Of a stretch of 50,119 nucleotides of DNA, positions 1-50,119 are shown piece by piece. The stretch is from Chiloscyllium plagiosum (lineage: Eukaryota). Position numbers and translations under genes: made by a program. Each line of letters starts with the position of its first letter. Within the stretch, counting starts at the first letter, position 1. Under the pieces are notes generated by a model. It was not told where the DNA came from. It worked only from the letters and a program-made list of their open reading frames with translations, and searched no databases. The stretch covers positions 13,726,267 through 13,776,385 of the forward strand of contig NC_057751.1 of the NCBI RefSeq assembly GCF_004010195.1, written 5' to 3'.

Positions 1-434
1 AAACTGAACTTCTCACTGATGATGAGAGCAAAATGAATGATTTGGACTGGGATTCATGTACAAGCCAAATATCATATTACAAAGTAAAGAAAAAATATTA
101 GATTCCAAAAGATGTGTGGACTTTTTCCATGATGATACAATTAGTCTGTTACTGACAATAAGGCTGTTTTGCCAAAACTCCAGCAAAAAAACGAGTTAAT
201 CTCACGCAATCAGGTCTGGCCTTTTCACAGATTCTTAAAATAAAACTAATGGCATGAAAAGAAAATAATTCACAGTGATTTGGTCGTGGAAAAGCCATTC
301 AGTTGTATACAAGAGTACTTCTGGATGTGAAGATAAAAAAGGAACACGATTTCATGGTTTGGTCATGTCCATTTGCATCTGGGGGTCTGTTTTGATGTAT
401 CCTGTAGGGAAGCATTGACTGCAGCTTTCTGGAT

Positions 435-634
435 GTTTAGATCAGAGTGGTGCTGGAAAAGCACAGCAGGTCAGGCAGCATCCAAGGAGCAGGAAAATCG
501 ACGTTTCGGGCAATAGCTTTTGCCAGAAACGTTGATTTTCCTGCTCCTCGGATGCTGCCAGACCTGCTGTGCTTTTCCAGCATCGCTCTGATCTAAACTC
601 TGGTTTCCAGCATCCGCAGTCCTCACTTTTGCCT
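435..634 (+). mobile_element. Fold-back (inverted) Penelope-like element terminus, family A
   Basis: Arms ~435-513 and ~520-598 are reverse complements. They are followed by the family 3' end CCAGCATCCGCAGTCCTCACTTTTGCC. Flanks TGCAGCTTTCTGGAT (420-434) and TGCAGCTTCTGGAT (635-648) form a near-perfect TSD. The same sequence follows the GIY-YIG ORF at 41468-42037. Confidence 0.85.
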
Positions 635-702
635 TGCAGCTTCTGGATTTCCATGCTTCTGCTGATTCAAAAGTTCCTGTCAGTTTCAGAAAGGTAATGA
701 CA

Positions 703-931
703 GCACACACGCACACAGACACACACATGCACATGCACACACACACACACATACACACACACATGGGTGTGCACACACACATACACAGACACACACACGT
801 GAGCACACACACATAGACATACACACACAGGCGCACACATAGACACAGATACACACACGCACAGACACACATACATGCATGCACACATAAACACACACAT
901 ATACATGCGCGCACACACACACACACACACA
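703..931. repeat. Imperfect (CA)n microsatellite
   Basis: Interrupted CA/TA/GA dinucleotide run; it explains the CVCV and HTHT ORFs. Confidence 0.97.
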
Positions 932-952
932 GAGTTTCAGCATCATACTATA

Positions 953-1381
953 CAGGTACAAGATCCTTTATCCGACCATCCAAAAACATCCAAAAAGCTC
1001 CAAAATCGGAAGGATTTTTTTTGTGAAGTTTTTTTCTCATTAACAAAGTTGTTTGGCGAGCAAACAGTTAACCCAAGTCGACACCCACTCCATGTATGTC
1101 AGTCAGATGTGACATGGCGGGGGGTGTGGCCAAGCACCAACAGGCCTGGGCTTTCTCTGTGAACACCCCAAATCAACATCCATTCGGTGTGTATCATTCA
1201 GATGCAACATGTTGGGGGGGGGGGGGTGGTTGGCCAAGCACATTCTTAGTTAGAAGTCAGCTTCTCTGGTAAGATTTTTTGAAAATTTCACCATGAAACT
1301 ATCACATTCTGAAAACCAAAAAATTCAGAATTCCGAAAAACAGTTGGTCCCGAGCATTTTGGATAAAGGATTTTGTACCTG
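953..1381. mobile_element. Non-autonomous Tigger/pogo-like DNA transposon (Tigger4/MER46-like ends)
   Basis: 21-bp TIRs CAGGTACAAGATCCTTTATCC / GGATAAAGGATTTTGTACCTG (1 mismatch) with TA on both sides. The subterminal GGTCCCGAGCATTTTGGATAA and TCC(G/A)AAA repeats resemble Tigger4 ends (from memory). Confidence 0.9.
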
Positions 1382-2809
1382 TACTACAATCTAGATTGAA
1401 GTATTTCAATGTCCTTTCGTACCTGTATCAATAAGGTGAGTATGTTGCTCACAGATTATAAAAGACACAAGCAGGACTGGAATTGAGATGTTTGTCTGAT
1501 AACCATCAATAAGCGCATTTGATGGCGAAGATAATAGTTAACTTTCTGGAGCTCGTTGAAGCTGCTCTTCCCTGCATTGCAATGAAGTTAGAAGAGATCC
1601 ACACAGCAACACTAATTTGTACTTACAAGCTGATGATCAAAGACAGGAGAGTAGGCTGAAGCAGAAAAATTGGCATATGACAGATTATTAATTCATATGA
1701 CATGGAAAGTAGAGAGGCAAAGTGAAAACTGAACTAAGGGCAAAAAATTAATGTGTAATAACTAAAAAAATCCTGAAGACTTCTTTATGCTTATAAATAC
1801 ATAATTGGGAGGATCAAGGATGCAAATTGCAGAGGTACTGGCCATTATCTCCCAATGCTTTTTAATGGGCACTGGGTAATCCCAAAAGACTACAGAATTG
1901 TAAACATAAAAGCTGTAAGAATAAATCATTCAACCACAAACCAGTCAGTTTAACCTTGGTTGTGGCAAAGATTTTACAAACATTGACAGTCCCTGAAAAG
2001 CTGTGGACTCTTTCAGGAAAGACATTGTTGCTTTATTTGTGATAAATCTGTTTAACAACTGATTGAGTTTTGATAAGATAACAGATGAGGGGACTGCATT
2101 AGTTGTTAAAATTTCATGTTTATAAAGGAGTACTGCCATCGTCTTGTGTCTGCCTGAAATCCAGAAGCATGACGTTGATTTGCAAACTTGACATCATCAC
2201 GCCAATCTGCCGGGGATTGGCCATAAATTCTACAATTCACATTCCAATTTTACAAATGTGATTTACAAGATTGTTTTCAAAACCAGTTGACTGGAAAATA
2301 ACATTTCCCAAGCCATAACGTAATGGATGCATGGGAAAAAAAGGTTGGCGGATGGTCCATTTTCTCATGCACTGTTTGAAAGGTGGAGATAAACACTGCA
2401 AGAGGGACTATGGATTACTTTAACATAAAAGTCTGCTGTAGAAACTATGAGACTTAGCTCATATTGAAAATTTTGGTTTTCACAACCTATATCTACATCA
2501 GGGCATCTCTCCAGGGAAGGGGGCAAAGAGGAAGTGCTGTCAGAAATATTGAGTCCTCTACTATTTGTATTGTGAACCAATGATAAAGGAATTTGTAAGG
2601 AAGAGACGTGGAAGAGGAGAAGGAGGAGGCCACGATGTTGGGAAGCCACTTGAATAATGATGGGCTAGATGATGTTCTACCCCGCCAAATGAGAGCACAG
2701 AGCTAGACTGTTATCTGCAGATGCCCAGAATGATAAGTCTCCAATTCTGTATCTATTAAGGAAGGCAGTCACATCACTTGGACACGTGTACTAGTTTCCA
2801 ATTGTGCAG

Positions 2810-3150
2810 GTGGCCAACTGACACTGATGGCCTTAAAAGTTGAGTTTCCTCAACTCCAAATCATTTAATATGTAAATGGAGGCTTTGTGCGATCATCCAG
2901 TCTGCAGCACATGACTGCAATAAGCTATTCATGGATGCCATGTTTAGGTGTGCCTGTCATTGTACCTGTTTTACATGTGACAATGCAAGTCAAGCAGAAA
3001 GAATCAGATGCTTTGCAGCATTGACCAGATTCCCATGGAGAGAAGGATTAAGTCATTGCCCCATCCACCTATAAAAGCACCATCTGGACAGCTGAAGCAT
3101 TCATGAACAGAAAAGGATACTTGTCATTAAATGTTCAGATTGTGTGAGAA
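2810..3150 (+). pseudogene. Degenerate PIF/Harbinger (HARBI1-like) DDE transposase fragment
   Basis: 3071-3147 reads IKAPSGQLK, frameshift, FMNRKGYLSLNVQIV*, matching the Harbinger motif IKAP...xNRKGxHSxNVQ. Upstream QSAAHDCNKLFMDAMF resembles the SQxxxxRCxxxVTDAL block. Confidence 0.75.
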
Positions 3151-4694
3151 TAATGCAGATGAATGTTTACTGGTTCAGTCTGGGAGGTCACATTTTCATA
3201 CCAACAGGCATGAGGACACTTACAACTTAGAGACAGCTTTGCAGGAATCATTATCAAACCCTGGTCTCGGGCCCAGCCCAGTTCCTGCTTCCACTTTCAC
3301 ATCTGTGGCAAATCAAAGAGATTTAAAGGACTGATTTGGAAGAGTTCCCTTAACACGTGTAATCTGTCTCGGGAACGGGTCAGTTGCAATCCAAAGCATT
3401 TTCATTCCTGGCAAAGATCTTGAGTGTTTCAGAATAGCAAATGAGCAATCCACGTTTAACTGAAGCTCTTAATTAGTGGTATAATTCACTTGATTTTAAT
3501 TTCTTCCACACGTTCTTCAACATCTAAAAAGTGACTTCTGGTGCAATTTCCACAGTTTCTTGCCAGGTGTGCCTTTAAATAGATTACTAGGACGAACCTG
3601 CAGTTCATAGCCTCTGTTTCCAGATCTGCCATCTTCCAATTGACAAGTTCCTGCAAATAGCAAATTGGCTTCCCACAGGGTGTGTTACCTGATGTCTTTC
3701 ATCGAGGTGGACAGGAATTAGTGGTCCACATAATTCCAGGTTGGTTTCCCAACCACCAGTGAGATTCATGAAATGCAGGCCAAAGTGCATTTGGGCTTTA
3801 TATATATCTTATATAAAGGTGTTTTATATATTATCAGTTGACTGGCTTCTCAGCAGCACTGTTACTAGGAGGCATGAAGCTATATAAGTGCACTCAGGCA
3901 CATAACTGGCCGTGGTCAGGCCTCCCAAACAATTTTGTCCCACTCAGTTGGAAATCATGTGTCTGTGAGCTGCCAGCCAATCAGATCTCCATTGGCAGCA
4001 ACTGGTTTCTTTCTTTAGGTTCTATTTATGCCAGTGAATTTTGTCATGGTGGAGTGTGAGTACATGATTATAAACTGAGCGGTGACACTTATTAAATGAT
4101 TATCCACAACAGGAAATAAAAGTCAACATTAAAATTGCGCTTCAATGCAATTTGCATTACTGTCTTCCATTGTACAGGTGGTGCATATTTGGAACTGCTA
4201 GTTTATGAGAAATTCATTGCATATCTCATGCAAACTGCATTACCAGCAGACAATGCAGACATGAGCAACTTATATCAGCTGCCACACAAGTAGCTTGTTT
4301 TCTGTACACAGTTGGTCCCATATATACATATAATTATATAGAGATATATTTTTGCAGTTATTAAATATAAACAATAAAGAGTAATGGATGCAGATCTATT
4401 TACTTTTGCTTGTTTGTCATTTTAAATGTCATTGTCAAATGCAGAGTGATGTGCAGGATGAGATTCTCTTCCATAATATCAATGAAATATGCTGTCATCT
4501 TTTGAAAATATATTGTGACTACACACTGATAACTTTATTACCAAAATCTTTGATACGTTGCTGCATTATACCCTGAACTCATAAATTATTTAATATGTAA
4601 TGCTCCTGTGTGTCTGATCTAAATTACACTATCTCTCCCTTTCTCTTTCACTCTCCCGGAGTTCTTTGAGATTTAGCAAGATCATGTGAGGGAA

Positions 4695-4826
4695 AAGTAA
4701 AATCGCTGTAGTCCAAAGGAGTGGCTGGGTCGTTCATTAGAGAGAAACCATTGATGGTGAGTTTAACCTGAGTGTCACCATTTCTCAGATGAGGGGTAAG
4801 GTCGAGACGGCAGACTTTATGGTAAT
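4695..4826. repeat. Unclassified interspersed repeat fragment (same family as 7735-7845)
   Basis: Shares TCATTA.AGA.AA...GGT..GTTTAACCTGAG.GT.A.CAT..CTCA...GAGGGG with 7735-7845. Confidence 0.6.
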
Positions 4827-5959
4827 GCTTTGGACTCCTGAATCTCCTTGTAACAGTAAGGAAAGGTCCATATATACCTTCTATCTGGTGAAGAGAAGTT
4901 TTTATTTTAATATTTGGTATTTTGATTTGTGGAACTCTTGATTCCTGAAAATTAACATGTGATCATTTTGAGCTTTGAGCTGTACCAACCTTGGCTCAGA
5001 ACTTCCATGATGCAGAATGCCAAGAAGAAGCTTTAAGAATCACTCTCAGCAGGAAATTTAATTGAGAGAGGTGAAAGAAAAAAGATACAGAGAAACCAAC
5101 TGCTGAAGTAGTGTTTAACAGTGTGAACATGCCAAAACCAAGATCCAGTCAGGGACAAGGAACCTTCTCTCACACCAAATATCTGCAATTTATACAAGAA
5201 AATACGACTTATTTAATTACAAAAACTTTTGCAGTTCTTGGATCTGACTTCAAGTGTTAAGCACTTTGCCACAGTAAGGAATTCAAGTAGCAAAGTCTAA
5301 TGATATACAGTTCCACAGAGACACACAAGGACTTGCTTTTCAGTATGCTTTTGTCTTATCACTGCTTTTTATATCTTAGTATCTGTAATTTTAATTGATT
5401 ACTTTATCTCTTTTTTCATAAGGAACCTTCAGTAATAGCTAGTAATAATTTCAACCTGTTTAAACGAGATGCTCTTCCTAAACTTACATTATTACAAATT
5501 TTTAAAAAAGGGATCAAACAAGCTACGATAATTCAATTCGCTGACCAGGCTATGGACACACCCTGATTAATACTCAGAATGAAACTTGACTAAAAAACAC
5601 AGCAGCTTGTTCCAGACTTGCGCTGAAAAGGCATAATTCCCAGGTAGTGGTCTGCAGCCTCTTCTCCAAGGCAGCTGCCTCTCCGCTAATGTAGAGAAGG
5701 GCTGAAACTATGGACCTGTGGAAGGGATCTGACAAGGAAGGAGTTTCTCGCCATCAGCCAAGTTAGCGCTTGTTCGAAAGTTCGGCTTTTGAGGCATTCT
5801 GCAAGATGACTTTGGCAGTCTGCACAAGGCACGATTGAACATTATCAACCATCTTCTTTTCCTGTAGGACTGCAAGCTGATAGACTTGTGATCAAAAAGT
5901 GCTTTTCTGCCCAAACATTTTCGTGAGGGACATATGCCGTGGTACAGTCTAACTGCAAT

Positions 5960-6270
5960 GAGCAGGGTGGCTCAGTGGTTAGCACTGCTGCCTCACAGCG
6001 CCAGGAACCCGGGTTCGATTCCAACCTTGGGCGACTGTCTGTGTGGAGTTTGCACGTTCTCCCCGTGTCTGTGTAGGTTTCCTCCATTTCCTCCCACAAT
6101 CCAAAGGTATGCAGGTCAGGTGAATTGACGATACTAAATTGCCCATCGTGTTAGGTGCATTAGTCAGGGGTAAATATAGGGTAGGGGAATGGGCCTGGGT
6201 GGGTTACTCTTCGGAGGGACTTGTTGGACCAAAGGGCTTGTTTCCATACTGTCAGGAATCTCTTCTAATC
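5960..6270 (+). mobile_element. HE1-type tRNA-derived V-SINE, near full length
   Basis: A box GGTGGCTCAGTGGTTAGCA, B box GGTTCGATTCC, V-domain CTGTGTGGAGTTTGCACGTTCTCCCCGTG, and CR1-like 3' tail GGACCAAAGGGCTTGTTTCC. Confidence 0.9.
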
Positions 6271-6594
6271 AAACCCTATTGAAATAGCTGAGAAAAGCCT
6301 TTCCCAGTCCAAGCTGTTGAAGCAGCTGTCCACACCCCTGTACAAATATAGGTGGTTGTATCTCTGACTGGCACAGGCTAAGGCTATCAGAGACCTTCCT
6401 GTCAAAGCAAAGAGCAGGTCTGATGTGTTTCACAAGAAATGTTGAGCTGAGACTGAGTATACCACCAGGGGGTGCTGATGCACCAAGTGTAGCTCCTGTT
6501 ACAGCACAGCTTAAAATTCAGTGGAATGCTCAGGTTAAAATGAATAGCATTGCTGTGCTGATAAGCTTGAGACAGGCAAAGATTCTGGAACAGT

Positions 6595-7580
6595 CTTAGA
6601 GTCATAGAGAGGTACAGCACGGAAACAAACTCTTCAGTGCAACTCGTCCATGCCAACCAGACATCCTAAGTTTGCCAACACTCGGCTAATATCCCCCCGA
6701 ACCCTTCCTATTCATATACTCATCCAGGTACCTTTTAAATGCTGTAATTGTACCAGCCTCCAGCTTATTCCATACACGCACCACCCTCTGCGTGAAAAAA
6801 TTGCCCCTTAGATCCCTTCTATATATTTCCGCTCTCACCCTAAATCTATACCCAGTAGTTCTGAATTTCCCCACCCCAGGGAAAAGACTTTGTCAATTTA
6901 TCCTATCCATGCCCCTCATGATTTTATAAACCTCTACAAGGTCACCCCTCAGCCTCCGACGGTCCAGAGAAAACAGCCCCAGCCTGTTCAGCCTCACCCT
7001 ACAGCTCAAATCTTCCAACCCTGGCAACATCCTTGTAAATCTTTTCTGAAGCCTTTCATATTTCACAACATCCTTTCTCTAACAGGGAGACCAGAATTGC
7101 ATGTAGTCTTCTAATTGTAGCCTGACCAATGTCCTGTACAGCCGCAACATGACCTCCCAACTCCTATACTCAATGCCTTCTTCACTATCCTATCTACCTG
7201 TGACTCCACTTTCAAGGAACTATGAACCTGCACTCCAAGGTCTCTTTGTTCAGCAACACTCCCCAGGACATTACCATAAAGTATATAAGTCCTGATCTGA
7301 TTTGCTTTTCCAAAATGCAGTGCTTCACACTTATCTAGACTAAACTCCATCTGCCACTCCTCAGCAATTGGCCCATCTGATCAAGATTCTGTTGTAATCT
7401 GAGGTAATCTTCTTCGCTGTCCACTACACCTTCAATTTTGGTGTCATCTTCCAGCTTACTAATCATACCTCCAATATTCACATTATATAAATGATAAAAA
7501 GAAATGGACCCAGCATCAATCATTGTGACACATTGCTGGTCACAGACCTTCAGTCTGAAAAACAATCCTCCACCACCATA
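6595..7580 (-). mobile_element. CR1/HER1-type LINE 3' fragment (RT C-terminus plus tail), degenerate
   Basis: Minus-strand pieces KLEDDTKIEGVVDSEEDY, MEFSLDKCEALHFGK, EQRDLGVQVH and RGNFFTQRVVRVWN; 3' tail at ~6595-6660. Confidence 0.93.
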
Positions 7581-7611
7581 CTCAGTCCTACCAGACTGTA
7601 GATATTGGACA

Positions 7612-7706
7612 GGAGTGGACAAAGTCAGAATTCATACAACACCAGATTATAGTCCAACTGATTTATTTGAAATCACAAGTTCTCAGAACACTGCTCCTTC
7701 ATCAGG
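7612..7706 (-). mobile_element. PLE terminus, family B, degenerate
   Basis: Minus strand CCTGATGAAGGAGCAGTGTTCTGAGAACTTG...AATAAA...GGACTATAATCTGGTGTTG; same family as 13958-14143 and 27518-27940. Confidence 0.7.
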
Positions 7707-7734
7707 CGACGTCCCTTCACCTACAAGACCATAC

Positions 7735-7845
7735 AATTGCTCTCTCATTAAAGAAAAACAACTGGTAGTGGTTTAACCTGAGGGTGATCATGCCTCAAGC
7801 GAGGGGAAATGTTAAGATGGACAGTCCTTCATGATAACCCCAGTC
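7735..7845. repeat. Unclassified interspersed repeat fragment (same family as 4695-4826)
   Basis: Direct similarity to 4695-4826. Confidence 0.6.
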
Positions 7846-7849
7846 CCTT

Positions 7850-8710
7850 GTTTGACAATGCCTTGCATCTGTATACTGATGATCGAGAGTAGACTAAGGG
7901 TTGGAGGGGATCAACTGGCTGCATTCGATTTCTCCTGCTTTGTGTGGACAGGACATACCTAGTAAATTTTCCACATCGTCAGGTAGATGTGCAGTATCGA
8001 TTATGGGTGAATACAACTCTGCTGATGGTGGATGTCTGGTATTGAGTTGCTGGATCAGTTTGAAATCTATCCCATGAGCATCGTGATAGTGCAACATTAC
8101 GTATCATCCTTGATATGAAGATGGAACTGTGACTCCACAAGGACTGTGCAATGGTCACTCCTGCCAACCACCATTGTGGGCAGATGTATCTGTAGATTGG
8201 TCAGGATGAGATCAAGTCAATTTTTGGCTCGGCAAAAGTGAGGACCGCAGGTACTGGAAACCAGAGTCTCGATTAGAGTGGTGCTGGAAAAGCACAGCAG
8301 GTCAGGCAGCATCCGAAGAGCAGGAAAATCGACATTACGGGCAAAAGCCCTTCATCAGGAGCTCCATTCCAGATGAAGGACTTTTGCCCGTAATGTCAAT
8401 TTTCCTGCTCCTTGGTTGCTGCCTGACCTGCTGTGCTTTTCCAGCACCACTCTAATCTAGACTCTGGTTTCCAGTATCTGCAGTCCTCACTTTTGCCTCA
8501 CTTTTTTCCAGCACCACTCTAATCCAGATTCAAGTAGATTTTTCCCTGTTGTTGGTTCCCTCACCACATGCTGCAGACCCAGGCTTGCACTATAGAATTG
8601 ATCAGCTTGGTCAGTAGTGATGTTATTGAGCCACTGTCTATGTTGGACAATGCAGTCCCTCACCCAAACAACATTCTGTGTCTGTGCCACACTCAGTGCT
8701 TCCTCCATAA
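7850..8710 (-). mobile_element. Second non-LTR LINE family, endonuclease-region fragment, interrupted by a PLE fold-back
   Basis: Minus ORF HRQWLNNITTDQAD...LGLQHVVREPTTGKNLL resembles the APE-endonuclease C-terminal block (xxQxVxEPTRGxNxLDL). The sequence continues on the other side of 8231-8530. Confidence 0.7.
8231..8530. mobile_element. Fold-back PLE terminus, family A, two ~130-bp arms plus an extra partial copy
   Basis: 8231-8360 is the reverse complement of ~8368-8497; TTCCAGCACCACTCTAATC is repeated again at ~8506-8524. Confidence 0.9.
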
Positions 8711-8994
8711 TTTTGTCTTCTGATAATGATCAGTTGTTGCAGAATCCAAGTCAAAAACAGAACTTCCTGCAACAACCCTAAAATCAGAGTCTCTAATAAT
8801 GAAAATGGCCAATAAACACCAGTTTGAGACCGGCTTGCAACGTCACCTCCTTCATTTATACCCTACAAAAGTCAAATCAGCAGGGACAAAACCAGACAGT
8901 AACTGCAACTCAGTCACCGACTGCAAAGCTAGCAAAGCAATTATCACCAATCCTTCTTTCAAATACTAAAGAAGTAAAAATCAAACCAGGAAAA

Positions 8995-9400
8995 TCAGCA
9001 ACAAAAACAGAAACTGCTGGAAAAGCTCAACAGATGTGGAGAGAAAGCAGAGCCAATGCTTTCAGTCCAGCACTGTTGACCTGGGTTTGATTCCCACCTC
9101 AGGCAAGGGTCTGTGTGGAGTTTGCACATTCTCCCCGTGTCTGCATGGGTTTCCTCCGGGTGCTCCGATTTCCTCCCACAGTCCCAAGATGTGCTGGTCG
9201 GGTGAATTGGCCACGCTAAATTGCCCGCAGTGTTAGGTGCATTAGTCAGGTTTAAATATAGGGTACGGGAATGGGCCTGGGTGAGTTGCTCTTCGGAGGG
9301 TCAGTGTGGACTTGTGGCCCGTCTCCATACTGTAGGGAATATAACCTAATCTAAACAGATGCTACCAACCTCCCGAGCTCCTCCAGCAATCTCTGCCTTT
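8995..9400. mobile_element. Degenerate fold-back terminus (probable third PLE family) split by an HE1 SINE
   Basis: ACAGAAACTGCTGGAAAAGCTC (9007-9028) is roughly complementary to GAGCTCCTCCAGCAATCTCTG (9374-9394). Related pieces lie at 24490-24570 and 35085-35172. Confidence 0.55.
9078..9353 (+). mobile_element. HE1-type V-SINE, 5'-truncated
   Basis: B box GGGTTTGATTCC, V-domain and 3' tail all match 5960-6270. Confidence 0.9.
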
Positions 9401-9824
9401 CCTTTGTTTCAAATGGTACTTTCCACCAATTTTGGCTTTTATTTCACTCATTTTAGAACTGGCAACTTTTGAGTTAGCATACCAGAAAGAGTCAGGATAC
9501 TGCTCTCCATGAATAACTGATCAGACAAGTGAAGAGCACCATACCTGCCACAACCTATTCCATGCAGGTAAGAGGGATGTCACCAAAAAGCTGAAAAAAG
9601 GGAGAAATAGGGAAGTATTTATACTAGGCTGAGAGAAGGTGAGTCATGGCTCCAGACACAAAGGTAGCAATAAAGAGGTGATAATGACAGTGCATAGAGA
9701 GATTATAGGGAGATTAGGAGCTGTCGAGGAGAAAGTGAGGTCTGCAGATGCTGGAGATCAAAGTTGAAACTTTATTGCTGGAACAGCACAGCAGGTCAGG
9801 CAGCATCCAGGGAACAGGAGTTTC

Positions 9825-9852
9825 GACGTTTCGGGCACAGGCCCTTCTTCAG
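9825..9852 (-). ncRNA. Minimal type I hammerhead ribozyme core
   Basis: CUGAAGA-A-GGGC(CUGU)GCCC-GAAA-CG-UC; flanking UUC/GAA can form a short stem I. Confidence 0.75.
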
Positions 9853-9862
9853 GAAGAAGGGC

Positions 9863-9890
9863 CTGAAGAAGGGCCTGTGCCCGAAACGTC
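9863..9890 (+). ncRNA. Minimal type I hammerhead ribozyme core (mirror copy)
   Basis: CUGAAGA-A-GGGC(CUGU)GCCC-GAAA-CG-UC; the stem I 5' strand is mostly lost at the fold. Confidence 0.7.
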
Positions 9891-10132
9891 GAATCTCCTG
9901 TTCCCTGGATGCTGCCTGACCTGCTGTGCTGTTCCAGCAATAAAGTTTCAACAGATTAGGAGCTGTGAATGACCAAGGCTGAAACCAGTGCTATGTGACA
10001 AAATATGTTGGGGATGGGGGGGATGGGTGAAGCAGAGGCAAAATGGAAAACAGGGGAGAAGGGTAGCAAAGGGGGAAGAGCAGGAGTTTATCAGAGCTGA
10101 AAAATGTGTTGCTGGAAATTATAACAGTCCAT

Positions 10133-10305
10133 CTTCCACAGCTACACTGGCACCACCCCCCAACTTTCCCTCCACTACATCGATGACTGTATCGGCGCTA
10201 CCTCGTGCTCTCACGAGGAGGTTGAACAGTTCATCCACTTCACTAACACCTTCAACCCCGACCTCAAATTTACCTGGACTGTCTCAGACTCCTCCCTCCC
10301 CTTCA
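10133..10305 (+). pseudogene. PLE reverse transcriptase fragment
   Basis: Reads FHSYTGTTPQLSLHYIDDCIGATSCSHEEVEQFIHFTNTFNPDLKFTWTVSDSSLPF: the YIDD catalytic motif followed by the (H)PxLKFT...LPFL block typical of Penelope/Poseidon RTs. Confidence 0.88.
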
Positions 10306-10424
10306 TTTCTCCTTAACCGACTTTTAGTCACCTGTCCGAATACTTCATTGTTGCTGCTTGATGTCAAATTTTGTCCAATTACTCCTGTGAGGTCCCTTGA
10401 TACAGCTGACTGTGTAAAAGGAGG

Positions 10425-10541
10425 GATATGGGCTGGCTGCTAGCAGGTGGGACTAGATTGGGTTAGGATATCTGATTGGCATGGACAAGTTGGACTGAAG
10501 GGTCTGTTTCCGTGTTGTACATCTCTATGACTGTATGACTC
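10425..10541 (+). mobile_element. CR1/HER1 3' tail
   Basis: GGCATGGACAAGTTGGACTGAAGGGTCTGTTTCC...CTCTATGACTGTATGACTC terminal repeat. Confidence 0.85.
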
Positions 10542-10961
10542 GAAGTTGTTCTCAAAGTGAACAAGCAGCATATGATCTGGTTCCCCTCAAAAATCTAACT
10601 ATTTAACTGAGAGATCAAATCTGCAGGAATTCACTCAAGCATTCTGAGAATCTGCTCACTGAAATGACCAAACACTGAGCTTCAACCCCAGGTTGTCCCA
10701 TCATGTACCAATGACATGTTGGCACACAATCGACACAACACAGTACAGCACAGGAACAAACACTTCAGCCCATCCAAGTCAAGAAATCTCAAATCAAGAC
10801 ATCTATTAGGGAATCAGAAATAAACTCAGTTGGGTTTCTCTTCTGTTAATGTCCCCAAATTTCATGAGGTTTTATGTCAGATATCATTGTATTTTGTAAG
10901 GTTGATTAAGTGACAACTGCTGACTTCTAAACTCAGCAGACAATTCTGTTATTCTTTGAAC

Positions 10962-11130
10962 AGTCCCAAGGAATTATTTACATTCACTTGAAAGAACACA
11001 CCTGGGTTCATTCAATGACCCATTTGAAGGATGATACCTTGGATATTGCAACACTTCTACTTCAGTGCAGTGAAACTGCATTGGGTTTACATTCAAGTCT
11101 CTTCAGTAGGGCTTGAACTAACAGCGCTCA
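10962..11130 (-). mobile_element. Old Deu-SINE (SacSINE1-like) 5' fragment
   Basis: Degenerate match to the Deu-SINE head region (…GCAACACTTC…CAGTGCAGTG…TCAAGTCTC…GGGCTTGAAC), judged from memory of the consensus. Confidence 0.5.
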
Positions 11131-13957
11131 TGTTGTGAACTGGACATAAAGGAGGTTTTCCCTGCCTTTATCCCTGTTGGAGATAAAGTTGTTCAGCTAT
11201 TAGAGATTGTTCTGGACGCAACTCTGCTGAGAGTGAGACTCAGTCTTCAGTACACGGTAGTGTACTGCTCAATTCTTGGAAAGAATTATAAATCTGGCCT
11301 GAATGTTTGCGTTCCATGGTGACAGCAAGATCAAGTTACAGATTGATAAGCTCAGAGTGCACACTCTATCAGCTGTCACTGTGGTTCTCAGATATGATAC
11401 GTCCGGTATTATGAAAGTGTTTTGAACACATCCAGGTGTTCAGAGACAGAAATGTGACACCCATGCAACAGGCTGAATTAAAGGTTCTCACAACTGTCTT
11501 GGTAAGCTTGTTGTGAGCAGCTCTCTCCCAAACCTATCAGCTTCTTTCACCCCCTTCCCATTATTCCCCTGTGAGCTCTTATCCATTATCCAGTGAATGT
11601 CAGAACCAGATTACATAAATTAGAAACCATGCCAATGACGAGAAATAGTTTACCACTGACAATGCACCCACACAAGTCAGAGAGAATTAAATGGTCCCCA
11701 AATCGGTTCCTGTCAGATAGAGCAACAGCAGTATAAATTGCTCTGTTACTGTTAGTAGAACTCCGGTTCAAAAGACAAATCATATTTGACTGAAAATGGG
11801 AACTTTGTTTCTGCTGACACCTGCTGAAAATGAGTTTCTCCATCTTTGCATTAGTTTTAGATTTCCAGAATCTGCACTCTTTCGCCTGGAAGTGACTACA
11901 GGAAACAGAAGTTGCAGAAGTTCACGTGCTTCCTTGGAATCTCTAATGATGCCTTTAATTTCCAACATTTCCACTGACCAGATCATTCCAAGCTATTGTC
12001 CAAATTCCATGGGTGGCTGCTGGTGAACAAGGGTTATCTTCTGACAGCATGGGACCTGATATCTCTCTGATACACAGCCACAACTACAGGGAGGAACTGC
12101 AACCAACACCATCTTCTAACATGCATCTGCATGAAACAAGCCATTCCTTTCTTGAAGATATGTTTCTGCTGTCTTCACTTGTTGCATGGTGCCCTCCAGT
12201 ATGAACTTGCTGCGGTGTCTCTTATTTTGTTCATCTGCTGCATGCTACCCATCACAACACTGCACAGCAGTCTGGAGATGGGTGAGAGAGGGTGATCTAC
12301 AATGCCCTCATTTCCTTCGATGAGGATGGGGAGATTATAGCAGAGGAGAAAAAGGAAGAAGAATGGGAAGCTGCAGAGAAACAAATGTCCAGGCATTAGA
12401 TGGCCATCAGCAGACTGACAATAATGCAAGGACTATGTTAATGCACCAAAGACTCACCCGAGTTGTTCTGAGACTGAATAATAGATGGATTTATCTCTCA
12501 CCTTCCACTGGTGGAAAATTACTGACATACTGGCTTTACCTACAACAAGTAATGAGGACATAAAAATCTGCCCATTAGCAGAATTGATAATGTTGTGACA
12601 GAGAACACAATAAGGACAAAAACTCAAAGACATTACCCAAGAGTCCAGAATGTGTATTTAACAATGAGTCAACTTGCTCCAATGGCCATTCCTACTGGGT
12701 GCTCTCTTGAAGGTGAAGGGAAGCCTGCTCAGTTGTCTCTTTACACTTGGTTGAGATGCCAGTGCCTTTCACACTTCAGTATCATGATAGGGACACGTGC
12801 TGTTACAGTCTCTTGCTGAATGAAAGATCCTTCAGTCAGAGGGACCAAGGAGGCAAACATAATGCTGGTTCCTTCCATTTGCTCCTCCATTGTCCTCTTC
12901 AACTCCTTAAGTACTTTAATACTGCTATTGCATGCTGGGTAAGTCTACTAGCAGGAATGTGACTACAGTCCACACCATGCACCACTGCACCATCAGTAAC
13001 ACTGAGAGTCATGCTGCAGAGTTACTCCTGCAGTGCAGGTGAGGATGTTACTCCTGCATCCAGTCAGAATCTCGAAGAGGTTGGCTATCTTGTCATGCAG
13101 TCTAATCCTAAGATATTACAGAGGACATTAATTCCTCAGTTGTGAGCCCATGCCTCTGGCTGAGTGGGAACAAATCTGCTCCTGTTCCTCTTTAAATGTG
13201 ACACCTGAGGCCCAGAATAATCTCCACCTAAAGGAACAAAGCTATATCTGCCCTCTATCCTTGAATAGGGGCAGATGCCACCATTCACTGTTTGACTGCT
13301 GCTCATGTGTGAGGTGTGCTTTATCCAGAGATCTCTGACTGTATGCAAAATACTGTGCAGTTTAACCAGCTAAGGAGGCCAGTGGTAACTGGATTTCTGC
13401 TAACCATTGACCCCAACACAATTGCCCTGTGGGAGACACAGGAAGGTATTCATGATAACTTTCCCAAATTAGCAGCTACTTCAGCACACTCAATGTGATG
13501 TATAACAGTAGTCACATAGACACAATGTGGACTGCATAGGAGTGACCAAACACCTCTGACCTGGAGACTGAGATGTGAAACAATCCTGTTTTGTAATAAC
13601 AAAATCCTGTATCTTGATTTCCCTTGGCTGCAATAGTACCCTTGCCAACTCCAGTGCTACCTCTTCGACTGTGGCCAGTATAGTAAGCTGGGCCATCCCA
13701 CCACCTATTCAAAGCCTTTGACATACATGATGTGCTCTACTTCACGACAGGATCAAGAGATGGAGAGTTAAAAAAAGCTCACCACTTCCAGCAATGTACA
13801 GACGCGAAATGGCTTTCTTCAAGTATGACCTCTATTTATTTGCACTCAAGGACACTTTATCTGATATTATTGACCCTTATCCTTTCTGTCACTGCTTGCC
13901 TCCTGACCTCCACGGCCTCCTTTGAGTGTCTGCCATGGATGCAACACTTCTTCTAGA

Positions 13958-14143
13958 TCAGAAGTCACACAACACCAGGTTATAGTTCCACAGGTTTATG
14001 TGAAAAAATGAGCTTTCAGAGTGCTTCTCCTTCATCAGGTGAAAATATTCAGCAGTGCTCTGATAGCTTGTGATTTCAAATAAATCTATTGTGTGACTTC
14101 TGACCTTGACCACCCCAGTGCAACACTAGCACCTCCACATCAT
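13958..14143. mobile_element. Fold-back PLE terminus, family B
   Basis: TCAGAAGTCACACAA (13958-) pairs with TTGTGTGACTTCTGA (14089-14103), and AGCTTTCAGAGTGCT pairs with AGTGCTCTGATAGCT. The right arm has an internal deletion. Confidence 0.75.
14010..14038 (-). ncRNA. Minimal hammerhead core, family B
   Basis: CUGAUGA-A-GGAG(AAGCA)CUCU-GAAA-GC-UC. Confidence 0.6.
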
Positions 14144-15046
14144 CTTCTCCAAGATGGAGGCATCAGAAACAAATGGGTTCCCCAGGGGATAACCGTCCAA
14201 ACCAGCCCTGACCCTTGGCTCCCTCTGTGCATCCTTTTGCAAAGACTGAGGCTGACTTTAATTTATTCCTCCTGACAGCACCACCAGATGCCTAAGACTG
14301 GGCAGTGAACTCACTTCTGGGCCAAATAGTAGCTGCCTCTTTAAAGATTGTGTGTGTGTCACTGTCACGGATGCAATGCAAAATCTGGAACTGTTTCAAG
14401 TGTTCAATCCCAACTGAAAATTTGGTGTTTACTCATGTACAACGGCAGGGTAGAGGAGGCAACATGATGGATGGTGGGTCAACTTAATTGATACATTTTA
14501 GATAGAAGAATTAGGTGAGACAAACTAATGGTATTGTTTTACAGAGTGTGCATGAACAGCGAGACCTGGGATCTCATTGAATACTCCCTCCAAATAGCCA
14601 CATAAATCTCCTCCCACTATATTGTCTTATCTCAACCTTTCACCATATCTTGCTATTCATTTCTTTCTCTCTGATCTATCTAGTTTCCTTCTGAAAGCAT
14701 CTTAGTTATCTTCTTCCTATGTAATGAGCTTGAGACTTGTCACTTTATCTTATTTTCTTACTGGATTCATCAATGACAGTTTTGTATTTATGGTTCAAAA
14801 TGTTGAATCCTTCTGGAAATGGAAACCTTCTATTTCTATCCTGTCCAACTAATCCATCATTTTAAAGATCTCAATCAGGTCACCTCCAGTCAAAACAAAC
14901 CTCCAATGGCTGTAATTACACCTTTCATGTTCCATCTTTCTAAATCTTTTTTGCATGTTGATCAGTGTTTTTTGACTTAGTTAAAATAAAAATGTTTATG
15001 CCTTTTTTTCTATTACGGAGACCAGGACACAGAACAACAAAATTTA

Positions 15047-15920
15047 AGGCCATAAGACCATAAGACATAGGAGTGGAAGCAAAGCCATTTGGCCCATCGA
15101 GCCCACTCCGCCATTTAATCATGGCTGATGGGCGTTTCAATTCCACTTACCCGCATTCTCCCCGTAGCTATTAATTCCTTGCAAGATGAAGAATTTCTGA
15201 AAATACCCAACGTCCCATCCTCCACTGCGCTCCATGGCAATGAATTCCACAGGCTCACCAGTCTTTGGCTGAAGAAATATCTCCTCATTTCTGTTCTAAA
15301 TTGACCCCCTCTAATTTTAAGGCTGTGTCCACGGGTCCTAATCAGCCCGCTTGATGGAAACAACTTCCCAGCGTCCACCCTTTCTAAGCCACGCATTATC
15401 TTGTAAGTTTCTATTAGACCGCCTCTCAACCTTCAAAACTCTAATGAATACAATCCCAGGATCCTCAGCCAATCATCATATATTAGGCCTTCCATTCAGG
15501 GATCATCCATGTGAATCCGCTGGACACGCTATAGTGCCAGTAAGTACTTCCTGAGGTATGAGACCTAAAAGTGGACACAGTATTCTAAATGGGGCCTAAC
15601 TAGAGCTTTATAAAGTCTCAGAAACATATCGCTGCCTTTATATTCCAACTCTCTTGAGATAAATGACAACATTACGTTTGCTTTCTTAGTCTCAGACTCA
15701 ACTTGCAAATCAACCTTTTGAGAATCCTGGACTAGCACTCACAGATCCCTTTATACTTTGGCTTTATGAATTTTCTCACTGTTTAAAAAATAGTCCATGC
15801 ACTTGCTCATGTTGAATTTCCATCAACCATTTCCTGGAACACTCTCCAAAACTGTCTAAATCTTTCTACAGCCTCCCCATCTCCTCAGTACTACCTGCCT
15901 GGCTGCCTAACTTTGTAATG
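15047..15920 (-). mobile_element. CR1-type LINE 3' fragment (different subfamily)
   Basis: ORF MRGGLIETYKIMRG...RTRGHSLKI...FFSQRLVSLWNSLP; terminal CATAAGAC repeats at ~15050-15067. Confidence 0.92.
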
Positions 15921-17059
15921 TTTAGCAACATTTAAACATGGAGGTCTATGTTGTCATGAGTTTATAAGTGTCCCTGACAGACTGGAGTTTCTGGCATGTG
16001 ATGTACCACATTTGGAACAGGAAATTCCAAGGATTTGCACCGCAGAATTTACACTATGATGCTATATTCGGGGTTGTGTTTATCTCTTCATTATCATCTT
16101 GTACATTCATCCTGTTGAACAAGCAGGCAAAACTGTAATTTCCAATTAAAGCCAAGTGCTAAAACACACTGTATAATGACACAAGTGAGGGAGGAGAGTG
16201 CTGCAGATCTCACAGGGCATCATCTCATTAGCCTAGAAATTACTGTTAGCAATGTGGATGGATGAACACTTAATGAGTTTGTGTGGCATTCCCCTTGTCT
16301 GTTTTTCCAATGGTGGTGTTAACCTATTCAAAACAAACGAGGTAGTGCTTGTGTTCACATTGTCAACAAAAGAATGCCAGCAACACATTAAGCATTTGCC
16401 TGAAATTGTAACTTCCAGTGAGCTGTAACACCTGATAAAGGTCAGGCCATTTATCCTGTTTGCTTTCATTTTCATGTGAGGTTGTACCGCAAAAAAAAAC
16501 TGAATGGTTCTACAGCAATTAGTGAAGCTTTAGAATGTTGGTCAATCTTTTGTCACCAAGAGGTGAGGATCAGCGAGTTGAGCAGGAAGGGAAGTGTTTT
16601 TTAATTTTTAAAAAAATAACCCAAGGAACATTTCAGCCTTAACAAAAGATAAGTTTGCTGCTTGTGCATTGTTTGTAATTTTTTTTCAAGGCAATTATTC
16701 ATTATACAACGTGGTACTTGCTTCTCTAAACTGATTAATTGAAAACCACTTTGATTAGTTTATGATGCCTCCAGAGGATAATGGTGGTGAATTCCATTAC
16801 ACAGAGATGTTGCTAAATAGAGAAATGTTACACTCTCCTGGATTAAGAAGCATAACATGGTCTGCTTGTGAGGGAGCCGGAAACAAGTTGAAAGGCAAGC
16901 TTTCACTGCCTCCAAACATTTTCCTAGTCCACATGTTCAGACAAACATTTCTGGAGCAGATAAGACATGAACCTGGCCTCCTGTCTGAACCTCAGAAGTA
17001 TGAACCCTTCCACTGTACCACACCAATTGGATCAGTGGTGAATTGAATACAGATACTTC

Positions 17060-17189
17060 TTGATTAAGGGCTTTTTGCCAGAAACGTCGATTTTCCTGCT
17101 CCTGGTGTGCTGCCTGACCTGCTGAGCTTTTCCAGCGCCACTCTAATCTTGATTCTAATCTCCAGCACCTGCAGTCCCCACTTCTGCCC
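17060..17189 (+). mobile_element. Single-arm PLE terminus, family A, beginning at a decayed hammerhead core
   Basis: TTGATTAAGGGCTTTTTGCCAGAAACGTCGATTTTCCTGCTCC...CTGCAGTCCCCACTTCTGCC. Confidence 0.85.
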
Positions 17190-17719
17190 ACTTTGTTGTT
17201 TGACAGCATCAGTACTTCAGATGAATCACTCGACTGATACCTCCATACATCGAAGGAGGAAGGACACTGTCATAAATCCCATGGTGATTGATTTCTAGCA
17301 GCAGTGGATATCTTGGTCATAGATACCTCTCCTTGAGCCGGGACTGAGAGACTGAGGAAAGGACAAAACGCCATACATTTCTATTAAGATTTTGTTCCAA
17401 ATATTGGCACAGAAACGTTGGGGAAAGAGGCAGTTTTAAAGTAAAGGTTCATCATGGTTCATTCCGGTTTATTCCTTCAATTTTGGGAAGTGCAGTTCTG
17501 TTGAATAGCCGATTTAAAATCTTAGCACATTGAAAATGCTAACCTTTCACTGTTCCACTGAAGAAATGCTGCTCAAGGCTTTGCTAGAGATTATAATGTT
17601 CTTTATTTGTTTTTATGGTGCAGTTTTAATCGTTCTTGACCTTCTGTTGAGTGGGGTGCCTTTAAAAAGATTTGTACATGAGTAGGCAAAGATGATTAAT
17701 AGGAAGCTAATTGAAGAGC

Positions 17720-18900
17720 ACTGAGTTCACCCGAACTGCGGCGTTCCATTACGTGAACAGACACACTCAATCTCCCTACAGCACTTCGCTCGGATACATC
17801 AGTATTCTGCTCAGCTCGGAGTTAGTTAACCTTGAATTCAGTACAATTTCATAGCACTTGTGTTCTGTTGAAGAAACCTCATCACCACCTAATCAATAAA
17901 CTGGATTCTCATTCAGTCTCGCATTCTTCCAGACGTGCAGCCCACACTGAGAATCAGCAAAGTCGGGCATATGACTTGAAGGGAGGAGGGAGCCAGCCAT
18001 CTCGACCACAGAAAACAGTTTCAAGGACATTGCAATTACGTTGGCAAAGACAATAGGTAATATCACGGGGCTGTGATCTGCTTCAAATTGGACCTCATTT
18101 GGGAACCTTGCTTCCAGTAGGGGGTGCTCTTATGGGACGGCACGAACTCCGAGATTATCTTCATGCTTTCAGTAAAAAGCGTGGCAAACAGCTTTGCGTT
18201 TTTTGGTAAGGGATATAACGCCCCCGCCGTTCTTTGGCGGTTGTAAACTTCATGTTGAGGTCATCATTTCTCTCCACAGCAGCCTCACCCTCTCTGAGCC
18301 AGGCTGCAAACATGCCCAAGTATTCTCTTACAAAAAGTACAACGTTTCGTTTCAGCGTTGACGTCTTCAGTTCCGGCACTGCCCCCTTAACAGTGTCATT
18401 TCTGCCAGGGCTGGATAATATCAAACGAGTCCAAGCCGTCAACGTGTGTGTGTTTGTTTTAAAAAAGGGAAGGAACTTGATTCGGTCAATGAAGGGCTTC
18501 TCCTGAAGGGATTCCCAACCATTCAGTACCAAAGCCAAAGCTTGCACCCTTTCTCAAAAAGAAGCCATTCTGTCTTTTCGGGTTGTCCTCATTCTGCATT
18601 TAACACTGCACGGTGCTAAATGCTCCGTGTTCCCGTGCAGATCTCAAAATGGTTGGTTTTTGGATTTCAGGTGCCATTTTTAATTTGATTGATTTGGAGT
18701 GATCTTCCCGAGGGCGATGGAATGTCCCGGGAGCATTCGGCTCGTGTTAACGTTCATCACGCCAGGACTTCTGCTGTATGAATGTTGTGGTTTTGAACTT
18801 GTGAGCTGGCCCGATCATCAAAACTTGTCCTTTCGCTTCCTTTGTTTTCTTGTCGACCATGTGCACCCCTGCCATGTTCGAAAGTTTAATTCAAATGCAG
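17720..18900. promoter_or_regulatory. CpG-enriched unique region, candidate promoter/enhancer
   Basis: I count about 17 CpG in 18121-18480, visibly above the flanks, with no repeat family recognised. Motifs: GC box ~18219-18227, GTTTCGTTTCA 18344-18354, TGACGTC 18359-18365, TTCCGG 18371-18376, GGGATTCCC 18508-18516. Confidence 0.5.
18717..18800 (+). CDS. Possible first coding exon (signal-peptide-like), unverified
   Basis: GCGATGG Kozak context; MECPGSIRLVLTFITPGLLLYECCGFEL; donor-like GTGAGC at 18801; acceptor-like TTTCAG ending at 18670. No homology recognised. Confidence 0.25.
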
Positions 18901-19159
18901 GTATTATGTCAGGAATAATGCCAGTTATGTTCCCCCAGTCTACCTTTGCAAACACTGTTGTGTGAAAATTAACCTGAAACTCAACTTGAGTAGTTTTTAA
19001 GCGGTTTTTAATTGGTATTAGTGAGGGATGAAAACTGATCGCTTGAATTGACCATGAGTTGTTTGGGAGCATTGTTATAATCCACTGGGATACGGTGCCA
19101 TTAAACTGAGCCCCACTATTGCTAGAGAAATACCAAGTGCTAAAGTTTGTTTTAAAAAT

Positions 19160-19465
19160 CACGTCGGAGATGCAGGCATTGCTGGCTGGTGAAATGCCTG
19201 TTGAGCTGTTGCAGTCCATGCGCTGCAGGTAGACCCACAAATGCTGGTCGGGAGGGAATTCCAGGATTCAGACTGTACGAACCAGGTCAGGATAGTGAGT
19301 GGGTTGAGAGGTGAAGTTGCAAGCGCTGGTCCTCCCGTCCTTCCAGATGGAAATCATTGTGGATTTCGAACGTGTTGTCTGAGAAGTTGTGATGACTTTT
19401 TTTTCCCCAGTACACCTTGTGTCGCACTGCTGTTTGAGCACCTGTGGTGGAGGGAATGGAGGTTT
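19160..19465 (-). mobile_element. Second LINE family 3' fragment
   Basis: Aligns by eye with 21085-21250/21640-21840 and 41030-41400. Confidence 0.7.
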
Positions 19466-19934
19466 GGAGGTACCTTTTGCATGCACAGTACCCCAATTCA
19501 TCTGACATTCAGACCAAGGTTGATGTAAAGCACGAACCAGGTTTCAGTATTAAGCAAGAATTATTATTCATTATAAATAATTAGATTATAGCTACAAGTT
19601 ACCAGGTATAAACCATTGGCATAAAGTACGACAAACTAAAACACTAATCCCATTATAAATTCTCCTTTACAAGCACACACTCAAACAACAAATAGGGAAA
19701 ATAAATTATTTGCAGAGGTAAAGGGAACATCAGCATTATGGTCTTTGCTTCCCAATGCCATGTTGAGATGATCTGACTTTGTCTTCAGTTGCCCTTATCT
19801 CGAAGCCTCCAATGGTTTGCAAGAAGTCCAGAGCAATTGATTCACTTGAATCAATTGGAAAGTCACAGTTCACAGCAGCTGCTGAATGAAAGGTAACTAG
19901 TTTTCTTTGAGTTTATACTAAGCTTTTTACTGCA

Positions 19935-20356
19935 GAGTCAGATATTCAGCAGTGAAACAGACCCTTTGTTCCATGCTGACCAGATATCCTAAACTAGTCC
20001 CATTTGCCAGCACTTGGTCCATATCCCTCTAAACCCTTCCTATTAACATACCCATCCAGATGACTTTTGAATTTTGCAATTGTATCAGCCCCCACCACTT
20101 CCTCTGGCAGCTCATTCCAAACACCCACCACCTTCTGCATGAAAAAGCTGCCACTTATGTCCCTATTAACTCCTCCCCCCCCCTAGTTCTGGACTCCCCC
20201 ACCCCAAAGAAAAAACCTTGTCTATTTATCCTATTCAAGCCCCTCATGATTTTATAAATCCCTATCAGGTCACCCCTCAGCCTCTGACGTTTCAGGGAAA
20301 ACAGCCCCAGCCTAATCACCCCCTCCCTATAGCTCAAACCCACCAACCCTGGCGAA
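19935..20356 (-). mobile_element. CR1/HER1 3' fragment
   Basis: ORF LSYREGVIRLGLFSLKRQRLRGDLIGIYKIMRG plus 3' tail. Confidence 0.9.
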
Positions 20357-21084
20357 CAGGCAATTTCTAGGGAGAACAGTAGCACACCTTTTCAGATCCT
20401 CTCTTCTGGGACTGTTGACCTTGCGTCCAGTTCCATTCTGCTCAGTTAGCTGAAAATCAATCTGCTTCACTTGTGAACAATTCCTCACCTCCCTGAGTTC
20501 ACAATAATTATCTGCTCATATTCTCTGCTGTGAAAATATGCAGCCATCCAGCTAAATCCTTGTTGTTAAAAACAGTTTCTCCTTGCAGTCCACAGTTTTT
20601 CTGCAAACACAAAAATAAAAATTCACACTTCTTAGTGCAAAAGCATGGTTGAAAGTTCCGAAATCTTGTCTCCAGTCAAAATGAATTGTTGTATTTAACA
20701 GAGCCACTTATATCTCCTTCCAGATGTGATGAATGTGTGGCCACAAGTCCAGTACAGACCCAAAGTACATGATTTCAACTCGAATTTTTAAAGTCAGTTG
20801 GAAGAAGTAGTACTAAGGGTCAGCCATGATGAACCTGGATTTGGGATATTCAGTGTTTGTGCCTTCTTCCTAGATTCATTACAGTAAATGCTACAATGCT
20901 CAAAGTCTGTCTGATAAGGTGAATGCAATTCATATTCACTGACATACACTTTTGAGCATCATCCCATACTCTGTCTACCTGACCAATCATTTCATTTCTC
21001 ACATCCATTAACTTTGTAACGGCACATATCCTTTTCTTTCTTGGCACATGCTCATTTATCCATCCATCACAACTGCTTAGACTG

Positions 21085-22380
21085 ACCCTTGTGCAGTTTG
21101 CTGGTCCAGCATTCATTATCCATCCTGTCACTTTTGATAAGGCGGTGGTGAGCTGCCTTCTTGAACCACTGTAATCCATCTGGTGTAGGTGCACCCACCA
21201 TGCAATTAGAAAGGAAATTCCACAATTTTGACCCAGCAATAGTGAAGGAATGGATAGCGAACGTCGATTTCACAAGTTTCTTCATCTCCCTCCTCCCATC
21301 GCATCCCAGAACCAACCCTCCAACTCAACACCACCCTCTTGACCTGTCCTACCTGTCCATCTTCCTTCCCACCTATCCGCTCTACCCTCCCCTCCGACTT
21401 ATCACCATCACCCCCCCACCTGTATCTATCTATCGCCTTCCCAGCTACCTTCCCACCAGCCCCACCCCCACCTTCCTAATTATCTCTCAGCTCCCCCCCC
21501 ATCCCACATTCCTGATGAAGGGGTTATGCCTGAAATGTTGACTCTCCTGCTCTTCCAGTGCTGCCTGACCTGCTGTGCTTTTCCAGTGCCACACTTTCAA
21601 CTCTCATCTCTCGCATCTGCAGTCCTCACATTCTCCGGATATATTTCCACACCAAGTTGACACGTGACTTGGAGGGAACCTTGTAGGTAGTGGTATTCTT
21701 ATGTATGCGCTGCTCTCACCTTTCTCAATAGTACTGGTCATAGGTTTGGAAAATGCTGTCTACAGATCTTTGGTGAATTTCTGCAGTGCATCTTGAAGAT
21801 AGTACTGAGTGCTGCTATTGAGTGCGGTGGTGGAGGGCGTGAATATTTGTGGATATTGGTCAATCAAGCAGCCTGCTTGATGGTATCAAGCTACTTGTGT
21901 TGCTGGATCCAAGGAAGTGGGGAATATACCATTACACGCCTGACTCGTGCCTTGTAGATGGTGGACGGGCTTTGAAGAGTCAGGAGGTGAGTTACTCATT
22001 GCAGTATTCCTAGTCTCTGACTTGCTCTTGTAGGCACCATATTCTTATGGCTTATCCAGTTCTGGTCAGTGGGGTATTGATAGTGTGTGGGGGGGGGGGG
22101 GGGGAAGAGGTGGGATTCAGCAACAGTGACGCCTTGAATTTTGAGGGATGATGGTTAAATTCTCTCCTCTTGTAGATGGTCATTTCCTATCACTTCTGTG
22201 GTATAAATATTATGCCACTTGTCAGCCCAGACCTGGATATTGTCCACTTCTTGCCATTTTTGACATAATCAGTATCTGAGGAGTCATGAACGGTGTTGAC
22301 CATTTGTGCAATTATTAATGAACAGCCCAGGTTACTGCTAAAGCAGCTAAAGATGTTTGGGTTGAGGACAACACCAGGTT
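21085..22380 (-). mobile_element. Second LINE family 3' region, interrupted by a PLE
   Basis: ORF piece SFTIAGSKLWNFLSN..VGAPTPDGLQWFKKAAHHRL; colinear with 41030-42560. Confidence 0.8.
21257..21636 (+). mobile_element. PLE 3' fragment (end of endonuclease ORF plus terminus), family A
   Basis: NVDFTSFFIS, C-rich UTR, decayed core CTGATGA-A-GGGGTTATGCCT-GAAA-TG-TT at 21512-21539. Possible 5-bp TSD GGATA (21252-21256 and 21637-21641). Confidence 0.87.
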
Positions 22381-22846
22381 ACATGACCTTGATGTCAACA
22401 ATGAGTAAATATGACCATACATGCAACAAAGTTTCCAAGTAATTCTGGATTTATTTCAAAACCATTTATTCATTGTGGTGCAGAATTGTAAGATGTCCAA
22501 ATCTTGCATCATTGCGGATATTTATGTTTCACTGCATTTGTTTAGACATATATGTTGAGTTTTCATCTAATTGACATTTCACAAGGGAGCAATGGTAGAC
22601 AAGAGTGAAGGGCTAGTTGGACAGCACAGCCTTCCCCAACCCCTGCTGAGTCAGGAACCACTGCCACATCCTAGTGGCCATCACTGAAAAGGGGCATTGC
22701 CAAGGGGCCGCAGAATATCTGTATACTACAGACTTTTGGTGCATGATATCCATAGTTGCAGAGAGATTAAATGATTTGACATCACAGTATTTGTGACAGG
22801 CTTAAATAGAGCATTTCACACAATGGAATATTAATTGCAGCAATCA

Positions 22847-23030
22847 AAATCATAGAGTCATACAGTATGGAAACAGACCCTTTGGTCCAAATCGTCCATG
22901 CTGACCAGTTTTCTGCAACTGAACTATCCCCATTTGCCCACATTTGGCCCATATTTCCCTCAACCTTTCCTATCCACATACTTATCCAAATGACTTTTAA
23001 ATGTTGTAATTGTATTCGCCTCGACCATGT
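22847..23030 (-). mobile_element. CR1/HER1 3' tail
   Basis: CATAGAGTCATACAGTATGGAAACAGACCCTTTGGTCCAA. Confidence 0.85.
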
Positions 23031-24929
23031 TCTCTGTGGAACAATGGATCCAGTCCAAAGAATCTTGAGTTTAATGACAACAATCAACAGTAATTTGTGT
23101 TTCCGTGGTGCTCTTGACAAAGTGAAACCCCCAAGGCACTATCAAACAGAATTTACATAAGAGAGCAATCCCAAATACTGTTGTGAACAAAGAGTTTTAA
23201 GGATTATTTTGAATCATAAAATCACAGATCCCTACGGTATGGAAGTAGGCTATTCGGCCCATAGAGTCCATGCATGAACTTGGACATATTTGACAGTAGC
23301 CATGTAGACTCTCGGTGTCAACATGCCTGACAGCTGAAATCAAGTGAACCATAACTCCTCTTCAGCCCTCAGAAAGCTGCATTGATCTTCAACAAGCTGC
23401 ACTTCAGCAGAGAAGTTAAAAATGGAATGTGGCGAAGCAGAGGAAGGAATTGTAGAAACATTGGTCACAGAAGTGATGACTCCACTCAGAATTCAGCCAC
23501 GTCTCACTTACTGATCCAAAGTTAGTACCTGACATACTGACTCCTCTCTCGATTCCCAAGTTTTCCTTTCTGTAGACAAGTAGCGAAGACTTTGATAGGG
23601 CCCTTGTGGTTATTGGCCAAGGGTACCTCAGCAGCCAGAAGACCTCTGAGAGCCGCCTTCTCTCACTGAAATCATAGTCTGCACCATGTGGGAGAAGGAA
23701 GGGAAAGACAAGGCTATTGAGACAAAGGTGTCCATTTGGCTGTGTGAGAAAAAGTTTTGTCATCAGGTTTTAGCCAGTTAAATAACCTTTATTAGTTTGT
23801 ACCAGTCTCAGATTGCTTTCTGGGTTGCTGAGTGGTAACTCAACTTTTCAGTTGCTTGTCAATGAACAGAAGTAGTAAATTGATGACAACAGATGTTCAG
23901 TGGTCAGTTGGTTCGCTCCAAGATGCTTTATAACAATGGATTGACAATTTGAAGGGAGGGTGGATAGTGAAAGTGGCTGTTTCTGCTGGTGGTCATGTTC
24001 CTCTGAGATTTAAGGGAGCCAAGGCATATCACACATTGAGCCTCAATTCCTCCAAAATTAACCTTTTACCACCTGTGCTGTGAACTCTCCATTTTGCAGA
24101 GGAAGGTAAGAAAGCAGTTGTGAGCAGTAACAACTTATTGCTGCATTCATCTGGTGAACTCAATGAATTACCATTCTCTTCCAGAAAATGACTTGTCGTC
24201 TGTCTATTATCTACAAAGAATAAGTTACTTTGAAAAATTCTTCTGTCTTGAATGTATTGGCTGGCCTACAACAGTCATGTGACCTCTACCTGTTCTGAAA
24301 CTTGCTTTCAATTTTTGTTTTTTAGCAGCCACTATTTGAAACATAGTCTCAGAAGTCTGTAGCTGAGATTGAGTAAGTAAACTTTCAGAGCTGTAAGAGA
24401 ACTGGCGACTGCATTAAAATAGTAAAGGAAGAACTAAAATCACCGTTTATAACCATGAATCAAAATTAGTGCGAATTTTCAACCACAGCAATAACAGAAG
24501 TTGCTGGAAAAGCTCAGCAGATCTGGCCGCATCTGTGAAGAGAAATCAAAGTTAATGTTTCTGGTCCTATCACCCATCCTTGGAACTGATGGTAGCTTGG
24601 AAAATGTCAGTAATATGAAGCATATTGCAAAGTCAGCCCCGAAGAGCTCTTTCTAACTCATTCTTGAAAATATTGAAAGTTTTCTATTTATGTCAATACA
24701 TGACCCCCCCAATCCCATGCACTTTAATTTTACATGCTTATCTCTTTGTGAGACCTTATCAAAAGCCTTCTGAAAATGCAATTAACCACACTGGATTTGT
24801 GAACAACCAAGCTTTTGCCTAATTTGTCATCAGACCGTGAACTTCTTCACTAGCTCATGGTTCAGGATAAGCAGTCACATTGGGAATGAAATGTAATCCA
24901 GCCAGTGACAGTCATGCCAGACCCAGGAA

Positions 24930-25215
24930 ATTAAAAGCAGTTCTGAAGCCAGAATTAGTAACAGGAATGAGTGACAAAATCAGGATGAAATGACAGAAAG
25001 TCAAGTTTCATCTTGATAAAGCTGCCAAGTCATTGCAAGAGCTCAGCACTGGAGAGCCTGTCCGAGAGAACATATTCAACATTTTCAACATGAGTCAGCC
25101 AAAGTAGCAACTTCTGGGACACATGCAGAGCAAAGCAGTTACTATTCCCAAGTATACACAGTGAAGTAAATGGCCACATATACTATCGCAACATTTCAGA
25201 TATCTGTGTGCAATA
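24930..25215 (+). pseudogene. Ty3/Gypsy integrase C-terminal relic
   Basis: LKPELVTGMSDKIRMK*QKVKFHLDKAAKSLQELSTGEPVR and later EVNGHIYYRN, matching QxxxKxxYDxxxxxLxxLxxGdxV ... YxRN of Gypsy integrase tails. Confidence 0.7.
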
Positions 25216-25467
25216 CAAGAAACTCTGCTTTTATTGTGGGAAATAGATCAGAAAGATATCATTTCATTGCAAGTGTAGAGACTGGGAGTGCAACTGACTA
25301 GAGTTGACAGTTTTTTAACTGAATGAGAAATTTTCTTTGTGACCACGTATGTTGGATAACTTGCATAACAATGCATGCACTGACATTTGTAACTTAATTT
25401 CTTTGGTATTTTTATGAAAATGAGCTATTTAGAGAAATGCAATTGTCCCCTTTAGTATACTCCCTTA

Positions 25468-25890
25468 CCACCCGACGCCTGGAGGAAGAACGCTTCATCT
25501 TCCGCCTCGGAACCCTTCAACCTTAGGGCATCAATGTGGACTTCACCAGTTTCCCCATTTCCCCTCCCCTCCCTCCCCCCCCACCTTATCCCAGTTCCAA
25601 CCTTCTAGTTTAGGACCATCCTCATGATCTGTCCAACCTGTCAATCTTCCTTCCCATCTATCCGCTCCACCCTCCTCTCTGACCTATCACCTTCATCCTC
25701 ACCTCCATCCACCTATTGCACTCTCAGCTACCTTCTCCCCAGGCCCACCCATCCTCCCATTTATCTCTCCCAGTCTAATCCCTGATGAAGGGCTTTGAAA
25801 CGTTGATTTTCCTGTTTTACAGATGCTGCTTTTCCAGCACCACTCTAATCTTGACTCTAATCTCCAGCATCTGCAGCACCCGCGTTTGCC
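25468..25890 (+). mobile_element. PLE 3' fragment, family A
   Basis: TRRLEEERFIFRLGTLQP*GINVDFTSF; hammerhead core at 25782 with stem II half deleted. Confidence 0.9.
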
Positions 25891-27517
25891 TGGTTTGTTT
25901 TAGTCATGTGACCTTTACCTTTGCTGTTAATAACTGTCAGCAATCTATGGCAGTTATTAAAAAACAGCACTTGTGACAAAAAGAGAGTTTTGGAAAGTTG
26001 AACACAACAATGATGTTTCCATGTCAATTTTGCATATCTTGTCATAGTTGTGGTCTTTGAAAGGTGATGTCAAAGGAATCTTAACAATTTTCTGCATTGC
26101 ATCTTATTGATCATTCACGTTGTGTAATTGTTGGATGAGCTACTAAGTAAGTTTCTTTGTTCTGGATCATGTCAAATTTCTTGTATTGGCTTTATTAATT
26201 CAGGCAAATGGAGAGTATTCCAACACATTTCAAGTCAGACAGAATAGAGCTATTGTGCAGTTAGGAGGAGGAGCCATGAGGAAAATTATTGTCTCAGGAA
26301 CAGCCCACAAGCAAAAGACTCCAGCCCACTTCTCAGATGTAGTCTCCTGAAATTCACAGACAATGTTTTGCGAAGGAACATCAAGGGGCAAAGGGGCATC
26401 AAGAAGAATGCAAAAGTTTCCCTTCGCAGTTTTTGTCTTTCTGGCACTGTTGGTTTCTCAACCCAAATCATTTTTCCTTTCTTGCCTCAGTGACTTAGGT
26501 TGATGCTATGGCAACAATGGAAATACGTGCAATGCACTGTTGTGAAGCTCTGCGTAGTACTTCGGTATTCTGTTTAAAAATTCACTTTAAACATCAATGC
26601 CCAAACTACTAATTTGATGAGGATTAGAAAACAATTACTGTTGTGCAGCAGAAGATAAATTTGAGTTGAATAAATAGGCGAATTACATCAACCCTCAAAA
26701 GGTGCATCTCCTATTTTTTTTTCTCACAAGGATTTTGAAAGATTTATTTACAATACATGGAGCATCAGATTATTGAGCCAATGCACCTTGCCTGTAATAA
26801 AGAGATTGTCATCACTCCCTTCTTTATTCCAAGTGCAGCAAATTGTAAATGACCATTTACAAACAGAAACATATCGAAAGCACTTCAGAAACATTCTGTG
26901 AGATTCTGTTTTTCTATCCTTCAGCACCTGACACTTCCATGTAATCAAATAATAGTTCTTCCTTTTTCCTTTGAATTACATATTCGTCTTTACTATTTTC
27001 AAAACAAATCTTTCTATTAGTTAGAAACTTGCATTTTTCTGTTAGCAGCTTTTTTCAGTTTCGTGGTCATAGATGGTGTAGCAACTTCAATGAGAAGCAG
27101 TGCACTTGTAACATGCGCATTTTCTTGTTTTGGCATCACTGTTCTCAAGAGGGAAAAAATAAGGATGTTATCCCCAGAGAGAATGGAAGAGGATAAGAGA
27201 ACAAAGACACTCAAACTACTCACTGCTTTCTTTCCCTGTGTCTGTCCTGGCCTAGCCAAGAAATCGAAATCAGTGAAAGCAAGTGAATGGAAGATAGAGT
27301 AGATCCAACCCTTTCAAAGATTGGGTTACCAGTGAATCAAGAACTGCAATCTATTCTCAAGGCCCCAAGTTTACTATTGCAGCCACCAGACATGCTTGAG
27401 AATGTATCAGTCCTCAGTTTTCTCCTCCATACCAATGCATAAGCACCTCGCAAAACATGTCCAGCAGCCAAAAACAGGTACATTTTTATCTCTGTCTCTT
27501 TCTCAGTTTTTTTGTTC

Positions 27518-27940
27518 ATGTTTATTTGGAAGCACTAGCTTTCAGAACACTGTTCCTTCATCAGGTGGTTGTGGAGTATAAGATTGTAAGACATGGAAAT
27601 TATATCAAAAGTTTACAGAGTGCTAAAACTGAAATTATGTCTTGAAAAAGACCTGGATTGTTTGTTAAATCTCTCATCTTTTAGAATGAACATGTTGGTT
27701 TCAGTTCTTTTGTATATAAATCACAGAACTGTTTTAAAGTTGCATTCTCAAGTGAACTTAAACAATTGGTATCATGTCGGCCCAGATAATGCATTTAAGG
27801 TGTGAGGTGCCCTGTGTGAGTGAGACTGTCACACTATAGGTGACCCCACTGTACTACAAACACACACACACACAGATGCACGCACATCCACACTCCTACA
27901 GACGCACCCATTCACGCAGACCCTCCCTCATACACAAGCT
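27518..27940 (-). mobile_element. PLE 3' UTR/terminus, family B
   Basis: Terminus matches 7612-7706 and 13958-14143 and continues into an AT-rich then CA-rich stretch; the distal boundary is uncertain. Confidence 0.65.
27536..27564 (-). ncRNA. Minimal hammerhead core, family B
   Basis: CAC-CUGAUGA-A-GGAAC(AGU)GUUCU-GAAA-GC-UA-GUG: stems I and II and a palindromic AGCU stem III are all present. Confidence 0.72.
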
Positions 27941-27942
27941 CT

Positions 27943-28692
27943 TTTTCAGACTGGAGGCCTGTGGCCAGTGGAGTGTCACAAGGATCAGTACTGTGTCCAC
28001 TACTTTTCATCATTTATATAAATTATTTGAATGTGATCATAAGAGGTATAGTTAGTAAGTTTGCAGATGACACCAAAATTGGAGGTGTAGTTGACAGCGA
28101 AAGAGGTTACCTCTGATTACAATGGGATCGTGATCAGATGGGCCAATAGGCTGAGGAGTGGCAGATGGAGTTTAACTTAGATAAATGTGAGGTGCTTCAT
28201 TTTGGGAAAGCAAATCTTAGCAGGACTTATACACTTAATGGTAAGGTCCGAGGGAGTGTTGCTGAACAAACAGACCTTGGAGTGCAGGTTCATAGCTCCT
28301 TGAAAGTGGAGTCGCAGGTAGATAGGATAGTGATGAAGGCATTTAGTATGCTTTCCTTTATTGGTCAGAGTATTGAGTACAGGAGTTGGGAGGTCATGTT
28401 GTGGCTGTACAGGACATTGGTTAGGCTGCTGTTGGAATATTGCTTGCAATTCTGGTCTCCTTCCTATCGGAAAGGTGTTGTGAAACTTGAAAGGGTTCAG
28501 AAAAGATTTACAGGGATGTTGCCAGGGTTGGAGGATTTGAGTTATCGGGAGAGGTTGGATAGGCTGGGGCCGTTTTCCCTGGAGTGATGGAGGCTGAGGG
28601 GTGACCTTAAAGAGGTTTATAAAATCATGGGCATGGATAGGATAAATAGACAAAGTCTTTTCCCTGGGGTGGGGGAGTCCAGAACTAAAGGG
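27943..28692 (+). mobile_element. CR1/HER1 RT fragment lacking its 3' tail
   Basis: FSDWRPV...KFADDTKIGG...MEFNLDKCEVLHFGK...LERVQKRFTGML...ESRTKG, with stops and frameshifts. Confidence 0.95.
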
Positions 28693-31410
28693 TATCAGTC
28701 CTGCTAAGATTTGCTTTTCCAAAATGCAGCACCTCACTTTTATCTGAATTAAACTCCATCTGCCACTCCTCAGCCCATTGGCCCATCTGATCAATACTCC
28801 GTTGTACTCCAAGGTAATCATTTTCACTGTCCACTACACCTCCAATTTTGATGTCATCTGCAAACTTACAAACTGTACCTCCTATGTTCACATCCAAATC
28901 ATTTATATAAATAATGAAAAGTAGTGGACCCAATACTAATCCTTGGCACTTCACTGGTCACAGGCCTCCAGTCTGAAAAGCAACCCTCCACCACCACCCT
29001 CTGTCTTCTACCTTTGAGCCAGTTCTGTATCCAAATGGCTAGTTCTCCCTGTATTCCTTGAGATCTAACCTTGCTAACCAGTCTCCCATGGGGAACCTTG
29101 TTGAACGCCTTACTGAAGTCCATATAAATCATGTCCACAAGCGCTGCCCTGATCAATCCTCTTCATTACTTCAAAAACTTCAATCAAGTTTGTGAGCCAT
29201 GATTTCCCACGCACAAAGCCATGTTGACTATCCCTAATCAGTCCTTGCCTTTCCAAATACATGTAAATCCTGTCCACAGGATTCCCTGGAACAACTTGCC
29301 CACCACCGACATCAGGCTCATTGATCCATAGTTCCCTGGCTTTTCCTTACCACGTTTTTAAAACAGTGGCACCACGTTAGCCAATCTTCAGTCTTCTGGC
29401 ATCTCACCTGTGACTATCCATGATACAAATATCTCAGCAAGGGGCCGAGTAATCACTTCCTTAGCTTCCCACAGAGTTCTCGGGTACACCTGATCAGGTC
29501 CTGGGGATTTATCCACGTTTATGCATTTTATGAATCCAGCACAATACTTCTGTAATATGGACATTTTTCAAGATGTCACCATCTATTTCCCTATATTCTG
29601 TATCTTCCATGTCCTTCTCCACAGTAAACACTGAAGCAAAATACTTGTTAGTATCTCCCCCTCTCCTCTGGCTCCACACAAAGGCTGCCTTGTTGATCTT
29701 TGAGGGGTCCTATTCTCTCCCTAGTTACTCTTTTGTCCTGAATAAATCCGTTTGGATTCTCCTTAACCCTGTTTGTCAAAGTTATCTCATGTCCCCTTTT
29801 TGCCCTCCTGAATTCCCTCTTAAGTATACTCCTACTGCCTTTATACTCTTGCAAGGATTCACTCGATCTCTGCTGTCTGTACCTGACATTTGCTTCCTCC
29901 TTGTTCTTGACTAAAACCTCAATTTGTCTCGTCATTCAGTGTGCCCTACACCTACCAGCCTTACCTTTTGCCCTAACAGGAACATACTGTCTCTGGACTC
30001 GCATTATCTCATTTTTGAAGGCTTCCCTTTACCTGCAAGCATTAGCACCGTGTCAACTTTTGAAAGTTCTTGGCTAATACCGTCAAATTGTCCTTCCTCC
30101 AAGTTAGAACTTAAACCAGTCTATCCTTTCCCATCACTATTTTAAAACTAATAGAATTATGGTTGCTGGCCCCAAAATGCACCCCCACTAACATCTCAGT
30201 TACTTGCCCTGCTTTATTTAGAGTCATGAGTCCTACAGCACAGAGACAGGCCCTTTGGCCCAAACTGGTTCATGTTGACCAAAGGCATAGTCCGACAGTG
30301 ACCAAAATGTCCATCCACACTAACCCCATTTCCCTGCATTGGCCCATATCCTTCTAATCCTTTCTGATCTATGCCTTTTAAATGTTGTTAATGTCCCTGC
30401 CTCAACCACTTTTGCTGGCAGCTCATTCCATATGCATACCACCCTCTGTAAAAAAAAAAAAAATGTTGCCCCTCAAGTTTCCTTTTGTTCTTTCCCCTCT
30501 AACCTTAAACTGATGCCCTCTAGTCCTTAATTTCTCAACTCTGGGAAAAAGACTGAGTGCACTCATCCTATCCATTCCACTCATGATCTTCTATACTACT
30601 GTAAGATCTCCCCTCGGTCTTCTACGCTCTAAACAAAAACATCCCAGCTTGTCCAACCTCTCCCTATAACTCATTGAGTCCAGGCAACATCCTTGGAAAT
30701 TTCTTTGCACTCTTTCCAGTTTAATAACATCCTTCCTATTGGCAAGGCAACCAGCACTGAACGCAATACTGCAAGTGCAGCCTCACCAATGTCCTGTACA
30801 ACTGCAACAAAACTTCCCAACTTCTCTACTCAGTGTTCTGACTGAAGGCCAGTGTGCTAAAAGCCTTCTTCACTGCCCTGTCTATCTGTGACTCCACTTT
30901 CAGAGAACTGTGCACCTGAACTCCCAGATCCCTCTGTTCCACTACCTTACCATTCACAATGAAACTCTGCCTTGATTTGACTTTCCAAAAGTAAGACCTC
31001 ACACCTATCCATATTAAACTCCATTTGCCATTTCTGGGCCCATTTTCCCAACTGATCAAGATCCTGCTACAACTTCTGATAAGCTTCCTCACTGTCCATG
31101 ATACCGCCTATTTTAGTGTCATTTCCAAAGAAGGGGTCAAGTTTTGCAACTTCTCTCGACGGTGCATCCACATACTGAATCAGAAAATTTTCTTGTACAC
31201 ACTTAACAAATTCCTCTCCATCGAGACCCTTAACACTATGGCAGTTCCAGTCTTTGTTTGGAAAGTTAAAATCCCATAACCACCCCATTATTCTTAAAAA
31301 TTTGTTTCTGAATTTCCCTCTGACTACTGGGGTGTCCAGAGTACAGTCCCAATAATGTGATCATCCCTTTATTATTTCTCAGTTCCACCTAAATAACCTT
31401 CCTGGGCATA
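28693..31410 (-). mobile_element. CR1/HER1 ORF2 fragment (endonuclease to RT), interrupted by a nested CR1
   Basis: DFNFPNKDW...QYVDAPSREVAKLD, VDMIYMDFSKAFNKVPHGRL, VLGPLLFIIYINDL, KFADDIKIGG. Confidence 0.95.
30220..31120 (-). mobile_element. Nested 5'-truncated CR1 with 3' tail
   Basis: 3' tail at 30220-30290 and RT DTKIGGIMDSEE at ~31085-31120. The host frame LDPFFGN|KAGQVTE resumes across it, and ATTT occurs at both junctions. Confidence 0.88.
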
Positions 31411-34400
31411 GTGTACACTGCCATAGTTCACATCACTGGAATGGCTCAGAAGTGACAGAAAATAATTGTGTTTGCATCGTACCAGGAAAATCCATTGTTT
31501 CAAAAAACACACTTTGGTTCTAAACTTGGTGTTGCATAAAAACCATTTTCTGTTCTCACTTATCTCTTCACCTGTGGATTGAATTATGTAATTTGATCAT
31601 GATTCACTTTTTTCAAAACAGTTATGGATTTCTTTTTTCTTCTGAATGCCCTTAATCACCAGTTTTTCACTGTGGGACTATGCCTTTGGTGCCCTCTGTT
31701 CAAAATTCCTTCTCAAGGCCAACAAGAGATGGACAATAAATTCTGGCTCATACGGCCAAGACTACATCACCTGGATAAGTAAATAAAACACTGTCCCACC
31801 ACTGTTTTGGGTCTCCTGCCTCAGTTGCCACATCCATTCCTAGCAGAAGAAATCTATGGCTGAGCAATCAGTAAACATGAGCAGCAGGCTCTTCTTATTC
31901 TATTCAACTCCTCAAAGAAGGAGTCACTGCTGCTGCTGGTAATACAGTTAGGGTTTCACTACAGCCTATTGTGGAGCTTAGGCAGCTCTTGGTCACATTC
32001 ACTAACTGTGGAAAGTTTTTCTCATTTTTGTTTGCTTACTTATAACATAGATCCCTGTGTTTTAATTAGGTGGTGAGATGCAGGACACAGGATTGGAATG
32101 GTCTCAGCAGTGCTCTGTGAGGTGTAACATTAATAATAAATAAGAACAAAGGAGATTGCAAACACCAGATTGAATCCATCTGATCATCTTGGTTTTCTTG
32201 TGTTACTACCCATGCCCTTGTCGTTGTTCCAGGAAGGTTCTGGAAATTTGGGTGACAGCAAGCTTATTACATAATCGTAGAAGGATGAAGGCCTGACAGG
32301 GCACTTCGTCATTGTCCCCCATCTGTCTGACAACACACTTCAATAACTTTGCCTTCAGCCACTAGGACCACTGATGCAGCTCCCAACCTGCTTCTAAATG
32401 TGACTTAAAGACAGTGATCTTTGAAAACTTGTTGATACTCTTGAATCAAGCTTGGAAACTGAATTGTTAGAGATCACTTAATCACATTAAGAAATGTACA
32501 ACAACGAATGGGAAAAGCATTAGTCTGTTGCAATTCTACCCTTGGGATCATTCATGCATCTTAAAGAATTCTTAACCTGTCTTATCAGAGGATTCCATTT
32601 ACACTTACCATTTACTGCCACGAATTTGCCCGTTTAAAAGGTCCACTTGCTCCACAATTTAGCAGTTTTCTGAACTTGGCTGAATGTAAAAATGGAGACC
32701 CAAGAGTATTTGCGCTTCACATTCAAGCCTGTTGTCTCAACAAACTGACTATCTGCTGAAGGTGAAGCTGAAGATAAATAAATCTTTATTCAAGAGTAGG
32801 AGCCACATGAGATAATGATGGTTTGAAATGTAAAACTCTTTAAATTGCAACAAATGTCGGAACCAGAAACAGGAGACCGTCTCTTTTCAATAGCTCACTC
32901 ACTCCTTTTAAAAAGCCATAGCGAACCATCTATGCATCAGTATCCGATTCGAGCTAGACTGGGATGAATGGGGAACTGAACAAAGACTTCCTGTGTATTA
33001 TTTGTTTACGGTCTGCTGCATTTAGTTGTGATACCGAGACACCGCTATCATCCCAATATCAGACCATGAGATGACACTGCACCATTACACAAAACAGAGC
33101 AAATAAAAATGTAAGGTGGGAACAAGAGGTCTCCTTGAAAAAGTTAAACAATTGATTCAGACAGTGTTTGGCTTGGGATACAATTGCCTGTAACACTAAA
33201 CAACATGTGCCTCTCTGCCACCAAACATGATTTACTGAGACCACAGTAAGGAAGGGATCAAGCCTGTCAAATGCGAGACAGATGGAATGTAATTTCAACC
33301 TTTTGTTTTTGCTTGACATAGTTGATGCTTCAGACATGCTGCAAATTTTTAAACCGGTCGTACAGGACCTATTTGCTAATTGTAACTTTCAAACAGCAAC
33401 TGTCACATTTGGGTGTGAAAATAATTCATTGTCTACGTTTCCACTGAGACTCTGTTTCTCTCCAGGGTCTCCTGTGCATCGTAAGCAAGAAATGTATCCT
33501 GTCCAAATCACTGGCAGCACCAACAGCCACTTGTTTTAGGTTTGTTTCTATTTTGGTGTACGGGGGTTGATGTCGGGAGAAATTTTAAACTAAAAGGAGT
33601 GATCATGATTTTAGTGTGGGAGAAAGGAACATTTCTAATTCTTTACAGCCAGAATGCATTCAAGAAAAAGCTTAGGTCAAACACAGGTAAAAATGTTATT
33701 GTTTTGTCTGAATAAGCAGTATGAATTTGGGAACAGTATTGGAGAGAAACTGAAAATACTCTCAACAGTGGATCTTAGACTGGTAGGACTGGATGTAGTT
33801 GTTCAAACATTGTCCTTTCACTCACTGAATTTAGGTGTGAATGAGCTCAGCATCTTTCCCATTGGCTAAAATGAAATGGTTACAGAAGTCATCTGAATCC
33901 ATACTTCCTGTGTGTACAGAACTCTTCAAGAGCAAAGACTGAGAAACCCTGATCAGCAAGCATGATCATCTATGGTGACCCATTTTAAACTTAGTCAAAC
34001 CTTTATTTGATCATAAATAAATCAATTTACTTTTGGGGAATCACAAAAGGCATTATTATGGCGAAGAAGCAGTTGCAGAAATTAATGCATTTTGTGATGA
34101 GCATAAATTTAGCAAATTGGCCTTATTACTGGGGAAAAAAAAGTGTAATAGAGTATAAGGCTCCATTATGCTGAGCTCAGAGAAATATGTGATTGCAATG
34201 AATGCAGATTATTTGCTTTCAAGCATTGAGGACGTCCATTCACATTTAAGGAATCAAGAATTATTGTTCTCTGATGAGAAACAGGACATTGTGCCAAAAT
34301 GGCAGTGAACACTATCAATTGGTATCCATAAAAATAAACAGAAATTCACTGGGCCAACAATTATAGATGGGACATTCAGTCCTGATCTGTTTGATATTTT

Positions 34401-35183
34401 ACAATTCAAATTATCCACTCGATTTTTACTTGCAATCACAATATTCTGCATGGAGCACAATAGGGATAACTGATCTATTGGAAGTGCTCTGCCAAGCAAA
34501 AGAGCTGGGTCAAAGTTGAATTCATATGGTTTGGCTGGATAGATGGTCTTCAGTTTTGATGAGAAGTAGTTGAACACATTACAAGTTTCTCAATGGACAT
34601 CTCAATTTGCTCTTCTCCATTCACTGTAACCTGAGTGACAATGACAAATTAGGAGAAAGTTTTACAGTTCTCTGCTGTGCTCATCACTTTACATTTGTGT
34701 AAAAGAAACAACACGAGACATCTATAAGTTTTCCTCGAAGATTCCACGGGGCAGCATTCTGTCAAACAGATCAGATAGTGCAACTGAGCATTGTATTCCC
34801 TGTCTGTGTTCAAATCACAGCTGAATTATCTCCACTAATCTGGTTCCTTGGAATTATTTAATCATTTTGCAAAATCAGGAATGACTATCCTTTAGAAAGT
34901 TCATTGTTATGATCAATGTGGTGTCACTGCTCTGAGTGGGGATTATGAAAGAGAAAAATATTAGTGTGAGCTGCAGCTGAAATAGAGAGAAAACTGATGC
35001 AGGAGCGGTCATGCCTGTTAATTTAGTTGGTTTCACATAAACCATGGTTATGTTTTGAACAAATGTTCACCTGAGTGTAGGTTTTGAGGAACCCGGATGC
35101 TAAATGTTAACTCTGATTTCTGTTCACAGATGCTGCCAGACCTGCTGAACTTTTTCAGCAATTTCTGTTTCTGTCACTGAGTA

Positions 35184-35401
35184 CAGTCTATTCGGATATA
35201 ACACGATAGTTCATTTCTGTACGATCCACATTATAAGAAAATCACGTAATAGCAGCACCATTTAAACTAACGGGACTGGAATTGCGTTATAGCCAATACA
35301 GGTAAGGGAAGTTTACATTCTCCAAATAATGGTCTAAATTCTTCAATTGTGTTATAGCTAATTCGTGTTGAAAAAAATGCACATTATAGCAGAACCGACT
35401 G
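35184..35401. mobile_element. Tigger-like MITE
   Basis: TA-CAGTCTATTCGGATATAA vs TTATAGCAGAACCGACTG (imperfect TIR); right flank is GA rather than TA. Confidence 0.72.
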
Positions 35402-35433
35402 GATAGGAGTTGGGACGTTATGTTGCAGCTGTA

Positions 35434-35609
35434 CAGAGGAACCTTGATTATCCAAATGAGTCGGGCGGGCTGTATTTTGTTCGGATAATCGAATGTTCGG
35501 ATAATCAGATGCTGGATAACACAGTTTAGCCAAGCATTGGGACCTTGCAATCCTTTTCAGATAATCTGAAATTCGGATAATCGATGTTCAGAAAATCAAG
35601 GTTCCTCTG
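35434..35609. mobile_element. 176-bp Tigger-like MITE
   Basis: 16-bp TIR CAGAGGAACCTTGATT / AATCAAGGTTCCTCTG, TA on both sides, and internal TTCGGATAATC repeats. Confidence 0.92.
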
Positions 35610-35614
35610 TACTG

Positions 35615-36113
35615 TGTATAGTCCTGGTCACCCTGCTACAGGAAGGATATTATTGGAAAGGGTGCAGAAAAGATTTCAAGAATGTTCCTGGGACTGGAGG
35701 GTTTGAGTTAAAAGGAGAGGATGCCGGTTGGGACTTTTTTTCTGAAATGTAGGAGGTTGAGTGGTGACTTTGCGAGATTTATAAAATCATGAGGGGCACG
35801 GATAAGATGAATTGCAAAGATCTTTTCCCTCGGGTTGGGGAGTTCAAAACTAGAGGACACAATTTGAAGGTGTGAGGAGAAAGATTTAAAAGGGATCTGA
35901 AGAGCAATTCTTTCACACCTACGATGGTTTGTATGTAAAATGAACTACCAGAGGAAGTTACAACATTTAAAAAAACATTTGGACAGGTACATGAATAGGA
36001 AAGGTTTAGAGGGTAATAGGCCAAATACAGGCAAATGTGACTAATTTAGTTTGGGAAACTTGATCGGCATGGATGAGTTGGACCAAAGGGTCTGTTTCTA
36101 TGCTGTATGACTC
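35615..36113 (+). mobile_element. CR1/HER1 3' fragment
   Basis: GGAAAGGGTGCAGAAAAGATTT...GGCATGGATGAGTTGGACCAAAGGGTCTGTTTC...TATGACTC. Confidence 0.9.
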
Positions 36114-36324
36114 GATGGCTCATCTGCTGAAACCTTAAATCCATTCTTTGTTTCTGGACTTGGCTATTGCAATGTCTTCCTACCCAATGTCCACCTTCCA
36201 CAAATGTGAAATCATCCAAAGCTGTATTCCCATATGCTAATTCCCAGTCACCATCTTTGTTTTTGAATTGCTCTGAAGTCTTGCTTATCCTTTTCTCTGT
36301 ACTTTCTCTGACACAAATTATCTT

Positions 36325-36590
36325 AAAGATCTCTGCACTTCTCCAACTCAGACCTCTTGAGCAGCTTCGATGTTAACTGCTCAATCATTAATAGCCATGC
36401 CTTCAGTAGCCTAGACCCTAAACTCTGGAATTCCTTTTTGAGATCACTCTTTAGATTTATCTCTCTTGTCTTCTTCAAAACACACAGTCTTTGACCAACC
36501 TTTCTGTGTTTCAGTGTCAAATTTTGTTTGAAAATGCTCCTGTGGAGTTTTTATTGGGATGATTTGCTGTGTTAAAGATATTCTGTTGCA
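36325..36590 (+). mobile_element. Old LINE2-like 3' end
   Basis: GCCTTCAGTAGCCTAGACCCTAAACTCTGGAATTCC (AFSSLDPKLWNS) ... TTTGACCAA ... GCTCCTGTGGAG. Confidence 0.6.
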
Positions 36591-37399
36591 AAGCAAGAAA
36601 TTCACTTGAATTTCCACAGGGCAACCATGAGGATCCACAAAAGCCACTGTTAACTGAAATGAAAATGTGAAGTTACCTGGTTACAGAATTAATTCGGCAG
36701 TAGAGGTAGGGGAATTTGGTATGTGCTTGAATTGGAAGGTGGTGACTTTTGCTCTTCTGTTGCTTTTCCGATTCACATTTGAAGATCATTTCCATTGCAT
36801 TTGCCAGCACCATTCTCTTGGATAATGCACTCCAGTCCAAGTGACCCAACACATCAAGCAATGGTTTCCGAACTGATCATTTTGATTCAGTTGCCGATCA
36901 CCTTAAGTACTTGTCCTCTGGTCTTCAACCCTTTTGCCATTGGAATAATGTTTCTCTTAATCTGCTTTGACACGATGTATCATAATTTTGAACATTTAGA
37001 TCAAGCCTCCACTCAATCTCCTCATCTCTACCGAGAACAACTCTAGCCTCTTCAGGCTATACATGGAATTATGGGTCCTCATTAATGACCTATTCATCAG
37101 GTCTTTCCCTAGCATCAGAAAACAGGGGAAGAGACACAGAAGGTGACCAGAGTCTGCACATAATTCATTCCTATTCCAAATCTCCAGACCACAGGGCACA
37201 AGTGTCACCCAAGGCACTGTCCAGACATCAATTGCTAATCACAAATTGGCCACCTCTGCAAAATGTGACTGGGAGATGTGAAGTCTCAGTCCCTCCAGGG
37301 GGGATGAATGTGACAATGGACCTCAATTTCTTCAAGTTCTCTTTCTTTTCAGGCAGACAGCGGACCATCTGCTCATCATGTTACGTGAGTTCTCAGTAC

Positions 37400-38060
37400 T
37401 CTTGCTCACCATCAGGGAGATTAGCTCAACAATGCAAAAGGATCTGGGTGTCCTAGTGCATGAATTTCAGACTGTTAGTCTGCAAGTGATTTGGGCAAGC
37501 TAATAGAATGCTATAATTTATTGCCAGGGGAATTGAATACAAATCTACAAAGGGCATTTGTGTCACCATATCTGGAGTACTGTGCACAGTCTTAGTTTCC
37601 CTATTGAAGGAAGGAACATGGGAAGCAATGCAGGGAAGGTTCATTAGCCTAACACCTACAATGGATGGGTTGAATTCTGAGAAAAAGGTTGGACAGGCAA
37701 ACGTTGTGTCTGGTGCAGCTTTGAAGAGGATGAGGATTCTTATTGGAACATGTAAAGATGTTGAGAGGTCTTGACAGGATAAACATAGAAAGGATACATT
37801 CTCTTGTAGGAGACCGTAGAACTCTTAAAAATAGTCATTTTTTAAACATTAATGGCCCTCCATGTAACACAGAGATGAGGAGGAAATATTGGACACAGAG
37901 GATTGAGAGTCTTTGGAACTCTTCCTGTGAATCTTTTTGAGTCAGAGCTAGATAGATTAACAAAGGGGTGAATGATGATGGATAAGCAGAAATGTGGAGT
38001 AATAAGATCACCCATGATTGAACAGTGGAGCAGGCTCAAGGGGTCAAGTGGCTTACACTG
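37400..38060 (+). mobile_element. Old CR1-like 3' fragment
   Basis: QKDLGVLVHE; KMLRGLDRIN...TEMRRKYWTQRIESLWNS. Confidence 0.75.
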
Positions 38061-38849
38061 ACTTTTCTTGAATATATTTATATGTTTGTATTTGTTGCCA
38101 CCATCCCCTTTCAGACAGGGATCTGCAGGACCTACTTGGTCTTGTGTGGTGGAGGAAAATCACATGGCAATCAAACAAGAAGAGACTATTGTCTTAAACA
38201 AATTGCAGTTTCACAGGTGTTATAGACCCCATGAGGAAAATCAAATAGTCACTCTTACTTCTTCATGATACCAATCTGCTCTGCCATCAAGCCGAGATGA
38301 CACCATCAATGTTTAAGGCATTCCTCTACACAAACCTTTGCAGACCTCTGACACCCTTCAACAACAGCTTGTACCATTGACTAAGGAACTACAACAAGTG
38401 ACAGATTAAATTTTTGGGATGGCATCTGATTTCTTTAAACCCTTGTCTTGACCTCAGAGTGTCTGCAGTTCTTCACATCAAACTGTGCAACCTTGTTCTT
38501 GCCTCTGTGGCATAACCAGTAAGAACTCTGTGCCCAAACACTGGAAATTACTTTTGTTTTTAATTGAAGTTAACATTTAAAAGTTATTTCAAGGTAGTTT
38601 TGGAGCAGTCATCTGATTTATTTCCAAAGATCAAACCTGTTCTCTACTTTGTATGGCACGTGTAGTGAATCTGAAAAGGAAACCAGGATTTGCTGTACAG
38701 AGGTTACACTAGTTTATCATTGAGCTTGCTGCATCATTGGTGAATCTAGTTGCAGAAAAAAATTGGGGCACATTTCATGGAATGCTCAGAGAACACAGCA
38801 GCCTGATCAGCTACCTATCAAGTGGTAGTTGCATAATAATGGATCACTA

Positions 38850-39478
38850 ATCAGTGCTCAGTTTGAGTTCCACCAGTGCCACTCAGCTCTTGATCCAAAC
38901 TTTGATGAAAGGGTGAATTGAAGAAGTGGCATGAGAATGATGGCCCTTGATAACAAGGCAGCGTTTGACTTTGTGGCGCTGAGGAACAATAGCAAAACTG
39001 AAATCATTGGGAATTTAGGAGAAACTCATCACTGGTCTGAATCATATCTGGAGCAAATCAAGATGGTTATGCTTGTTGGGAAGAATCATCTCAGCTCCAG
39101 GAAATCACTGCAGGAGTTCCTCAGCGTAGTGTCTTCACCCCAACCATCTTCAGCTGCTTCATCAATTACTTCTCCTCCAACAAAAGGTCCGAAGTAGGGA
39201 TGTTTGCTGATGCTTGCACAGAGTTCAGAACCTACAGTATTCCATGTCCACGCAAGACCCGGAGAGTCTTGGAGTTCAAGTTGGGAGAGTCGGACTGGCA
39301 GTTCGAATCCTCGTACCATTGTGACTTCAAACTACATTGCTGTTCTTTCAGGCAAAATCCTGGAACTCTTTTCATAACAGCACAGTCAACATACTCACCA
39401 CCACCTTCTCAAGGGAATTTTGAGATCCAAGCTAAATATAGACTTTGACATTGCTTTTCACAGTCCATGAAGGAATTA
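38850..39478 (+). mobile_element. Second LINE family RT fragment with internal deletion and 3' end
   Basis: MRMMALDNKAAFD...WSESYLEQIKMVMLVG; MFADAC (FADD-like); tail CACCACCTTCTCAAGGGAATT. Confidence 0.75.
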
Positions 39479-41029
39479 AAATGATTAACTGTGTATATTC
39501 TATATCTAATCATTTCAGGAAACTCCAGACCATTCATTTTTCAGCAGGTGAAAGAATTTCCATGAACTTCAACTTAAATCTCACTGATCATTATAAATAA
39601 ACACACCCATATGTGGCTTGCAGTTTTGGAAATGACCAATAGCTAATTATACATAAATGATTCCCACAAATAACTCCTACACAGAATCAAAGCTACAGAG
39701 TTACTGTTTTCAGTGAAGGATTCAGCAATCATGAAGGATATTTTCCAAAATATAGGTAAACATTGTGGAAAATTCTGGAATCCCAGTTATTAAAAATATG
39801 ATTTGATTTATTCTGTGAACATAAATCATTGGCATTCAATACCAAACTGGTAGTATTGAAGAATTCAGTCCCCAAGATATTGGTAAATTCCCATAATTGC
39901 AAGTGATAAAAACAATATTTAATTTTTTTTTACTTAGCCCAAAACAATGACACTTTTAATTAAATATGATTTAAATACTAAATACTAACCAAATACTATT
40001 AGCAGATCAGTACATGCAAGGCCATTCACTCTTGCTTGACTGGAGAGGGCATGGCAGGAGTGGTTGGGTAACTATGGGAGCAGAACTAAAATTTCTGAGG
40101 TACTCATTAATTATCCAGTCTGTAAGAGATCATGGAAATTAGGGTTAGCATTCAAAATGGTTGTTAGATTACAAGATTTGCCCAATGTTTTTTTAATCTC
40201 CCGTTCATGCCCTGCAGTCAGTGCATCCCATAAATTGGGAAATGTTGTTATACGCACACACTGTTTGAATGTTATTTAATTTTCCCATATATTCTGCTAC
40301 ATTCTATTATGAGAAATGATTAAATTATGCACCCTTTTGTTGTGTGTCCTATACTTTATTGCATAGAATTTAGCCCATCACAATGGACTGCGCAGAAATT
40401 GTTTCAGAAGCAGGTCTGAGATATGATAGCATTGAGCTTGTGTAAGTACTGCACTAATGGACCATCAAGTTCATGTCAATTAAAGCTGTCAGGAAGAGCA
40501 TTTTCCTAAGATTGATGTGCCGGAGGTGTTGTGAGGTGAAGCTATCCGTAACAAGGGAATGTGAGGCTAGTTAATAGCAGAACAATGGGCTCTTTCTCAA
40601 AGTCTGGTGATGAATTCCCCGTTGCCTTGACAACATTCCCAGCAACATTCAGGCAAATGTAGTCACTTCCCTGGGTCTCAGCCCCACAAATACTCTGAAT
40701 TAGAATTTTTAAGAGTTTGACACAATATCTGACTGTGAGCAGAGGATAGTGAGCTTTATTTATTTAGTTTGGCTCTGAGTCCTGTGTCCCAGGTCTTTTA
40801 TCCTTTTAATGAAAGCCTGAATGTTTCTGATTTTCTTTATGCTTCTTCAGGTTGCCCCATACCAAGTAATGTTCAATGCCAACAAACATGTTTCCACATT
40901 TTTAACAGTGAGTGCTGCATTGGAACGAAAAGCAGAGGGACTGTGAGAGCAGCGTATGTCACTCACTCACGACATTTTTCTTTCTGATCAACACTGTATC
41001 ACCTCAGCTCTGCTCTGACCTTTTCATTC

Positions 41030-42850
41030 ATATGTGGGATGTGGATAGCACTGGCTGCACCAGACTTCATTACCCATTCTTAGTTGTTGTTCGGAAAGAG
41101 GTGATGAGCTGCTTTCTTGAGCCATTACACTTGATGCACCCACCATGATGTCAGGGAGCGAATTCCAAGATTTTAACCCAAAACATGCAAGGATCAGCAA
41201 ATATATTTCCAAGTCAGGAAGGTGTGTAGCTGAGAGTGGAACTTTCAGGTGGTGGTCTTCCCATTAATGTCTCGCTCTTGGCTTTCCTGCTGGCGGTGGT
41301 TGTGAGTTTGGAGGGTGCTGTCTCAGAATCCTTTGTGAATTGCTGCCGTGCGTCTTGTCAATGGAACACACTGCGGCCACTGAACTTGCTGTTGGTGGAG
41401 GGAGTCAATGTTTGTGGAGACAGTGCCAGTCCACTGGGCTGCTTTGTCCTGGATGGTGTCAGGATTACTCATCTACATTGGGGAGACAGGACGCCCACTC
41501 ACAGAGTGCTTCAGAGAACATCTCCAGGACACCTGCACCAACCAGCCCCACAGCCCCATGGCCAAACATTTCAACTCCCCCTCCCACTCTGTCGAGGGCA
41601 TGCAGGTCCTGGGCCCCCTCCGTCGCCACTCCCTTAATATCCAACACCTGGAGGAAGAATGCCTCATCTTCCGCCTCGGAACGCTTCAACCCCAGGGCAT
41701 CAATGTGGAATTCACCAGTTTCCTCATTTCCCCTGTGCCCCCACTTTACCCCAGTTCCAAACTTTGAGCTCAGCACTGTCCTCCTGACCAGTCCAATCTG
41801 TCCATCTTCCTTCCCACCTATCCGCTCCACCATCCTCTCCGACCTATCACCTTCATCCCCACCTCCATCCACCTATCGCACTCTCAGCTACCTTCTCCCC
41901 AGCTCCACCAGCCTCATTCCTAATGAAGAGTTTTTGCCCGAAATATCGATTTTTCTGCTCCTTGGATGCTGCCTGACCTGCTGTACTTTTCCAGCACCAC
42001 ACTCTTGACTTCAGCATCTGCAGTCCTCACTTTCGCCTCAGGATTATTCAGTGTTGCACTCATCCAAGCAAGTAGGGAGTATATCATCACACTCCTGACT
42101 TGTGCCTTGTAGATTGTGGGAATGCTTTGAATTCAGGGGGTGAGTTACTCACGACAGGACTACTGTCCTCTGACCTGATCTTATATTTATAGTCACTGTC
42201 TTTATAAGGCTGTTTCAGTTCAATTTGCAGTCAATGGTAACCTCCACAATGTTGAAAGTGTGTGATTCAGTGATGATAATGCCATTGAATGTCAAGGACC
42301 AATGGTTAGCTTCTTTTTGATTGGAGATTGGCATTACTTGACATTTATTTGGGCACTGACGTTGTTTGTCACCTCTCAGCCAAAGCCTAGATATTGTCTG
42401 ATTCTTTTTGCATTTGGGAATGGTCTACTTCAGTATCTGAGGAGTCACAGATGGTGCTTAAAGTTGTGCAGTGATTGCCGAACGTCCCCACTTCTGACTG
42501 AAAGATGGAGGAAAGGTCATTGATGAAGCTGTTAAAGATGGTTGAGCGAAGAGACTACCGTGAGGAATACCAGATGATAGACCTCTGACCTCCATAACCA
42601 TTTTCCCTCATGGCAAACGTGACTCCAGCCAGGAAAGAGATTTCCTGCTGATTCCCATTTCCTCTTGCTTGGCCTTGCCACACTCGGTCAATAGCCTTTC
42701 TGTCCAAGGCAGTCGCTCTCACCACACCCCTGGAATTCAGCTCTTCTAACAAAGTTTAAAGCAGGCCGGAGGGAAGGTCAGGAGCTGAGTGAGCCTGGTG
42801 GAATCCAAACTGGATATCATTGAGCAGGTTATTGCTAAGCAAGCGCTACT
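41030..42850 (-). mobile_element. Second LINE family RT plus 3' end, interrupted by a PLE
   Basis: ELNSRGVVRATALDRKAIDRVWQG (LDxxxAFDRVW motif); 3' tail at 41030-41110. Confidence 0.82.
41468..42037 (+). mobile_element. 5'-truncated Penelope-like element (GIY-YIG C-terminus plus terminus) with 9-bp TSD
   Basis: LIYIGETGRPLTECFREH...AKHFNSPSH...LEEECLIFRLGTLQPQGIN. TSD TCAGGATTA at 41459-41467 and 42038-42046. Decayed hammerhead core at ~41920-41947. Confidence 0.95.
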
Positions 42851-43613
42851 TAGTCGGGGGAGGCACAACAAATGATCAAAATGAAATAGGAATTCACCAA
42901 CTCAGGCATCATGGAAATGATCCTGTCACCTTACAGAAGAACAGAATTAACTTTTTTGGAAATAGTAAATGATTGTTTGGTTCAACAAGCCTGAACATTT
43001 TCACCGGTGCCTTCTCAACACCCATATGTCTCAAATCTTTCTTTTTTCTGACACATTAAACTGTCTCTGGAATGTATTCATAGTGATTGCTTCAAAAGCC
43101 TTTGCTGAAGTACTTAACACGTGTATTATCATTTGGTTAATAAGATTGAGCATACCAAGGTACATAAAGATTAGGACTGGAATTTGATCTACTCATTTAG
43201 CTCATTCAGAAAACTTGCATTTGAAGCACCATTTTACCACATCAAAAAGAAGACAAAAATTGCAAGAGTGAATACACCCTGGGGTGTTGTGCATATCGGC
43301 ATTTTATAATAATATGGTAGCAGATTGACAACCATCAGTGAAATATGGTTAGACGACAGAATTTAAAAAGCATGACTTTTGATGTACATGTAGTTCTCCT
43401 ACAAAGCTCATTTATTAAACACACTTTGTCTGTAATGCGGTTTGTGAATTGCCGACATTTTTTTATAAAGCAAACTCCCTTTCTCTGTTAGACTAATCTC
43501 ATCCCCAGCACGCAGTGTTGCAGTGCATGGAGGGCTGAACTCTCCGTCAGTATCAAGCGATCAGTCAGTGCATGCACTTGCTCATGAAAGAGCTTCGTCC
43601 AAGGTATCAGTGA

Positions 43614-43814
43614 GGGCGGCACGGTGGCTCCGTGGTTAGCACTGCTGCCTCACAGCACCAGAGTCCCAGGTTCGATTGCAGCCGCGAGCGACTGTCTGTG
43701 TGGAGTTTGCATATTCTCCTTGTGTCTGCGTGGGTTTCCTCTGGCTCCTCTGATTTCCTCCCACAGTCTAAAGATGTGCAGGTCAGGTAAATTGCCCAGA
43801 GTGTTAGGTGCATT
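43614..43814 (+). mobile_element. HE1-type V-SINE, 3'-truncated
   Basis: GGGCGGCACGGTGGCTCCGTGGTTAGCA head, B box and V-domain. Confidence 0.9.
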
Positions 43815-44354
43815 ACAGCCTGAGGACAAGGAGCTGGGAGCATTCGGATAATTTAAAAACTTATAGAGTTGAAATAAGAGTGAAATTTCACTGGAACTGA
43901 CTAACAGCAAAAGGACAGTGTTGAGGAACAGTTTGAAACTTGGCTTTGTGATTTGTAGCATAGCTTTTTTTCTCTCTTTTTGTTCAAAAAAATATGTTTA
44001 GATGTTAAAGAATATTTGCAGATTCCTGGGAATCTGTTTCAGTGACTAATCATTATTGTAACCAACTGCAAAAAAAATCAGTACAGGGGCTTGGACTTGG
44101 TCAGTCAGCTGCTCAGGGTGGTCAGAGTCAGGAAACTCTGCACATAGTGGGTAAGGGAGAGAAAGGTGGGTGGCACACTGTTACTTTTGGTGCACGTATG
44201 CAGATGCCCTAAGGGGGTGAGTAGGCTTTGCAGAAGAGATTCAGGGTTAGTCAGGGTCATATGTTAGCGAGGATGAGAGTGAGTGGGGTAGAAGTTGCAG
44301 GAAATGATGGGTACAGTAGCCGAGGTATGAGTATGAGGTATGGTGACACTTCGA

Positions 44355-44570
44355 CTGGCAGAGTGCAGACGGTCATTGATCTTCCTACATTTTGTGCATT
44401 CCTTCAGATGGTTGAGACTGCACAGGCCTGGATGGTAAACCTAGTCCAGGTTGGCATGGTTCCAGTAGAATGGCATTCTCTGTTGGCCTGGGAGAAAAGG
44501 ATGTCCTGCCTCTGTATCACCCCATTCCCATCGGCAGCATCTCCATGTCCCTGCCCACAAAGACAGGCAT
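44355..44570 (-). pseudogene. Degenerate Myb/SANT-like DNA-binding ORF (Harbinger accessory protein type)
   Basis: VIQRQDILFSQ...MPTWTRF...AVSTI*RNA, frameshift, KCRKINDRLHS; fits the Myb/SANT-like pattern ...ILF...W......R...QCRKKxNDL. Confidence 0.65.
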
Positions 44571-45062
44571 CAATTATCCGTTGTCTGCCACACCTAGGGC
44601 CGATGTCAGGAACCGAGCAGGGCAGCTCCAGACTGACAGCTGTTGTCTGGGTGCAGAATATTTCATTCAAGATGGTGCTGCACCACGGATGTTGGTCAAT
44701 TTTGGGATATTCAGAAAGGGCTGAGTTGTTTTGCAAATGGCAAAAAGTACGATGGTGCTAGAGTATGTGAGAGGGGCACCAAAGGGTGGGATAGGTAATA
44801 AATGAGGGGGGTTTTGTAAAATAAGGTGATAGATGTCCCCACGCGTCATGACATGAAACCCTCCGAAAAACGTGACAATACTGACATTTAGTGATATATC
44901 AAGGCATTCTTCCTGGGATCTGACTTGTGCAGTGTTACCGTTGGATAGGAACAGAAGACTGGCTTCAATGTAGTGCAACCAGCAGGTATACATGCTAATC
45001 GAGAGTAATCAATTGAAGATTTTGATGAATTGTACTATACAGTACCATACAGCAAGTCAGTT

Positions 45063-45657
45063 TGTTATGGACAAGGCCAGACTCCCTTGAAAATATTTTA
45101 AGAAGTTAGCCTAGTCACGAATTTTTCCTTATGTTAGAGGCAGATATGAAGGGGATATTCCAGGTGTGATGCAGCTGGTCAAACCACTCTGCTTTAAGCA
45201 AAACAGAATTTATTTAAACCCTACAGTTGCATCGAAAACAAAAAAAACGGAATTTAGAATATCCTAACTTTTGGAAAACTTAACCAACACAATACAGCAA
45301 CTTAACTAAGGAGCTGTTCCAGTTCCCATAACATCCGATAAACACACCCCTTAGTAAAAAGGTAAATTCAAACACAGATTCTTACAGGCAGGAGGGAACA
45401 AAATCTAGAGAGGGATTTCAAAGAAATTCAGAGGAATCCTTTACTGAAGCTTGCAACTCTTCTGGACTCCAGCATCTTGTAACTGCCACATCTAAACCAA
45501 GAGGAAAAAATCTGAACTGGGAGAACTGACCACTCGTCTGCCATTGATAAACTAGGCTCTTTCTAGCCCCCCCTCAGCATTTCTGCCTTTATGATCGCCC
45601 TTTTTAAAAAAAAACCCAAGGACAAAATAACCTTTTTAAAATGACAGCACCATCACA
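45063..45657 (-). mobile_element. Solo LTR (595 bp), probably Ty3/Gypsy
   Basis: TGTTATGG...CCATCACA ends (TG..CA, 7/8 inverted match); 4-bp TSD AGTT at 45059-45062 and 45658-45661; AATAAA on the minus strand at ~45209-45214. Confidence 0.8.
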
Positions 45658-45735
45658 AGTTACAACATGTCAAAATTTACTTAGACAGTGCTATCATTTG
45701 TGTCAGACTAACCATTATATTTGTTTCAATTTTTA

Positions 45736-45861
45736 CTGGCAATTTTGCTGGTTCACCCCCTGTCCTGTTTTTCCCATAAGTCCCATTATTTTTATTGTAC
45801 AACTTTCTATAACGTGGCGCTGCATGGGAAGGCAATGATGGCGTTATAGGAGAACGACCTG
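45736..45861. mobile_element. Degenerate Tigger-like MITE
   Basis: Right end GTTATAGGAGAACGACCTG-TA resembles the right end of 35184-35401; left end is poorly preserved. Confidence 0.5.
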
Positions 45862-46263
45862 TATCCTTTGCTTAAGAGACATGTCCAATATCACCAATGC
45901 CACTGACCAACAATTGAGCTTGCAATTGTCCTGGCCTGTGCTACTCAACAGCACGTTGAAAACGCGGTTTGTTCTATCAACTTTTACGGAGTAAAAACAT
46001 TTTGCTTCATAAATTTGTTGCCTGATAAAAGCCTTATACTAACTATAAAGATGCATCAGCTTGAGACGGCAACTCAATTAAATGTGATTGCTTGAAATTG
46101 AAGCTCAATGCCACTGTGTTTTCAATGCACCTTTTACTGCTGGTGGAAGAAAATGGGTGATTCAAAGCTTAATGACATGGTGTGCAGGAGATGTTCATTC
46201 TAATATTTGGCAAATATAAAAGAAAATGTTTGTTGAGCATACTTTAAGGAGTTTTGACCCTAC

Positions 46264-46668
46264 AGTGTCAGCTGCGGTAGAATTAGTAGCTCTTTCCCCT
46301 CTGACTTGAGCACAAAGATCAAGACATTTCTAGTACAGCACTGATGGAGGTGAGTACCTCTGGCAAGGCTCCATTTTTTCTGTGAAAATGATCTAAAAGA
46401 TCCATGGAACTACTTGGACGGATTGCAGGGAAGTTATCCTTGGTGTTCTGGCCAATATTTATTCCTCATTCAGTATGGTTAAAAAAGAAACAAATGATCC
46501 GGTGTTTATCTTATTTCTCAATGTGGTAGCTTTCTGTTAAAATTGGCTGCCACGTTTCCTACATTATTACAGCGGCCACACTTCAGAAAGTATTTAATTG
46601 GCTGTCAAGTGGTTTGCAGCATCCTTAGATCATGGGCATTGCCATGGAAATCCACGTCTTTAGTTCTT
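46264..46668 (+). mobile_element. Deu-domain SINE (SacSINE1-like), old
   Basis: TAAAAGATCCATGG...CAGGGAAGTTATCCTTGGTGTTCTGGCCAATATTTATTCCTCA...AAATTGGCTGCCACGTTTCCTACATTA matches the Deu-SINE body as recalled. Confidence 0.8.
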
Positions 46669-47169
46669 TATAAATGTCAACAAAAGAATCAAAAGAGAAT
46701 AATGATAGATAATGCAATTACAAAAATATGTACTGATAGTATGATATTCAACCTCTTGAGAATATAATACAACCTTGGACACAGTGGCTTGGTTTAGTGG
46801 ATTGCAAAATGTTTTAAAGACCTGCACATTCTATTTTTGCATATCTCTTTTAAACGTTTAATTTCTCCCACCTGTTGTGGTTTTGTCCATCATCTATTAT
46901 TGTAACTCAAGTCTCTCCATCATTGAAGATGCTCGTGAACAAAGAAAAACAAATTGCACATGTTCAAATTTGTTAATTGGACAAAATTGAGGTGCATTAC
47001 TGGGATGCAACTCTTCACATCTCATGTGATACTTTTGACCCATGTAGCAAAGCAGTAAGTCCGTACCCAGATCTTTCTGGTTGCAGCAAGAAGCAGAATG
47101 ATGTCAGGTTTAAAAGACTTAAATTATGATCATTGACAGGGTGTATCGACCATATTTATGCTCTTTGTG

Positions 47170-47572
47170 GATACAAGATTAAGGGATAATTGAATCGAGG
47201 TGTTTTAGAACATAAAAGAGTTTGAAATGGTAGATAGAGAGAAATGATTCCCTATTATAAGGAGAAAAACAGAACATAAGCACAAAATTACAGCAAGGTC
47301 CTTCAGGGGTGATACCATGAATTGTTTCTTCATACAAAGTATGGTGGAAACCCTCTCCTGTTCTAACATTTAGACTCTGTTGATGTCAGTGATCCCAGTT
47401 GAAAATGCCAAAAACCAAGTTTGTTAGCTTTTATTAAGTAAGGGTGCAAAGAGTTAGAGAATTGATTTGAGTTGTAGGCGTTAAGATCAAGTTCAGTTGT
47501 GACCTAATTAAATGGTGTAAATGGTGGAACTGGCTCCAGAAGTTGAAATACTTCCTCCAGTTCCTGTGTTCC
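47170..47572 (+). mobile_element. Very old CR1-like 3' fragment
   Basis: Degenerate AGATTAAGGGATAATTGAATCGAGGTGTTT...TCCTCCAGTTCCTGTGTTCCT tail. Confidence 0.5.
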
Positions 47573-48503
47573 TTTGTCACTACGTGGAATCTGACATAAA
47601 TGTGTTTTAAAAGGAACTAATAGAGAAAAGGTAAGTTAAATAGAAAAAGAATGATTTTATACTACTTTATATATTGATATTTAAATTTAATACGATTGCC
47701 TGTCTAGAAATGATGGTGCAGCTAATTAACTGGTTGCTAGCCAACAAGTGCAAAAAATAATCAAAAGCATTTGGAGAGTGTCTGAGTCGTCAGTCAGAAT
47801 AGTAAGAACCTCACTTCAAATCAAATCAAGTCTTAAGGATTAAAAGTCTATTTTCTTTGCCAACTGACACAGTCTCCAGTTAAATTGAGTTTGAGAAGTT
47901 TCAACCCAGTTGGATAAAGAACAAACTAAAGACTTTCATTTAAATACAGCCCTATCACGCTTATCGAAAGGCCTGAGTTTTGCAATGGTGTCAAGTCTCT
48001 CCAGGAGTTCTACCCTCCAACACGATACACATCCATCCGGGTAGTGGTGAATGAGGTCAAATTTCAAGTTGTGTATCTATACTTTTCAGAGGCAGCTATG
48101 TGCATAAAACTGCAGCTGCCTCCAATCATATCCAATTTTAACCTGCAAGCAGTGGACAACACAACGTGCAGATTAAGTCCTGTAGAAGCAGTTATAAACT
48201 TTGCAGAGTTGCTTGGAGAAATAGGGTGGATGTTGGGAGAGGTAACAGTCCCACGATATCTTTGTGTAGAGACCAGAATCCCATGAGGAGAGGTCAACTG
48301 CTCTTTTGAAGAGAGAAGGTGCCCTTTTGGACAAGTACTTTGCCGTTTGATATTTTTAAAAATAAACATGTTTCTTGAAAAGTGTATAATATCATTGGAA
48401 CTCTAAATCTCACTGGAAATGTCAAAAGGAGCCATCAAGGAATTTAAAACTGCTTCCCTTTAAATATTTGAAAATATTGGTACTTTTAAAAAAAGAAAGC
48501 ATT

Positions 48504-48813
48504 TGGCTCAGTGGTTAGCACTGCTGCCTCACAGCACCAGGGACCTGGGTTCGGTTCCTGCCTCGGGTGACTGTCTGTGTGGAGTTTGCACATTCACCCC
48601 ATGGCTGTGTGGGTTTCCTCCGGATGCTCTGATTTCCTCCCACAATCCAAAGTGTGCAGGTTAGGTGAATTGGCTATGCTGAATTGCCCCATAGTGTTAG
48701 GTGCATGAGTCAGAGGTAAATGTAGGGGAATGGGCCTGGGTGGGTTACTCTTCAGAGGGTCAGTGAGGACTTGGTGGGCAGAAGGGCCTGTTTCCACATC
48801 GTAGCTAATCTAA
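48504..48813 (+). mobile_element. HE1-type V-SINE
   Basis: TGGCTCAGTGGTTAGCACTGCTGCC head, V-domain and CR1-like tail. Confidence 0.92.
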
Positions 48814-48950
48814 TTGAATTGCTTTTTATTTCACTGTTTCGCTCCATCTGTTGACATGATCTTTAGGCTTATTGTTATTGGATTAGTGCTACAGATCGTT
48901 TTCACACCGTTCCATGAATTCAGCGAGGTGCCATATAGTTCACAGTTTTA

Positions 48951-49071
48951 CATAAGACATAGGAGCAGAAATTAGTCTATTCAGCCCATCAAGTTTGCTC
49001 TGCCATTTAATCATGGCTGTTACATTTCTCAATCCCATTCTCCCACTGTAAGACCATAAAACAGAGGAGCA
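48951..49071 (-). mobile_element. CR1 3' tail plus a second short tail copy
   Basis: CATAAGACATAGGAGCAG... then TAAGACCATAAAACAGAGGAGCAG; same subfamily as 15047. Confidence 0.75.
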
Positions 49072-49295
49072 GTTTTGACAGCTCCACGTGATTATAAACT
49101 GTTTAATAAATGCCAATCAATTCAAATGCTTAACTTTATAAGTGATTGAAGGACGTTAAATGCAGTGAATATGTGCTCATCAGTAAGTGTTTTATTTTGT
49201 TTACAATTGTGAATTATTCAATCTCTGGAAAGGCAGTGGTAAGGTCACTGGAATTTAAAGCAAATGTGCTGTGAGCATGGGTTGGAATCTCACCA

Positions 49296-49501
49296 CTGAA
49301 AAATGTGTTGCTGGAAAAGCACAGCAGGTCAGGCAGCATCCAAGGAGCAAGAGAATCGACGTTTCGGGCATAAGCCCTTCTTCAGGCTTATGCCGGAAAC
49401 GTCGATTCTCCTGCTACTTGGATGCTGCCTGACCTGCAGCGCTTTTTCAGCATCACATTTTTCAGCTCTGATCTCCAGCATCTGCAGTCCTCACTTTCTC
49501 C
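49296..49501 (+). mobile_element. Fold-back PLE terminus, family A, 14-bp TSD
   Basis: Arms 49296-~49377 and ~49385-49465; TSD TTGGAATCTCACCA at 49282-49295 and 49502-49515. Confidence 0.93.
49358..49385 (-). ncRNA. Minimal hammerhead core, family A
   Basis: CUGAAGA-A-GGGC(UUAU)GCCC-GAAA-CG-UC. Confidence 0.72.
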
Positions 49502-49899
49502 TTGGAATCTCACCATAACAGATTATGAAAATTGAATTCAATTAATAAATCTAACATAAAAAGCTAGCCCAATGGGGACCATGTAATCATTGTTGAATAT
49601 TACAAAAAACAATCTGGTTAACGACTGTCTTTAGGCAGGGAAATCTGCCATCTTTACATGTTCTGGCCTACATGTCACTCCAGGCCACAGTAACGTATTC
49701 CGGGCAATTAAGGATGGGTAATAAATGCTGCTCACATCCCATGAACTGATTTAAGAAACACGACTTAAGAACTTTATTTAATATCAGCAAGGATGTTGAG
49801 GAGTGAATCTGGTAAATATTGAGTGATTTGTTGTCGTGTTGGCAAAATTAATGCCTTCAAGTTACAAGCTAACAAACCAAATTAATTTGAAAGATACAG

Positions 49900-50119
49900 A
49901 CTGTAGGGAAATAGATAGTGACATCTTGCAAAATGTCCAGATTACAGAGGACGAAGTGCTGGATGTCTTGAAACGGTTAAAAGTGGATAAATCCCCAGGA
50001 CCTGATCAGGTGTACCCGAGAACTCTGTGGGAAGCTAGAGAAGTGATTGCTGGGCCTCTTGCTGAGATATTTGTATCATCGATAGTCACAGGTGAGGTGC
50101 CAGAAGACTGGAGGTTGGC
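49900..50119 (+). mobile_element. CR1/HER1 ORF2 fragment running off the window, well preserved
   Basis: Open frame ITEDEVLDVLKRLKVDKSPGPDQVYPRTLWEAREVIAGPLAEIFVSSIVTGEVPEDWRL (pre-RT KSPGPD motif). Confidence 0.93.

Follow-up and report, generated by a model that had tools for sequence, protein, structure and literature searches.

Head-to-head end repeats of a Penelope-like element, with a clipped hammerhead core on each strand, in the Chiloscyllium plagiosum genome

Among the insertions described for Penelope-like elements (PLEs), an inverted, 5'-truncated copy together with a one-sided tail of 30-40 bp is typical (PMC8557442, PMC8969392), and palindromes are described at the junctions of the inverted ends (PMC3846280); how the tandem and inverted structures form is called undefined in PMC8557442. 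The minimal hammerhead ribozyme that PMC4209133 describes for PLEs has a CUGANGA core, an extra base before stem II, GAAA, a palindromic 15.2-16.2 element and no stable helix III. Pairs of these motifs are reported there on opposite strands, ~100-700 bp apart, and most occurrences as solo motifs from truncated PLEs, while the dimer requirement and low activity of minimal PLE hammerheads are reviewed in PMC6765202. In Drosophila Penelope, the promoter is described as internal and an intron of 75 bp as lying 46 bp past the start (PMC2377424); according to PMC4209133, the same intron extends up to the 5' end of helix I. For the Poseidon element of Anolis, PMC11167929 reports a protein, predicted to be a dimer, that cleaves and extends both target strands, uses uncleaved RNA and starts reverse transcription at two internal sites bracketing the tail. 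Retrozymes, finally, are described as repeats arranged head to tail that carry two or more hammerheads on the same strand and release unit-length RNA and circles (PMC7229834, 10.64898/2026.07.22.740005).

Here we consider a 228-bp insert at 9725-9952 of a 50,119-nt stretch of Chiloscyllium plagiosum DNA (NC_057751.1, 13,726,267-13,776,385; the window, to which all positions refer). It is one of four head-to-head hairpins in the window (H1 to H4, the insert being H3; Table 1), and we think it very probable that it is a dead-on-arrival PLE insertion, reduced to two end-repeat copies lying head to head. An earlier note, made from the same DNA, had described it as a hairpin with 91-bp arms and one mismatch, and so it is: its two arms (9763-9853 and 9862-9952) both measure 91 nt, disagree at a single position and are parted by an 8-nt spacer (9854-9861). 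The perfect 14-bp target duplication that had been claimed is equally borne out, since an exact direct repeat abuts both ends of the insert, and an exact 14-mer repeat at equivalent spacing (plus or minus 25) occurred at one of 993 window positions in a grid control, that one being the insert site. The insert had further been called non-coding, and among the stop-to-stop ORFs of at least 120 aa, the size class that was listed, none overlaps it. As RNA, the hairpin has a predicted folding energy of -200.5 kcal/mol (z -29, with none of 200 shuffles as good), and the opposite strand gives a z of -27.

Table 1. Positions of the insert's parts and of related end-repeat copies in the window
Feature	Position	Strand	Remarks
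Left target-site duplication	9711-9724	+	exact 14-bp match to 9953-9966
PLE tail, 38 nt, long arm only	9725-9762	-	aligns with tails found elsewhere in the window
Long arm: PLE end repeat (pLTR piece), sense on minus strand	9763-9855	-	begins 3 nt before hammerhead C3
Single arm mismatch	9821	.	long-arm allele rare in family; lies at position 1.4 of helix I
Minimal hammerhead core, minus strand	9825-9852	-	C3 9852, C17 9825; helix I 3 bp
Junction	9853-9876	+	turn with 2-nt spacer and 3-nt microhomology, then 12-nt tandem duplication and second 3-nt microhomology
Short arm: same PLE end repeat, sense on plus strand, tail-less	9862-9952	+	stops 90 nt past C3
Minimal hammerhead core, plus strand	9863-9890	+	C3 9863, C17 9890; helix I 1 bp
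Right target-site duplication	9953-9966	+	exact match to 9711-9724
H1, head-to-head hairpin	435-634	.	junction lies within stem II, without a spacer; short arm on the left and tail on the right
H2, head-to-head hairpin	8231-8499	.	tail on both arms; 7-nt spacer
H4, head-to-head hairpin	49296-49501	.	exact 14-bp duplication; arm reaching farthest 5' is tail-less
Solo end-repeat copy	~17057-17190		
Copy extending hundreds of bases 5' of hammerhead	25459-25890		
Copy extending hundreds of bases 5' of hammerhead	~21150-21636		
Copy extending hundreds of bases 5' of hammerhead	~41268-42039		
3' remnant of coding PLE	41429-42039	+	GIY-YIG fragment 41429-41764, pyrimidine-rich spacer, end repeat with tail 41919-42039

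The two arms are not equivalent. The 38 nt at 9725-9762 are unpaired and, by alignment to the tails of other window copies, correspond to the 3' tail of the PLE family on the minus strand; the minus-strand arm accordingly measures 128 nt from C3 with its tail included, and the plus-strand arm stops 90 nt after C3, so that each arm is a PLE end module of 90-128 nt. Public contigs, compared over 9200-9880 (left flank, long arm and junction) in four runs, X1, X5 and X14 among them, place the outer end of the family at ~9726-9729, where loose contig ends with unrelated flanks pile up in all four runs (315 contigs end at 9727 in X1, for example). At 9821 the alternative letter accounts for 1,959,997 of 1,963,314 depth units in X1. 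In the subfamily of the insert, a hexamer resembling a poly(A) signal lies at 9939-9944 of the plus strand and in the mirror position of the long arm, 77-82 nt after C3, and is absent from the other window copies.

The junction is more intricate than the simple 8-nt loop previously described. The spacer length was given correctly, but these 8 nt lie within a tandem duplication of 12 nt (9853-9864 and 9865-9876), and at its first turn the hairpin leaves only 2 nt between its arms. Read by eye, the path follows native repeat to 9855, switches through a 3-nt microhomology, continues for 9 more bases and then passes through a second 3-nt microhomology; public contigs likewise track the family sequence through 9855 and then diverge.

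On both strands the conserved core, stem II and the palindromic 15.2-16.2 element agree with the minimal form described in PMC4209133, and in this sense the earlier note was right to propose a hammerhead core on each strand, of the minimal type I with a palindromic stem III that is typical of PLEs. Helix I falls short of ~4-5 bp, offering one possible pair on the plus strand and three on the minus strand, because the insertion starts inside helix I. The scan with hammerhead models suggested in the note returned no hammerhead family from Rfam, either at E <=1 across the whole window or at E <=10 in two short stretches, and the hammerhead assignment thus rests on the motif match to the minimal form as PMC4209133 describes it. 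Matches to Rfam miRNA families were rejected as generic hairpin matches below gathering scores. Whichever strand is transcribed, the ribozyme comes after its own complement, and the predicted pairing probability of stem II is 0.0 in read-through RNA from both strands and at most 0.02 even in isolated arms. Judged from sequence and predicted folding, both hammerheads are clipped and buried within the long hairpin, which agrees with the suggestion that the hairpin sequesters its ribozymes. The description of the locus as a ribozyme-only insertion was correct as to the cores and overstated otherwise, for the arms are PLE end modules, one of them with a 38-bp tail, and neither core has a full helix I.

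The origin of these modules is indicated by the remnant at 41429-42039, where an end repeat ~76% identical to that of the insert follows a fragment of a GIY-YIG-like endonuclease (41429-41764). None of the five window ORFs searched matched Pfam, the endonuclease-like fragment included, and the identification comes instead from its relatives. The fragment has 729 relatives at E <=0.001; among the seven long ones that were scanned, all seven carry GIY-YIG and four have RVT_1 upstream of it. In a separate set, GIY-YIG was found in six of nine relatives, mostly weakly, with RVT_1 preceding GIY-YIG in the top match (P0003), and in the Atlas the fragment scores 0.94 to a GIY-YIG cluster in which 41% of members carry PF01541. 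A word-indexed homolog search gave two matches among 60 candidates, one of them a skate protein with an unrelated name, and was uninformative. The 50-kb window holds no full-length PLE copy, nor a reverse transcriptase and linker attached to the end repeat; nonetheless, the endonuclease remnant, together with its RVT_1- and GIY-YIG-bearing relatives, identifies the repeat as the end of an endonuclease-positive PLE, although the actual donor of the insert is not among the copies examined. By sequence, then, 9725-9952 consists of end repeats of such an element, truncated and inverted, and the PLE origin proposed in the earlier note is supported. On the minus strand at 10090-10118 lies a further piece of end repeat, beside a short reverse transcriptase-like fragment with a YIDD motif (~10170-10300, plus strand).

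The other copies in the window provide a frame in which H3 can be read. The tail is one-sided in three of the four hairpins and two-sided in H2, and the tail-less arms of H1, H3 and H4 all stop at the same homologous base (90 nt after C3 in both H3 and H4). Spacers range from 0 nt in H1 to 7-8 nt in H2 and H4. In H4 the tail-less arm reaches the base before C3, and the tailed arm turns inside stem II. H1 is flanked by a duplication of ~15 bp with one gap; for H2 a target duplication was not clearly found. At least three subfamilies are represented among the four hairpins (aligned to the long arm of H3, 59-65 of 79-82 columns match), yet within each hairpin both arms belong to one subfamily. 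The three 5'-extended copies showed no detectable inverted end, and in the two of them that were searched no clear target duplication was found. Several further observations concern the surroundings of these copies. Directly after H2, at 8500-8531, lies an extra end-repeat piece of 28-32 nt in the same direction as the right arm of H2, perhaps a short extra template switch, and a weak 14-bp duplication with two mismatches at H2 would include it. The pieces at 24440-24620 (minus strand) and 35060-35260 (plus strand) are diverged, share the central part of the end repeat and probably represent an older related family. An inverted duplication of ~1 kb at 27943-28979 has 258-nt arms at 88% and ORFs on both strands, which lack a Pfam match and which we take to resemble the reverse-transcriptase end of a LINE.

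Two lines of evidence speak to the age and the site of the insertion. Arm mismatches number 1 in 91 in H3 as against 7/82, 9/130 and 7/81 in the other three hairpins, and this single mismatch, taken with the perfect target duplication, makes H3 the youngest of the four and supports the earlier reading of a recent insertion. A contig from organism B runs from left flank to sequence like the right flank with no insert between, matching 25 of 30 letters by eye; the orthologous flank agrees better, with 15 differences in 329. Because the flanking sequence is itself repetitive and the match is this low, the contig shows an uninterrupted form of the flanking repeat rather than orthology. This target repeat occupies 9587-9724 and 9967-10075, reaches depths of 15,000-70,000 over 9591-9705, has a pyrimidine-rich minus strand and a TATA-like box, and may represent the 3' part of a different PLE family.

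Could the hairpin be a product of something other than a retroelement? An origin as a MITE (a miniature DNA transposon), or from fold-back reads wrongly assembled, would be the least probable of the explanations that we have weighed, and we give it very little credence. The insert is short, non-coding and built as a long inverted repeat with a target duplication, and no contig among the rows listed bridges its own flank junction, all of which would speak for such an origin. On its left side, however, the insert ends in the 38-nt unpaired tail and not in the inverted repeat, whose sequence is a retroelement end that also occurs solo and 3' of the endonuclease remnant; nor would an artefact be expected to yield exact 14-bp duplications at two independent hairpins, or an uninterrupted flanking repeat in organism B.

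A more substantive question is whether the hairpin is a by-product of PLE integration or, as the earlier note had alternatively proposed, a self-propagating, retrozyme-like unit, in this case a mobile non-autonomous element transcribed and re-inserted whole by PLE proteins. Its clean target duplication and the PLE end sequence at both of its ends would suit a mobile unit, as would the argument in 10.64898/2026.07.22.740005 that non-LTR retrozymes derive from pLTRs. The PLE family itself is clearly very large: summed contig depth, which is not copy number, is 1-7 million over the arm as against 8.3 for unique flank in X1. Just beyond the junction, in bin 9867-9880, depth falls to 1584 (X1), 593 (X5) and 39 (X14), set against 2.9, 3.2 and 0.9 million in arm bin 9821-9843, so that the junction side holds 0.05%, 0.02% and 0.004% of the arm's summed contig depth (again not copy number) and under 0.2% throughout. 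With so tiny a share, the H3 junction is not the common form. Depth beside the junction nevertheless stands above that of unique flank (190x in X1, 20x in X5), a point in favour of mobility, and on these figures a small set of loci may share a similar junction. The poly(A) single-cell RNA run X21, of which ~2% was read, yielded 1542 reads on 9200-9880, 98 in 100 of them running into other sequence; in that ~2%, from a library type that misses circles, there were no reads in bin 9867-9880 and no pile of starts or ends, and so small a sample bears on neither expression nor cleavage.

The earlier note had suggested asking whether copies share a fold point, and among the hairpins of the window they do not: the junctions differ in four of four, a comparison weakened by the spread of these hairpins over at least three subfamilies. 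These four differing junctions and the low junction-side depth argue for a by-product rather than a retrozyme. Mobility is further opposed by the lack of head-to-tail repeats, with a single core per strand, and by the clipped helix I and absent stem II pairing predicted for read-through RNA; by analogy with the Anolis element, moreover, whose template needs RNA 3' of the start site (PMC11167929), a copy ending at the tail would lack part of what it needs. We therefore regard a mobile unit as very improbable and the insert as an integration by-product of a very high-copy PLE, not a retrozyme.

How such a by-product is made is a separate question, to which H3 alone does not dictate the answer, being compatible with either the folding back of one cDNA or the joining of two. 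Overall, and with a confidence only a little better than even, we favour priming at both nicks followed by microhomology joining of two cDNAs. This preference follows from the templating limits of H4, from the spacerless junction of H1 and from the fact that both target 3' ends continue as end-repeat antisense, the one starting at the tail end, the other at the inner end. Consider the steps that would be involved. The GIY-YIG nuclease of the PLE would nick both target strands, 14 bp apart, and both nicked 3' ends would prime reverse transcription on PLE RNA; from the top strand it would begin at the outer start site, which gives the tail, and from the bottom strand at the inner one. Each cDNA would extend for only ~90-130 nt, to the front edge of an uncleaved hammerhead, because the template RNA probably begins there. 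Since antisense cDNAs could pair only at short self-complementary spots, one 3' end would anneal through 2-3 nt inside the hammerhead; in H3 the annealed 3' end would have slipped once, duplicating 12 nt, and fill-in would then yield the palindrome and the target duplication. The anatomy, the polarity of both arms, the common end points, the differing junctions and the clipped helix I are all observed here. Nicking and extension of both strands, and the two start sites, are carried over from another PLE studied in vitro, the sites of reverse transcription in our element being assigned by analogy with Anolis Poseidon. We infer that these steps co-occur at one site, along with the 5' end of the RNA and the joining step.

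The published reading is different, and the earlier note, too, had spoken of a fold-back. Self-priming at junction palindromes is proposed in PMC3846280 and nuclease resolution giving the tail in PMC8557442; applied here, one cDNA (or antisense RNA) would fold back and prime itself near the hammerhead, after which the PLE nuclease or a template jump would fix the second end at the inner site. H3 by itself fits such a course, its tail-bearing arm reaching farthest 5', the spacers of 7-8 nt in H2 and H4 suit a loop, and arms that always belong to one subfamily are what a fold-back predicts, whereas this last observation counts against joining two cDNAs. The difficulty is H4. A first-strand fold-back cannot make the tail and a second-strand fold-back cannot make sequence that was not copied, so that two cDNAs are called for unless the spacer was flipped later, and the fold-back needs just such a flip. 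Nor do the 0-nt spacer of H1 and the 2-nt first turn of H3 sit easily with a snap-back loop, and the inner end matches, by analogy, a start site of reverse transcription reported for Anolis (PMC11167929). Against two-cDNA joining, in turn, it must be said that the case rests on four hairpins, that the decisive one, H4, is a single copy, and that the same picture would arise if its spacer had flipped at a later time between the inverted arms; the contig rows listed also show no accumulation of loose ends at 9763, the inner site. On balance we consider the fold-back unlikely, though a serious contender, and as a mechanism it stands as one of two readings, fitted by H3 and disfavoured by H4 and H1.

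Where the template RNA begins bears on two-nick priming as well. Among nine short arms, six keep 1-5 native bases before C3 and three have their start within stem II; since no arm begins at the cut site, a 5' end set by ribozyme cleavage was rejected. These arm starts are most simply explained by transcription beginning just before the core, with stalling of the reverse transcriptase or a splice junction as alternatives. One native copy has TCATTCC at the helix I 5' strand, a motif which we take to be initiator-like. A more specific proposal, in which a protein dimer primes both nicks and joins the cDNAs through the hammerhead palindromes, on template RNA that begins at the helix I 5' strand, seems to us plausible, and we hold it tentatively, with somewhat less than even confidence.

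In itself, a single locus of this kind carries little weight, being one among very many end stubs of a known retroelement class. The junctions of H3 nonetheless hint at how PLE inverted ends are made, and the hairpin population offers a test both of that process and of where the template RNA starts. If the model of a dimer and two cDNAs is true, ORF-less hairpins constitute a large natural record of the RNA 5' end and of the joining step. If, furthermore, the density of four near-perfect palindromes of 90-130 bp per 50 kb holds genome-wide, they could be a large source of dsRNA and of DNA hairpins. In the open-access literature we found no paper that states two-cDNA joining as a model for PLEs, and none on ORF-less PLE hairpins of such kind in sharks.

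Among the systems described, inverted-pLTR PLE insertions are the closest to H3, sharing with it a head-to-head 5' copy, a tail of 30-40 bp at one end and a palindrome or overlap at the junction (PMC3846280, PMC8557442, PMC2377424). A target duplication is likewise common to both, at 8-10 bp in the rotifer examples given in these sources and 14 bp here; they differ in that H3 has neither an ORF nor a direct repeat between its inverted ends, and in that four hairpins occur within 50 kb. The minimal hammerheads of metazoan PLE terminal repeats (PMC4209133) are matched in core, stem II and palindromic 15.2-16.2 element. They differ in helix I, which is 4-5 bp in the Schistosoma families treated there and 1 and 3 bp in H3, and the paired motifs of that source differ also in arrangement, the cores of H3 lying ~10 nt apart and its stem II being 4 bp. 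Like the Poseidon element PAc of Anolis carolinensis, H3 has its hammerhead at the front of the end module, keeps the uncleaved ribozyme on insertion and has two end points ~35-40 nt apart, ~90-130 nt downstream (PMC11167929); the PAc data reported there come from one protein in vitro and reach as far as the extension of both strands, and the likeness to H3 is drawn from layout. With non-LTR retrozymes H3 has in common that it is small, non-coding and pLTR-related, with a type I hammerhead and a duplication of more than 4 bp (PMC7229834, 10.64898/2026.07.22.740005). It departs from them in being head-to-head, with a single clipped core on either strand that follows its own complement. In the twin priming of LINE-1, both target nicks prime cDNA, and the two cDNAs join by microhomology to give an inversion; there, two different parts of the RNA are copied, whereas the arms of H3 copy the same segment and so form a palindrome. 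In this context, H3 is the ORF-less extreme of a known type of PLE insertion, the inverted end plus tail.
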